A stretch of DNA of 60,697 bases, the filler included. It is 3 parts of 3 records of this genome, joined end to end, with 100 filler letters (N's around TTAATTAATTAA, not from the genome) between each part and the next. Parts side by side here need not be neighbours in the genome. Positions count along the whole stretch, not along the records: positions 1 to 20,058 come from SRR20825006_1120; 2 more parts are not named here. The stretch is one strand, 5' to 3'. The notes under the pieces were generated by a model, which was not told the DNA's origin, ran no database searches, and saw only the letters and a program-made list of their open reading frames with translations. A program made the translations under genes and the position numbers. Positions 1-60,697 of this stretch are shown piece by piece. Each line of letters starts with the position of its first letter. Within the stretch, counting starts at the first letter, position 1.

Positions 1-80
1 CCGAAAGTCTTGACGACTTCCGCTACGAATGGCGAGCGATCCACAGCAAAAGCCCTTTGGCCTCCTTCGAATCCAGCCCC

Positions 81-926
81 ATGCCCGAGCCCTCCTGTCG
101 ATCTGTCGCGATCATCGGGTTGGGATTGTTGGGTGGGAGTGTGGCGTTGTCGATTCGCAGACGTTGGCCGTCCGTCCGACTGACCGCCTGCGCCCGATCG
201 CCTGAAACGCGGGCGTTGGCTTTGGATCGCGCGATTGTGGACGAAGTTTTCGACCGCCCCGAGGCCGCCGCGAACGGCTGTGATCTGGCCGTCATCGCAA
301 CGCCGGTGAACCGAATTGCGTCCCTGGCTCAGGAACTTGCGGGGCAATTCCCCGAGCTGACCCTGACCGACGTTGGCAGCACCAAGGGGGGGCTGGTTCG
401 CGAATTAGCGGGGACGACAGCGGCGAAACAGTTCGTTCCGGCTCATCCGATCGCGGGCAGCGAAAAAAGCGGGGCGGAGCACGCACGGGCGGACCTTTTC
501 GACGACAAACCCATCGTGATCACGCCCAGTGGCGAAGAAATGCCGCAGCACATCACCGCCGCGACCGAATTTTGGCGAGCCACCGGCGGACGAATTGTCA
601 CGATGCCGGCCGAACAGCACGATGCCACCTTGGCATTGACGTCTCATTTGCCACACTTGCTGTCGTCGCTCGCCGCCCGCCAAATCACTCGCGAAATGCT
701 CGCTTTGGTTGGCACCGGCTGGCTCGACACCACTCGCGTGGCGGCGGGGGATGCGGACCTTTGGACCGCCATCGTTTCCGAGAACCGCGACGCGATCCTG
801 AGTGCGATCGAACAATCCCGGTCGGACTTGGACACACTGCAAACCATCGTGGACCAGGGCGACGACATTGCCCTGCGAACCTGGCTCGACACCGCCAAAC
901 AAATTCGACAATCCGCTCAAACCTGA
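81..926 (+). CDS. tyrA: prephenate/arogenate dehydrogenase
   Basis: Rossmann motif IIGLGLLGGS, TDVGSTK, HPIAGSEKSG, SHLPHL and DTTRVA. ATG at 81 preferred over TTG at 57. Confidence 0.9.
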   Translation: MPEPSCRSVAIIGLGLLGGSVALSIRRRWPSVRLTACARSPETRALALDRAIVDEVFDRPEAAANGCDLAVIATPVNRIASLAQELAGQFPELTLTDVGSTKGGLVRELAGTTAAKQFVPAHPIAGSEKSGAEHARADLFDDKPIVITPSGEEMPQHITAATEFWRATGGRIVTMPAEQHDATLALTSHLPHLLSSLAARQITREMLALVGTGWLDTTRVAAGDADLWTAIVSENRDAILSAIEQSRSDLDTLQTIVDQGDDIALRTWLDTAKQIRQSAQT

Positions 927-995
927 CCGCGACCGCCCGTGGCCAAGGTTGCCTGATCTTCTCCCGTCTCCATCCTCATTCCCCGATCTCGCACC

Positions 996-3900
996 ATGCC
1001 GCTTTGGCAAATCGACATTCATCCTGCTCCCGGTCAAATCGATCGACTCGGCGAACAAACGGCTCGTGAAATTCATGAACTCGGATTGGGCGACGACCTG
1101 CTGATCGCCGCTGCACGGGGATACTTGATCCAAGCCGACATCGACGAAGCTTCCGCCAACGAAATTGCGTCGACGTTGCTGGCCGATTCCATCACGGAAT
1201 CGGTCGTCGTCGGGCATCCTGGCAAAGACGCTTCGCTGGTCGAAGCCGACCTGTCCGAGGCCCCCGAATCGTTGATGGAATTGCTGGCCGAGCGTGGCAT
1301 CGAATCCGAACCGCACCTGGTGCACGTGATGCCCAAACCCGGTGTGATGGATCCGGTCGCCGCCAGTACCCAAGGCGCGCTCGCCGATCGGGGTGTTGAA
1401 GGCAGCACAGTCAAAACGTTCCGCAAATTCTGGATCGCGGGCACCGACGAAGCCCAACTGGAAACGATCTGCCGCCGTGCCCTGTCAAACGATTCCATCG
1501 AAGCCTTTGTGATCGGGCCGTTGACGATGGATCGATTGGATGTCGGCTCGGCGGGCGAATTTGAATTGGTGCACGTGCCGATTCGCGAACTCGATGACGC
1601 CGGATTGGAAAAACTTTCCAAGGAAGGCCAGCTGTATCTGACGCTGGTCGAGATGCAAACGATCCGCGATCACTTCGTCGAACTGGGACGTGACCCAACC
1701 GACATCGAATTGGAATCGGTCGCCCAAACTTGGTCGGAACACTGCAGCCACAAAACACTGGCTGGCCGGATTCACTACAAGGGTCCTGGTGCGGATGGCA
1801 CACCCGGCGGCGACGAACGCCAGTACAACAACATGCTCAAAGAAACGATCTTTGAAGCAACCCAAACCATTCGTCGCTCCCTGGGCGATGACGATTGGTG
1901 CGTCAGCGTGTTCAAAGACAACGCGGGCATCGTGACCTTCGACGAACAAGACCACGTGTGCTTCAAAGTCGAAACGCACAATCACCCGTCGGCGCTCGAA
2001 CCCTACGGCGGTGCCAACACGGGAATCGGTGGCGTGATCCGGGACCCGATGGGCACCGGCATGGGAGCCAAACCCGTCTGCAATACCGACGTGTTCTGCT
2101 TCGCCCCACCGGACGTTTCACCTGAAGAACTGCCACCGGGCGTGCTGCACCCCCGCCGAGTCATCCAAGGCGTCGTGTCCGGCGTGCGTGACTACGGCAA
2201 CCGAATGGGAATCCCCACAGTCAACGGTGCGGTCTACTTTGACGAACGTTATCTCGGCAACCCGCTGGTTTACTGCGGCAACGTTGGCATCATTCCTGTC
2301 GGCATGGAAGACAAGGAAGTCAAACCCAACGACTTGATCGTCGCGGTTGGCGGACGCACCGGACGAGACGGGATCCATGGGGCAACGTTCAGCAGTGCGG
2401 AACTGACCAGCGAATCTGAATCGCTGTCCGGCGGTGCCGTCCAAATCGGCAACGCGATCACCGAAAAGATGGTGCTCGACGTGCTGATGCAAGCTCGCGA
2501 TCGCGGGCTGTACAACGCGGTCACGGACTGCGGTGCAGGCGGCTTCAGCAGCGCGGTTGGCGAAATGGGCGAAGAGCTCGGTGCCGAAGTTTGGCTGGAC
2601 AAAGCCCCATTGAAATACGATGGCCTGACTTACACCGAGATCTGGATCTCCGAAGCTCAAGAACGCATGGTCTTGGCCGTTCCCCAAGAACGTTGGGACG
2701 AACTGCGTGAACTGTGCGAAAGCGAAGGCGTCGAGGCCGCCGCGATCGGCCGCTTCGTTCCCACTGGTCGACTGCAGTTGAACTTCCATGGCCAAACGGT
2801 CGGCGACGTCGCCATGTCGTTCTTGCACGACGGACGTCCGCCCGTGATTCGCGACGCGATCTACGAACCACCCAAAGCGAAACCATTGTCAATCGGCGAC
2901 CGCGATGCTGCGGCCAACTCCGAAACCCTGCTCAAGATCCTGGGCAGCTACAACGTCGCCAGCAAGCACTGGGTGATCCGCCAATACGATCACGAAGTCC
3001 AAGCGGGCAGCGTCGTCAAACCCTTGGTCGGCCCACAATGCGATGGCCCCGGCGACGCCGCTGTCGTGCGTCCCAAACTGAACAGCCGTCGTGGGTTGGT
3101 GATCAGTTGCGGCATGAACCCGCACTACGGCGACTTCGACACGTATCACATGGCCGCTTCGGCGATCGACGAAGCCATGCGGAACGCAGTCGCGGTCGGT
3201 GCTGATCCTTCCAAGATCGCCATCCTCGACAACTTCTGCTGGGGATACACCGATCGAGCCGAAACGCTGGGGTCGCTCGTCCGGGCCGCGATCGCTTGCC
3301 AAGACCTCGCGGTCACTTTGGGCACGCCGTTCGTCAGCGGCAAAGACAGCCTGAACAACGAGTTCAGCTACTTCGACGACAAGAACGAAAAGGAAACCAT
3401 CGCGATTCCGCCCAGCCTGCTGATCAGTGCGATGGGCCAAATCGACGATGTCAGCAAATCAATCACGATGGACGCGAAGGAAGCCGGCAACGTGATCTTC
3501 CTGGTTGGCGAAACGCATCGCGAACTCGGCGGCTCGCACTACGGCTTGGTCGAAAACGAACCCGGCGGTGCGGTCCCTGAGGTCGACGCAAAGTTGGCGA
3601 AGAAAACGTTTGCGACCGTCCACCAAGCGATCCAGTCACGACTGGTCCGCTCGTGCCACGACCTGTGCGAAGGCGGCCTGGCGGTCGCTGCGGTCGAAAT
3701 GGCTTTGGCCGGCGGATTGGGCATGAACCTCGACCTCGCAACCGTTTCTCGCGAGCAACCCTCCAACGATGGCGTGCTCACCGCAGCCGCATTGTCAGCC
3801 ACGGAAGTTCTATTCAGCGAATCAAACACTCGATTCCTGATGGAATGTGCCCCCGAATCAGCCGAAGCTCTGTCCAAGATTTTCGCGGACTCCGGGATCA

Positions 3901-4025
3901 GCCTGACTCGTTTGGGCGAGGTCACCGATTCGGGCCAATTCACAGTCCGCGACGGTGACGCCGTGGTGCTGGAAACCGACATCGCGACCGCAAAATCGGC
4001 CTGGCAAGCCCCTCTGGATTGGTGA
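996..4025 (+). CDS. purL: phosphoribosylformylglycinamidine synthase PurL with two N-terminal PurS-like domains and no glutaminase domain
   Basis: [41 protein letters not shown] and VSGKDS motifs. The N-terminus has two PurS-like segments (e.g. [10 protein letters not shown]...LSNDSIE). Confidence 0.95.
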
Positions 4026-4075
4026 TTTAGAACCAATTTGGAAGCAAACTTCCTCAGAAGCTTGCTAAATTCGCA

Positions 4076-4648
4076 TTGAACCGCGAGCTGGTTTATTCTG
4101 TAATTGCTACAGAATGCATCAGCTTGGCGAAAAATCGCCGACAAAAACGAACAACTTCAACCATTTGGCACCGCGTGGAACTCTGGGTCCGTCGAATCGC
4201 TTTGATCGCATATGTGGTCGGTGGCTGGCTTTTGCCGGCTGCCCACCATCATGTGGCGACGTGCGATTCCACCCATTCCCATGCTGGCATTCACGACGAT
4301 TGCTCTCATACGCATTCGCCTGAAAATGTCGCCGGTTGTTGCTCGCACTCGAGCTCCGCGGACGCGGTCCAGCATGCACCGCTACCGCCAGGTGGCTCGG
4401 AAGAATTGCTGGTCTGGGAAACGAGCCTGCCGTCCGCAGAGATCGTTTCGAATGACCAGCATTCTCATCAATGCGGTGACCTCTGTGCGTTGTGCAACGC
4501 TCGCACGATGGCTGATACCCCGATCGCGGCCTCCGTCCAACGCGAAATGGCTCGCTGCACGGCGAGTCACCGGATCGAATCGACGACCCTTGAAGACTCG
4601 GCAGATTGCTGGCGTCCGTACACACGCGGCCCACCTTCTTTGACCTGA
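4076..4648 (+). CDS. His/Cys-rich DUF2946-like protein with CxxC and C-terminal RGPP (putative ribosome-arrest leader); true start uncertain
   Basis: Hydrophobic segment RRIALIAYVVGGWLLPAA, then a His/Cys-rich region, CALC (4484-4495) and RGPP (4625-4636) three residues before the stop. Confidence 0.7.
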   Translation: MNRELVYSVIATECISLAKNRRQKRTTSTIWHRVELWVRRIALIAYVVGGWLLPAAHHHVATCDSTHSHAGIHDDCSHTHSPENVAGCCSHSSSADAVQHAPLPPGGSEELLVWETSLPSAEIVSNDQHSHQCGDLCALCNARTMADTPIAASVQREMARCTASHRIESTTLEDSADCWRPYTRGPPSLT

Positions 4649-4749
4649 AAACTGCCGTTTTGGCTTGCGGTGAAAACCAGTTTCACTGTAACGCAAACTC
4701 ACTGTCTTCCATCGAGAGCCAATGCGCTCTCATTTTCAGGTCTCATTCC

Positions 4750-5763
4750 ATGTCACACATTTCCTGCCCAGCGGCGCGTGCCCACGCAAATCCAAGCAAC
4801 CGATCGACTTCTGGAGCTTCCCTTCGCAAGGCTTTCACACTCGTTGAACTGTTGGTCGTGATCGCCATCATTGGCGTTCTTGTTGGCCTGCTGCTGCCAG
4901 CCGTCCAGGCCGCCCGCGAGGCCGCCCGCCGGATGTCGTGCCAAAACAACCTGCATCAAATGGGCATCGCCCTGCACAACTACCACGGCATCTTCAATCA
5001 GTTGCCCAGCGGTTGGTTGGCCGACGACATCGATCACCACGAACCCGGCTGGGGCTGGGCCGCCGCGATCACGCCGCAAATTGAAAGCGGAAACATCTAC
5101 GACACCATTCAATTCGGAATGGCCATTGAAGAAGACGAGAACCAACAAGCACGTGAATCATCGATCCCAAGCTACATGTGCCCCAGCGATCCGCTAGAGA
5201 CACTGTTCTTCATCGCCGAAGCTCACGGGGATGGTCATGGGCACGAACATGACCACTCAGCAGCGTTGGATGACGACGACGACGATGATCACGACGACGA
5301 ACACGAGAGCGGGCACAACGTCGACGACGGCGACGAGTTCTTGTTCAAAATCGCCAAAAGCAACTACGCCGGCGTGTTCGGAACGTTTGACATCCACGAC
5401 GACATGTATCACGGCGACGGTTTGTTCTACGGCAACAGCCGCCACCGTTTCCGAGACGTGCTGGATGGACTGAGCCAGACCGTGATGGTCGGTGAACGCA
5501 ACAGTCGTTTGGGTGGCTCGATTTGGCAAGGGCTGATCCCCGAAGCCAATGCCGCCGCGTCTCGCATCGTTGGTGCAGCCGATCACACTCCGAACAGTGA
5601 TGCCGGCCACTTTGAAGACTTCAGCAGCTATCACGCCGCCGGTGCACAATTCGTCCTGAGTGATGGATCGGTGCGAATGCTGTCGCAGTTCATTGACTTG
5701 AAGGTCTACCACGCCTTGGTGACCCGTGCCAATTACGAAGTCATCGAAGCCGACTCCTTCTGA
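4750..5763 (+). CDS. DUF1559 family prepilin-type N-terminal cleavage/methylation protein with His/Asp-rich insertion
   Basis: AFTLVELLVVIAIIGVLVGLLLPAVQAAREAARRMSCQNNL, YMCPSD, DGLSQTVMVGE and the H-X9-DG motif (HAAGAQFVLSDG). ATG at 4750. Confidence 0.92.
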   Translation: MSHISCPAARAHANPSNRSTSGASLRKAFTLVELLVVIAIIGVLVGLLLPAVQAAREAARRMSCQNNLHQMGIALHNYHGIFNQLPSGWLADDIDHHEPGWGWAAAITPQIESGNIYDTIQFGMAIEEDENQQARESSIPSYMCPSDPLETLFFIAEAHGDGHGHEHDHSAALDDDDDDDHDDEHESGHNVDDGDEFLFKIAKSNYAGVFGTFDIHDDMYHGDGLFYGNSRHRFRDVLDGLSQTVMVGERNSRLGGSIWQGLIPEANAAASRIVGAADHTPNSDAGHFEDFSSYHAAGAQFVLSDGSVRMLSQFIDLKVYHALVTRANYEVIEADSF

Positions 5764-6939
5764 TCAGGCCGCCGACTTCCGGGCTGCTTGGGTTGGCGCT
5801 AGCCATCCTCGCATGCCATCCAGATCCGCCGACCAGGCTTCACTGGTTCGGCGGTCACAGAATGTATGGAACAACCCGTCGATCGTGTCGCTGAGCGTTC
5901 GCACCGCTTCGATGCGATCTTCGGGACCGAAGTCGTCGTCATCTTCATCCAAATGGATGCGAGCGCCACTGATCCCGAACGTCTCCGCTTGCAGAGTCAG
6001 GTCAAATTGCTGGCCTTCGCGAATCAACGTCATACCTGTCTTGCGAGGCAACTTGCCACTTTGGATCGCACGCATGGCCTCGGGCAATTTGACAGGGCAC
6101 TCCGCGGAAATGGACTCTTTGCCTGACTCTCCGATGGGACATTCCAGCGAAAGCGTCTTGGCCAGCATCAGCGTGACTTCGGTTCCGTCGAACGTCTCAA
6201 TCGTGTCGGTTTCCGTTTCCAGCATCCACCACAGCCACAGCAAAAACTCGTTGCCAAGGAAGTCTGGTGACTGGGAATGCTCGTTCGCCCATGCGACACC
6301 GCTGAACCCTTCACCGGTGACGAAACTGGCGGGCATCACATCATCCATTTCGGCATAGCGATCGTTTTCGCGAGCCCAATCCTGCGCGACGACACCCGCA
6401 CTGATGTGCCCGCATTCGATTCCGAACACACGTTCGAGCAGATCGACGCAGTGACCACTGCCGGTGCCTGCGGTTCCGCCGTAATAAAGCAGATCGCGAC
6501 TGCAGTCCCACAACAAAGCGTGCTGTTGAAACTTGCGGTACTTGCCCGTTGCGGCTTCATTTTCACAGCGTTGCTCGACCGCTTCCTTGGCTTCTTTGCG
6601 TTGCGACTTCGTCGGTTTCCCGCCCGGATTTTCACGGCTCAATGCCGCGAGCTCCATCGACAACCAAGCCTTCTTGATCACCGAAGGCACTTGGTTGGTG
6701 TCGACGCGAACACCAAAGTGCACAGCATCATCGATGATGTTTTTCGCCAGATCAAAATCTTGATCGAAAAGGTGATCGCCGCCCAGAAAACCCAAATGCA
6801 CGTTTTCTTCGTTGGCGGTTTCCGTTCGCCCGGCCACGTTCTCTGCCATCCGCTCGATGTGTTCTTGCCCAAATGGGCCGTCTTCAAATTGATTGACGCG
6901 AAATCGTTCAAAAGAAAGGCTACCGGAGAGAAACGGCAT
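5764..6939 (-). CDS. RdgC-like recombination-associated protein (divergent)
   Basis: N-terminal MPFLSGSLSFERFRV, RVDTNQVP, KSQRKEAKEAV and a C-terminal half with DFLGNEFLLWLWW resemble RdgC-family proteins. Recognition only. Confidence 0.55.
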   Translation of the reverse strand: MPFLSGSLSFERFRVNQFEDGPFGQEHIERMAENVAGRTETANEENVHLGFLGGDHLFDQDFDLAKNIIDDAVHFGVRVDTNQVPSVIKKAWLSMELAALSRENPGGKPTKSQRKEAKEAVEQRCENEAATGKYRKFQQHALLWDCSRDLLYYGGTAGTGSGHCVDLLERVFGIECGHISAGVVAQDWARENDRYAEMDDVMPASFVTGEGFSGVAWANEHSQSPDFLGNEFLLWLWWMLETETDTIETFDGTEVTLMLAKTLSLECPIGESGKESISAECPVKLPEAMRAIQSGKLPRKTGMTLIREGQQFDLTLQAETFGISGARIHLDEDDDDFGPEDRIEAVRTLSDTIDGLFHTFCDRRTSEAWSADLDGMRGWLAPTQAARKSAA

Positions 6940-7127
6940 GAATGAGAATCCCAATCAATCGATGAGCGGAAGAAACCAGCCACTCCGTGTCGGCTGTGTC
7001 GTTGGCTTATCGTCCAACCTCAGCCTAGAAATTGCCGCGCTATCGCCAGACCATCGCAACACCGCAACCTGCCCAGCCGGAATAACCGGCCGGCGACGAC
7101 CACTCACGAGACCGGCTTTTCCGCCGA

Positions 7128-8150
7128 CTACTTTTTCGCTGGCGTCGGAGCAACAAACCGAAAACGGTTCATCTTGTCACGCGGATCCTCTTCAACGAAG
7201 TCGCGGACCGCTGCCTCGACTTCTTCACGATGCTTGCGTGGCAACTCATTGATAATCGACTTCATCGATTTCTTCTTCAGCTCCATCCAGTCGTCATAGT
7301 AGTCCTTCCGAACCTCTTCGATCTTCTCGCTGAGTTTTGCTTGGGCTTTTTCATCCAAACCGAAGTCTTCCGCCAATCCATTGATCATCGCAAACTCGTC
7401 GCCGTGCTTGCGTCTCAATCGCTCAATTCTAATCTTCAATGACAGCTTCTCGGATTGCTCCGGCGTGAGGATGGTCTGTGAGCTCATCACCACTTCCTGC
7501 AAAACTTCATTTCGCCGCCCAATGTCGAGTCTCTCTTCGCCGTTCCGCAACTCTTCGGAGGCACTTCGATATTTCCTTTGCACTTCGCTCAACTCCACCC
7601 GCTGCTCGGCGGTCAGTCCCAACTTGTCTGCAAGTTCCGTGTCAAAGGACAGACGCATCAGCTCCGTCTGGATCTGCCTGAGCTTGCTCATTTCCTGGTA
7701 CTGCTCAGGGGAATAGCTTCGAGCGCGAGGTTGGGCAGCTAGCTCGGCCCGCTTCTTCGCAATGTGTTCGGTTAGCTTTGATTGCTGATCCTTACTGAGC
7801 ACGTCTTTGGCGTCGCGAACCGCCGTGTCCATCAATTCCTTCATCTCTTCGTGGGAGATGCGTTCACCCGGTTTTGCCCGAAACCCTTTCATCGACGCAT
7901 CGCGATACTTCTGCATCGCAACCAGAATCGTCTTCCGTTGCTCAGGTGACAAACCAATCTCATCGGAGAGCTTTGTGTCATTGACGATCGACTGAAGTTC
8001 AAAAAGTCCAAATGCCGTCGGCTTTGCATCCGCTTCTTGGCCCGATCCATTCGAAGCATCTTGAGAATGGACGTAGCCTGGACGCCCCAAAAGGCCAAAA
8101 CAAACGAGAAAGAAACAACCTGAAGTAATCACTGATACAGAGCGTTTCAT
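7128..8150 (-). CDS. exported helical protein with repeated LTxxQ-like (Spy/CpxP-type) motifs
   Basis: Signal-like N-terminus (MKRSVSVITSGCFFLVCFGLL); motifs GLSPEQ, LSKDQ, GLTAEQ and LTPEQ. Confidence 0.6.
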   Translation of the reverse strand: MKRSVSVITSGCFFLVCFGLLGRPGYVHSQDASNGSGQEADAKPTAFGLFELQSIVNDTKLSDEIGLSPEQRKTILVAMQKYRDASMKGFRAKPGERISHEEMKELMDTAVRDAKDVLSKDQQSKLTEHIAKKRAELAAQPRARSYSPEQYQEMSKLRQIQTELMRLSFDTELADKLGLTAEQRVELSEVQRKYRSASEELRNGEERLDIGRRNEVLQEVVMSSQTILTPEQSEKLSLKIRIERLRRKHGDEFAMINGLAEDFGLDEKAQAKLSEKIEEVRKDYYDDWMELKKKSMKSIINELPRKHREEVEAAVRDFVEEDPRDKMNRFRFVAPTPAKK

Positions 8151-8322
8151 TGAAGTCAAACTTTCCTTGTGAGCAACAGAGGAATGAGCCGGCACCCCAA
8201 TGACCCGGCAGAATGCATTCACGCCAAGAGTCTACCGCAGTCGCGAAGAACAATCTGAGACCAACATGAAGACTGAGCAAAGATAACGCTCCCGTATACC
8301 CGCGTTCCCATTCCGCTACCGC

Positions 8323-8940
8323 CTACGAACGTCGTCCTATGCCGGGATACACATGGTCTTCAGTGACAACCATGTCCATGCGAATGTCATGCGTTTGCAC
8401 GGGGACCGCATCGACCATCTGACATTCAAATGCCAACCCAATCAAACGGGTATCCGATCGGACGTTACCAAGAAGCTTGTCGTAGTAACCCTTGCCGTGC
8501 CCAACACGACCTCCATGACGATCAAACGCAACGCCAGGAACCAAGACAACATCTAGATCGTTTGAGCGAACACGCTTAGAGACGAGGTCTCGCAGTTCTT
8601 CACGCGGCTCGAGGATCTCGTACATGCCTTCGGCAAGCTCATCCATTGACTCGAGACGAAACAGCTCCAATTCGCCGTCCAAACAGAAAGGCACAACAAT
8701 CCTTTTGCCGCTATCGATGGCCAATGGCAATGCGTGCCGAGTTCTCACTTCGGACCGAACGTCGATGTACCACATCACGCACTCAGCCTCTTGATAGACC
8801 GGCAAGTGCGTGACGGTGCTTACAATGAGCTGGCTCAAACCGCCCTTGTCCGCTTGCTCTCGCCGTGCCGCTTGTGCCGCCGCACGAACGTCCTGCTTGC
8901 GCGCAACCAGCGATTCGTCCTCTGAGGTCATTTTCACCAA
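8323..8940 (-). CDS. 5-formyltetrahydrofolate cyclo-ligase
   Basis: DVVLVPGVAFDRHGGRVGHGKGYYDKLL and HDIRMDMVVTE. The start may be the ATG at 8931. Confidence 0.93.
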   Translation of the reverse strand: MVKMTSEDESLVARKQDVRAAAQAARREQADKGGLSQLIVSTVTHLPVYQEAECVMWYIDVRSEVRTRHALPLAIDSGKRIVVPFCLDGELELFRLESMDELAEGMYEILEPREELRDLVSKRVRSNDLDVVLVPGVAFDRHGGRVGHGKGYYDKLLGNVRSDTRLIGLAFECQMVDAVPVQTHDIRMDMVVTEDHVYPGIGRRS

Positions 8941-8955
8941 ACCTGATGTCGACGC

Positions 8956-10497
8956 TCACTCGAAGAAAGTCGCAAACTTTGCGGCGGGTTCATCCCAGCG
9001 GTCCGTCTGCTGAGGTTCATAGGTCTGGGTTGGGAAACTGTGGCGAACCAACTGACGAGCTTCGTCAATTGAATGCAACGAACCGCTTCCGATCATCTGC
9101 ATCAAAATGTTTCCGATCGCGGTCGCTTCAACAGGGCCCGCGACGACTCGGCGTCCGCAAGCGTCAGCGGTCATCTGGCACAGCAATGCATTGAGCGAAC
9201 CACCACCAACAATGTGAATCGTCTTGATGTGCGATTCGGTCAACGCCTCCAGATGTTGCAGACACATTCGGTACCGAAGCGCTAAACCTTCCAAGGCTCC
9301 CCGAAACAAAACCCCGTTGTCTGTCGGAACTCTTTGTCCCGTCCGACCAGCCAACCCACAGATGGCATCGATCATGTTGTCCGGTGCAACAAGAGCGGGA
9401 TCGTCCGGATTGACCAACAACGCAAACGGCTCGGCACCAGCGGCGGCCTGAGTCATCTCCGCCCAACTCGGCGCATTGCCCTGACGATCAAGAGCCGCGC
9501 GGATTTGCTGGTAAATCCAGAGTCCGCCAATGTTCTGCAACAGTCGGGTGCTTCCTCGGACTCCGCCTTCATTGGTGAAGTTCAATTCGGAACAAAGCGG
9601 CGACACGTTTGGCTGTGGGATTTCAACGCCCATCAATGACCAAGTCCCCGAACTGATGTAGCACCAATCAGGCGACGCCGGAGCAAAACCTTCCGCAGGA
9701 ACAGCCAACACCGCCGACGCCGTGTCGTGAGTCGCTGGCAAAATCACCGGAACGTCGTGCAGCCCGGTGTCCATCGCCACGCTGGGTTGAACGTTACCGA
9801 TCGTCGTCCCCGCAGGCGAAGGCTCAGCGAACCAACTGGGAGGCAGTCCGAATCCATCGAGCAACTTAGTCGACCAACTTTGCGTGGCCGGATTGAGCAA
9901 CTGAGTGGTCGATGCGTTGCTGGCCTCAACCGACCGTTCCCCTGACAGCAACCAGTGGAACAGGTCCCCCATCATCAGAAATGACTCGGCGGTTTCGAAA
10001 ACAGAATCTCCGTTCTGCTTCGCGGCGATCAACTGGCAAAGCGAGTTGATGTCCATGAACTGCATGCCGGTTTCTTGGAAGATCGTTTCTTTGGGAACAA
10101 TCTCACAAATCTTTTCGGCCATGCCGCGGTGCCGAGCGTCGCGGTAATGCCAAACCGGTCCGGCAATTTGATCGTGACGATCGACAAAGCCAAAGCTGAC
10201 CCCCCAAGTATCCACGCCAACCGACGCAATGCTGGCCCCCGACCAACTGGACTGGGCCCGCAGCGAGGCGTCTCGTAAACCATCCTGGATGTCCTGCCAC
10301 AATTGCAGGTGGTTCCAGAGCATCGCATCCTGAACCTTCAGGGGACGGTTCACAAACCGCCCAGTCTCCACCAGCTCCAATCGCCCGTCATTCACTCCGC
10401 CGGCAATCACGCGACCGCTGGACGCCCCGAGATCGACCGCCAAGTGAACAGGACCGGAGAACTGAACTTCACTGGAGGATGGCTCAGCGGCTGACAT
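8956..10497 (-). CDS. rhaB: rhamnulokinase (FGGY family)
   Basis: LAVDLGASSGRV, GVDTWGV, ATHDTASAV, ISSGTWSL and NFTNEGG. AAGGAG RBS precedes the ATG at 10497. Confidence 0.88.
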   Translation of the reverse strand: MSAAEPSSSEVQFSGPVHLAVDLGASSGRVIAGGVNDGRLELVETGRFVNRPLKVQDAMLWNHLQLWQDIQDGLRDASLRAQSSWSGASIASVGVDTWGVSFGFVDRHDQIAGPVWHYRDARHRGMAEKICEIVPKETIFQETGMQFMDINSLCQLIAAKQNGDSVFETAESFLMMGDLFHWLLSGERSVEASNASTTQLLNPATQSWSTKLLDGFGLPPSWFAEPSPAGTTIGNVQPSVAMDTGLHDVPVILPATHDTASAVLAVPAEGFAPASPDWCYISSGTWSLMGVEIPQPNVSPLCSELNFTNEGGVRGSTRLLQNIGGLWIYQQIRAALDRQGNAPSWAEMTQAAAGAEPFALLVNPDDPALVAPDNMIDAICGLAGRTGQRVPTDNGVLFRGALEGLALRYRMCLQHLEALTESHIKTIHIVGGGSLNALLCQMTADACGRRVVAGPVEATAIGNILMQMIGSGSLHSIDEARQLVRHSFPTQTYEPQQTDRWDEPAAKFATFFE

Positions 10498-11721
10498 GTT
10501 GGCTCCTTGAGAAAGCTTGAACGGGCAGAGATTGGAGGGTGGGGAAAAGAACGTGGGGCCGCATGCGAAATCGAAAAACGCGGCGAAAAAACGCCTGCAT
10601 TCCGCAACGATCCCCATTTGACCTGAATTTCGCCGGCTTAAAGGCGCTGCATCAGGCCAAGTGGAGCCGAAACACCCGAAACAATTGGCTCACGCGACGA
10701 TCTCGTCGATCAGTGCTTCGCGGCCGGGTGGACTGGCGAAACGAGCAGACAACCTAGCGTGATTAGGAAATCCGGGCGAGAAGTCTATAGCCACTTCACG
10801 GAGACTTTTTTTTCGCCCTGGCAGTATTTGCTAGCAAAGCAGTCTCGGCGACCTGGGTGACTTAACCCGAACCGGCAACGTCGGTTAGCCAAGTGCAATC
10901 ACTTTGACTACCAAATCTGAATTTGTTGAGATGGCGTGTGCGACGATCAAAATTGAGGAATCAGATGTTGACCGCCCCACCAATGCACGTAGGCTTAGCC
11001 AGACCTCCGCGAGTTCGCCTAGCGTGGAGCCGGACGCGGTCAGCTTGCGGCCACGGGCTGACATCGTTGATGAATTGCCTCAAAACCATTGATTTTTGCG
11101 ACATTTTCGCGAGAGCCGGGTTTTGGATCGATTGCTCACGACGGCTTCACGGGCCGGGTACATGAAGTGCCCGGCCGCGGACGCTCGCTTCTCAAATTGC
11201 CGTCAAATTCCCGCTGAGCATAAACCAGACCAAAATTCGTTTGGTTGCCCTTTGCGGATGCAAGATCAATCGTTAAAGTTTCGAAAGTGATCTTCGGCCC
11301 GGTGTTGCGTGACGCGTCTGTATTCGTTCTGTCCTCCCTCATTTCCGTCTAACTTTTCTTTCTCGAAGTCCTTCGTGAGCTAAGAGTTACGTTCCTTCCA
11401 CTCCTCTCGCGGTTCTCTTTCGCGAAGCCAATTCCCTCGAACGGATTCGTTTGTTGGCAATGGGTTTCACGCTTTAGATTCCGTTGCCGGGGTGCATTTT
11501 GGAACCGGAACCGCATTTGAAATCTCGATTTCATCGATTTTTCAACTGCTGATAAGCGACAGTTCATTCTGGCAAGCGGTATTCACCGTCGGAGTTCCAA
11601 CGAACCAATTTCGTCATCTCATTGATGCGGTTTCGACGAATCAAGCTCCAAACAATGTGTGGGCGGATTCCGGGCTGTGTTGGTGTTTTTGTTCTTCCCC
11701 GCGAAGGAGCTCCCACTCACG

Positions 11722-14700
11722 ATGGCAACTACGACTCAGCGTCGCCTCGAACCCACCTCGATTCGCAAATTCGGCACCGGCTTGGGCCAGTTCGATTTGC
11801 CCGACCTGACCGCCCTGCAAACAGTGTCCTACGCGGCATTCTTGCAAGAAGATGCGGCCAGCAACGCTCGCAAAGATCACGGGCTGGAGTCCGTACTGAG
11901 GGAAATTTTCCCGATCGCCAGTTACGACGGGAATACGACGCTGGAGTACCTGTACTACGAGCTGGGGAAACCCCGCTACACAATTCAGGAATGCCGTCAG
12001 CTGCGTTTGACCTATGGTCGTCCGCTGCGTATTTGGTTGCGTCTGAATCGCGAAGAGCCCATCGAAGAAGAAGTCTATCTGGGCGACCTGCCAATCATGC
12101 TGGGCGGTGGTGAATTCATCATCAACGGTGCTGAGCGTGTTGTCGTGTCGCAGTTGCACCGCAGTCCCGGTGTCGACTTCGTTCTGGAACAAGACACCAC
12201 GACCGATCGCAAGTTGCCATCGTGCCGCGTGATCCCAGAACGCGGCTCGTGGATCGAAGTCAACGTGACCAAGAAAGATGCGTTGACGGTACGCATTGAC
12301 CAAAGCGGCAAATTTGCCGCGACCATGTTGCTGCGTGCAATGGATCCGAAGTACAGCACCGACGCAGATTTGTTGTCGGCGTTCTACGAAACCGGCACCA
12401 TCAAGGTGAACGGTGGGAAAGACGCGACCAAGATCGAGAACAAGATCGCCGTCGACGATGTGGTTTACCCCAGCGGTCACGAACGTGCCGGCGAAATCAT
12501 CGTCGAAGCTGGCTACAAGATCACCACCGAACTTTCGGAAACGATCTGCAACGCTGGCGTGACTTCGGTCGAAGCAATGGACCTGCCAAAGGTACCGTTG
12601 ATCTTCAACACGCTTGCCGACGACAACACCGCCAGCCACGAAGAAGCGTTGCTGCGGATCTATCAGCGTTTGCGTCCCGGCAACCCGCCTCAGCTGGAAA
12701 AAGCGCGCACGCTGTTCCAAGAAAAGTTCTACGACGACAACCGTTATCGATTGGGCAAAGTCGGCCGTTTCCGCCTGAACCGCAAGTTGGGTCTCGGCGT
12801 CGAAGAAACCGTCATGACGTTGCGTCCTGACGACATGATCGCTGCCATCCGTTACCTGATCGACTTGTTCGACGCGGACAGCGGTGCGGAGATCGACGAC
12901 ATTGACCACTTGGGCAACCGTCGTTTGCGTACCATCGATGAACTCGCCAGCGAAGAACTCCGCAAGGGTTTCTTGAAGCTGCGTCGTACGGTTCAAGAAC
13001 GCATGAGTGTCAAAGACGCTCAAGACATGACGCCCCGTTCTTTGATCAACCCCAAGAGCGTTTCAGCAGCAATCGACTTCTTCTTCGGTCGTGGCGAACT
13101 CTCTCAGGTCGTTGACCAGACGAACCCATTGTCGCAGTTGGCACACGAACGACGTTTGTCGGCTCTCGGCCCTGGTGGTTTGAACCGGAAACGTGCGGGC
13201 TTCGAAGTTCGCGACGTGCACATTTCGCACTACGGTCGTATCTGCCCGATTGAGACTCCCGAAGGTACGAACATTGGTCTGATCAGCTCGTTGGCAATTT
13301 ATGCTGGCGTCGACGATTACGGATTCCTTTGCACACCTTTCCGCAAAGTCATCGACGGCAAAATCAGCGACGAAACCGTTTGGTTGCGTGCCGATGAGGA
13401 AGGCGAATCCTACGTCGCACCTGCTGACACCGAAGTCAAAGACGGTGCCCTGGTTCCCGGCCCCAACATGATCGCTCGTTTCCGCAGTGACTTCGAGATC
13501 GTCATGCCGGAGCAAGTGTCCTTCATGGACGTGGCTCCCGCTCAGATGGTCGGTGTCTCTGCTGGCTTGATTCCTTTCCTGGAGCACGATGATGCAAACC
13601 GTGCTTTGATGGGATCGAACATGCAGCGACAAGCCGTGCCATTGTTGGTCACCGAGCCGCCAATTGTCGGCACCGGGATGGAACGCGAAGTCGCAAAGAA
13701 CAGTGCGATGGTCGTGCGTGCTCGCCGTGCGGGCAAAGTGACCTACGCAGATGCGACTCGTATCGAAATCGGTAGCGATCACTACCCACTGAAAAAGTAC
13801 CAAGGGCTCAACGAACGAACCTGCCAAAACCAAAAGCCACTCATCACGGTTGGTGACAAGGTCGAAAAAGGCCAAATCATCGCCGACGGTGCAGCCACCC
13901 AAAAAGGTGAACTGGCTCTCGGACGAAACGTCTTGGTCGGCTTCATGTCGTTCGACGGATTCAACTACGAGGATGCGATCATCATCAGCGAAGAGCTGGT
14001 GCGAAATGACACGTACACCTCGATCCACATCGAAGACTTCGACGTCGAAATTCGCGAAACCAAATTGGGTCGCGAAGAATTCACGCGAGACATCCCGAAC
14101 GTATCCGAGAAAGCACTTCGCAATTTGGACGACACCGGGATCGTTCAAACGGGAACTTACGTGAAGCCAGGCGACATTCTGGTCGGTAAGGTTTCACCGA
14201 AAAGCAAGACGGAACTGACGCCTGAAGAAAAGCTCCTTCACGCGATCTTCGGTCGTGCTGGTGAAGACGTGAAGAACGATTCGTTGGAAGTGCCATCGGG
14301 CATCGAAGGCATCGTCATCGACACGCAGAAGTTCAGCCGCCGGATGAGTCTCGGCGAAGACGAGCGAAAGGCGTTCGAACGCGAACTGAAGCAACACGAA
14401 ACCGAAGGCAATGAAGAAATTGCCAGCACGTTTGAGTCGTTGATTCGAGACATGGAAGAGGCTTCCGGCGTCAAGCTGAAAGACTCGACCGGCACACCGT
14501 TGGCCGACGGACAAGATCCTAAGTTCGTTGCTGAACGTGCTACCAGCTTCCGATTGGAACTCGTCCTCGAGCAAATCGAAGACGAAGAGAAACGCAAAGC
14601 TGCCGAGAAGGTTCACCAAACTCAATGGCAAAACGTCGAGCAAGCCATCGACGAGCGTGATCGCAAACTGAACAGCATGAAACGCGGCGATGAACTTCGC

Positions 14701-15444
14701 TCGGGCGTGCTGCAGATGGTCAAGATCTACATCGCGACCAAGCGTACGATCAGCGTCGGTGACAAGATGGCGGGACGTCACGGTAACAAGGGTGTGATCG
14801 CCAAGATCCTTCCGATCGAAGACATGCCGTTCTTGCCGGATGGAACTCCAATTCAGATCATGCTCAACCCGCTGGGAGTTCCCAGCCGGATGAACGTGGG
14901 TCAGATTTTGGAAACTCACCTGGGTTGGGCGGGAGCCAAGCTTGGATTCCAAGCACTCACGCCAATCTTCGATGGTGCCAGCGAATCGGAAATCAACGAC
15001 TGCTTGGCGGAAGCCGGTTTGCCAGCTCACGGTAAGATCCGATTGACCGATGGTCGAACTGGTGAGCCGATGGAGCAGGAAACCACAGTGGGCTACATCT
15101 ACATGCTGAAGCTTCACCACTTGGTTGATGACAAGGTCCACGCACGCAGCACCGGACCTTACTCGTTGATCACGCAGCAACCTCTTGGCGGCAAGGCTCG
15201 CTTCGGCGGTCAACGCTTCGGAGAAATGGAAGTTTGGGCACTCGAAGCATATGGTGCCGCTTACATTCTCCAGGAACTGCTGACGGTGAAATCCGACGAT
15301 GTCGAAGGTCGAACCAAGATCTACGAATCGATGGTCAAGGGAGAAAACACTCTCGAGGCCGGCACACCTGCCAGCTTCGACGTGTTGACCAACGAAATTC
15401 GTGGTCTGGCCCTGAACATGCAACTCGAGAAACGGCCGATCTAA
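11722..15444 (+). CDS. rpoB: DNA-directed RNA polymerase beta subunit
   Basis: [33 protein letters not shown] and [25 protein letters not shown] at 11704-11709 and ATG at 11722. Confidence 0.99.
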
Positions 15445-15673
15445 GGAAGCCAATTGCCGCCAGCGTTGAGTTGGCGGCTTTGGTTGTTCGGGCCGGCATC
15501 ACGCCGGCCTGGACGGGGCGAACGCGAGACCTTCCCCGGTTTTGAACTCCCCCGGTTTTCGAACTCAAGCGTCAGAAGAATGACTCACCCCCATCTTCTG
15601 ACCTTCTTCCCAACATCAATTGCACCAGCAAAAGAGCTAGCAGCGAACTGCTAATAGCTAGGAGCTTCTCAGA

Positions 15674-18600
15674 ATGTCCATTGGCGAAACCAGCAACTAC
15701 GATCGCATCAACGATTACGCCTCCGTCCGTATCTCGTTGGCGCGACCTCAAGACATCAAAGCATGGTCGTTCGGTGAGGTCAAAAAACCCGAAACGATCA
15801 ACTATCGAACCTACCGTCCTGAAAAAGACGGCTTGTTCTGCGAACGCATCTTTGGCCCTGAGAAGGACTGGGAATGTGCCTGCGGTAAATACCGTGGGAT
15901 GAAGTACAAGGGCATGATCTGCGACCGTTGCGGCGTGAAGGTCACCCACAGCCGCGTGCGTCGTAAACGCATGGGCCACATCGAACTGGCCGCTCCGGTT
16001 GTTCACATTTGGTTCTTCAAAGCCATGCCATCGCGACTGGGCAACTTGCTCGCGATGAAAACCAGCTCGCTGGAAAAGGTCATCTACTTCCAGGATTACG
16101 TGGTCACGGATCCCAAGGACACCGACCTGGAAATGCTGCAACTCCTCACCGAAGAGGAATACCGCGCCGCACGTCAACAGTACGGCTCAGGTAGCTTCCA
16201 AGCCGACATGGGTGCGGAAGCCGTTCGCGATCTGCTGAACAAGCTCGACTTGGTCACCCTGTCCGATCAACTTCGCGTTGACTTGGCGGAAACCGGCAGC
16301 AAGCAAAAGAAGAAAGACCTGATCAACCGACTCAAGATCGTCGAGTCGATCCGCGACAGCGACAACCGTCCCGAATGGATGGTCCTCGATGTCATTCCGG
16401 TCATTCCTCCCGACTTGCGTCCTTTGGTTCTGCTGGACAGCGGAAACTTCGCGACCTCGGACTTGAACGATCTCTATCGCCGGATCATCAACCGCAACAA
16501 CCGTTTGCGAAAACTTGTCGATCTGAACGCACCGGAAGTCATCATTCGCAACGAAAAGCGAATGCTGCAACAGTCCGTCGATGCGTTGTTCGATAACAAC
16601 CGTTGCAAGCGTCCCGTGTTGGGATCGTCGAACCGGCCGCTGAAATCCTTGACCGACATGATCAAGGGAAAACAAGGACGTTTCCGCGAAAACCTGCTTG
16701 GCAAGCGAGTCGATTACTCCGCCCGGTCGGTCATCGTGGTTGGTCCTCGTTTGAAACTGCACCAGTGCGGTTTGCCAAAGAAGATCGCGCTCGAACTGTA
16801 CCAACCGTTCATCATCCGTCGTCTGAAAGAGCTCGGCCACGCTGACACGATCAAGTCGGCCAAGAAGATGCTCGAACGAAAAGACGAAGAGGTTTGGGAT
16901 ATCCTCGAGCAAGTCATCACGAACCACCCCGTGTTGCTCAACCGAGCACCAACGTTGCACCGGATGGGTATCCAAGCTTTCGAACCAACCTTGGTCGAAG
17001 GCAACGCGATCCATCTGCACCCGCTGGTTTGCAAAGGTTTCAACGCTGACTTCGACGGCGACCAGATGGCCGTTCACTTGCCGCTTTCGATCGAAGCCCA
17101 AGTGGAAGCTCACACGTTGATGATGAGCACGAACAACGTGTTCGCTCCTTCGAACGGTAAACCCATCATGAGTCCTTCACAGGACATCGTCATGGGTTGC
17201 TACTTCATGACCGTCGAGATGCCCGATCAAAAGGGCGAGGGCATGACGTTCAGCACCTACGAAGAAGTCGACTATGCGTTGGCTCAGGGCATCGTTGGTC
17301 TGCACACGCGAATCAAGTTGCGTTTGCCGAAGTATCAGAAACTCAAGACCGACGACGAGAGCGGCGAATACGGCGCGATCATCGACACGACTCCGGGTCG
17401 CGTTCGCTTCAACGAAATGCTTCCCGTCGGGATGGATTTCTACAACCGCGCCATGCGTAGCGGTGACTTGGCCAAATCGATCAGTGACTGCTATCAGCGT
17501 CTCGGACGCAAAGCAACGATTCACTTGCTCGATGACATGATGCAAACCGGTTTCCGTGAATCCACCCGCAGCGGTCTGTCGTTCGCGACGGATGACCTGG
17601 TGACCCCGGACACCAAGCTGCAGTTCATCAAGGAAGCCGAAAAAGAGGTCATGAAGCACAAGAAGGCTTATGACCGCGGTCTGATGACGGGCAAGGAACG
17701 GTACAACCAAGTTCTCGATGCTTGGACCCACGCTCGCGAAGCCATCACGGCAGACATGATGTCGGCGATGGAAAACGACATCCGGCCCGGCGGTTGGTAC
17801 ATCAACCCCGTTTTCTTGATGTCGCACTCGGGTGCACGGGGTGGTATTGAGCAAATTCGTCAGCTCGCCGGTATGCGTGGTCTGATGGCCAAGCCAACTG
17901 GTGAGATCATCGAGACGCCCATCAAGGCAAACTTCCGCGAAGGCCTGTCGGTGCTCGAGTACTTCTCGTCCACACACGGTGCTCGGAAGGGTCTGGCCGA
18001 TACGGCGTTGAAGACAGCCGACTCCGGTTACCTGACTCGTAAGCTCGCCGACGTGGCTCAGAACGTTGTGGTCACCATGCATGACTGCGGCACCACTCAG
18101 GGCATCACGAAGGGTGTCGTTTACCGTGGTGAAAAGGTCGAAGTTTCACTGGCCGAATCGATCAATGGTCGTGTCAGCCTGAAGTCGATCGTCAACCCGG
18201 TCACCGACGAAGTGATCGTGGAAGCGAACCAGATGATCACTCCCGAGATCGCACGCAACATCGAAGCGATGGGCTTGGAAAAAATCCAGGTTCGCACGCC
18301 GATGTCTTGTGACGCACCTCTGGGTGTTTGCCGATGCTGCTACGGAATGGACATGTCGACCGGATCGATGGTCGAAGAAGGCATGGCTGTCGGTATCATC
18401 GCCGCCCAATCGATTGGTGAGCCCGGTACTCAGTTGACGATGCGTACGTTCCACATCGGTGGTTCGGTGAGCAAGCAAGTCGAAGAGTCGGACATCAAAA
18501 CCAGCCGTGATGGTGAAGTTCGTTTGACACGAATGAAAGCTGTGACGAACGCCGAAGGTCGCGACATCGTGTTGACCCGGAACGGTCAAATCATGTTGGT

Positions 18601-19963
18601 CGATGATCGCGGTCGGGAAGTCGAATCGTATGACATCCCAACCGGTGCCATGCTAATGGTCAAAGAAGGCGACAAAGTCACCGCCGGACAAGTCCTGTGC
18701 GAATGGAACCCGTACTCGATTCCGATTTTGTCAGAAGTCACCGGTAAGATTCGCTTCGAAGATGTTGTCGAAGGCGAAACGATGCGTCTGGATCGCGAAG
18801 CCAGCGGTAACACCCGGATGACAATCATCGACCACAAGGGTGACCTGCACCCGCAGTTGGTCATCGAAGATGAAACCGGTCGTCCGCTTCACGCTCAGTA
18901 CTTGCCCGAACGTGCAACGATCTCGGTCAAGGAAGGCGAAGAAGTCATCCCCGGTAAGGTCCTTGCTGAAATGCCTCGTGAAACGGGTGGTGTTTCGGAC
19001 ATCACCGGTGGTCTGCCTCGTGTGACCGAGATCTTCGAAGCTCGTAAGCCAAAGGATCCGGCTGTGATCGCGGAAGTCGACGGCGAAGTCGAAATCCTCA
19101 GCGAACGCAAACGTGGCAAGCGAACGATCATCGTCCGCAGCGAATCAGGCATCGAACGCGAACACTTGGTTCCTCACGGAAAGCACTTCTTGGTGCACAC
19201 CGGCGACATCGTGAAGGCTGGTCAAGCATTGGTCGACGGTGCGTTGGTTCCTCACGACATCTTGCGTGTGACCGGGGAAGAAGCCGTTCAGCAATACTTG
19301 CTGCACGAAATCCAACAGGTCTATCGCAGCCAGCGTGTGGAAATCAACGACAAGCACGGTGAAATCATCATCGCTCGCATGCTTCGCAAGGTGAAGATCG
19401 AGAACGCCGGCGACACCAACCTGTTGCCCGGTAGCGTGATGGACCGATTCCACTTCCGCAAAGCCAACCAGGACTTGCAGAAGTGCATCAAGATCGCCAA
19501 CCCAGGTGACACGGACTACACCGAAGGCACGATCGTGCCAAAGGAAGCGTTCGAACAAACCAACGCCGAAGTCGAAGCGATGGGCGGAACGCCAGCCAAG
19601 GGCAAACGTTGCAAGAGTGCAACGGCCAGTACCCAGTTGCTTGGTATCACCAAGGCCGCCGTTCAGTCGAACTCGTTCATCTCGGCAGCGTCGTTCCAAG
19701 AAACCACCAAGGTGCTCACCGAAGCCGCTTTGGCAGGCAAGGTCGACAAGTTGGTCGGTTTGAAAGAGAACGTCATCTTGGGTCACTTGATTCCAGCCGG
19801 TACCGGTTTCCGCATCTTCCAAGAGTCGGAAGTCAACTACCGCCGCGAAGCACTCGAAGAACTGTCGCAGGCTCCTGTCTCGGCACTCGAAGAATCCTTC
19901 CCGTTGCTCGGAGGCGATGGCGAACCAGCCTCGACCACATCCAGCACGACCGAAGGCGAGTGA
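15674..19963 (+). CDS. rpoC: DNA-directed RNA polymerase beta-prime subunit
   Basis: N-terminal zinc finger (CACGKY...CDRCGV), catalytic [12 protein letters not shown] and [17 protein letters not shown] upstream. Confidence 0.99.
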
Positions 19964-19990
19964 TCGCCACTTCGAATCGTTGAAAACATC

Positions 19991-20021
19991 AACCGGGCGT
20001 CCCCAAGACGCCCGGTTTTTT
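19991..20021 (+). terminator. intrinsic terminator after rpoC
   Basis: AACCGGGCGTC-CCCAA-GACGCCCGGTT stem followed by a T run. Confidence 0.85.
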
Positions 20022-20032
20022 CATGCGCGAAC

Positions 20033-20058
20033 GAGTCCTGAGTCCTGAGTCCTGAGTC
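20033..20058. repeat. (GAGTCCT)n heptamer tandem repeat truncated at the contig end
   Basis: GAGTCCT x3 plus GAGTC, running into the N linker. Confidence 0.9.
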
Positions 20059-20158
20059 NNNNNNNNNNNNNNNNNNNNNNNNNNNNNNNNNNNNNNNNNN
20101 NNTTAATTAATTAANNNNNNNNNNNNNNNNNNNNNNNNNNNNNNNNNNNNNNNNNNNN
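20059..20158. other. artificial contig linker N44-TTAATTAATTAA-N44
   Basis: N runs flank a 12-mer with stops in all six frames. GC content and gene style change abruptly across it. Confidence 0.97.
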
Positions 20159-20983
20159 GCGAATGGTAAAACGATCCATCCACACGTAGGCATCTTCGGC
20201 GATACGGCCAATGCTGGAAATGTGCTGAAGCTTATCATGGCGGGTTTCACTTAGATAGTGTAAGGCCGCTCCGGCAGCGATGATCCCTTCTTCCAGATGT
20301 TCAACTCCAAAACCTTTTAAAGATTTGGTGTCAAAATGTTTATTGAGACTTTCCTGCGCATAATCAGGCTTAAAAACCCAATCCTCTTGATAAAAAATAT
20401 GATAATCAGCCCCAAAATCTTCCTTAAAATCAGCTTTATTTTTCTTGCTTATAAGCAATTCGCTGGGAGCGAAATTTTGCAACAGTTTATCTATATAGGC
20501 AACATCGCCCTGCGCAGTTAGAAATTCACCCGTAGACACATCAAGAAAAGAGAGGCCTAGCAGGCGTTTACCATAATGAATCGCGGCCAGGAAGTTGTTG
20601 CTTTTAGACTGTAGCACTTCATCATTTAGAGACACTCCGGGCGTGACCAGCTCGGTAACGCCGCGTTTTACAATCCCTTTAGTTTGTTTTGGGTCTTCAA
20701 GCTGGTCGCAAATTGCCACGCGGCAGCCTGCCTTAACCAATTTTGGGAGGTATGTATTGAGCGAATGATGTGGGAAGCCCGCAAGTTCAGAGCGTTCGCT
20801 TCCGTTGTTTCTATTGGTTAGGATAATGCCTAGAATCCCGGCAGCTTTGACGGCATCTTCACCAAAAGTTTCATAAAAGTCGCCTACTCTAAAGAGTAAC
20901 ATTGCATCAGGATACTTGGTCTTGATGCTGTTGTACTGTTTCATCAGTGGCGTAACACTTTTTGCTTTGGTCTTTTTTGCCAT
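20159..20983 (-). CDS. mutS: DNA mismatch repair protein MutS (N-terminal part, truncated by the contig end)
   Basis: [29 protein letters not shown] and VAICDQLE. Confidence 0.97.
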
Positions 20984-21180
20984 AAAATCTTAAAAATCTG
21001 AAAGGGATTGAAGCATCACAGAAGCGCTTTTAAATGTAAGTTTTCGCTGCTGTTTGTGCGGGGTAAATTTAAAAAATACGCAAGGTTTTACAGGAGTTAA
21101 ACGCAACCAGTTATTTATTTGTTTTCAACAATAAGCAACAGCAATGCTATTCTTAACTATGAGCTTTTCTTACGGAAGCT

Positions 21181-21188
21181 TATTTTTG
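21181..21188 (+). promoter_or_regulatory. Bacteroidetes sigma-70 -7 element (TAnnTTTG) 4 nt before the methyltransferase ATG
   Basis: TATTTTTG-CGGT-ATG. Confidence 0.6.
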
Positions 21189-21192
21189 CGGT

Positions 21193-21732
21193 ATGAATAG
21201 AAAATTAAAGAACAGCGAACTCGATCGTAAATCTGTAGAAGCGTTTAAGGAGGCCAAAAAAACACCCATTATTGTGGTGCTCGACAATATTAGAAGTTTA
21301 AATAATATCGGTTCGGTTTTTAGAACAGCTGATGCCTTTTTGATCGAAGCAATTTATCTCTGCGGAATCTGTGCACAACCACCTCATAAAGACATTACCA
21401 AAACGGCCTTAGGCGCAACAGAATCTGTACGCTGGAACTATTTTGAATCTACTTTAGATGCGATAAAAGAACTGCAAGAAAATCAGTATCAGGTAGTGGC
21501 TGTTGAGCAAGCTGAGCAAGCCGTGATGTTGAATGATTTTGTTGTCGAGGCGCATTCAAAATACGCGGTGATCTTTGGTAATGAAGTTAAGGGAGTAAAG
21601 CAGCAAGTTGTGAATGCTGCCGATACGGTTTTAGAAATCCCTCAAGTGGGTACTAAACATAGTTTTAATATTTCAGTAAGTGTAGGGATTGTTCTTTGGG
21701 ATATGTATGCAAAGCTACTTAAAAGCTCTTAA
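21193..21732 (+). CDS. TrmH/SpoU family RNA methyltransferase
   Basis: VVLDNIRSLNNIGSVFRTAD, IFGNEVKGV and IPQVGTKHSFNISVS (SPOUT motifs). Confidence 0.92.
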   Translation: MNRKLKNSELDRKSVEAFKEAKKTPIIVVLDNIRSLNNIGSVFRTADAFLIEAIYLCGICAQPPHKDITKTALGATESVRWNYFESTLDAIKELQENQYQVVAVEQAEQAVMLNDFVVEAHSKYAVIFGNEVKGVKQQVVNAADTVLEIPQVGTKHSFNISVSVGIVLWDMYAKLLKSS

Positions 21733-21856
21733 TTTTTAACATTGTGAATAGTAAGTATAATTGTTAATCATAAATCTTTATTAATGTTTCTTTAAAATGC
21801 AGTTGGGGTGCAATTAAACTTTGAATCTTTACGTTCTCAACCAAAACCCAACTTAA

Positions 21857-21991
21857 ATGAAAACTAAAGCTTTTGATTATGCATCTTACGTGCGAGGAAT
21901 AAAGGATGGACGACGCTTCGGAATATTCATGGGCGTGATTATAGGGTTTGCTATAATGATCGCTGTTCTAGGAATTATCTACTTTTCTTAA
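21857..21991 (+). CDS. 44-aa small membrane protein (not in the ORF track)
   Basis: MKTKAFDYASYVRGIKDGRRFGIFMGVIIGFAIMIAVLGIIYFS*. A-rich Bacteroidetes-type initiation context and one C-terminal hydrophobic helix. Confidence 0.65.
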   Translation: MKTKAFDYASYVRGIKDGRRFGIFMGVIIGFAIMIAVLGIIYFS

Positions 21992-22168
21992 AACTAATTT
22001 GATAAAAACTGAAGCAATTACAACGAAGCCTGTTTTTCTGTCATTCGTTAAAAATTTGAAGATGCGCTTCAGTGTAATTTAATCTTTTCAAGGCTAGTGA
22101 GATCTGGTAGAGGGTTGTTCTCTAGTGATTTGTTAAGCTTATAATTGCAAACTATTTTTTGTCTTCTG

Positions 22169-23302
22169 CTATTCCACAGCCTGTAGTGCGTCCAGCACTT
22201 TAAGATAATCTGCTCTGCTTTCAACAAAATCTAAACCGGAAATGTCAATGATCTTGACATTGTTTCCTCGTTTGTTCTTAATCATATTCAGATACCCTTT
22301 ATTGATGTCAATAAGATAACTTTCAGAAATATCTTGTTCATAAGAACGCCCTCTCTTTTTAATATTTTCAAGTAGGCGCTCGGTGTTTTGATAGAGGTAA
22401 ACATATAAGTCGGGCCTTGCGATCTCACGATACATGATCCCGTGCAATTTTTGATACAAACTGTATTCTTCTTCGCTCAGTGTGACTTTTGCAAAAATCA
22501 ATGATTTCTGACTATCATAGTCGGCGATCATAAAATCTTTAAAAAGGTCGTATTGCCCAATGTCGTCTAGCAGCTGCTGGTAGCGGTCAGCCAAAAATGA
22601 CATTTCCAGCGGAAAAGCATAGCGCGCCTGATCTTCGTAAAACTTGGGTAGAAAAGGATTGTCTTTAAAACGTTCTAAAATGAGTTTAGCATTAAAATCC
22701 TCAGAAATTTTAGTGGCTAAAGTAGTTTTTCCGGCGCCAATGTTTCCTTCGATGGCAATATAATTATGTGTGCTGAAGGTATATGCGGCCTGCGGATTTT
22801 TAAGCCATTTAGATTGTTTTTCAGGGATTTCTGCGTCTGGGGTTTCCGCGGTTAATTCTTCTATAGATTTTTTTAAAAGAGGATGTTTAAATGTTGCGGC
22901 GATATCTCGTAGCGGAAACAGGACAAAATTGCGTTTTTGTAACTGCGGGTGCGGAAGAATCAGTTTTTTGGTTTCAACTATGCTGTCTCCATAAAACAAT
23001 AAATCTATATCAATAGGGCGATCGCTGTAACCTGCTTGTTGTTTGCGCTCCCGGCCCAATTGTTTTTCGATGGCGAGCAGTGCTTCTAGGGTGGCTTCGG
23101 CATCTAAAGTAGTGGTCGCTGAGAGGGTGCAGTTTAAAAAGTCAGCACCCTCAAAACCCCAGGCTTTGGTTTTATAAACTGGAGAAAGTTGTTTTATGCT
23201 GCCTATATTTTGAAATATACCATCAACGGCGCGTTGCAGATTTTCAAACGAATCTCCTTGATTGCTGCCTAGTGATAAGAGTATGTGTTGTAGCGGTTTA
23301 AT
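22169..23302 (-). CDS. folK: FolK (HPPK) - deoxynucleoside kinase fusion; likely non-canonical ATT start at 23302
   Basis: The frame stays open upstream of the ORF-track start and encodes HILLSLGSNQGD, FLN, RPIDIDLL and LPHP. The C-terminal dNK domain has IAIEGNIGAGKTT and DRY. Confidence 0.88.
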   Translation of the reverse strand: MKPLQHILLSLGSNQGDSFENLQRAVDGIFQNIGSIKQLSPVYKTKAWGFEGADFLNCTLSATTTLDAEATLEALLAIEKQLGRERKQQAGYSDRPIDIDLLFYGDSIVETKKLILPHPQLQKRNFVLFPLRDIAATFKHPLLKKSIEELTAETPDAEIPEKQSKWLKNPQAAYTFSTHNYIAIEGNIGAGKTTLATKISEDFNAKLILERFKDNPFLPKFYEDQARYAFPLEMSFLADRYQQLLDDIGQYDLFKDFMIADYDSQKSLIFAKVTLSEEEYSLYQKLHGIMYREIARPDLYVYLYQNTERLLENIKKRGRSYEQDISESYLIDINKGYLNMIKNKRGNNVKIIDISGLDFVESRADYLKVLDALQAVE

Positions 23303-23360
23303 GAGATTTTGGCCTTAAATATTTTAAGAGCAATTTAAGTAAAAGCCCCGTGCATTCTGC

Positions 23361-23368
23361 TAATTTTG
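23361..23368 (+). promoter_or_regulatory. Bacteroidetes -7 promoter element for yhhQ-asmA
   Basis: TAATTTTG shortly upstream of the gene. Confidence 0.5.
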
Positions 23369-23396
23369 ATCAAAAGAACCTTTAAAAGAGGAGAGT

Positions 23397-24131
23397 TTGA
23401 CGCAAGCATCAATGAGCCAGAGAGATGCGCTGGCAGCCTACCGCATCTATTTTATTTTGGGAGCTTTGTTTATATGCTCTCTGGTGGTTTCTAATTTGAT
23501 CTTTCAGAAGTTTTTTTACTGGGATTTTTTTGGGTTATACAGATTTGAGATTTCCGTTGGAATTTTGCCGTATCCCATCACGTTCTTAATAACCGATTTG
23601 ATCAGTGAGATCTATGGCAAAAAGAAAGCCAACCAAGTAGTGACTGCCGGTATTTTTGCTTCAATTTTTTCATTGCTCATCGTGTATACTTCGGCAGTGG
23701 TGCCTGCCACAGATTGGTCTCCTGTAGACAATGCGTTGTTTGATAAAGTTTTTGGCGCTACGGTAGTTGCGGTGATGGCATCGATGATGGCTTACCTATT
23801 TGCACAGTATATAGACATTCAACTTTTTCATTTCTGGAAACGCCTGACTAAAGGAAAACACCTGTGGATACGCAATAATTTCTCTACCTTTTTTAGTCAG
23901 TTTGTAGATACGGCTACCGTGTTGTTGCTTTTGTGTGCGTTTAATAAGATTGAATGGAGTCTGTTTGGAACGCTTCTTTTAAGTGGTTTTTTATTTAAAG
24001 TATTGGTTGCTGTTTGTGATACACCCTTTTTATATCTGGGTGTTTATTTGTTTAGAAAACGCTTCAAATTAGCGCCCGGGGAAGAGATCGGGCCTGAGTT
24101 GAATGCTTTTCAGAAAGAAGAAAAATTATAG
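23397..24131 (+). CDS. yhhQ: queuosine precursor transporter (YhhQ/VUT family)
   Basis: Multi-TM protein; YPITFLITDLISEIYGKK, ASMMAYLFAQYID, LWIRNNFSTFFSQFVDT and DTPFLY. The start may be the ATG at 23412. Confidence 0.88.
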   Translation: MTQASMSQRDALAAYRIYFILGALFICSLVVSNLIFQKFFYWDFFGLYRFEISVGILPYPITFLITDLISEIYGKKKANQVVTAGIFASIFSLLIVYTSAVVPATDWSPVDNALFDKVFGATVVAVMASMMAYLFAQYIDIQLFHFWKRLTKGKHLWIRNNFSTFFSQFVDTATVLLLLCAFNKIEWSLFGTLLLSGFLFKVLVAVCDTPFLYLGVYLFRKRFKLAPGEEIGPELNAFQKEEKL

Positions 24132-24135
24132 AATT

Positions 24136-26820
24136 ATGAAAAAGGTATTTAAAATTATAGGGATCGTACTTTTGGTATTGATCATTGGTTTGATCGCTGC
24201 CCCTTTCTTGTTTAGAGGGCAGCTTGAAGAACTTTTAAAGAAATCGATCAACGAAAATCTCAATGCCACTGTGGCTTGGGAAGATTTTGATCTTACGCTA
24301 TTCAGCAGTTTTCCTGATGCTGCCGTGCAAGTGCAAAATTTTAGTGTAGTAAATAATGCGCCTTTTGCCGGCGATACGCTTGCCAGCGGGGAAACGCTTC
24401 AGTTAGATATGGGCGTGATGCAGTTGTTTAAGACTTCATCGGGAAAACCCATCCAGATCGATGCAATTCGGCTTGATGAAGGTTTTGTAAATATTAAAGT
24501 TGATAGCCTTGGAAATGCCAATTATGATATTGCCAAAGAAAGCCCGGCAACTACCGCTACGCAAGATACTTTAGCGGATAGCTCAGGTGGTTTTAGTTTT
24601 GATGTGCAACATTATGAATTGAATAATTCCAGAATAAATTATTTAGATGAAAGTACGCAAACCTTTTTAAGGTTAACCGAAGTCAATCACGAAGGAGACG
24701 GCGATTTTTCTGCAGCCGTGTCTAACCTAAATACGACTACGACTGCGCTGGCATCTTTTGATTTTGATGGGGTGAATTACCTTAATGCCAATAAGATTGC
24801 TCTGGATGCAGTAATCGAAATGAACCTTGAAGAGCAACGCTACACTTTTAAAGAAAATGAGGCTTTAATCAACCAATTGCCTTTAGTATTCAAAGGATTT
24901 ATTCAAGTCAATGAGAATAATAATGAACTTGACCTTGCTTTTGAAACGCCATCTAGTGACTTTAAAAACTTCTTAGGAGTAATCCCTGAGGTTTATGCTA
25001 AAAATCTGGACGGCGTGACCACAACCGGCGATTTTAAAGTGAATGGTAGAATAAATGGAGTGGTTGATGAAACGCATATACCTAGGCTGGATATCGCTAT
25101 TCAATCTAATAATGCGTCTTTTAAATATCCTGATCTTCCAAAATCGGTTAATGATATCATCATTGACGCTCAGATTATGAATGAAACAGGTAATGTAGAT
25201 GATACTTATCTGCGATTGGGGAATCTCAACTTTAGAATTGATCAAGATGTGTTTAATGCCAAAGGTAGAATAGATAGACTTACTACAAATCCGCTTGTTG
25301 ATCTGGCGTTGAAGGGTAAATTGAATTTAGCCAATCTCGAGAAAGCGTATCCATTAGAATTAGATCAGGACCTCAACGGACTATTAACTGTTGATATGAC
25401 GGCTAATTTTGATATGGAAAGCGTTGAGAAAGAACGGTATCAAAATATCAAAAGTTCGGGTACGGCAAGTTTAAAGGATTTTAAATATGTTTCTCCTGAA
25501 TTGCCTAATGCGTTGAATATGGCTTCGGCTAACGTGACCTTCAATCCCGGAACGATCACGCTAAACAATCTGGATGCGCAAACCGGGCAAACTGATATTT
25601 CTGCAAAAGGAAGTATTGAAAACTTGATTCCGTTTGTGCTGTCAAAAGAAGATTTAAAAGGGCGCTTTACCGTAAATTCTAAGGTGATCAATCTCGCGGA
25701 TTTTAGCGTGGTGGAAGAAGAGGCTGCTGCAGCAACTACAGCTGAGAAAAGTGCTTCTACAAGTGCGACAGCTTCCGGAGATACTGCGATAAAAATTCCT
25801 TCTTTTCTAGATGCGACGCTTGACTTTAAAGCCGGTAAAGTGATTTATGACAATATTACCTTGTCAAATGTAAGCGGAAATGTTACCGTTCAAAATGAGA
25901 CAGCAAGCTTGAATAATATTCGCTCTGATATTTTTGGCGGAGCTATCGGACTCAATGGGAATGTGAGCACTAAAAGTGCTACACCTACTTTTGAGATGGC
26001 GCTTGATCTAAAGAGTGTTGATATCAGTCAATCTTTTGAAGGTCTTGAAATGCTTCAGCAATTAACCCCAATTGCGAAAGCTTTACAAGGAGCATTGAAT
26101 ACCAATATTCAGCTAAAAGGGAATTTAACAGACGATCTAACACCGGTGCTTTCATCCCTTGCCGGAAACGCGCTTGCACAGTTGCTAACTGTAGAGGTTA
26201 AGCCTGAGAAGATGAAGCTTATAAGTGCTTTAGATGATAAACTTGATTTTATAAACCTCCAAAATCTGGATCTGAGTAATTTAAAAACCCAATTGAGTTT
26301 TGATAACGGTTTGGTTACAGTGAAACCTTTTGATTTCAATATAAAAGGAATCAACGTAGGGGTCAGCGGAACGCATAGTCTTGAAAATACTATGAATTAC
26401 ACACTTAATTTAAAAGTTCCGGGGAGTTATTTAGGGTCTAAAGTAGGTAATACATTGGCAAGTCTGAGCAATGCAGACCTCGAGAGCTATACGGTAGACC
26501 TTCCGGTGATGTTGAGCGGTAATTTTACGAGTCCGCAAGTATCGCTTAATACGCAACAAGCAGTTACAAATCTTACCCAACAAATTGTAGCTACGCAGAA
26601 AGATAAGTTGAAGCAACAAGGAGAAGATAAAGTAAAACAAGCCTTAAGCGGACTATTAGGCGGAACTAAAACCACTACAGATTCTACCGCAGTTAAGACC
26701 GGAAAAGATTCAGTCTCTACAACAACTAAAACCACTACAGAAAAAGTGGTTAAGGATGTTTTAGGCGGTCTCTTTGGAAAGAAGAAGGCAACGCAAGACA
26801 CGACCAAAACCAATAATTAG
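24136..26820 (+). CDS. AsmA-family protein
   Basis: N-terminal TM anchor, long beta-rich body and AsmA-like C-terminus (FDNGLVTVKPF, GTHSL). Confidence 0.8.
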   Translation: MKKVFKIIGIVLLVLIIGLIAAPFLFRGQLEELLKKSINENLNATVAWEDFDLTLFSSFPDAAVQVQNFSVVNNAPFAGDTLASGETLQLDMGVMQLFKTSSGKPIQIDAIRLDEGFVNIKVDSLGNANYDIAKESPATTATQDTLADSSGGFSFDVQHYELNNSRINYLDESTQTFLRLTEVNHEGDGDFSAAVSNLNTTTTALASFDFDGVNYLNANKIALDAVIEMNLEEQRYTFKENEALINQLPLVFKGFIQVNENNNELDLAFETPSSDFKNFLGVIPEVYAKNLDGVTTTGDFKVNGRINGVVDETHIPRLDIAIQSNNASFKYPDLPKSVNDIIIDAQIMNETGNVDDTYLRLGNLNFRIDQDVFNAKGRIDRLTTNPLVDLALKGKLNLANLEKAYPLELDQDLNGLLTVDMTANFDMESVEKERYQNIKSSGTASLKDFKYVSPELPNALNMASANVTFNPGTITLNNLDAQTGQTDISAKGSIENLIPFVLSKEDLKGRFTVNSKVINLADFSVVEEEAAAATTAEKSASTSATASGDTAIKIPSFLDATLDFKAGKVIYDNITLSNVSGNVTVQNETASLNNIRSDIFGGAIGLNGNVSTKSATPTFEMALDLKSVDISQSFEGLEMLQQLTPIAKALQGALNTNIQLKGNLTDDLTPVLSSLAGNALAQLLTVEVKPEKMKLISALDDKLDFINLQNLDLSNLKTQLSFDNGLVTVKPFDFNIKGINVGVSGTHSLENTMNYTLNLKVPGSYLGSKVGNTLASLSNADLESYTVDLPVMLSGNFTSPQVSLNTQQAVTNLTQQIVATQKDKLKQQGEDKVKQALSGLLGGTKTTTDSTAVKTGKDSVSTTTKTTTEKVVKDVLGGLFGKKKATQDTTKTNN

Positions 26821-26835
26821 AGTTTAGTTTTGGGT

Positions 26836-26870
26836 ATAAAAAAGGAGCGCTTTTAGCGCTCCTTTTTTAT
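26836..26870. terminator. bidirectional intrinsic terminator
   Basis: ATAAAAAAGGAGCGC-TTTTA-GCGCTCCTTTTTTAT between convergent genes. Confidence 0.9.
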
Positions 26871-26925
26871 TTGTCATTAAAGGGTTTATGTTAAAAATTG
26901 CCTTGAACAAGTTTTCTTTAAAGCA

Positions 26926-28884
26926 TTAAAAACTGATCACAATAAACTCTGAGCGACGGTTGAGTTGATGTTGCTCTTCGGTGCAATCAGATCCATTTCC
27001 GCAATCATTAATGAGTTCGGTTTCTCCAAATCCTTTACCCGAAATTCGAGTAGGATCAATACCTCTACTTACGATCCAGTCTGCTGTAGATTTTGCTCGT
27101 TTGTCAGATAAACTTAGGTTATAAGAATCGATTCCGCGACTATCCGTATGCGAGCGTATTTCAACAACTAAAGTTGGATTTGACTCCATAACTGCCAGCA
27201 CCTTAGTCAATTCTTCGGCAGCATCCGGTCTTATATTAAAGCGATCAAAATCAAAATAAATAGGCTTCAGATCTAGAAGTTTAGCAAGATCATCACCTTG
27301 GTTGATCTTGGTGATGCGAGGTTCTAGATAAAGATCAACAACCATATCGTCGCCATCTTTAGGCACTGTTACGAGTTCTTCCGCAGAATAGTATTCCGGT
27401 TCGCTGGCGCGAATAAGAATCTGTTGGCCGCAGATGACACTCAATGAATACTCTGCATTTTCATTTACAGGCGTACTGGCAAGAACATTTCCTTCCAGAT
27501 CTAGAATGCTCACCGTAGCGGTTGGTATAGGAAGTTCGGTTTCTTTATCTCTAACTGTACCTGTGATGAGTGATTCACAAACCGGGATCTCTACCGGTTT
27601 TCTAGTGAATTTGAAAATATCATCACTTCCCATTCCGTAATAACGATTGGTTGAAAAGTAGCCCATATTGCGGTAATCATCAACGATGAAAGCAAAATCG
27701 TCTTGCGGACTGTTAACAGGTTTTCCCAAATTGATAACATAGGCCACATCTCCATTTTTCTTGGTAGCAACAACATAGATGTCAAGACCTCCAAGTCCGG
27801 GTCGCCCGTCTGAAGAGAAATAAAGGTTTCCTTTTTTACTAATGTACGGAAAGTTCTCACGCCCTTCGGTATTGATGATGGGGCCCAGGTTTTCAGGAGC
27901 GCTATATTCATTATCGCCTAAAATATCAACCACCCAGATGTCTGAAAAACCAACAGTTCCCGGCATATCAGATGCGAAGTATAGCTTTTTATTATCCGGG
28001 CTAAGTGCGGGGTGTGAAACTGAATAATCATCATCATTAAACGGAAGTTCTACCGGGGCACTCCAGTTGCCGCCTTTTTTAACCGATTTGAAGATCTTAA
28101 GTCTAACAGTACCATTTTTATCACTGCGTTTTACGCCTTGACTGAAATTGTTTCGGGTAAAATACATAGTATTCCCATCGCTTGTAAACGTAGGGGAAGA
28201 CTCGTGATAGCGGGAGTTGAGTATGCCGCCAAACTTTTCTACTGCTCCAAGATCACCGGTTTCAACATCTATAGGCGCTTGATAGAAATCTAAAAAAGGT
28301 TCGTTGTTCCATTTGTGAATGTAGCGTGCGGTAGATCCTGTATCTCTGGCGGAAGAAAAGATCAATTTGTTCTCATAGATCATCGGGCCAAAGTCAGATA
28401 ATCGTGAGTTGGTTCTTCTCAAATTTTCAACTTCATACTCGCTTTCGCTGTAGCTTATTTCCTCAAGATAATCTGGCTCTTCATTAAATAATTCAGCCCT
28501 AGAATCTTCACCTTTTTCCTTGAGAAACAACTCCATAATACGATCTGAGGCTTCGTATTGTTGCACCCCTTTGAGGGATTGTGCGTATCTGAATAGGTCT
28601 TCTGGTGTTAAGGATTCCGGGTATTTATCGTAAAGTTTTTTGTACCATTTGGCACTTTCTTCGTATTTGCCGTTAAAATAATAACTGTCCCCCAGTTTTT
28701 TAAAAAGTTCTTCAGACTCATAACCTTCCCCTGCTAATCGTAAATAGATTTTTTGTGCATCGATAAAGGCATAACTTTCAAACTTTTTGGCGGCTTTGTC
28801 TAATTCCTTTTCTTGAGCGTATGTGAGCGAAAGTGATAGAAAAAGAAAAAATTGTAGAAAACGCTTGCTTGAGATTACCTGCAT
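26926..28884 (-). CDS. OmpA-family protein with TPR, PD40/WD40-like and carboxypeptidase-regulatory-like domains (PorE-like architecture)
   Basis: TPR (LGDSYYFNGKYEESAKWY), PD40 repeats (MYFTRN, LYFASDMPG, LYFSSDG), OmpA domain IYFDFD...SHTDSRG...LSDKRAKS...NRRSEF. Confidence 0.88.
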   Translation of the reverse strand: MQVISSKRFLQFFLFLSLSLTYAQEKELDKAAKKFESYAFIDAQKIYLRLAGEGYESEELFKKLGDSYYFNGKYEESAKWYKKLYDKYPESLTPEDLFRYAQSLKGVQQYEASDRIMELFLKEKGEDSRAELFNEEPDYLEEISYSESEYEVENLRRTNSRLSDFGPMIYENKLIFSSARDTGSTARYIHKWNNEPFLDFYQAPIDVETGDLGAVEKFGGILNSRYHESSPTFTSDGNTMYFTRNNFSQGVKRSDKNGTVRLKIFKSVKKGGNWSAPVELPFNDDDYSVSHPALSPDNKKLYFASDMPGTVGFSDIWVVDILGDNEYSAPENLGPIINTEGRENFPYISKKGNLYFSSDGRPGLGGLDIYVVATKKNGDVAYVINLGKPVNSPQDDFAFIVDDYRNMGYFSTNRYYGMGSDDIFKFTRKPVEIPVCESLITGTVRDKETELPIPTATVSILDLEGNVLASTPVNENAEYSLSVICGQQILIRASEPEYYSAEELVTVPKDGDDMVVDLYLEPRITKINQGDDLAKLLDLKPIYFDFDRFNIRPDAAEELTKVLAVMESNPTLVVEIRSHTDSRGIDSYNLSLSDKRAKSTADWIVSRGIDPTRISGKGFGETELINDCGNGSDCTEEQHQLNRRSEFIVISF

Positions 28885-28925
28885 AGCTAAAAAATAATAG
28901 GTTGAAATTGAGATCTAGGGGAGTA

Positions 28926-28933
28926 CAAATATA
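28926..28933 (-). promoter_or_regulatory. Bacteroidetes -7 promoter element for the OmpA-family gene
   Basis: TATATTTG on the minus strand about 40 nt upstream of the ATG. Confidence 0.55.
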
Positions 28934-29084
28934 ACTAAATTTTAACCCTGTGAAATTTTAAAACCGCTGATTGCTAAAAAATTAGGGGGTGGTTTATCCC
29001 CTTTTTTCGTTGCGTGTTTTCAATTTTCTGAAGATTTATAAGATAGAAATTGGGGCTTCAGATGATTAGCTGTGTTATACTTGC

Positions 29085-29092
29085 TAACTTTG
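29085..29092 (+). promoter_or_regulatory. Bacteroidetes -7 promoter element for the nitroreductase gene
   Basis: TAACTTTG 17 nt upstream of the ATG. Confidence 0.55.
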
Positions 29093-29109
29093 AAGTAAAG
29101 AATTGAACT

Positions 29110-29667
29110 ATGTTAAAGCAAATAATCAAAAATAGAAGATCTATTTTTCCGAATCAATTTTCAGGAAAAGCGGTTTCAAAAGAAGAAATAAAAACTTTAC
29201 TTGAAGCTGCAAACTGGGCGCCTACACATCGTAAAACGCAACCGTGGCGCTTTAAAGTTTTTAGAGAGGATTCACTCAGCGTACTCGCTGCATTTATAGA
29301 GAAAGCCTACACGGCTACCACTCCAGAACACCAATTTTCTGCATTTAAGCTGAAAAAAACGCTTGAAAAAGTGACCACAAGTGCAGCGGTCATTGTGATC
29401 TGTATGCAGCGTGATCCTAAAGAGAGCGTTCCTGAATGGGAAGAAGTGGCTGCTACTGCGATGGCTGTACAGAATCTATGGCTTATGACGGGAGAATTAG
29501 GCCTTGGTGGCTACTGGAGTTCGCCGGGTTATAGAACAGCTATGCATACAGAACTAAAGCTAAATACCGGTGAAGAATGCTTAGGGTTCTTTTATTTAGG
29601 CGCGTATGAAGAAGAGCCGCTTGCTGGAGAGCGCGACGCTATAGAAGATAAAACGGTTTGGTTTTAA
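29110..29667 (+). CDS. nitroreductase family protein
   Basis: IKNRRSI, AANWAPTHRKTQPWRF and AVQNLWL...GLGGYWSS. Confidence 0.9.
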   Translation: MLKQIIKNRRSIFPNQFSGKAVSKEEIKTLLEAANWAPTHRKTQPWRFKVFREDSLSVLAAFIEKAYTATTPEHQFSAFKLKKTLEKVTTSAAVIVICMQRDPKESVPEWEEVAATAMAVQNLWLMTGELGLGGYWSSPGYRTAMHTELKLNTGEECLGFFYLGAYEEEPLAGERDAIEDKTVWF

Positions 29668-29794
29668 AATTTATGGGCACCGCCAAAGGGTTTAATATTC
29701 AGAGTTTTGCTTAGAAATTGAAACGTGTTTCCAATTAATGAATGTCTCTCGGGTTTGCCCTGAGGTGGTATACTTAAAAGGTAATGGGTGAAGA

Positions 29795-31066
29795 TTATTC
29801 TTTAATTACCTCACCTGCTTTCATTACAAAAGTCACCTCATTTAAGGTATAGATATTTTGTATGGGGTCTTCGTCAACTGCGATGATGTCTGCTTTAAAA
29901 CCTGCTGCTAATTGCCCCAGCGCTTCTTCAGCTTTGAGCACTTTAGCAGTCTCAATAGTTGCAGATTGAATCGCTTCCATCGGGGTCATACCGGCCTCAA
30001 CCATATATCCAAATTCTTTAGCATTCTCCCCGTGCGGAAACACACCGGCATCGGTCCCGAAGGCAATATTGACTCCTTTGTTGTATGCCATCGCGAAGGT
30101 TTTTTGAAGTTGAGGTCCTATCTCTAATGCTTTAGGGACGATCACTGCAGGGTAGTAGTCTTTTATTTTTGCCTTTTCTGCAACATATTTACCAGCACTT
30201 AAAGTAGGTATATAGTAGGTGTTGTGCTTTTTCATTAAATCTGCAGTCTCTTCACTCATTAAAGTGCCGTGCTCAATGGTCCTTACACCTGCTCGGACGG
30301 CGCGCTGCATTCCTTCGTCTCCGTGAGCGTGCGCAGCCACTTGCAAATCATAATCTTTTCCCGTGGTCACTATAGCTTCAATCTCTTCTTCAGTAAACTG
30401 AGGATTCTGACCATTTTTTGCTACACTTAAAACGCCACCGGTTGCGGTGATTTTAATCCAATCGGCACCGTTTTTATAACGCTGTCTTACCGCTTTACGG
30501 GCATCATCTACATTGTTTGCAACACCTTCTTTAGGTCCCGGATCGCCCATTAGATCTTTGCGGTACCCGTTTGTAGGATCAGCGTGCCCACCGGTGGTGC
30601 CAATCGCTTTTTCGGCGGTAAAAATTCGTGGACCTAATACTTTTCCTGTATTTATCGCATTGCGTAGGGAGACATTTACACCGCTTCCGCCAAGATCCCT
30701 AATTGTGGTAAACCCAGCATTTAAGGTGCGTAATGCAAGCTCTTGTGCTTTGTAAGCGATGTCTGCTTCATTAAGTGTAAACCCTTCTAGGTAACGCGTA
30801 GGGCTAGTTTCGGTTTCAATATGTACGTGTAAATCAGCAAAACCAGGAAGTACAATTTTGTCTTTTAAATCTATGACCTTTCCGGCACCAGATTCATAAC
30901 CATCAATTACATCTTCAATTTCATCTCCCGAAACGATAATCGTTTGTTCATTTAATACTTTTCCGTTTTTAGTATCAACGAGTTTACCAACGTGTAAATA
31001 CGTTTTTTGAGCAAAAGCAATATTACTTAAAAGAGCTAATGCCAGCGAGAGAAGTGTGATGCGCAT
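29795..31066 (-). CDS. metal-dependent amidohydrolase (Xaa-Pro dipeptidase-like), exported
   Basis: Signal peptide; PGFADLHVH, IKITATGGV, AAHAHG, IEHG and FGTDAG. Confidence 0.88.
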   Translation of the reverse strand: MRITLLSLALALLSNIAFAQKTYLHVGKLVDTKNGKVLNEQTIIVSGDEIEDVIDGYESGAGKVIDLKDKIVLPGFADLHVHIETETSPTRYLEGFTLNEADIAYKAQELALRTLNAGFTTIRDLGGSGVNVSLRNAINTGKVLGPRIFTAEKAIGTTGGHADPTNGYRKDLMGDPGPKEGVANNVDDARKAVRQRYKNGADWIKITATGGVLSVAKNGQNPQFTEEEIEAIVTTGKDYDLQVAAHAHGDEGMQRAVRAGVRTIEHGTLMSEETADLMKKHNTYYIPTLSAGKYVAEKAKIKDYYPAVIVPKALEIGPQLQKTFAMAYNKGVNIAFGTDAGVFPHGENAKEFGYMVEAGMTPMEAIQSATIETAKVLKAEEALGQLAAGFKADIIAVDEDPIQNIYTLNEVTFVMKAGEVIKE

Positions 31067-31078
31067 GTGGATAGTTGT

Positions 31079-32212
31079 TTAATCGATAAATTCTAAGATT
31101 TTAGTTACAATATACTCAATTTGCTCATTATCTAGCTCAGAATGCATTGGTAATGAGATCACTTCTTTCACTAATTGATTGGTGATGGTAAAGTCATCTT
31201 CATTATAACGAGCATCAGCATAAGCTTTCTGTTTATGCAGCGGAATAGGGTAATACACTCCGCAAGGAATATCGTTAGCATTTAAGTGTTTTACAAGAGC
31301 GTCACGATCTACGCCTTGCAAACGCAACGTGTATTGGTGAAAAACGTGCGCGTTAGGATCACCGCTTACGATGTTTGGTGTAATTACTTTAGGGTGGTCT
31401 TTTAGATGCTCAGTATATTTAAGTGCAGCGGCTCTTCTTCGGGCATTGTAGTTGTCAAGATGCGGAAGCTTAGCTCGCAATACTGCTGCCTGAATAGAAT
31501 CTAATCTTGAGTTTACACCTACGACATCGTGATGATAGCGCTCATACATCCCGTGATTTACAATACCTCTAATGGTGTGTGCTAATGCATCATCATTTGT
31601 AAAAATTGCACCGCCATCTCCGTAGCAACCTAGATTTTTTGAAGGGAAAAATGAAGTGCTTCCCACGTGACCAATGGTTCCGGTTTTTGAAGTAGAGCCA
31701 TCTTTATGTGTGTAATCAGCGCCGATGGCTTGAGCATTATCTTCAATTACAAAAAGATTATGCTCCTCAGCAAGTTCAAGTAATGCATCCATATTTGCAA
31801 CCTGACCAAAAAGATGCACAGGAACAATCGCCTTTGTTTTTGGAGTGATGGCTTTTTTTACCGCTTCAATATCAATATTAAAATCAACAGGATCCACATC
31901 AACTAAGACCGGTGTTAACTGAAGCAACGCAATTACCTCAACGGTAGCCGCAAATGTAAAATCAGCTGTGATCACTTCGTCTCCCGGTTTTAGACCAAGT
32001 CCCATCATAGCGATTTGCAAAGCGTCAGTTCCGTTAGCACAAGGAATCACGTGCTTTACATTTAGGTAGTCTTCTAAATCTTTCTGAAAACCGTGAACTT
32101 CTGGTCCGTTGATAAACGCGGTTGTGTCTATTACTTCTTGAATGGTTCTGTTTACTTGTTCTTTTATAGGTTCGTATTGACCTTTAAGGTCAACCATTTG
32201 TATTTTTCTCAT
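31079..32212 (-). CDS. DegT/DnrJ/EryC1/StrS family sugar aminotransferase
   Basis: ANGTDAL, IEDNAQA, SFFPSKNLGCYGDGG and NSRLDSIQAA. Confidence 0.93.
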   Translation of the reverse strand: MRKIQMVDLKGQYEPIKEQVNRTIQEVIDTTAFINGPEVHGFQKDLEDYLNVKHVIPCANGTDALQIAMMGLGLKPGDEVITADFTFAATVEVIALLQLTPVLVDVDPVDFNIDIEAVKKAITPKTKAIVPVHLFGQVANMDALLELAEEHNLFVIEDNAQAIGADYTHKDGSTSKTGTIGHVGSTSFFPSKNLGCYGDGGAIFTNDDALAHTIRGIVNHGMYERYHHDVVGVNSRLDSIQAAVLRAKLPHLDNYNARRRAAALKYTEHLKDHPKVITPNIVSGDPNAHVFHQYTLRLQGVDRDALVKHLNANDIPCGVYYPIPLHKQKAYADARYNEDDFTITNQLVKEVISLPMHSELDNEQIEYIVTKILEFID

Positions 32213-32364
32213 AGCTGAATCTTACGCCGAATACCTTTTTTAAAACCCTTTGAGGTTGTGGGAGTTTAAGTAAATCGGCTTTTATTTTAGTGTTACAAAA
32301 TTACGAAATCTAGCCGCTTTAGCCAATGTATTTTTTAGGTAGAAAAGGCTACTTTTGTGTCCTT

Positions 32365-33606
32365 ATGCGCCACTTGTATTCCCTTTTGATCAGCTTGTTT
32401 CATGTGATGCTTCCGGTGTTGGGAGTGTTTATTAAATCGTTGAAAGAATTCTATCAAGTACGTCGTGGCTTATTTAAAGTTTTAGAGGAAAAACTATCAG
32501 CTCAAGATCAAACGATCTGGGTGCACGCCGCTTCTCTGGGAGAGTATGAGCAAGCCGTTCCTGTTCTAGAAGAACTACGGGTAAAATACGAAGACTATAA
32601 AATTGTTCTTACTTTTTTTTCGCCTTCAGGCTATACCGTAAAGAAAGCAACACCGCTGGCTGATGTGGTGACTTATTTACCTTTAGACACCAAAAGGAAT
32701 GCTCAGCGTTTTGTAAAACTGGTAAAACCAGAACTGGCAATTTTTGTAAAGTATGAGTTTTGGCCTAATTATCTCAATACCCTTCAAAAACTAAAAGTGC
32801 CTACGCTTTTAGTTTCCGGAGTGTTTAGAGCTGATCAGCCGTTTTTTAAGTTTTATGGTAGGTGGATGATACAGTCGCTACGGGCTTTTGACTATTTTTT
32901 TCTTCAAAACACGTCTTCTTTAAATCAATTGCAGCAATTGGGTTTTAAGAATGCTGAAGTGAGTGGCGATACCCGTTTTGACCGGGTGCATCGTCAATTG
33001 AGTTATGATAACTTTTTACCGGAAATCGAGCGTTTTAAAGGAACTGACCTTTTGTTAGTTTGCGGAAGCACCTGGCCTGAAGACATTGCTTTGCTGTCAG
33101 ATTTTATAAATACCGCAAGTGGAATCAAAATTTTGATCGCTCCGCATAAAGTGGATGAAGACCGCATACAGGAATTAGAAAAAGTTTTAAAAAGGCCTTC
33201 TAAGCGCTTTTCAGATCTTCAATCTGATAAAAACTTTGATGCAGATGTTTTAATTGTTGATGCCATAGGCTTTTTATCTAAGATCTATGCTTATGCTGAT
33301 CTTGCCTATGTAGGCGGTGCTGCCGGAACCACCGGTTTGCATAATATATTAGAACCTGCAACCTTTGGCGTGCCCATCATCACTGGGACTCACATCGAAA
33401 AATTTCCGGAAGCTCAAGATCTAAGAACTTTAGCCGGACTATTCACTGTGACGAATGCTGAAGAAACTACTGCGCTTCTTAAGAAATTGACGATTGATGC
33501 CAATTTCAGACTAAAAACAGGAATCATCTCTGGTAATTTTATCTCAAACAATACAGGTGCAACGCCTAAGATTATGGCTTATATAGATCAGACGCTAACT
33601 GCTTGA
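32365..33606 (+). CDS. waaA: 3-deoxy-D-manno-octulosonic acid transferase
   Basis: WVHAASLGEYE, YLPLD, GDTRFD, GSTWP and GLHNILEPATFG. TACTTTTG promoter element at 32350-32357 favours the ATG at 32365. Confidence 0.92.
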   Translation: MRHLYSLLISLFHVMLPVLGVFIKSLKEFYQVRRGLFKVLEEKLSAQDQTIWVHAASLGEYEQAVPVLEELRVKYEDYKIVLTFFSPSGYTVKKATPLADVVTYLPLDTKRNAQRFVKLVKPELAIFVKYEFWPNYLNTLQKLKVPTLLVSGVFRADQPFFKFYGRWMIQSLRAFDYFFLQNTSSLNQLQQLGFKNAEVSGDTRFDRVHRQLSYDNFLPEIERFKGTDLLLVCGSTWPEDIALLSDFINTASGIKILIAPHKVDEDRIQELEKVLKRPSKRFSDLQSDKNFDADVLIVDAIGFLSKIYAYADLAYVGGAAGTTGLHNILEPATFGVPIITGTHIEKFPEAQDLRTLAGLFTVTNAEETTALLKKLTIDANFRLKTGIISGNFISNNTGATPKIMAYIDQTLTA

Positions 33607-34244
33607 TTTAAATAGGTTCTAAACGGAAGCATTTCTTTATAGATCTTTATGACCTGATTATCAAAGTCAGCACTCATTACTGTTTTTTGGGTTAGATTAT
33701 GTTGAACAGCAAAAGTCTTGCGGCGCAGCAAATCTATATGTTCGTGATCTTGCAAGAAACCTTTAGGTGCTGTTTGGAGACTGTCACCGTCATCTACCAG
33801 GTTTCCAAAGAATTCTTTAAAGCTAGGTTTGTTGAGAATAGCTTTTAATTCTTCACCATTGTAGTCAATTGCTTGTCTAATACTTTTAAGTAAAGAAGAT
33901 TTGGGTTTGTAAAAGCCACCGGCAATAAAACTCTCTGAAGTGCCTAGGTGGATATAAAAATCTCCCTGTTTGGTTTCCTGATCTAAACCTGCACCAAAAT
34001 GATCTTTATAAATAGGTTTGTTAGGGTGGTAAAGCAAATTATTATTTATTCTGTTGATCGCTTTTTTGCCTGGAGTGTGCGTGTAATTAGGATCGATCTC
34101 ACTCAATTTTAAATCCATTTGCGTGAGCCATTCAATATAAGAATCTCTGATCTCGTGATACCATTTTCGGTTATCATCCATCCATTCTTTTGCATTGTTT
34201 TTTTGCAAAGCTCTTAAAAACGCATATAAATTCTGAAAGTTCAT
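33588..34244 (-). CDS. DUF2461 family protein
   Basis: FLRALQKNNAKEWMDDNR, YIHLG...FIAGGFY and LQTAPKGF...HIDLLRRK. Confidence 0.8.
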   Translation of the reverse strand: MNFQNLYAFLRALQKNNAKEWMDDNRKWYHEIRDSYIEWLTQMDLKLSEIDPNYTHTPGKKAINRINNNLLYHPNKPIYKDHFGAGLDQETKQGDFYIHLGTSESFIAGGFYKPKSSLLKSIRQAIDYNGEELKAILNKPSFKEFFGNLVDDGDSLQTAPKGFLQDHEHIDLLRRKTFAVQHNLTQKTVMSADFDNQVIKIYKEMLPFRTYLNQAVSV

Positions 34245-34400
34245 CTTTTTCGGTTAAAGGTACTGTTCTCAAGAGGTACGCGCTGCTAAACTATTCTGCT
34301 TTAACGCATTATTTAGAATTTTTAGCAATCATTTATCAATTCTTTTAAAATACCAAAGGCATTTCTATCTAGATTTGCCCTTCAACCAAATCATTAAATT

Positions 34401-34616
34401 ATGAAAAAAGTAATTGGAATTTTTGTTTTAGGTCTTTTAGCATTTAACACCTACTCGTGTAGAGAACAGGAAGAAAAAGAAACTGTGGTCGTTAGAGAAG
34501 TAGAAGTTGAGAAAGACGATGAAGGAATTCTAGAACGTACAGCAAAAAAAGTAGATGCTGAAGTCAATAAGGAGATTGACGAAGAAATTGAAAATATTGG
34601 TGATGATAACAAATAA
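34401..34616 (+). CDS. small acidic lipoprotein
   Basis: Signal peptide ending in TYS-C, then REQEEKE. TAGATTTG promoter element at 34370-34377. Confidence 0.8.
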   Translation: MKKVIGIFVLGLLAFNTYSCREQEEKETVVVREVEVEKDDEGILERTAKKVDAEVNKEIDEEIENIGDDNK

Positions 34617-34623
34617 TATAAAG

Positions 34624-34860
34624 ATGAAAAAGATAAGTTTTTTAGCAAGTCTTCTTTTAGTAGTTTCTATTTCATTCACGGCGTGTCGTGAGCAAAGTGA
34701 AAAGGAAAAACTTGTAGAGGAAATGAAAGAAGAAGGAGCTGAGATCGATACCAAAACAGACGATGATGGTAATTATAAAATCAAAATGGAGTCTGAAGAA
34801 AAAGAGGTAAAGATTAAAGAAGATGCAGACGGAGATACTAAAATAAAGGTAGATCACTAG
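34624..34860 (+). CDS. small charged lipoprotein
   Basis: MKKISFLASLLLVVSISFTA-CREQSEKE; ATG at 34624. Confidence 0.8.
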   Translation: MKKISFLASLLLVVSISFTACREQSEKEKLVEEMKEEGAEIDTKTDDDGNYKIKMESEEKEVKIKEDADGDTKIKVDH

Positions 34861-34887
34861 TCAGCGTCTGACAACAAACAACAACCT

Positions 34888-34918
34888 AAAATCCACCGTG
34901 TGTACGGTGGATTTTTTT
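34888..34918. terminator. intrinsic terminator (likely bidirectional)
   Basis: AAAATCCACCGT-GTGT-ACGGTGGATTTTTTT. Confidence 0.85.
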
Positions 34919-34944
34919 GTTTTAAAGTATAATTTTCGAGGAAA

Positions 34945-35712
34945 TTATTTGAGGTTGCGCATTTGACTTTTAAGTTCTTCCATACCTTGCTGTAATTCTT
35001 TGAGTAAACTACTCTCAGAAGGAGAGTCTAAGTGAAAGGTAAGTTTACTGTTTACCTGCCATAACTCTTGAATATCGCTCACTTGAACTTCAAATGGCAA
35101 ATATTCTTGATTGAGTGAAATGAGTAATACCTTTGAAGGGTCTGGCAATTTCTGAAGCTTTTTTACAACCACAGCATCCGGTAAAACCACCACATAAACC
35201 CTATTTGTAGAAGCTTCGTCCATACTGGCGATAGCTTTCCCCAAAACCCAGTCATCGGGCATAAAATTAGGGAGCATACTATCTCCTTCAATTTGAAAAC
35301 CACGGTAAGTGGCATTGCGATATTGTGGTAAAGGAAGATCAAAAGCAGGAAGCTGTTGATACCAGTCAACATCCTGAACATTATGTGGGTATCCGGCTGC
35401 AGCTTTCTGATTCACCATAACAAGATTTTCGTTATCGGCAAGATCAACCGTCACCACTTTAGGGCTCACATCACCTTTACCAGCGTGCAACAATTTCTGA
35501 TTGCTGTACCCGAATAACCATAAGGGATTAATATTGTAAAGCCGTAATAATTCGGTGACTACTTGACCAGAAAGTTTAGTTCTTCCACGCTCGATGTCTG
35601 CAGTTGAATTCTTGATGCCTAAAGCTTCGGCAAATTCTGATTGCGTAAGGTTTTGCTCTTCGCGCACTTGCTTAAAACGACGAATGTCGCCAGATACTTC
35701 ATTGATTCCCAT
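34945..35712 (-). CDS. XRE HTH - S24 peptidase repressor (non-canonical Bacteroidetes LexA-like)
   Basis: HTH LTQSEFAEALG...ADIERGR, Ala-Gly cleavage-like KAAAGY, catalytic Ser in GDSMLP and Lys in VVKKL. ATG at 35712. Confidence 0.85.
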   Translation of the reverse strand: MGINEVSGDIRRFKQVREEQNLTQSEFAEALGIKNSTADIERGRTKLSGQVVTELLRLYNINPLWLFGYSNQKLLHAGKGDVSPKVVTVDLADNENLVMVNQKAAAGYPHNVQDVDWYQQLPAFDLPLPQYRNATYRGFQIEGDSMLPNFMPDDWVLGKAIASMDEASTNRVYVVVLPDAVVVKKLQKLPDPSKVLLISLNQEYLPFEVQVSDIQELWQVNSKLTFHLDSPSESSLLKELQQGMEELKSQMRNLK

Positions 35713-35732
35713 AGCGTAAAAATAAAATAATT

Positions 35733-35804
35733 CGGAATAAATCCGATTTAAAGATAGGAAAAAATCCATCAATAGGAAAAATTCTTTATTTTTGTAAAAA
35801 TTCC
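35733..35804. promoter_or_regulatory. cluster of GGA-N5-TCC operator boxes overlapping the divergent promoter
   Basis: Perfect boxes at 35734-35744 and 35757-35767; one-mismatch boxes at 35775-35785 and 35794-35804; TATTTTTG -7 element at 35787-35794. Confidence 0.8.
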
Positions 35805-35808
35805 TACT

Positions 35809-37068
35809 ATGAATTTTGAACGAATAAAAGAAAAACTAAATATTCTAGCCGATGCGGCAAAATATGATGTCTCGTGTTCCTCTAGTGGAAGCAAGCGTCA
35901 GAATACTTCTAAAGGTTTAGGGGATAGTTCCGGAATGGGAATCTGCCACAGTTATACTGAAGATGGCCGATGTATTTCCCTCCTTAAAATCTTACTTACC
36001 AATCATTGCATTTTTGATTGCGCTTATTGCGTAAGCCGAAAAAGCAATGATATCAAGCGCGCTGCTTTTAAGATTCAAGAAGTGGTAGATCTTACGATCA
36101 ATTTTTACCGCCGTAACTATATTGAAGGTTTATTTCTAAGCAGTGGTATTTTCTCAAGTCCAGATCATACGATGGAGCGCCTGATCGCGGTCGCCAAAAA
36201 GTTGCGTTTAGAAGAAAATTTTAATGGTTACATTCATTTAAAATCTATTCCCGGGTGCAGTGACGAATTAATGCGTGAAGCTGGTTTGTATGCCGATAGA
36301 CTTTCGATTAATATCGAGATTCCCACAGTTTCCGGACTCAAATTATTGGCTCCCGAAAAGGATCATAAGGATTTCATCAAACCTATGGAAAAGGTCAAAA
36401 ATGAAATTTTACAATATCAGGAGGATAAAAAACTGTCCCGAAAAACACCTATTTATGCTCCTGCCGGGCAAAGCACACAAATGATTGTAGGCGCAACAGG
36501 GGAGAGTGATAAGGATATTATGTATTCTGCTGTGCATTATTATAGCACCTATAAAATGAAGCGCGTGTATTACTCAGGATATGTTCCGGTCTTAAAAGAT
36601 GAGCGCCTGCCGGCGTTAGGAACTGAGGTGCCAATGCTGAGAGAAAATAGATTATATCAAACAGATTGGTTACTCCGGTTTTACGGTTTTGATGTACGCG
36701 AATTATTAAATAAAGAGCATCCCAATTTAGATGTGGATATCGATCCTAAATTGAGCTGGGCTTTGCGCAATATGCATCTGTTTCCGGTTGATGTCAATAC
36801 CGCCGAAAAACGAATGCTTGCCCGGATACCGGGATTGGGGATGAAATCTGTGTACAAGATCTTAAATGCCAGAAAATACCGAAGATTAAATTGGGAGAAT
36901 TTAAAAGCCATTGGCATCGCATTTAACCGAGCTAAATATTTCATGATCTGTGATTCCCGCGACTGGGAACGACGGGATCTAGAGCCGGCACGAATTAAAA
37001 GTATGATTCTTCAAAGTTCTCAAAGTAAGTATCAGAAAATGTATAATAATCAGCTAACCTTGTTTTAA
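35809..37068 (+). CDS. putative DNA modification/repair radical SAM protein (TIGR03916-type)
   Basis: AAKYDVSCSSSG, GICHS, CIFDCAYC (CxxxCxxC), YQTDWLLRFYGF and an HhH-like RIPGLG. Confidence 0.92.
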   Translation: MNFERIKEKLNILADAAKYDVSCSSSGSKRQNTSKGLGDSSGMGICHSYTEDGRCISLLKILLTNHCIFDCAYCVSRKSNDIKRAAFKIQEVVDLTINFYRRNYIEGLFLSSGIFSSPDHTMERLIAVAKKLRLEENFNGYIHLKSIPGCSDELMREAGLYADRLSINIEIPTVSGLKLLAPEKDHKDFIKPMEKVKNEILQYQEDKKLSRKTPIYAPAGQSTQMIVGATGESDKDIMYSAVHYYSTYKMKRVYYSGYVPVLKDERLPALGTEVPMLRENRLYQTDWLLRFYGFDVRELLNKEHPNLDVDIDPKLSWALRNMHLFPVDVNTAEKRMLARIPGLGMKSVYKILNARKYRRLNWENLKAIGIAFNRAKYFMICDSRDWERRDLEPARIKSMILQSSQSKYQKMYNNQLTLF

Positions 37069-37814
37069 TGCAAGCTCAAAAACTTATTTACGATGGAAGT
37101 TTTGAGGGATTGCTGACTTCTATTTTTGTGGTTTATGAGGAGCGAATTCCTAATGCTGAAATAGTAGAAGAACGTTTTTACGAACCTAATTTTTTCGCCG
37201 AAACAAATCACATATATACCGATGAGACCAAAGCTGCGCGCGTTTGGGATAAACTGAAACAATTTCCGCAATTTAGCGCAACGGTGTATCGCTCGTTCTT
37301 GACAGAATTGCGAGAAAAAGAATCTTACATTCTAAAAGCGATTCAGTATGTGTTGAAAACTAAAAATGCCAAAGATTATGGGCACCCGGCGGTACTCAAG
37401 TTGGCTCAATGGACTAAACAAATAGGACGGGAAAAACACAGGATGGAAGCTTTTGTGAGATTTAAACGGACTAAAGATGACCTGTATATAGCACTGGTCG
37501 CACCTGATTTTAATGTGCTTCCACTCATTGCGAAGCATTTTAAGAATCGTTATGCAGATCAGCAATTTGTTATCGTTGATCATAAGCGCAACTATGGCAT
37601 TTATTATGACCTTAAGAGCATATCATTCGTTACGCTAGATTTTGACGCCAATAATTTAAAAGAGGGTCTTCACGAAGAAGAGCGGTATTACCACGAGATG
37701 TGGCAAGATTATTTTATAAGCACAGGTATTAAAAGCCGAATTAATAAAAAGCTTCATCAGCAACACGTACCTAAACGTTATTGGAAATACTTAAATGAAA
37801 AAAATCCGCTTTAG
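37068..37814 (+). CDS. TIGR03915/DUF4130 putative DNA repair protein
   Basis: YDGSFEGLLT, REKHRMEAFVRF, PDFNVLP, HFKNRYADQ and PKRYWKYL. Translationally coupled (TAATG) to the radical SAM gene. Confidence 0.9.
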   Translation: MQAQKLIYDGSFEGLLTSIFVVYEERIPNAEIVEERFYEPNFFAETNHIYTDETKAARVWDKLKQFPQFSATVYRSFLTELREKESYILKAIQYVLKTKNAKDYGHPAVLKLAQWTKQIGREKHRMEAFVRFKRTKDDLYIALVAPDFNVLPLIAKHFKNRYADQQFVIVDHKRNYGIYYDLKSISFVTLDFDANNLKEGLHEEERYYHEMWQDYFISTGIKSRINKKLHQQHVPKRYWKYLNEKNPL

Positions 37815-37858
37815 CGATAAATGATTATTTTTAGTTAAGTAACTCAAAAATTCAAATT

Positions 37859-38062
37859 ATGAAGCGATTATATTACAGCGTGATGGCACTCGCCATTTTA
37901 GGAGCAGTGTCTTCGTGTAGAGAAACCACTCAAGAAAAAACTGAGGAAGCAGTTGAAGCTATTGGTGAAGATGTAGAGCAAGCTGCTGAAGAAGCCGGGG
38001 ATGCTATTCAAGAAGGAGCAGATGAACTTAATGATGAGATACAAGGCAATGACGATCATTAG
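37859..38062 (+). CDS. small acidic lipoprotein
   Basis: Signal peptide, then VSS-CRETTQEK and an Ala/Glu-rich tail. Confidence 0.8.
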   Translation: MKRLYYSVMALAILGAVSSCRETTQEKTEEAVEAIGEDVEQAAEEAGDAIQEGADELNDEIQGNDDH

Positions 38063-38078
38063 TAAGCTCTAATGTTTC

Positions 38079-38120
38079 AAAAAAAGGGTATTTCAAAAGC
38101 GATTTTAAAATGCCCTTTTT
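38079..38120 (+). terminator. probable intrinsic terminator
   Basis: AAAAAGGGTATTT...AAATGCCCTTTTT inverted repeat. Confidence 0.6.
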
Positions 38121-38312
38121 GCTTTTTAGCGTTAACCCGGTTTATTGAAAAATTCAAAATTGTCAGAGATTCTGATAATCAATTCATTGTAATGCTTGCG
38201 GTTTTTTTAGCAAAAACATAAATCGATAAAAAATTTAATAAAATTTAAGAATAAGCGCTGTTAATTTATATACATTTGACAGCAATTAACGCTAATTAAA
38301 ATTACATCAATT

Positions 38313-38549
38313 ATGAAAAAATTTATGTTCAGTGCATTCGCACTTTTATTAATGGTTTCTGTTTCTGCTTGTCGTGAAACTACTGAAGAAAAAACTGAAG
38401 ACGCAATGGAAAGCGCTGCTGACGATATGGGAGATGCAATGGAAGATGCTGGTGATGCAGTAGAAGAGGCTGCTGAAGATACCGGTGACGCTATCGAAGA
38501 AGGTGCTCAAGAAGTTGAGGACGAAGTTGAAGGAAACGACGATATGTAA
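38313..38549 (+). CDS. small acidic lipoprotein, paralogue of 37859-38062
   Basis: VSA-CRETTEEK...GNDDM. TACATTTG promoter element at 38271-38278. Confidence 0.82.
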   Translation: MKKFMFSAFALLLMVSVSACRETTEEKTEDAMESAADDMGDAMEDAGDAVEEAAEDTGDAIEEGAQEVEDEVEGNDDM

Positions 38550-38569
38550 TCTCTAAGAGATTAAAAAAG

Positions 38570-38600
38570 AAAGCCCCGAACGTAAGTTCGGGGCTTTTTT
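38570..38600. terminator. bidirectional intrinsic terminator
   Basis: AAAGCCCCGAAC-GTAA-GTTCGGGGCTTTTTT. Confidence 0.9.
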
Positions 38601-38625
38601 ATGTTAAAAAATAGAATACTACTCC

Positions 38626-39507
38626 TTAGATCGTAGCGCTACTGGTAGTAGCCTGACGGTCTACTTTTTTGACTAGACCTTGTAATACCTTACCTGGGCC
38701 AACTTCAATAAATTCTGTGGTACCGTCTTTAAGCATATTTTCAACACTTTGCGTCCATTTTACAGGAGCCGTTAGTTGAAAAAGTAAGTTCTTTTTAATT
38801 TCTGCAGGATCGGTTACTGCTGTAGTACTTACGTTTTGATAAATAGGGCACGTAGGTGTACTAAAGGTTGTTTTCTCAATGGCAGCTGCAAGTTCTTCGC
38901 GGGCAGGCTCCATTAAAGGAGAATGAAAAGCACCACCCACCGGAAGCACCAAGGCACGTTTTGCCCCACGCTCCTTTAAACGTTCACAAGCTTCGTTAAC
39001 CGCTTCGATTTCCCCGGAAATAATCAATTGTCCCGGGCAATTGTAATTCGCAGCTACTACCACGCCATCAACATCAGCGCAAACCGCTTCAACTAGTTCG
39101 TCTTCTAAGCCTAAAATAGCAGCCATTGTAGAAGGTACACTATCACAAGCCTTTTGCATAGCCTGGGCACGCTGCGAAACCAATCTTAGTCCGTCATCAA
39201 AACTTAATACGCCGTTAGCAACAAGTGCAGAAATTTCACCTAGAGAATGTCCCGCTACCATTTGCGGTACAGCGCTATCTCCTAAAGCCTTAAACAACGC
39301 AACCGAATGTAAAAAGATCGCAGGTTGGGTTACTTTAGTTTCTTTAAGTTCTTCAGCAGAGCCTTCAAACATAATCTTGGTAATATCAAACCCTAGTATT
39401 TCGTTGGCGCGCTCAAACAATTCACGAGCCACATCAGAAGTTTCATAAACGTCCTTACCCATACCAGTAAACTGCGCTCCCTGACCGGGAAAAATATATG
39501 CTTTCAT
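38626..39507 (-). CDS. fabD: malonyl-CoA-ACP transacylase
   Basis: FPGQGAQ, TQPAI, GHSLGE, ANYNCPGQ and GAFHS. Confidence 0.97.
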   Translation of the reverse strand: MKAYIFPGQGAQFTGMGKDVYETSDVARELFERANEILGFDITKIMFEGSAEELKETKVTQPAIFLHSVALFKALGDSAVPQMVAGHSLGEISALVANGVLSFDDGLRLVSQRAQAMQKACDSVPSTMAAILGLEDELVEAVCADVDGVVVAANYNCPGQLIISGEIEAVNEACERLKERGAKRALVLPVGGAFHSPLMEPAREELAAAIEKTTFSTPTCPIYQNVSTTAVTDPAEIKKNLLFQLTAPVKWTQSVENMLKDGTTEFIEVGPGKVLQGLVKKVDRQATTSSATI

Positions 39508-39613
39508 ATTTTGATTTTTCTAAATAGTGCTGCAAAAATACACATACACATATGGATTTAGAAATTATAAATACAAAGTGCGGTATTTATTCTCATAAAG
39601 TTGCTTACTTTGA

Positions 39614-40024
39614 ATGATATACGAAACGATCTTCATGATGAAACACAATCAATATTTCAAAATAGTTGCTTTTTTAGTCTGCGTCTTTTCAACGTATGCG
39701 GTGTCAGCTCAATTTGATGCGATCAGTAATCTACCGCTCCAGAAAAATCCTAAATATCAATGGGCTAATGAAAGCAAAAAGGCATCTATAAAAGAATCTA
39801 AAATGCAGGTTGATTTTTATTTAAATCAGAAAGATGCTGAAAATTACATCTATATTGTAGATGGTCAGGTTTTACCTGTAAATAATTTTAAGGAATATAA
39901 AGAGAGCATATTGAAGCAAGCTCGTGCCATCAATTTTGTAAAAAGAATAGATAGCGTTATGGGATATCCTTCTCATCGCAATCGAATGCTTATTTTAATT
40001 ACCACACAAACCGTTGAAGATTAA
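39614..40024 (+). CDS. hypothetical exported protein
   Basis: Signal-like N-terminus (AVSAQ). The YIVDG...ILITT ending resembles small TonB-plug-like Bacteroidetes domains. Confidence 0.6.
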   Translation: MIYETIFMMKHNQYFKIVAFLVCVFSTYAVSAQFDAISNLPLQKNPKYQWANESKKASIKESKMQVDFYLNQKDAENYIYIVDGQVLPVNNFKEYKESILKQARAINFVKRIDSVMGYPSHRNRMLILITTQTVED

Positions 40025-40869
40025 ATATAGGTTTTAAGAATCGAGTTTGCTGTATTGTAGTAATGCCCCCCAAAAAGATTTACGTGAACTAGAATGTAAT
40101 AAAGTTGCCAGAGTTTAATACGCGCTTTCCAGCCTTCACAAAGTGGAAAAACTTCGTGATACTTATCAAATGTATTTTCATTGAAACCGCCAAAAAGGCG
40201 CATCATTGCTAAATCCATTTCACGGGGTGCATAACAAGTAGCAGGATCTATAAGCACAGGATTTCCATCAGAATTGACCATAAAATTGCCGCCCCATAAA
40301 TCACCGTGAATAAGCGCTGCCGGTTCATCAGGAATAAGATCAGGAATGGATTTATACAGCAAATCAACATCTCCAAAAGCAAAACCACGGTCTGCCGCCA
40401 TTTTAAATTGTGGCATTAAACGCTGCTTGATATAAAAATCTGCTGCTGAAGCTTCTTCGGTATTGTATTGCGGCAAACTACCTATGTAATTATCCTTTTG
40501 AAAACCAAAAGCCGACGTAGTCTGATGCATTTTAGCCAGATTGTTTGCAAAAATTTCGTCGAAATCAACGCTAGGTTTTCCGCTTTCTATGTGTTCAAGA
40601 AGTAGATAGCTTTTTGTCTTAAACGTACCAACGCCAAGAACTTCTGGTGTGATAAAGCTTTTAGACTGCGCTAGGCTTTCTAAACCTAGTTTTTCTAAAG
40701 AAAACATTTCCGGGAAACGCTGTTCATCATTGATCTTGATCACAAAATTGCCTTGATCAGTAGTTAATAGAAAAACAGCATTGATATCACCACCACTCAA
40801 AGGTGGGGCTTGTTTAATTGAAAATGAAAAGCTTTGGTTTAGATGAATTGTAAAATCAGCGTCGAGCAT
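40021..40869 (-). CDS. fructosamine kinase family protein
   Basis: LSGGDIN, FGFQKDNYIG, LIHGDLWGGN, IDPA and REMDLAM. Confidence 0.9.
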   Translation of the reverse strand: MLDADFTIHLNQSFSFSIKQAPPLSGGDINAVFLLTTDQGNFVIKINDEQRFPEMFSLEKLGLESLAQSKSFITPEVLGVGTFKTKSYLLLEHIESGKPSVDFDEIFANNLAKMHQTTSAFGFQKDNYIGSLPQYNTEEASAADFYIKQRLMPQFKMAADRGFAFGDVDLLYKSIPDLIPDEPAALIHGDLWGGNFMVNSDGNPVLIDPATCYAPREMDLAMMRLFGGFNENTFDKYHEVFPLCEGWKARIKLWQLYYILVHVNLFGGHYYNTANSILKTYI

Positions 40870-41344
40870 AAGTTAAATACGTGAATGCATAATCGTGGCG
40901 CTCATCTTTGGGATGAAATGTTTCAGCAACAAGCTCCCAATCGTTCTCGTCAATTTTAGGAAAAAAGGCATCCGCCTCAAAACTGCTATGCACACGGGTA
41001 AGTTCTATATGCGTAGCCTGATCTAATGCGAGTTTATAAATTTCACCGCCACCTATCACATATGGGTTGTCGTCATTCATAACAGCATCAAGAGCAGCGT
41101 CTATACTATCAACCACAATTATACCTTCACCGGCGTCATACTCTGAATTTCGGGTAATAACAATGTGGGTTCTGTTAGGCAAAGGTTTTGGGAAAGACTC
41201 AAAAGTCTTTCTTCCCATAATGATATGATGATGCGAAGTAAGCTTCTTAAAACGTTTAAAATCATCAGGTAAATGCCACACAAGGTCATTGTCTTTACCT
41301 AACGCATTATTTTCTGCAGCAGCGGCAATAAGCGTAATTTTCAT
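40856..41344 (-). CDS. folA: dihydrofolate reductase
   Basis: LGKDNDLVWHLPDDF, IMGRKTFES, PLPNR, VIGGGEIY and ADAFFP. Confidence 0.97.
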   Translation of the reverse strand: MKITLIAAAAENNALGKDNDLVWHLPDDFKRFKKLTSHHHIIMGRKTFESFPKPLPNRTHIVITRNSEYDAGEGIIVVDSIDAALDAVMNDDNPYVIGGGEIYKLALDQATHIELTRVHSSFEADAFFPKIDENDWELVAETFHPKDERHDYAFTYLTYARR

Positions 41345-41347
41345 CGG

Positions 41348-41776
41348 TTAGGGATTTAAAGGAGGATTGGGGTTTATTGCTTTAGGCTCAGTTGAATTGG
41401 GCAATGGGTGTTCTTGATCAACTTTGTTCTGAAGTTTAGCAATCTTCTCTTTCTGTTTAGCCACTAGTTTATCTAATTGCTCATGTTCCCATTTTTTATT
41501 CATAAAACTGCTGAAGAGAAAAACATTCAGAAAATGAATTAGAAATAAGAAAAACCAAAGCAACACTGCCCAGACAAACCAATCGACTTGACCGGGTCTG
41601 AAGTTGGTACCGAAATCTAAAAACTTATTCAGAATAATAAGAAGAACCGCGCCTGCCAGAAAAACGATAAAATGTCTAAACAGATTTTTTTTCTGCTTGA
41701 TTCTAAATTGTGCGTGCTCTATAAGTTCTCGCTGTTCGCGGTCTATTTTTGTGGATTCCTGCTTTTTTGAGAACAT
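41348..41776 (-). CDS. 2TM domain membrane protein
   Basis: Two hydrophobic segments, HFIVF and W...LIHF, plus KWE (Bacteroidetes 2TM family). Confidence 0.75.
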   Translation of the reverse strand: MFSKKQESTKIDREQRELIEHAQFRIKQKKNLFRHFIVFLAGAVLLIILNKFLDFGTNFRPGQVDWFVWAVLLWFFLFLIHFLNVFLFSSFMNKKWEHEQLDKLVAKQKEKIAKLQNKVDQEHPLPNSTEPKAINPNPPLNP

Positions 41777-41834
41777 AAGAAAAAGTAAATTGTGTGAAAA
41801 TCAAATTTACAAGATTTAATCGCTATTCAACCTT

Positions 41835-42908
41835 ATGAAAAACTTAAAAAAGGAGTTCCCGGTCACTGCAAATTATACGCATCTCAACACGGCAGGTTCG
41901 GGTTTACTTTCTGAAACCTTGCTTGATTTTAGGCAAAATCACGACTTAGATTATCTGGTTTATGGTAGTGTGATAAAAGATAAACAGGATAAATTTATAA
42001 GCGGGGTACGTAAAGACGTTGGAGCTTTTTTTAAGTGTCATCCCAGCCGTGTAGCTTTAGTCCCTAGTTTTTCTATTGGCTTTAATTTTTTGTTAGATGC
42101 TTTGCCTTCAAAAACCAAAGTCTTACTCCTGCAAGAAGACTATCCTTCAATAAACTGGCCTGTTGAAGCTCGGGATTTTGAAATCTGTTATGCAGCGATT
42201 GATGAGCATCTTGAGGACAATATCCTGCAAGCTGTAGAAAAAGAAAAGCCTCAAATACTCTGTTTGAGTTTAGTGCAGTATGTAAGTGGAGTTCAAATTG
42301 ACTTTGAGTTTTTAAAGAAGCTTAAAGAAAAATTTCCTGATCTTATAATTTGTGGAGATGGCACGCAGTATTGTGGTGTTGAAGAATTTGATTTTGAACA
42401 AAGCGGACTAGATATTCTTGGTGCCAGTACGTATAAATGGATGAATGCCGGCTACGGAAATGGGTTCTTTCTCTTTAAAGAAGCGATGCAAGAAATATTG
42501 AAACCAAAAGCAGTAGGGTTTGCTTCCATTCGCGGATTGTATAAAGAAGAAAATGAGCACGCACTCATAGGTAAATTTGAACCGGGCCATATAGATACTC
42601 TTAATATGGGGAGTTTGCAAGCCGCTATTCAGCTGGTGAAAAAAGTAGGTTATTCAAACATTACAGAGCAGATAAATACACTTAAGAAACAGGCCTTAGA
42701 AGCATTTGCTTCCCGAGGGCTACTGGATGATTTTGTAACGCAGCGCAAGGTGCACTCTTCGATATTTAATATTAAAGGCGATCAGAAGTTATTTGAAAAA
42801 CTCAAGGCAAAAGACATCATCTGTTCTCAGCGAGGTAATGGAATTCGGATTAGTTTCCATTATTTTAATACCGAAAGTGATTTAGAGCAGCTTTTAAAGT
42901 TAATTTAG
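41835..42908 (+). CDS. class V PLP-dependent aminotransferase / C-S lyase
   Basis: HLNTAGSG, DGTQ, STYKW (PLP lysine) and IRISFHYFNT. Confidence 0.85.
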   Translation: MKNLKKEFPVTANYTHLNTAGSGLLSETLLDFRQNHDLDYLVYGSVIKDKQDKFISGVRKDVGAFFKCHPSRVALVPSFSIGFNFLLDALPSKTKVLLLQEDYPSINWPVEARDFEICYAAIDEHLEDNILQAVEKEKPQILCLSLVQYVSGVQIDFEFLKKLKEKFPDLIICGDGTQYCGVEEFDFEQSGLDILGASTYKWMNAGYGNGFFLFKEAMQEILKPKAVGFASIRGLYKEENEHALIGKFEPGHIDTLNMGSLQAAIQLVKKVGYSNITEQINTLKKQALEAFASRGLLDDFVTQRKVHSSIFNIKGDQKLFEKLKAKDIICSQRGNGIRISFHYFNTESDLEQLLKLI

Positions 42909-43097
42909 CATTATTTTCAGCTTAGCTACTGTTAATTAAGTGCATATTCCTTTAGAGAAATCGTTTTCGCTTTTTTATATTGATTTTCAATAGGTTAATT
43001 CACTGCGTTTTCTGAAAAAATTCGCATAAATATCTGATTTGTTGTGTTTTATATTTCTTCAATTATATATTTGTTAGGAATCAAAAAAGAATCTGTT

Positions 43098-43388
43098 ATG
43101 CCAATTACAAAACAATTTTTAAAGTCAAAACCAGAGTGTAAGGTAACCTTCACAGTTTTAGATACTGACGCCAGCAGTGTTGCCGTTGCAGGCGATTTTA
43201 ATGAGTGGGAAAAAGTAGAGCTTAAAAAGCTAAAAAATGGTTCTTTTAAAGGAGCATTAAACATTCCCGTAGATGCATCTTATGAATTTAAATATGCTGT
43301 TGACGGGCAATGGATGAACGATCCTGAAGCAGATAGTTATCAATGGAATGATTTTGCCGGAGCAGATAATAGCGTGCTTTCGGTTTAA
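43098..43388 (+). CDS. stand-alone isoamylase early-set (CBM48/AMPK-like glycogen-binding) domain protein
   Basis: CKVTF, VAGDFNEW and YEFKYAVDGQWMND. TATATTTG promoter element at 43066-43073. Confidence 0.82.
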   Translation: MPITKQFLKSKPECKVTFTVLDTDASSVAVAGDFNEWEKVELKKLKNGSFKGALNIPVDASYEFKYAVDGQWMNDPEADSYQWNDFAGADNSVLSV

Positions 43389-43403
43389 ACGTATTTCTTT
43401 CTT

Positions 43404-44378
43404 CTAGGAATCTGTTTTAAAAATATAGTCTGTAAACTGGCTTTCCGCATCAGTAAACTGGGTGACTACTTTTAGCCCGGCCTCTTGCGCGAGCCAGTTT
43501 ACAACATCGTCATCGTATTTCTGGGAAATTTCGGTATGAATACTTTCCCAAGGCTCAAAATTGATCTGAAGATTCAAATTTTTGAGCGTCACTTGCTGAC
43601 TTTTTGTACTTACTAAAAAGCTTTTGGTAGTACCGGTTTCAGGATCATAAGTAGGCCAGTGTTTGAAACTTTCGGGATTAAAATCTCCCGCAAGTTCTTT
43701 ATTTATTCGATGCAAGATGTTTTTATTAAAAGCTTCCGTAACTCCTTGAGAGTCATTGTAGGCTTTTAAGATTTTTTCCGGGTCTTTTTTCTGATCAAGT
43801 CCCATGAACAACAAATCTTGTTCAGCCATTGAATTTCTAATATTCCTCAAAAAATCAATTGCTTGTGGGTGGGTAAGGTTTCCAATATTAGACCCAAGTA
43901 CTAGAATGACCTTTTTGCGGTCAGAAGGCTGATTATTTAATTTTTCTAAAATTTCGAAATACGTGCCCTGCTTTACCTTAATGTTGATCTCTGGCCATTT
44001 TTTAAGAATTGCCCCCTCGAGTTCCTCGAGCATATTTTGGCTGATATCAATGGGTTTATAGGTGAAATCCAACTGCTGTTTTAGAAATTCTTCTAAAAGT
44101 ATTTTGGTTTTTTTTCCGTCACCGGCACCTAGTTCAATTAAATCAAAACCCTTAGATTCGTGAAATAGGGTTGCGATCTCATTTTTATATTGATCAATGA
44201 TCTGAAATTCACATCCCGTCAAATAATACTCGGGCAAATCCATTATCTGCTGAAATAATTTATCTCCTTTTTTGTCGTAAAACCATTTTGAAGACAGGCG
44301 TTTAGGAAATGCTGTAAGCCCTTCATAGACCTCTTTTTCAAAGGTGTTTTTGAATTGTAGTGCAGTTGTAGTTTTCAT
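43404..44378 (-). CDS. egtD: L-histidine N-alpha-methyltransferase
   Basis: PKRLSSKWFYD, LPEYYLT, IELGAGDGKKT, AYNDSQGVTEAFN and ESIHTEISQK. Confidence 0.92.
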   Translation of the reverse strand: MKTTTALQFKNTFEKEVYEGLTAFPKRLSSKWFYDKKGDKLFQQIMDLPEYYLTGCEFQIIDQYKNEIATLFHESKGFDLIELGAGDGKKTKILLEEFLKQQLDFTYKPIDISQNMLEELEGAILKKWPEINIKVKQGTYFEILEKLNNQPSDRKKVILVLGSNIGNLTHPQAIDFLRNIRNSMAEQDLLFMGLDQKKDPEKILKAYNDSQGVTEAFNKNILHRINKELAGDFNPESFKHWPTYDPETGTTKSFLVSTKSQQVTLKNLNLQINFEPWESIHTEISQKYDDDVVNWLAQEAGLKVVTQFTDAESQFTDYIFKTDS

Positions 44379-44387
44379 AAGATGCGG

Positions 44388-45554
44388 TTATTGCGCTAAA
44401 CGAATTCCTGTGAATTGCCAGCGCAATTGAGGGTGAAAAAAGTTGCGATAAGTGGGACGCGTATGTTTATTGGAAGTTGCGATAGAGCCTCCACGTAAAA
44501 CCTTCTGGCTTACCATAAACTTACCGTTATACTCTCCAAGTGCTCCGGGTGCTTTTTGATAATTAGGGTAGGGTAAGTATGCGCTTTCGGTCCATTCCCA
44601 ACGTGCTCCCCAGTTAAGCGCTTTATGAGCGACTTCCCATTCAAATTCTGTAGGTAAACGGCAAGCCTTCCATTGGGCAAAAGCAAAAGCTTCATAATAT
44701 GAAATATGGGTTACTGGTGCCTCAAGGTTTAATGGTTGCACACCATCAAGACCGTAATAAAACCACGAATTATCTTGTTTTTGCCAATATTGTGGAGCCT
44801 TTGTATGTAAACTTTTTACCCAGTCCCAGCCTTCGCTATGCCAGAGCAATACTTGGTCATAACCACCATCTTCTATAAATTCTAGATAGTCCTTATTCGA
44901 AACGAGTTGGTTTGAAATTTTAAAATCATTCAGAAATACCTTGTGTTTTCCTAGCTCATTGTCGTAGCAAAAGCCCTCACCATTATGACCGATCTCGTAG
45001 ATTCCTTCAGGAATTTCTATCCAGGTAGTTGATTGGTTAGAAGCCGGGTTTTCTGAAAATGACTCAGAATATACCGGTTGTAAGGGATTGTTGCCAAGGA
45101 TATATTTTATGTCAGTGAGCAGCAGTTCTTGGTGCTGTTTTTCGTGATGAATCCCAATTTCTACAAGCGATTGTAGCTCATCTGAAGGTGTATTCTGTTC
45201 AAGTAATTCTTGCAATTGATTTGTTACATACGCACGATAGTCATAGACTTCACGCACGGTAGGACGCGAAAGATTGCCGCGATCTGTACGAACCACCCGA
45301 GCACCCATGCTTTCGTAATAACTATTGAAAACAAAAGAGAAATTAGGGTCAAACTCCTTATAGTCGGTTTTAAACTTTTTTAAAATAAAATCCTCAAAAA
45401 ACCAAGTTGTGTGGCCTAAGTGCCATTTAGGTGGAGAAACATCTACAATGGGTTGCACTACATAATCCTCGATTTCTAGAGGTTTACATAGCGTTTCGGT
45501 ATGTGTGCGGGTTTCGAGTAAAAAGTCAAGAATCGTAGTGGTAGTAGTAAGCAT
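44388..45554 (-). CDS. egtB: ergothioneine biosynthesis sulfoxide synthase
   Basis: DVSPPKWHLGHTTWFFE, FNSYY, HHEKQHQELL, an FGE-sulfatase domain (WEWT, EYNGKFM, YRNFF) and adjacency to egtD. Confidence 0.92.
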   Translation of the reverse strand: MLTTTTTILDFLLETRTHTETLCKPLEIEDYVVQPIVDVSPPKWHLGHTTWFFEDFILKKFKTDYKEFDPNFSFVFNSYYESMGARVVRTDRGNLSRPTVREVYDYRAYVTNQLQELLEQNTPSDELQSLVEIGIHHEKQHQELLLTDIKYILGNNPLQPVYSESFSENPASNQSTTWIEIPEGIYEIGHNGEGFCYDNELGKHKVFLNDFKISNQLVSNKDYLEFIEDGGYDQVLLWHSEGWDWVKSLHTKAPQYWQKQDNSWFYYGLDGVQPLNLEAPVTHISYYEAFAFAQWKACRLPTEFEWEVAHKALNWGARWEWTESAYLPYPNYQKAPGALGEYNGKFMVSQKVLRGGSIATSNKHTRPTYRNFFHPQLRWQFTGIRLAQ

Positions 45555-45641
45555 AGCAATAATTTACATACTTCAAAAAGAAGCTTTTTAAATGTACGGG
45601 AATTATTGCTATGCCCTAGCTTAGACTGTGTTAAGCCCTAG

Positions 45642-46055
45642 TTAAAAGGTAAATGGCATAGAATATTTAATGGCTCTGGGTTTGCCTCCTGCCTGACCCG
45701 GAGTCATTTGAGGTATTGCCATAATATTGCGTTTGGCTTCTTCCTGAAGCACTTTTGTGCCGCCTTTTACACCAAGAATTTGTGGTTTGCCTTCCTCGTT
45801 GATCACAAAGTCTACAACCACTTTTTCCTTAACGCTTCCTTTTTTGTAGCCTTTTGGAAATTGAAAATTTGAAACTACGTGTTGAACCAGTTGTTTTTTA
45901 AAACAAGCCTTTTTTTCAGCTACCGAACCGGTACATCCCGGCCAAACAGGAGGGATTTCATTAATGGTGATTCCATTTCCTGAAACAAGCACGCCTTCTT
46001 GAGCAAAGCTGAATGCGGAAACTAAAAAACAAGTAATAAGTAATAAAGATCTCAT
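45642..46055 (-). CDS. TonB C-terminal domain protein
   Basis: PPVWPGC, VVVDFVINEEG and MTPG...YSMPFTF. Confidence 0.75.
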   Translation of the reverse strand: MRSLLLITCFLVSAFSFAQEGVLVSGNGITINEIPPVWPGCTGSVAEKKACFKKQLVQHVVSNFQFPKGYKKGSVKEKVVVDFVINEEGKPQILGVKGGTKVLQEEAKRNIMAIPQMTPGQAGGKPRAIKYSMPFTF

Positions 46056-46081
46056 AGGTATTGAAGATTTGGGGTTACAAT

Positions 46082-46933
46082 TTATATGGCTACTTTACCT
46101 TTTATGTGAGGGTGTGGATCGTAATTCTCCAGTTGGAAATCTTCAAATTTAAAACTGAAGATGTCCTTGACCTCGGGGTTTAGTTTGATCGTTGGTAAGT
46201 TGCGTAATTCACGAGTCAATTGCAAATTAAGTTGCTCTATATGATTGTTGTAAATATGAGCATCTCCAAAGGTGTGAATAAAATCACCCGGAGCATAATC
46301 GCATACTTGAGCCATCATCATCGTGAAGAGTGCATAAGAAGCAATATTAAACGGAACTCCCAAAAATACATCGGCACTACGTTGATAGAGTTGGCACGAA
46401 AGTTTTGGTCGTTTATCTTCTGCTTCGGGATCACCGGGAGCAACATAAAACTGAAAAAATGCGTGACACGGCGGTAGTGCGGCCTTACCATTTGCTACAT
46501 TTTCTGAAAATGATTTTGAAGTGTCTGGCATCACGCTGGGATTCCAGGCGCTTACCAGCATACGTCTACTGTTAGGATTGTTCTTTAAGGTTTCTATCAC
46601 CTCCTTGATCTGGTCTATTTCTTCACTATTCCAGTTGCGCCATTGATGGCCATAGACCGGCCCTAGATTACCTTCTTCATCAGCCCATTCATTCCAGATA
46701 CGCACGCCATTTTCTTTAAGATATTCAATGTTAGTATCCCCTTTTAGAAACCAAAGTAGTTCGTAGATAATAGATTTTAAATGAAGCTTTTTTGTTGTGA
46801 CCATCGGAAAGCCTTCGCTTAGGTCAAATCGCATTTGATATCCAAAAACACTTAAAGTTCCGGTACCGGTACGATCCCCTTTTTGAGTGCCGTGGTCTAA
46901 TATATGTTTTACAAGATCGTGGTATTGTTTCAT
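46082..46933 (-). CDS. thyA: thymidylate synthase
   Basis: [26 protein letters not shown] and [14 protein letters not shown]. Confidence 0.98.
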
Positions 46934-47063
46934 AGCAGGAGTAACATTTATGGTAAAAATACAGCTTTGAAAAACACTGTATTTTTTAAGATATTATTTT
47001 TTTTAATAATTTATTAACTAAATATGACTACTTTCGCCTCATAAAAATTGCACAGTCCATTAC

Positions 47064-47429
47064 ATGGTTTTAAAATCTAATTCTTATTCATTTGGTGAGG
47101 CCAAATATTTTGAAAGCTTTGTTTATATCAAATTTAATGAAGATTTAGATGAGGTCAAGCTTGAATACTCTAAGCAAATTTTTAAAGATATCGAGGCATT
47201 TTATGATGGAGCAAGATATGCTTTGATTTCTGAGCGTGGTCTTGCTACAGCTTTTAATCCCATTAATATGAAGTCGCTAAATCTTTCTAAGATGCATGCG
47301 TTAGCGGTGGTTTCTCCAGAAGGGTCACAACGTCGCGAAGAGCTTGTTGTTGAACAAGGGTACTACAAAGGTTCTTTTGCTTTTTTTACTACGTATAAAG
47401 CAGCAGAAGAGTGGGTGCTTACCTTTTAA
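47064..47429 (+). CDS. hypothetical protein (possibly STAS/SEC14-like)
   Basis: Clean 121-aa ORF with host-like composition. The C-terminal FFTTYKAAEEW resembles the SpoIIAA-like F...A..W ending. Confidence 0.6.
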   Translation: MVLKSNSYSFGEAKYFESFVYIKFNEDLDEVKLEYSKQIFKDIEAFYDGARYALISERGLATAFNPINMKSLNLSKMHALAVVSPEGSQRREELVVEQGYYKGSFAFFTTYKAAEEWVLTF

Positions 47430-47434
47430 TAGGT

Positions 47435-48850
47435 TTACCCAATAATCATTCCGGCTATAGTTGCAGAAAGTAGTGAGGCTAAAGTTCCTCCTAATACTGC
47501 TTTTAATCCAAATTCAGAGAGTGTTTTACGTTGCCCCGGAGCAAGAGACCCTATTCCTCCAATCTGGATTCCTATCGAGGCAAAATTGGCAAAACCACAC
47601 AAAAGATAGGTTGCCATGATGACTGATTTCTGATAGGTGAAACTTAACCCATTTGCCGGATTTTTGAGTTCGGCTAATTGAATATAGCCTACAAATTCGC
47701 TTGCAGCCAACTTAATCCCTAACAATTGTCCCATAAGCATAATGTCTTCTGAAGCGACACCGATGAGCCACATTAATGGGGCAAAAATGGTTCCTAAAAC
47801 AGACTCAAGAGAAAAAGAGGTGTATGGAGTATTAGCAGCTAGAAAGTCATTTAACGAGGTTACTTCGCCGATCTTTCCGAAGCCCCAATTGATCATAGCT
47901 ATAAAGGCTACAAAAACCAAAAGCATTGCACCAACGTTGGCCGCCAGCTTTAAACCTTCGGTGGTTCCGGTTGCGATGGCGTCAAGTATGTTAGACCCAA
48001 TTTTATCTGAAGATACTTCTACATTAGGATCTACAGGCATCTGCTGCGGATACAAAAGTTTTGAGATTACAATCGCGCCGGGCGCTGCCATAACCGATGC
48101 GGCTAATAAATGTCGTGCAAATTCTAAACGTAAGGCCGGGTCATCACCACCCAAAAATCCTATGTAAGCTGCCAGTACTCCACCGGCAACAGTGGCCATA
48201 CCGCCCACCATAACCAAAAGAATCTCAGAGCGTGTCATACGTTCAAGATACGCTTTGATCATTAGTGGTGCTTCGGTTTGCCCGAGGAAAATATTACCGG
48301 CGACCGATAAACTTTCGGCTCCTGAAATGCCTAATAATTTTGTAAGAACCCACGCCATTCCTTTAACTACAACTTGTACGATTCCTAAGTAATATAAAAC
48401 TGAAGTTAACGCCGAAAAGAAGATGATGGTGGGTAACACCTGAAAGATAAAAATGAACCCATAACTTTCAGTATCCATCATTCCGCCTAAAAGAAATTCG
48501 CTTCCGGCAGCAGTGAAATCAAGGATCTTTACAAATATCTTTCCTACAAATTCAAAAGATTTTTGCACAAAGGGAACTTTTAATACGCCTATAGCTAATA
48601 AGAGTTGCGCTCCTAAACCAATCCCGATAGTTTTCCAATTGATTGCTTTACGGTTTGTGCTAAATAAATAAGCGATGACCAGCAGGCAGATCATTCCTAA
48701 AACTCCGCGCCATAGACTATCAAAAGAAAATCCGGCGTTGGGTATAATTACTTTGCTCTCAGCTACCGGAAGAATTTCTTGGGCACTTTGCGCTACAGAT
48801 GATAGGGTAGAAATGACACTAACGAGTAGGAGTAGAAGTAGTTTTCGCAT
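47435..48850 (-). CDS. nupC: CNT (NupC-family) nucleoside transporter
   Basis: FQVLPTIIFFSAL, NIFLGQTEAPL, GGMATVAGGV and LCGFANFASIGI. Confidence 0.92.
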   Translation of the reverse strand: MRKLLLLLLVSVISTLSSVAQSAQEILPVAESKVIIPNAGFSFDSLWRGVLGMICLLVIAYLFSTNRKAINWKTIGIGLGAQLLLAIGVLKVPFVQKSFEFVGKIFVKILDFTAAGSEFLLGGMMDTESYGFIFIFQVLPTIIFFSALTSVLYYLGIVQVVVKGMAWVLTKLLGISGAESLSVAGNIFLGQTEAPLMIKAYLERMTRSEILLVMVGGMATVAGGVLAAYIGFLGGDDPALRLEFARHLLAASVMAAPGAIVISKLLYPQQMPVDPNVEVSSDKIGSNILDAIATGTTEGLKLAANVGAMLLVFVAFIAMINWGFGKIGEVTSLNDFLAANTPYTSFSLESVLGTIFAPLMWLIGVASEDIMLMGQLLGIKLAASEFVGYIQLAELKNPANGLSFTYQKSVIMATYLLCGFANFASIGIQIGGIGSLAPGQRKTLSEFGLKAVLGGTLASLLSATIAGMIIG

Positions 48851-48857
48851 CTATAAA

Positions 48858-49481
48858 TTAATTGCGTTTAGATATTTCGTCTCTGATTTTTGCAGCAGCC
48901 TCATAGTCTTCAGCGGCAACAGCTTGTTCTAGAAGAGAATTCAATTCGCTCAGAGATAATTTTTTATAATCGTTAGAAGCAGCGGAAGGTTTTTCTTCCT
49001 CTTCTTCAACAACCAGCTGGTCTACAAGTACATCATCTTCTGCTTCTTTAGAAACATCGTGATCAGTACCTTTTAAATAAATGCCGGCTTTATCAAGAAT
49101 ATTTTTATAGGTAAAAATAGGAGCGTTAAACCGAAGCGCAAGTGAAATGGCGTCACTGGTACGCGCATCAATGATCTCTTCAATACTGTCACGCTCGCAA
49201 ATGATACTGCTGTAAAAAACACCATCAACCAGTTTATGAATGATCACCTGTTTAACTTGAATATCAAAACGGTCTGCAAAATTTTTAAAAAGGTCGTGGG
49301 TAAGAGGCCGCGGAGGCTTGATCTCTTTTTCAAGAGCAATAGCAATAGATTGTGCTTCAAAAGCGCCTATAACAATAGGTAGCTTGCGGTCACCATCAAC
49401 TTCACTAAGTATTAAAGCGTATGCACCATTTTGTGTCTGGCTATACGATATTCCCTTAATATTCAAACGCACTAAACTCAT
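48858..49481 (-). CDS. bifunctional nuclease (DUF151) with C-terminal UVR domain
   Basis: LPIVIGAFEA, PRPLTHDL, IDARTSDAI and EDYEAAAKIRDEI. Confidence 0.88.
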   Translation of the reverse strand: MSLVRLNIKGISYSQTQNGAYALILSEVDGDRKLPIVIGAFEAQSIAIALEKEIKPPRPLTHDLFKNFADRFDIQVKQVIIHKLVDGVFYSSIICERDSIEEIIDARTSDAISLALRFNAPIFTYKNILDKAGIYLKGTDHDVSKEAEDDVLVDQLVVEEEEEKPSAASNDYKKLSLSELNSLLEQAVAAEDYEAAAKIRDEISKRN

Positions 49482-49501
49482 AAGCTGTAAAAATATAAAA
49501 A

Positions 49502-49544
49502 GGCTGTTTAAATGAGGACAGATATCCAAATTTAAACAGCCCTT
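49502..49544 (-). terminator. hairpin/terminator downstream of etfA
   Basis: GGCTGTTTAAAT...ATTTAAACAGCC inverted repeat. Confidence 0.55.
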
Positions 49545-49566
49545 TGAGCGCTCGAAAATACTAAAT

Positions 49567-50526
49567 TTAAGAGTTATTCGCCTTAAACTCTTTTAATTTT
49601 TCGTTTAGCTTAGGAACAACCTCAAAAGCATCTCCTACAATACCGTAATCTGCGGCTTTAAAAAAGGGCGCTTCCGGGTCTGTGTTGATGACTACTTTAG
49701 TCTTAGAGGCGTTGATCCCTGCAAGATGCTGGATCGCTCCTGAAATTCCCACAGCGATGTATAAATTAGAAGCAACAGGCTTACCGGTTTGACCTACGTG
49801 TTCGCTATGCGGTCTCCAGCCCATATCAGAAACCGGTTTAGAGCATGCGGTTGCTGCGCCTAAAATATCTGCCATTTCTTCAATCATTCCCCAGTTTTCT
49901 GGCCCTTTGAGTCCGCGGCCTCCACTTACTACGATTTCAGCATCGGCGATGGTAACTTTGTCTTTTACTTTATCAACCGACTGTACTTCAACTTTAAATT
50001 GCGAATCATCAAGGCTAGGGTCAAAAGACGCTTCCGTAGCATCTTTCTGCGCTTCTTTAAGACCAAAACTATTTTTAGATAAGCCTATGATTTTTACATC
50101 TGTGCTGATTTCGGTGTGATTGAAGGCTTTGTTTGTAAAAGCGGTACGTTTTACTTTAAAAGGGGAAGCACTTTCTGGTAAGGCCACAACATTTGAGGCA
50201 TAACCGGCTTCAAGGTCTACAGCGAGTAGTGGAGCTAAATATTTAGCATTTGCACTACTGCTTAAAACCACCACTTTTGAACCTTCGTTTTTAGCGATTT
50301 CGGTAACTGCAGCAGCATACGCATTAGCAGTAAACTTACTTAGTTTATCACTTTTTATGTGAACTACCTTATCTGCACCATAAGTACCTAAAGATGCTGT
50401 TTCTTCAGCATTAACGGCAACAGCGGTTACCGTGGTGCTCATCATATCTGCGATGCCGCGGGCGTAACTAACAACCTCGTATGCTGTTTTTTTAAATTTT
50501 CCTTCTTCTGATTCTGTATATACTAA
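49567..50526 (-). CDS. etfA: electron transfer flavoprotein alpha subunit (first codons lost at the contig end)
   Basis: [24 protein letters not shown] and [10 protein letters not shown]. The frame is open to the contig edge ([13 protein letters not shown]). Confidence 0.95.
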
Positions 50527-50626
50527 NNNNNNNNNNNNNNNNNNNNNNNNNNNNNNNNNNNNNNNNNNNNTTAATTAATTAANNNNNNNNNNNNNNNNNN
50601 NNNNNNNNNNNNNNNNNNNNNNNNNN
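50527..50626. other. artificial contig linker N44-TTAATTAATTAA-N44
   Basis: Identical to the linker at 20059-20158; composition shifts again across it. Confidence 0.97.
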
Positions 50627-50763
50627 TGAGTACGCAAGGAGTTATTCAGAGGTTCCTTAACTTGTTATGGCTTTATTTATTTCGTCAGGTCAGCTCATCC
50701 CCGGACCTGAGTCACAAGACAATAGCATAAAAGGTAGCAAAAATAGGAGCCTGCGACTAATAG

Positions 50764-51354
50764 TTATCGGGCGTTAAGCGCCTGCTGCACAGGCTCCGCC
50801 CACCCCTGCGGAAGGTGGCCGAGATAAGGCGCCAGAAGGTCGGGCAGGAACCAACCCAGCACCAATAAGACCAACATGAACAAAAGAGCTAACACATTGA
50901 TAAACCAGCACAAACCGCCCACCAGCATGACCACGGCGCTGACCGGTGGATTCGGCGTTCCGAAGCGGTTCACCATGCTGCTGCCATCACCAAGATAGAG
51001 ATAAAGCTGGAATGGCAAATTGACCAACGGCACAAACGCCAGGATGACCCACCAGCCACTTTTCTCCATATCGTGCAAACGGCGCACCAGAAGTCCGAGC
51101 TGGTAGACCAACAGCGCCAACGACACCACTGCGGCGACGCCCCAACCCACCCACTGCGGCAACAGTTCAACGGATAACAACAGGAAAAGGGCAATCAGCA
51201 AGCCGGACAGCAGCGCAGCACCAAACTGGTAACACGCAAATCGCAGGCGGCCAAGCCGCTGCTGCAAGCTGAGCACAGAGAGAGACTCATAAACAATCAT
51301 GCCCTTGCCCTGATAACCGGGCTTGAGTGATCCACCCCCGTAGGCATCATTCAT
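50764..51354 (-). CDS. DUF805 family membrane protein
   Basis: RLGRLRF, VRRLHDMEKSGWW and NRFG. The ATG at 51354 overlaps the upstream stop. Confidence 0.85.
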   Translation of the reverse strand: MNDAYGGGSLKPGYQGKGMIVYESLSVLSLQQRLGRLRFACYQFGAALLSGLLIALFLLLSVELLPQWVGWGVAAVVSLALLVYQLGLLVRRLHDMEKSGWWVILAFVPLVNLPFQLYLYLGDGSSMVNRFGTPNPPVSAVVMLVGGLCWFINVLALLFMLVLLVLGWFLPDLLAPYLGHLPQGWAEPVQQALNAR

Positions 51355-51784
51355 TGTTTTCTCCCCCGGCATCACCCTGCTCATTACGCCACTGTTGGTA
51401 GCGCTCCAGATCCGTGCGGGTCAGTTTAAGCGTGCGCGATATCACAGCGACATCATCTATTAGCCCCAACGCCACAATCGGGTCAGGGATAGCGTCCAGC
51501 GGCATCAAAAAGTAAACCAGCGCGCCAGTGATCGTTAGCAAGGTACCCCAGGGAACCGTTCGGTATCGCCCGGTTACCCAATCCCGTAGCAACGATGCCA
51601 GCAAGACCAGGTCGGCAAAGGTATCTCCCAGCCTGGCCCTGAACTGGTCAGAACGATTGAACACCGCCTGGACCAGCCAGCGGGTGGCCGTGGCAGAACG
51701 AAGGATTCGCCCCGCCCGGCGCCGGGCCTCGACCCGGAACGGATTAACCGGCACTGATTTCCCTGAACAGCGCACGGTATTCAT
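51347..51784 (-). CDS. YkvA/DUF1232 family protein (start uncertain)
   Basis: GALVYFLMPLDAIPDPIVALGLIDDVAV. Confidence 0.85.
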   Translation of the reverse strand: MNTVRCSGKSVPVNPFRVEARRRAGRILRSATATRWLVQAVFNRSDQFRARLGDTFADLVLLASLLRDWVTGRYRTVPWGTLLTITGALVYFLMPLDAIPDPIVALGLIDDVAVISRTLKLTRTDLERYQQWRNEQGDAGGENNE

Positions 51785-52526
51785 CGGTAAGCTTGTGCCG
51801 TGGCTGCATATTGACCAGTGGTGTGGCTTTTTCGTGGGACTCTCGCATCACCACGCTGCTGGAGAGCTTGTTGGCAAGAATCGGCAACCCTTCTTCTTCG
51901 AGAGACGCCACCAACTCCTGTGGCAAACGCGCTCTGGGCTGATATTGATTCACCACAATGCCTTCCACCTGCAGGTCATCATTGTGGTCTTCCCGGGCTT
52001 CCTGAATATTTTCCAGTAGTGTGTACAGCGCCTTGCGGGAAAACGCATCGCAGTCGAAAGGAATCAGCACACGGTCGGCCGCAATTAGCGATGACAAGGT
52101 ATAGAAGTTGTACGCAGGCGGGGTATCCACAAAAATTTCGTCGAAATCCTTCGCCAGTGCTTTGAGTAAACCGCGCAATTTATAGATCTTGTGTTTGGAC
52201 TCAAGCATATGCTCGATTTCCCCCAGCTCGCCGTCAGACGGCAACACAAAGAGGTTTTCAAACGGCGTGGCATGAACATAGTCACGCGGGTCTTTTTCTT
52301 TCAACCGAAACGACAGGGTCTGTGCAAAGAAAGTCCCGATATTCGGCTTCGGACCGTGGCCGTTGCTGTACGCCGGCATGCCCAACAAATACTGGCTGGC
52401 GTTACATTGTGGATCCAGATCGACAACCAGGGTGCGCTTGCCTTCCGACGCGCTGATCGCGGCCAGATTGACCGTGATACTGGACTTCCCCACGCCCCCT
52501 TTCTGATTGAACACCACTCTACGCAT
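51744..52526 (-). CDS. ParA/Soj-family ATPase (orphan)
   Basis: Deviant Walker A NQKGGVGKS, VDLDPQCN and VDTPP. No parB adjacent. Confidence 0.9.
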   Translation of the reverse strand: MRRVVFNQKGGVGKSSITVNLAAISASEGKRTLVVDLDPQCNASQYLLGMPAYSNGHGPKPNIGTFFAQTLSFRLKEKDPRDYVHATPFENLFVLPSDGELGEIEHMLESKHKIYKLRGLLKALAKDFDEIFVDTPPAYNFYTLSSLIAADRVLIPFDCDAFSRKALYTLLENIQEAREDHNDDLQVEGIVVNQYQPRARLPQELVASLEEEGLPILANKLSSSVVMRESHEKATPLVNMQPRHKLTDEYRALFREISAG

Positions 52527-52628
52527 TCCTTGTTCTCCTTAAACAGCAAGTATTGGCGTTGCCGAATCATACACAGCCTGCAAAGCCACTCACAGTGCCA
52601 AAGCGACAGCCACGACTTGCCGCTCAGA

Positions 52629-52663
52629 CTGTCCACAGAAACTGTGGATAACCTGGTGAATAA
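52629..52663. promoter_or_regulatory. cluster of DnaA-box-like sites
   Basis: TGTGGATAA at 52643-52651 (perfect reverse TTATCCACA), CTGTCCACA at 52629-52637 and GGTGAATAA at 52655-52663. Confidence 0.65.
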
Positions 52664-52864
52664 CCGCTGAGCGGAATCGGCAAACCGGGGTGAACCAGAC
52701 GCAAGTTACGGTTCGATTAAAAAACACCCAGATTAAACGCTGGCACGAAATCTATTTACTTCCCCTTGCTGAGATTTACCAATGGAGCTAAAAGTAAACA
52801 CGATGTTTCGCTTTCCGGCGCATCACTCGCCAGCGTCGTTCACAGCTATTCTCAGGTGTTTTAT

Positions 52865-54208
52865 ATGTCTCAGCCATTTTGCGTGCCGCCAAGGACTAGC
52901 ACTCTCAAGGCTATCCCCGGTGATGCGGGGCTGCCCCTTATCGGCCATACACTGGGTTTCATGCGCGATCCGATCGGGTTAATGCGCAAACGCTACGATA
53001 CCTACGGTCCGGTATCCTGGAGCAGCGTATTTGGTTTACGCATGATCCAGATGCTCGGCCCTGACGCCAACCAGTTCGTCATGCTTAATCGGGGTGATCT
53101 GTTTTCTAACCATGATGGCTGGGATTATTTTATCGGCCGGTTTTTCCATCGCGGCATCATGTTGCTGGATTTCGAGGAGCACCGCTGGCATCGCAAGATC
53201 ATGCAGCAGGCCTTTAACAAGGACGTGCTGAAAGGCTATCTCGACCGCATGGGACCGCACATCGCCAGAGGAATTCAGGACTGGCATAGCATCAATCAAT
53301 TCAAGGTGCTTTCAGAGGTAAAGCAGTTGACCCTGGATCTGGCCACGGATGTGTTCATGGGCTATGAGCTGGGACCGGAGGCAGACTCCCTCAACAAGGC
53401 CTTCGTGGATACGGTCCGTGCTGGCACCGCCATCGTACGTACCAACGTGCCCGGGCTACGCTGGTCCAAAGGGCTTAAAGGTCGGCGCGTTCTGGAAGCG
53501 TTTTTCCGCAAGGAATTACCCGCCAAGCGTACCAGCCAGGAGTCGGACCTGTTCAGCGCGCTGTGCCATGCCAGCACCGAGGACGGTGAGCGATTCAGCG
53601 ACGATGATGTGGTCAACCATATGATATTTCTGATGATGGCTGCCCACGACACCACCACGATCACCCTCTCCACACTTTTCTACTATCTCGCCAAGAATCC
53701 CGAATGGCAGGAGCGGCTGCGCGAAGAGAGCCGTGCCTTGAACAAGCGGGAGCTGGAGTATGACGATCTACCCAAGCTGGAAGGTATCAGCCTGGCCATG
53801 AAGGAAGCCTTGCGGCTGTGCTCACCGGTACCCTCCCTGCCCCGCAAGACTGTCAAGGATGTGGAGTATGAGGGCTTCTTTATTCCCGCTGGCAGTTTTA
53901 TCAACGTGGTCCCCTATTTCACCCATTATATGGAGGAATATTGGCCAGACCCGGAGCGCTTCGACCCGGAACGATTCAGCCCTGAACGGCGTGAAGACAA
54001 GGTGCATCCCTATGCCTGGATGCCTTTTGGTGGCGGTGCCCACAAATGCATCGGCCTACACTTTGCAGACCTGCAAGTGAAAGCGGTTCTGCACCAGGTC
54101 TTGCTCAGCTATCGCTGGTCGGTACCCGCCGAATACGAAATGCCGGTGGATACCAGCAGCCTGCCGGTGCCTGCCGATGGTCTGCCGGTCAAACTGGAAA
54201 AAATATGA
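52865..54208 (+). CDS. cytochrome P450
   Basis: I-helix AAHDTT, ExxR (EALR), FDPERF and heme motif FGGGAHKCIG. ATG at 52865. Confidence 0.95.
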   Translation: MSQPFCVPPRTSTLKAIPGDAGLPLIGHTLGFMRDPIGLMRKRYDTYGPVSWSSVFGLRMIQMLGPDANQFVMLNRGDLFSNHDGWDYFIGRFFHRGIMLLDFEEHRWHRKIMQQAFNKDVLKGYLDRMGPHIARGIQDWHSINQFKVLSEVKQLTLDLATDVFMGYELGPEADSLNKAFVDTVRAGTAIVRTNVPGLRWSKGLKGRRVLEAFFRKELPAKRTSQESDLFSALCHASTEDGERFSDDDVVNHMIFLMMAAHDTTTITLSTLFYYLAKNPEWQERLREESRALNKRELEYDDLPKLEGISLAMKEALRLCSPVPSLPRKTVKDVEYEGFFIPAGSFINVVPYFTHYMEEYWPDPERFDPERFSPERREDKVHPYAWMPFGGGAHKCIGLHFADLQVKAVLHQVLLSYRWSVPAEYEMPVDTSSLPVPADGLPVKLEKI

Positions 54209-54212
54209 AGCA

Positions 54213-54287
54213 AGTTACGAGTTACGAGAGCCATTAGGCTTCAATGAACGTTTCTTTTCGAAACTCGTTTCTCGTCACTCGATACTC
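54213..54287. repeat. inverted arrays of degenerate 7-bp repeats
   Basis: AGTTACG x2 on the left; TCGAAAC-TCGTTTC-TCGTCAC-TCGATAC on the right (reverse-complement type). Confidence 0.6.
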
Positions 54288-54294
54288 ATTGCCA

Positions 54295-55659
54295 TCAAGA
54301 CGTAACCAGCACCGCCTGACGCATGGTTACCAGTTCTTCCGCCGCGGTTGGATGAATCCCCACTGTGGCATCAAAATCCGCCTTGGTGGCCCCCATCTTG
54401 ATCGCTACCGCGAACCCTTGCGTAATCTCTGCTGAGTCTTCACCGGCCATATGCAGACCAAGCACCTTGTCGGTGGCATCGTCCACAATCAGCTTGATCA
54501 GTGAGCGCTCCTGCTTGTCCCCCAAGGTGTAACGCATGGGCCGGAACGCACTTTTATACACCCGCACCGCCGGCACGCGGGCCAACGCCTGCTCCTGCGT
54601 CAAACCAACCGTACCAATATTGGGGTGGCTGAATACGGCAGTGGCAATGTTGTGATAATCCATCGCCGCCTCAGGCTTGTGCTCACCATAAAGCTGCGCC
54701 GCCAGCCACATGCCCTCCGCCAGTGCCACCGGCGTTAATTGCACGCGATCAATCACATCGCCAAGCGCATAGAGACCGTCAATGCTGGTAGCAAAGCCGT
54801 CATCAACCTTGATAGCGCCACCCTCTGTCATGGTCGGCGCAGCGCCTTCAGCGAACAAGTCATCCAGCTTGGGGATACGCCCGGTGGCATAGAAGACTTC
54901 ATCGAATACAGCCTGCTCACCGCTTTGATAGGTAACGTGTTTTTCGTCGTTGATCGCCTCAATACTGGCAACGTCCGCATTGAATTTCAGGGCTACGCCC
55001 TGCTCCTTCATCTGCTCGGCGATAAACTCACGAATGTCCTGATCGAAGCCACGCAGAAACAGATCGCCACGGTAGACCTGCGTCACCTGACAGCCCAGGC
55101 CGTGCAGGATGCCCGCAAACTCCGTGGCGATGTAGCCACCCCCCACCACGGCAACACGCTTGGGAAGCGAGTCCAGATAGAACAAGTCGTCGGAAATGCG
55201 CACATGCTCGCGGCCTGGCAAGTCCGGCACGAAGGGTTTGCCACCTACCGCCACCAGAATATGGCGCGCCGTCAGTACAGTTTCACCCACGGAAACCTTG
55301 CCGCCACCCAGTACCTGCCCGTGACCTTCAAAAATGGTCACCCCGGCCTGATTCAGGATCCGCTGGTAAATACCGTTCAGCCGGCTGATTTCACGACTTT
55401 TGTTATCACGCAGTGTGGGCCAGTCAAAATCCCAGCCTTTCACGGTGTAGCCATAATCCTCAGCCAATGCGAATTCCTGGGGGAAATGGCTGCCGTACGA
55501 AAACAGTTTCTTGGGCACGCAACCGACATTGACACAGGTGCCCCCGAAAAAACGCTCTTCGATAATCGCAACGTTGGCGCCATGGGAAGCAGCCATGCGT
55601 GCGGCGCGTACGCCACCTGAGCCGGCACCGATTACAACAAGATCAAATTCCGTGGTCAC
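54295..55659 (-). CDS. gor: glutathione-disulfide reductase
   Basis: GAGSGG, GGTCVNVGCVPKK, VGGGYIA, QLTPVA and IHPTAAEE. Confidence 0.95.
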   Translation of the reverse strand: MTTEFDLVVIGAGSGGVRAARMAASHGANVAIIEERFFGGTCVNVGCVPKKLFSYGSHFPQEFALAEDYGYTVKGWDFDWPTLRDNKSREISRLNGIYQRILNQAGVTIFEGHGQVLGGGKVSVGETVLTARHILVAVGGKPFVPDLPGREHVRISDDLFYLDSLPKRVAVVGGGYIATEFAGILHGLGCQVTQVYRGDLFLRGFDQDIREFIAEQMKEQGVALKFNADVASIEAINDEKHVTYQSGEQAVFDEVFYATGRIPKLDDLFAEGAAPTMTEGGAIKVDDGFATSIDGLYALGDVIDRVQLTPVALAEGMWLAAQLYGEHKPEAAMDYHNIATAVFSHPNIGTVGLTQEQALARVPAVRVYKSAFRPMRYTLGDKQERSLIKLIVDDATDKVLGLHMAGEDSAEITQGFAVAIKMGATKADFDATVGIHPTAAEELVTMRQAVLVTS

Positions 55660-55747
55660 TGAAAACTCCTCTTCGTTTTGTTCATTGTGATGACTGCGAC
55701 AATCAGCACAAACGCAGCCATTCGATAATGCTTATAGCTCCCGCCAA

Positions 55748-57322
55748 TTACGGACCGGTCCCAATGCCCTGCCAGCGTACAAACGGCTGCTTTTCACTGG
55801 GGCGACCCTCACGCAGATACAGGCCCGCTTCGACTTGCGGCCACAGTCGGTCCAGGGGAATCGACTCACCATTGCTGCTAAGCATACGAGCATGATACCG
55901 GCGTAACTGGCGAGGCTCGGTCACACCGCAAGAGTGGGCGATGGTTTCCACTTCCTTGACCAGATTGTTATGGAAGTACGCCACCCGCTGGGACTTTTCC
56001 GCCGGCACCAGCCCGCGCTGTAATCGCGGATTATGCGTGGTGACGCCAGTCGGGCAGGTATTACGGTTGCACTGCAGTGCCTGAATGCAACCCAGAGCAA
56101 ACATATAGCCCCGCGCGGACACGCAGAAATCCGCTCCCACGGCTATCGCCCAGGCTACCATGCTGGGAGTTATAAGCTTGCCCGACGCAATAATACGAAT
56201 ACGGTCTGTAAGGCCGTAGCCATCGCGAAGATCCACCAGTAACGGCAAGGATTCCGCCAGATACAAACCGACATCATCCATCAATGACATGGGGGCCGCA
56301 CCGGTACCGCCGTCACCACTGTCGATGGTGATAAAGTCTGGCGCCGACTCCAGACCACGCGCATGGATGGCCAGGAACAAGTCCTCCACCCACGCCCAGG
56401 CGCCGAGCACACATTTGATGCCAGTGGGCTTGCCGCTCACCTCGCGCACATGGGCAATCAAGTCCAGTAGATCTTCCGCGCTATGTACATCTGGCTGGCC
56501 ATTGGGGCTAATGGACGCCTGACCTGCCGGAATACCGCGAATGTCGGCGATTTCCTGGGTGACTTTAGCGGCGGGCAGAATACCGCCCTTGCCCGGTTTG
56601 GCGCCCTGGCTGAGCTTGATCTCGATCATCTTGACTTGTGGCCGCGCCGCAATTGCAGCAAGCCGTTCATCATTCAGGTTACCTTGCGCATCACGTACGC
56701 CGTAGCGAGCAGTGCCCACCTGAAAGACCACATCACAACCTCCTTCCAGGTGGTAAGGCGATAGCCCTCCTTCCCCGGTATTCATCCAGCAATTGGCAAT
56801 AGCTGCGCCGTGGGACAACGCCTGAACCGCCGGACGCGACAGGGCGCCAAAGCTCATACCGGAGACATTAAAGAAACTATGCGCCACATAGGGCTGATCA
56901 CAGTGCGGGCCAATCATCAAAGGCAGGGTTTTCGCCGCGTTCTTCTCCAGCGTCGGGTACGGGCAGTTCATGAAAATAACCCGTCCTGCCCCAATTTGCT
57001 TGGTAGACCCGAAAGCCATGGTGTTGCTCAGGTCCTTGGCGGCTCGGTAAACCCAGGCACGCTGCGCCCGGTTAAAGGGCAACTCCTCACGGTCCATGGC
57101 AAAGAAGTATTGTCGAAAAAACTCACCAAGAGTCTCGAAAAAGTAGCGAAAACGGCCGATGAGCGGGTAATTACGGCGAATGGCGTGACGCTTCTGAAAA
57201 AAACGGTCTTGTAGCCATAACCCAACAGCCACCAGCGTTAGCAGCAACACCAGCAGTAAAAAGCCCAGCTCCAGCCAGGCAATGGTGCTGTTCAACCAGG
57301 GTTCCAGGTACTCAGGAAACAT
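55748..57322 (-). CDS. FMN-binding glutamate synthase family protein with N-terminal TM segment
   Basis: SGMSFGALS, NTGEGG, EIKLSQGAKPGKGG, DGGTGAAP and CIQALQCNRNTCPTG. Confidence 0.9.
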   Translation of the reverse strand: MFPEYLEPWLNSTIAWLELGFLLLVLLLTLVAVGLWLQDRFFQKRHAIRRNYPLIGRFRYFFETLGEFFRQYFFAMDREELPFNRAQRAWVYRAAKDLSNTMAFGSTKQIGAGRVIFMNCPYPTLEKNAAKTLPLMIGPHCDQPYVAHSFFNVSGMSFGALSRPAVQALSHGAAIANCWMNTGEGGLSPYHLEGGCDVVFQVGTARYGVRDAQGNLNDERLAAIAARPQVKMIEIKLSQGAKPGKGGILPAAKVTQEIADIRGIPAGQASISPNGQPDVHSAEDLLDLIAHVREVSGKPTGIKCVLGAWAWVEDLFLAIHARGLESAPDFITIDSGDGGTGAAPMSLMDDVGLYLAESLPLLVDLRDGYGLTDRIRIIASGKLITPSMVAWAIAVGADFCVSARGYMFALGCIQALQCNRNTCPTGVTTHNPRLQRGLVPAEKSQRVAYFHNNLVKEVETIAHSCGVTEPRQLRRYHARMLSSNGESIPLDRLWPQVEAGLYLREGRPSEKQPFVRWQGIGTGP

Positions 57323-57611
57323 TCGCTCTCCTCGCTCGCTGTATTCGCAGCTGGGTGGCTCAAGGCGGAAATGTGCGCCAGCGCACTTGGGTCACCCCCA
57401 GCGCAATAGTATGATGTCAGTCCGTCGTTTTTGTTACGCTTGGCGGCCAGTGTGGTCAATTCGTCTGGTGCTGGCCAGAAAGAAAAAAGAATGGCGTTAT
57501 CATGGGGGTAACGCTTGGCCATAAGCCAGAACGACGGAAGAACAACAAATTAACGGTGTTCACGGTGCCCAACAAGCATCTTGCTACACCAGTGAAGGGG
57601 CACGGGGTTCA

Positions 57612-58268
57612 ATGCGGGTTTTATTGACCAAATCCTGGCTGTCGGGGGCTTTTGCGGCTGGCTGTATGCTAGTCGCCAGCAACAACGCACAGGCAGACAA
57701 TATCTACAAGTACCGCGCTGCGGATGGCACCATCCTGTTCACCGATCAAGCTCAAGAACAGGTGGGCCAACAATACACGCTGCTATCCGTTCGCAAAGGC
57801 TGGAGTTACACTCCGCGCGCCCTGTCCAACGCCCAGCGTGACCAGTACGACACCATCATTACCCAGGCGGCTACCCGTTTCCGTGTAGACCCTGCACTGG
57901 TCAAAGCCGTTATCCATGCGGAATCGCTGTTCAACCACAACGCCATTTCACGGGTTGGCGCCCAGGGTCTTATGCAGCTGATGCCCGAAACCGCGGCCTA
58001 CTTGAAAGTCAGTAACCCTTTCGATCCGCGTGCCAATATCACTGGCGGCACGCAGTTCATTGCCTACCTGAAGAACAAATTTTCTGATCTCGACCATATT
58101 CTCGCCGCCTACAATGCCGGTGAAGGCAATGTGCGGCGCTATGGCGGCATTCCGCCTTTCAAGGAAACCCAGGCTTACGTGAAGAAGGTTAAGCAGTTAC
58201 GCCAGCGCTACGCGCATCAATTTGTAGCCCAGCTGGGTGATGAAGAAACGGTTTTTGCGTCACGGTAA
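57612..58268 (+). CDS. lytic transglycosylase (SLT) with N-terminal DUF4124-like domain
   Basis: IYKYRAADGTILFTD; AVIHAES, GAQGLMQLMP, AAYNAG and PPFKETQAYV. Confidence 0.9.
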   Translation: MRVLLTKSWLSGAFAAGCMLVASNNAQADNIYKYRAADGTILFTDQAQEQVGQQYTLLSVRKGWSYTPRALSNAQRDQYDTIITQAATRFRVDPALVKAVIHAESLFNHNAISRVGAQGLMQLMPETAAYLKVSNPFDPRANITGGTQFIAYLKNKFSDLDHILAAYNAGEGNVRRYGGIPPFKETQAYVKKVKQLRQRYAHQFVAQLGDEETVFASR

Positions 58269-58337
58269 GCGCCTCACCACCCGCATTTTCGAACAAATGT
58301 CGGGTTACGCCTTTCAGGCAATGAGCCAAGCGCTCAA

Positions 58338-58634
58338 TCAAATCTCCACACCCAGCCACTGCCCATCATAATCAATTCGAAACTGCTCGAGCTGATAACT
58401 TGATGTCTGGCATTTACCGCTGCGCAGCGAAAACGTTAGTCCATGCCCCGGGCAACGCAATTGATCATTCATGACCGTACAACGGTCGAGCGGAAAGTCC
58501 GCATGGGGACAGCGTCGCTGCATCAGCCAGGTGCGACCGTCTTCATGAATCAATAGCAACTCCTTGCGACCCACGGTAACAGGCAGCCGCAGGCCGTCGT
58601 AAAGATCCATGATGCGGATAAGTCGATGAAACAT
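58338..58634 (-). CDS. Rieske [2Fe-2S] domain protein
   Basis: CPH...CPGHG motif. ATG at 58634 preferred because the longer start runs through the ppsA terminator. Confidence 0.85.
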   Translation of the reverse strand: MFHRLIRIMDLYDGLRLPVTVGRKELLLIHEDGRTWLMQRRCPHADFPLDRCTVMNDQLRCPGHGLTFSLRSGKCQTSSYQLEQFRIDYDGQWLGVEI

Positions 58635-58660
58635 TTGCCCCTCACCGGATTCCGTAACGT

Positions 58661-58686
58661 AAAAAGCCCGCAGAAGCGGGCTTTTT
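58661..58686 (-). terminator. intrinsic terminator after ppsA
   Basis: AAAAAGCCCGC-AGAA-GCGGGCTTTTT. Confidence 0.88.
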
Positions 58687-58722
58687 ACTGTGCTGCGAAG
58701 CAGCCGGTCGGTCAAGCCGACA

Positions 58723-60697
58723 TTAGTTGCCGTGCTTTTCCGCCAGATAGAACCAGGTATCCAGCACCGAATCCGGGTTAAGGGAAACAGACGAGATGCC
58801 CTGCTCCATCAGCCACTTGGCAAGATCCGGATGGTCTGACGGGCCCTGACCACAAATACCGATGTACTTGCCTTGAGCATTACAGGCGTCGATGGCCATC
58901 TTCAGCAGCTTTTTCACCGCCGGATCACGCTCATCGAACAGGTGGCTGACAATACCGGAATCCCGATCCAGGCCCAGCGTCAGCTGAGTCAAATCGTTGG
59001 AACCGATGGAGAAGCCGTCGAAGTGCTGCAGGAACTCATCCGCTAACAAGGCGTTGGTTGGCAGTTCGCACATCATGATGACACGCAGACCGTTCTCGCC
59101 TCGCTTAAGACCGTTTTTGCCAAGCAGATCAATAACCTGCTCTGCTTCACCCACCGTGCGTACGAACGGCACCATGAGTTCCACGTTGGTGAAGCCCATC
59201 TCATCGCGGACTTTCTTCATGGCACGACATTCGAGCTCAAAACAGTCGCGGAAGTTTTCACTGATGTAACGGCTGGCACCACGGAAGCCCAGCATCGGGT
59301 TCTCTTCTTCAGGCTCGTACAGCTTGCCGCCGATCAGGTTGGCGTATTCGTTGGACTTGAAGTCAGACAGACGCACAATCACTTTCTCAGGATGGAAAGC
59401 CGCTGCCAGGGTGGAAACGCCCTCAACCAGCTTCTCAACGTAGAAATCCACCGGATCGCCGTAACCGGCAGTCCGCTTGTCTACGTTCTGCTTCACGTCT
59501 TTGGGCATGGAGTCGTAGTTCAGCAGCGCCTTGGGGTGCACGCCAATCATACGGTTGATGATGAACTCCAGACGGGCCAGGCCCACACCCTGGTTCGGCA
59601 AGCCAGCGAAATCAAAGGCCCGGTCCGGATTACCCACGTTCATCATGATCTTGAACGGCAGTTTGGGCATGGACTGAATGGAGTTACGCTGAATATCAAA
59701 CTCCAGCTGACCTTCGTAGATCTTGCCGGTGTCGCCCTCTGCACAGGAGGCGGTCACTTCCTGGCCATCTTTAAGAATATCAGTGGCGTCACCGCAGCCA
59801 ACGATGGCCGGCACACCCAGTTCGCGAGCAATAATAGCCGCGTGACAGGTACGGCCGCCACGGTTGGTAATAATGGCCGCAGCACGCTTCATAACCGGTT
59901 CCCAATCCGGGTCGGTCATGTCGGTTACCAGTACGTCACCAGGCTGAACCTTGTCCATTTCCTTGATGCTGGTTACCACGCGCACTTTACCCGCACCGAT
60001 GCGCTGGCCGATGGAACGCCCTTCTACCAGCACTTTACCGGTCTGCTTGAGCAGGTAGCGCTCCATCACGTTCACGTCGGAACGGCTCTTCACGGTCTCC
60101 GGGCGAGCCTGAACAATGTACAACTTGCCATCGTCGCCATCCAGCGCCCATTCGATATCCATGGGCATGCCATAGTGTTTCTCGATCTCAATCGCCTGGC
60201 GTGACAGGTTTTCGATCTGCTCATCCGTCAGGCAGAAGCGAATGCGCTCATCCTTGTCCACGTCAACGATTTCAACAGACTTGCCCGCGCTGCCTTCAGC
60301 ACCATAGATCATTTTTTGCATCTTGCTGCCCAAATTGCGACGCAACACAGCAGGCTTCTTGTTCAGCAGCGTTTTCTTGTGAACGTAGAATTCGTCCGGG
60401 TTTACCGCACCCTGTACGACCATCTCGCCCAACCCGTAGGAAGCAGTAATGAAGACTACGTCCTTGAAACCGGATTCAGTATCCATGGAGAACATCACGC
60501 CAGCAGCGCCCGTCTCGGAGCGCACCATGCGCTGAACACCGGCGGAGAGAGCCACCAGTTTGTGGTCAAAGCCCTGGTGAACGCGATAGCTGATGGCGCG
60601 GTCGTTAAACAGGGAGGCGAATACCTCTTTAACCGCAATCATGACACTATCAACGCCACGGATATTCAGGAAGGTTTCCTGCTGACCGGCGAAAGAC
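58723..60697 (-). CDS. ppsA: phosphoenolpyruvate synthase (5' end outside the window)
   Basis: [22 protein letters not shown] (phospho-His), [17 protein letters not shown] and GICGQGPSD. The frame is open to the window edge. Confidence 0.97.

Follow-up and report, generated by a model that had tools for sequence, protein, structure and literature searches.

Among the gene families confined to Planctomycetes, that of the DUF1559 proteins is one of the largest, and we know of no function for it. The stretch of DNA analysed here, a window of 60,697 nucleotides (60.7 kb), holds one single DUF1559-type gene, which adjoins the sole open reading frame in the window that spans 50 codons or more between stops and has R[AG]PP or RAGP among its final 14 residues. 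The question raised by this locus is whether the small upstream gene is translated for the sake of its product or acts in cis, as a leader whose own translation sets that of the pilin-like gene behind it. The original prediction took the upstream frame for a metal-sensing ribosome-arrest leader, and the evidence bearing on that reading, from the peptide, its relatives, the neighbouring genes and the intervening RNA, is weighed below.

The Leader Gene and Its Parts

The open frame extends from a TTG codon at 4076 to 4648 on the forward strand and translates into 190 residues. On recomputation, the positions first given for the frame, its CALC and RGPP motifs, the three-residue tail and the downstream DUF1559 gene all held. 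The start at TTG 4076, by contrast, proved to be off by 99 nt, the conserved start being a GTG at 4175 that yields a protein of 157 residues (Table 1). This GTG is the most likely start because a start codon stands about nine residues ahead of the conserved LIAY..GGW segment in 23 of 23 related loci and because the homologues themselves begin there. The 5′ in-frame extension is probably untranslated leader RNA.

Table 1. Features of the leader–DUF1559 locus, in window coordinates.
Feature	Position	Strand	Evidence
5′ in-frame extension	4076..4174	+	Aligns with closest relative only
Leader gene, 157 aa, GTG start, TGA stop 4646–4648; candidate metal-sensing arrest peptide	4175..4648	+	Family alignment
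N-terminal hydrophobic segment, residues 8–23, preceded by Arg-Arg	4196..4243	+	Best-conserved block in the family
HHH immediately following that segment; H24 and H26 invariant	4244..4252	+	Alignment
Invariant Cys56, second Cys of a CC pair; candidate additional metal ligand	4340..4342	+	Alignment
CALC (CxxC motif); C104 invariant, C107 in at least 90%	4484..4495	+	Alignment
43-codon linker from CALC to RGPP, fixed in length (the "ruler"), poorly conserved in sequence	4496..4624	+	Alignment
RGPP, predicted arrest core	4625..4636	+	Alignment; published reporters
Tail SLT and stop codon TGA (4646–4648)	4637..4648	+	Translation
5′ arm of 10-bp helix, GACCUGAAAA, spanning the leader stop codon	4642..4651	+	RNA folding
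Intergenic region, 101 nt	4649..4749	+	Gene coordinates
3′ arm of helix, UUUUCAGGUC, 8–17 nt ahead of the DUF1559 ATG, at the expected place of a ribosome-binding site	4733..4742	+	RNA folding
DUF1559 gene, 337 aa, prepilin-type N-terminus and DUF1559 domain, short type I subtype	4750..5763	+	PF07596, E 9.9e-71
Prepilin-type hydrophobic N-terminal helix (FTLVELL...)	4834..4908	+	Pfam/NCBIfam matches
His/Asp/Glu-rich insert, 40 residues (8 His, 14 Asp, 5 Glu)	5218..5337	+	Composition
H-X9-DG motif, C-terminal region of DUF1559	5632..5667	+	TIGR04294

Residues 8–23 of the leader are likely to form an N-in/C-out signal anchor or a signal peptide, judging from their sequence; throughout the family this hydrophobic block comes after one or two arginines, and AlphaFold2 predicts a helix at residues 2–19. 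The membrane anchor is probably uncleaved. By inspection only, the PA-x-HHH that follows the block bears no resemblance to an AxA site. Counted on the translation, the 157 conserved residues include 13 His and 9 Cys. The AlphaFold2 model of the leader (pLDDT 60.2) contains two helices only and no globular fold, which fits a nascent-chain sensor. The window protein matched no family in Pfam or NCBIfam, with no Pfam match even at E <= 10, and a profile of the leader found no match in the PDB at E <= 1.

Conservation of the Leader Family

A search of 1.84 billion representative sequences returned 37 matches to the leader at E <= 1e-3, among which one was spurious and two were fragments, and 53 profile matches were obtained for the family, every one of them unnamed or "hypothetical." The spurious match, a 1469-aa protein with 10 matched stretches (P0011), is an unrelated repetitive protein and was rejected as a family member. 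The genome loci of the family, 23 in number, are all Pirellulaceae-type, and several members besides the window protein exceed 150 residues, reaching 187.

In an alignment of 50 members, with a mean column identity of 21%, the residues L10, Y13, G16, G17, W18, P21, H24, H26, C56, C104, R151, G152, and P153 are invariant and H34 is near-invariant. R-G-P occurs in all 50 members, with the second proline (P154) in at least 90%; the full motif reads RGPP in 49 and RGPA in one. The distance from CxxC to R-G-P is 43–45 residues in 49 of the 50 (43 in 21, 44 in 27, and 45 in one), and the tail after RGPP comprises three residues in 41 of 49 members, two in five, four in two and seven in one. The N-terminal part is variable, the distance from GGW to CxxC ranging from 61 to 115 residues. 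Homologues thus keep both the RGPP and the CxxC, the loss of which had been named beforehand as an outcome that would speak against an arrest leader. Across 22 loci and the window, all four RGPP codons vary synonymously (five codons for Arg, four for Gly and four for each Pro), and selection therefore acts on the peptide.

These data bear most directly on the notion that the frame is no gene at all, arising as a chance open frame or as the shadow of an antisense ORF at 4119–4634. Its non-ATG start and missing family annotation would suit such an origin, as would the naming of the family in Rhodopirellula baltica SH28 as an 80-aa fragment only (RBSH_04259, P0010). The frame is nevertheless intact in 22 of 23 loci, and invariant residues persist at 21% mean column identity alongside the synonymous codon variation, so that this explanation is effectively refuted.

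Relation to RAPP/RGPP Arrest Peptides

Arrest peptides can be species-specific. Published reporters in E. coli and B. subtilis showed arrest to be most robust with RGPP, an arrest core described as refractory to EF-P, and according to supplementary file 1 of the same study, its mean frequency in Planctomycetota proteomes is about 0.15 of that expected (Fujiwara et al., 2025; PMC12992588). The RAPP/RGPP peptides described there are small membrane or secretory proteins (<300 aa) that have the motif close to their C-terminus and whose genes lie upstream of a co-oriented gene (PMC12992588). The window leader fits this description in the position of its motif, in its length and in the co-oriented gene downstream.

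The original prediction knew of no description of the pairing of such a leader with a DUF1559 gene. The main text of Fujiwara et al. (2025, EMBO J) contains no occurrence of DUF1559 and reports no assay of a DUF1559-upstream peptide; DUF1559 is, however, already present in the source data of their Figure 4B, among the top 30 classes downstream of RAPP uORFs, with 112 RAPP against 68 AAPP uORFs (6.46-fold; PMC12992588). The planctomycete RAPP uORFs ahead of DUF1559 genes that were examined among those rows are His/Cys-rich and contain a CxxC, and at least two of the uORFs listed are annotated as DUF2946 (PMC12992588). By our count, the distance from CxxC to RAPP is 43 residues in four of the listed uORFs (PMC12992588). 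The listed peptides differ from the window family in having RAPP where the latter has RGPP.

SecM of E. coli resembles the leader in carrying RAGP, which belongs to the same motif class, within a few residues of its stop codon and in having an N-terminal export signal, and its stalled ribosome is described as opening a helix that shields the downstream start site (bioRxiv 10.1101/2025.02.05.636593). SecM differs in that it senses translocation force rather than a ligand, has SecA as its cargo and lacks a conserved set of Cys and His residues. An arrest at RGPP might be envisaged as a monitor of the SecM/MifM/ApdP type, in which the force of Sec/YidC insertion frees the ribosome and DUF1559 expression follows insertion or pilin-handling capacity instead of metal. 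C-terminal RAPP/RGPP peptides were first found upstream of Sec/YidC genes and are force-released (PMC12992588), the leader possesses an N-terminal membrane segment, and its cargo is itself a Sec-inserted prepilin-type protein. In the Sec/YidC monitors (SecM, MifM, ApdA/ApdP), however, the downstream gene belongs to the localisation machinery, whereas here it is a DUF1559 gene in 23 of 23 loci and no component of Sec or YidC. A pure force monitor would have no use for the invariant His and Cys or for the fixed CxxC–RGPP distance, yet these are a hallmark of CruR (PMC9426467), and the ZIP synteny described below points to metals; an insertion monitor is on balance improbable.

Comparison With DUF2946, CruR, and CutF

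Two of the closest precedents are upstream ORFs of the DUF2946 type. CruR (Bp2923) of Bordetella pertussis is a DUF2946 upstream ORF that controls the TonB-dependent transporter BfrG (PMC9426467), and CutF of Rhodobacter capsulatus is the DUF2946-like leader of cutFOG (PMC9973294; bioRxiv 10.1101/2025.02.05.636593). A search with the DUF2946 model, proposed at the outset, did not place the leader in that family: the window protein gave no match, and none of the 50 members reached the Pfam (PF11162) gathering score of 23.7 bits. Five of the 50 do match the model end to end (positions 3–117 of 117) at sub-threshold scores of 14.5–17.9 bits, and no other Pfam family turns up more than twice across the members. 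In a set of language-model look-alikes of the leader, DUF2946 is again the one named family (14 of 30 matches, best score 0.94), a result to be taken as a lead only. Roy et al. give, in their Table S1, a single DUF2946 protein for R. baltica SH28 and another for Schlesneria; the SH28 fragment of the present family, P0010, gave no DUF2946 match. As to features of the DUF2946 type, the leader has the CXXC, shows RGPP where the CruR family has RAPP, and bears it near the C-terminus as CruR does. In published work, RGPP arrests ribosomes as well as RAPP does, or more strongly (PMC12992588).

The likeness to CruR extends to a probable export signal, the CXXC and an R-x-P-P three residues from the C-terminus, to a fixed distance between CXXC and arrest motif (45 residues in CruR, 43–45 in the leader family), and to a place as first gene of an operon followed by a sizeable intergenic region (PMC9426467). 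The leader family departs from CruR in its RGPP, its lack of a DUF2946 match at threshold and its DUF1559 pilin-like cargo. Its read-out in most loci appears to be a helix shielding the ribosome-binding site (RBS), whereas that described for CruR is Rho-dependent termination, and its metal is probably not copper.

With CutF, as that system has been described, the leader appears to share the anatomy of a co-translationally exported, Cys-containing sensor with a C-terminal proline arrest motif, and a stem-loop lying between the leader and its cargo that masks the cargo's ribosome-binding site and would be melted by the stalled ribosome. CutF is reported to carry CXXXC and PPP with an EF-P-sensitive arrest, whereas the leader family carries CxxC and an RGPP that was EF-P-refractory in published tests; CutF is also shorter than 150 aa, with a cleavable signal peptide and a multicopper oxidase as cargo, in contrast to the probably uncleaved anchor and DUF1559 cargo found here. 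The published rules for CutF-like leaders call for at most 150 aa, a PP in the last 15 residues and a same-strand gene within 1000 nt downstream (PMC9973294). The downstream gene is present in 23 of 23 loci and the PP in 22, while the window protein, at 157 aa, and others exceed 150 aa. Three small supplementary files of the CutF paper contain no DUF1559 or planctomycete entries.

The Downstream DUF1559 Gene and Its Neighborhood

Besides its DUF1559 domain, the downstream protein matches the N_methyl family (PF07963, E 5e-06) and the NCBIfam models TIGR02532 (prepilin) and TIGR04294 (H-X9-DG), and its 337 residues include 22 His, 32 Asp, and 19 Glu. Its AlphaFold2 model, built on a 17-sequence alignment, has a mean pLDDT of 38.4 and is therefore too poor for a fold search; a sequence search of the PDB matched the pilin N-terminal helix alone.

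The original prediction suggested checking whether leaders with CxxC and RGPP recur ahead of His-rich DUF1559 genes. The pairing with DUF1559 recurs throughout, a co-oriented DUF1559 gene lying downstream of the leader in 23 of 23 loci, a figure to be read against a background of 74 such genes across the R. baltica genome (PMC2754498). The His-rich character applies to five of the 23; the DUF1559 proteins of the other loci are of a different subtype that is not His-rich. The His/Asp/Glu-rich insert is seen in the DUF1559 proteins of the window, L001, L004, and L019, and L017, which is frameshifted, is probably of the same subtype.

In seven of the 23 loci, a gene for a ZIP transporter (PF02535) lies directly upstream of the leader and is co-oriented with it. 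This synteny provides an independent, if indirect, link between the leader–DUF1559 pair and metals. The window leader has a purL-like gene upstream and is without a ZIP neighbor, and the ZIP-bearing loci carry the DUF1559 subtype that is not His-rich. If the link is read in this way, zinc or some other divalent transition metal is likelier than copper in particular to be the metal concerned.

The conserved cysteines C56, C104, and C107 could alternatively serve as a redox or disulfide sensor, in which disulfides formed among them outside the cytoplasm release the arrest, so that the leader reports periplasmic oxidative-folding capacity and not metal. Some DsbA and thioredoxin genes lie behind RAPP/RGPP uORFs that have conserved Cys pairs (PMC12992588), and the CutF model itself invokes disulfides (bioRxiv 10.1101/2025.02.05.636593). 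Disulfide chemistry, conversely, would not need the invariant H24 and H26 or the near-invariant H34, no thiol-oxidoreductase gene adjoins the pair in the 22 loci scanned (L002–L023), and the ZIP synteny favors a metal; a redox role is thus rather unlikely.

The Intergenic RNA

Folding of positions 4600–4790 places the last codons of the leader and the region ahead of the DUF1559 start in a 10-bp helix (Table 1), which is found in both the minimum free energy and the centroid structures with a modest z-score of −2.12; one of 40 shuffled sequences reached the observed value. In the window, the main downstream partner of the leader 3′ end lies at −18 to −4 relative to the DUF1559 start, and when the footprint of a stalled ribosome was forced to be unpaired, the unpaired probability of the region from −20 to +3 rose from 0.40 to 0.64.

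The helix arms of L001 are identical to those of the window. Pairing between the leader 3′ end and the start region (−20 to +3) occurs in 15 of 22 loci, taking a pair-probability sum per nucleotide of at least 0.3, and is absent in the remaining seven (L003, L005, L006, L008, L011, L013, and L021). Start-region shuffles reached the observed pairing value in at most one of 40 cases in 13 of the 18 loci tested. The main downstream partner of the leader 3′ end falls within −23 to −2 of the start in 11 of 22 loci, with an intergenic length of 36–242 nt. Since the helix is absent in seven loci and intergenic regions extend to 461 nt across loci, one mechanism does not fit all of them. Consensus folding of five Novipirellula loci recovered the long-range closing helix with no compensatory changes inside it, and the intergenic lengths of the Aporhodopirellula/Rhodopirellula group are too unequal to align for consensus folding. 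The support for the helix is an architecture that recurs with different sequences, not classical covariation.

Pattern scans found no terminator-like or sigma-70-like site in the window intergenic region and no sigma-70-like promoter between 3900 and 5900, planctomycete promoters being outside the scope of the pattern. The intergenic regions have no consistent C-rich/G-poor signature (C/G ratio 0.79–2.80; pooled C 0.27, G 0.23), and Rho dependence is therefore neither supported nor excluded.

A ribosome that terminates normally would also open the helix, so plain translational coupling explains the RNA data without arrest. Such coupling would suit an ordinary operon in which the upstream gene encodes a stable small membrane metalloprotein or metallochaperone that partners the DUF1559 protein and whose RGPP has some other purpose. 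For a leader, a protein of 157 aa is long, and the strict gene pairing would also be expected of a two-protein complex. Against this stand the motif itself, avoided in proteomes (PMC12992588) yet invariant and, in 48 of 49 members, placed two to four residues short of the end, and the linker, which is kept in length and not in sequence and is hard to explain for a folded protein, AlphaFold2 finding no fold. CutF, moreover, is reported to be undetectable in vivo and to act in cis only (PMC9973294). A stable metalloprotein is, taken together, an unlikely account of the gene.

Proposed Mechanism

The gene at 4175–4648 is, in our judgment, probably a cis-acting regulatory leader of the CruR/CutF type and a candidate metal-sensing arrest peptide. 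The metal-sensing arrest reading first put forward for the locus gains from the conservation of the motifs, the pairing with DUF1559, the RBS-shielding helix and the ZIP synteny, and loses in the DUF2946 threshold, the position of the ORF start and the generality of the His-rich cargo.

On this reading of an arrest leader, the short N-terminus and the hydrophobic segment would bring the nascent chain to the membrane and place its His/Cys-rich part outside the cytoplasm. The ribosome would then arrest at RGPP with the codon for Pro153 (4631–4633) in the P site and that for Pro154 (4634–4636) in the A site, an assignment that follows the CruR toeprint by analogy (PMC12992588). At the point of arrest, the CxxC would lie 43–44 residues from the peptidyl-transferase center, just past the exit tunnel and beside the conserved upstream His and Cys ligands, and the presence or absence of a metal at these exposed ligands may set the length of the arrest.

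As long as the mRNA is free, the final codons of the leader together with its stop (4642–4651) are predicted to pair with 4733–4742, which lies 8–17 nt ahead of the start of DUF1559. A ribosome stalled at RGPP would cover or unwind about half of this helix and so free the DUF1559 start region, and the arrest time would therefore set the translation of DUF1559.

Which way the regulation runs, and which metal is sensed, are guesses. The preferred direction is that of CruR, in which scarcity of the metal would lead to arrest and expression and binding of the metal to release, because the pair sits behind a gene for a ZIP-type metal importer in seven loci. The alternative is that of CutF, in which metal would prolong the arrest. 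We infer that the cargo, in the CruR-like direction, would be a metal-acquisition or metal-binding pilin-like protein.

Implications for DUF1559 Biology

The general principle of a ligand-sensing arrest leader was already established by CruR and CutF, and the association with DUF1559 is already present, uncommented, in the published source data. The locus described here would take ligand-sensing arrest peptides into another phylum, with a new class of cargo and probably a new metal. With its strict ruler, invariant RGPP and divergent linkers, the leader family lends itself well to studying the way in which a ligand outside the cytoplasm is gauged by a nascent chain.

A more far-reaching and distinctly tentative possibility is that a subset of planctomycete DUF1559 proteins are metal-binding, probably zinc-scavenging, pilin-anchored receptors, each switched by its own nascent-chain metal sensor, and that the R(A/G)PP leaders found ahead of DUF1559 genes in planctomycetes form a phylum-wide regulon. 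The sensor in such a scheme would join the ruler of CruR, with CxxC, 43–44 residues and RGPP, to the read-out of CutF, with a helix shielding the ribosome-binding site. If this is true, these DUF1559 receptors would take the part in Planctomycetes that is played elsewhere by TonB-dependent receptors or ZnuA-type binding proteins. A leader with the anatomy of a metal sensor would offer a first concrete and testable handle on the functions of some DUF1559 proteins, namely the acquisition or buffering of metals.

A conserved leader with a near-constant CxxC-to-RGP distance

The open frame originally predicted at 4076-4648 (+) is present, with its CALC and RGPP motifs at the expected positions; its start had been placed 99 nt too early. 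In all 23 genome loci with a related leader, a start codon lies about nine residues ahead of the conserved LIAY..GGW block and homologues begin there, so the window leader most likely starts at GTG 4175 (157 residues), and the 99 nt upstream of this codon are probably untranslated. The window holds a single ORF with a terminal R[AG]PP-type motif and a single DUF1559 gene, and the two adjoin across a 101-nt gap; since the gene at 5764-6954 (-) converges on the DUF1559 gene, the unit comprises the leader and DUF1559 only. This convergent 396-aa ORF, whose stop abuts that of the DUF1559 gene, matches no Pfam or NCBIfam family at E <= 1, and an ORF of the same length occupies the same position in locus L001. 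Upstream of the leader, 996-4025 (+) encodes a 1009-aa purL-like FGAM synthase (AIRS, AIRS_C and FGAR-AT linker domains) that appears to be a PurS-PurL fusion, because a PurS domain is also present near its N-terminus (residues 109-172). The pattern of plus-strand conservation makes it most likely that a 171-aa ORF antisense to the leader and overlapping it, 4119-4634 (-), is a shadow frame.

Coordinates of the leader, its cargo and associated elements (window positions, except for the ZIP genes)
Feature	Position	Strand	Remarks
CALC (CxxC)	4484-4495	+	in leader frame
RGPP	4625-4636	+	followed by 3-residue tail
Leader stop TGA	4646-4648	+	directly after 3-residue tail
DUF1559 gene	4750-5763	+	PF07596, E 9.9e-71; prepilin N-terminal methylation motif; H-X9-DG C-terminal motif
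His/acidic insert of DUF1559	5218-5337	+	40 residues: 8 His, 14 Asp, 5 Glu
Helix 5' arm GACCUGAAAA	4642-4651	+	spans leader stop codon
Helix 3' arm UUUUCAGGUC	4733-4742	+	8-17 nt before DUF1559 ATG
ZIP gene (loci L008, L009, L012, L013, L021, L022, L023)	~2300-3900 in each locus	leader's strand	PF02535

A word-indexed search recovered nine relatives of the leader, an exhaustive phmmer search of 1.84 billion representatives gave 37 matches at E <= 1e-3 (including two fragments and one unrelated repeat protein, the latter dropped as a relative), and a profile search with the family gave 53, none carrying a precomputed Pfam domain or a functional name. The 23 loci, from a one-genome-per-species scan, all belong to Pirellulaceae-type genera (Rhodopirellula, Novipirellula, Rubripirellula, Aporhodopirellula, Neorhodopirellula and MAGs). 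Mean column identity in the 50-member leader alignment is 21%; the invariant residues are L10, Y13, G16, G17, W18 and P21 of the hydrophobic N-terminal segment, together with H24, H26, C56, C104, R151, G152 and P153, and A12, H34, C107 and P154 are kept in at least 90% of members. RGPP occurs in 35 of the 38 database proteins P0001-P0038 (the others being a C-terminally truncated fragment, a spurious match and one protein with RGPA) and is followed by a three-residue tail in 32 of these 35; RGPP plus two or three residues forms the C-terminus in 22 of the 23 loci, the exception being L020, whose leader looks frameshifted. All four RGPP codons vary synonymously (five codons for Arg, four for Gly and four for each Pro), and selection therefore acts on the peptide, not the RNA.

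The predicted conservation of both motifs in homologues is borne out, as R-G-P is invariant in all 50 members and CxxC lies at a fixed spacing in 49, at 43 residues from RGP in 21, 44 in 27 and 45 in one. The segment from membrane anchor to CxxC is variable, unlike this spacing, at 61 to 115 residues, and the 43-residue CxxC-RGPP linker is poorly conserved in sequence. This ruler is the most telling feature of the leader, which, judged by its conservation, is a real conserved gene; that it is a spurious ORF is wildly improbable. AlphaFold2 predicts no globular fold for the leader (mean pLDDT 60.2), with helices only at the N-terminal residues 2-19 and a short stretch at 105-114, and we consider it unlikely that the leader serves as a stable metalloprotein partner of DUF1559.

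Cargo subtypes and linkage to a ZIP transporter gene

In every one of the 23 loci, the next gene after the leader is a DUF1559 gene in the same orientation, with a contig end inside the gene in two and a frameshift in two MAG loci; for comparison, R. baltica carries 74 DUF1559 genes genome-wide (PMC2754498). Type I proteins, those of the window, L001, L004 and L019, and probably of the frameshifted L017, are short (~330 aa) with a His/acidic insert, and those of the remaining loci (type II) are 400-440 aa long. The proposed His-rich cargo thus holds for the window and fails as a general rule, because the type II proteins of most loci are not His-rich. Type II proteins (e.g., L007 4669-5895) carry a conserved G-D-V-H-H-x-N-V-W segment after H-X9-DG (columns ~430-445 of an alignment that includes them), which is absent from the window's subtype. 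The DUF1559 gene is split in L017 (4312-5376) and L020 (3956-4966), the L020 leader has lost both CxxC and RGPP by its apparent frameshift, and the database protein P0033 is disrupted in like manner; these disruptions are probably assembly or sequencing errors, the alternative being pseudogenes. In the MAG locus L004 (52-3822, +), the pair directly follows a T2SS-like cluster, in which a fragment of T2SS protein F and a prepilin-type protein are encoded alongside another DUF1559 gene, one without the His-rich insert.

Directly upstream of the leader, 135-417 nt away and co-oriented, lies a ZIP-family metal transporter gene in seven of the 23 loci (PF02535, E 1e-30 to 1e-35); the window has the purL-like gene there and no ZIP. 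The outer neighbours of L008 differ from those of the other six ZIP loci, an indication that ZIP, leader and DUF1559 move as a conserved three-gene block.

A helix at the DUF1559 start site

Folding of 4600-4790 gave a 10-bp helix between the end of the leader and the DUF1559 start region (z-score -2.12). At a cut-off of >= 0.3 for the pair-probability sum per nucleotide, 15 of 22 loci have the start region (-20..+3) paired with the leader 3' end, and shuffled start regions matched the observed pairing in at most 1 of 40 shuffles for 13 of the 18 loci tested. Although the intergenic distance varies from 36 to 242 nt, 11 of 22 loci have the main downstream partner of the leader 3' end within -23..-2 of the start codon; the arrangement recurs from locus to locus while its sequences differ. 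When the footprint of a ribosome stalled at RGPP was forced single-stranded, the mean unpaired probability of the start region rose from 0.44 to 0.55 across loci and from 0.40 to 0.64 in the window. A normally terminating ribosome would open the helix too, so a need for arrest cannot be deduced from the RNA data by themselves. Five close Novipirellula relatives keep the closing helix with zero compensatory changes.

Pairing is absent in seven of the 22 loci (L003, L005, L006, L008, L011, L013 and L021), where the intergenic region spans 226-461 nt in six and 104 nt in L006. These loci may rely on a different read-out, for example CruR-like Rho-dependent termination; intergenic base composition gave no clear rut-like signal. 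L013 and L021 share an unusually long 461-nt spacer (4574-5034) that may hold another element, either RNA or a small ORF.

Relationship to known arrest leaders

The Pfam DUF2946 model, with which the original prediction proposed to search, does not match the window leader even at E <= 10, and none of the 50 members reaches its gathering score (23.7 bits). Five members match end to end (model positions 3-117 of 117) at a sub-threshold 14.5-17.9 bits, yet DUF2946 is the sole Pfam family recurring more than twice among members and supplies 14 of 30 language-model look-alikes of the leader (best score 0.94); the other 16 are unnamed planctomycete clusters, and no other named family appears. For these reasons we regard the family as resembling DUF2946 in architecture and as probably related to it remotely, and do not class it as a Pfam DUF2946 member.

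The defining motifs of DUF2946/CruR proteins are CXXC and RAPP; > 95% of members have an export signal, and the gene comes first in its operon (Roy et al., PMC9426467). In CutF, the stalled ribosome melts a stem-loop that shields the cargo's ribosome-binding site (PMC9973294; bioRxiv 10.1101/2025.02.05.636593). In E. coli and B. subtilis reporters the most robust arrest is that of RGPP, and it is refractory to EF-P; proteomes are depleted in RAPP and RGPP, whereas small membrane or secretory proteins are enriched in them near the C-terminus, and the CruR toeprint places motif codons three and four in the P and A sites (Fujiwara et al., PMC12992588). The window leader family follows this anatomy point by point, with RGPP where CruR has RAPP.

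The arrest-leader principle is already known from CruR, CutF and Streptomyces RAPP/RGPP peptides, and the pairing with DUF1559, put forward as apparently undescribed, is only partly so. In the Fig. 4B source table of Fujiwara et al. (PMC12992588), DUF1559 domain-containing protein is one of the 30 top gene classes that follow RAPP uORFs (112 RAPP versus 68 AAPP uORFs, 6.46-fold, adjusted p 1e-31), though DUF1559 is named nowhere in the main text. Their uORF list includes planctomycete proteins, rich in His and Cys, that combine CxxC with RAPP and precede DUF1559 genes; two carry a DUF2946 annotation, and the CxxC-to-RAPP spacing is 43 residues in the four rows counted. In the literature searched, DUF1559 is named in only four papers, none in an arrest-leader context; Roy et al. 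(PMC9426467) report "a few" DUF2946 proteins in Planctomycetes, and their Table S1 has a single entry each for R. baltica SH28 and Schlesneria. New here are the RGPP leader family itself, unrecognised by Pfam (although the RGPP list of Fig. 4A in PMC12992588 may already include it), its strict ruler, the recurrent helix shielding the DUF1559 start site, the two cargo subtypes and the ZIP synteny.

A model for metal-dependent translation of DUF1559

The gene pair, the invariant motifs, the ruler, the helix and the ZIP synteny are observed features; on them we build a model, probable in our view though well short of secure, in which a metal-sensing arrest leader sets DUF1559 translation. We infer that the nascent leader would insert in the membrane with its His/Cys-rich part outside the cytoplasm. 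The ribosome would then arrest at RGPP, at which point CxxC, 43-44 residues back, would have just left the exit tunnel and would sit beside H24, H26, H34 and C56. Metal bound at CxxC and these upstream ligands could alter the force on the chain and thereby the duration of arrest, and the arrested ribosome would hold the start-site helix open so that DUF1559 is translated. The N-terminal membrane segment would also suit a pure secretion-force monitor, and the conserved C56, C104 and C107 a disulfide or redox sensor; we regard the former as a poor prospect and hold the latter to be just as improbable.

For the metal-sensing leader, the ZIP synteny is the best independent evidence that the leader-DUF1559 pair has a role in metal homeostasis, and this gene order speaks for zinc or some other divalent metal more than for copper in particular. 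Because of the linkage to an importer gene, our guess favours the CruR direction, in which DUF1559 would be switched on when metal is scarce.
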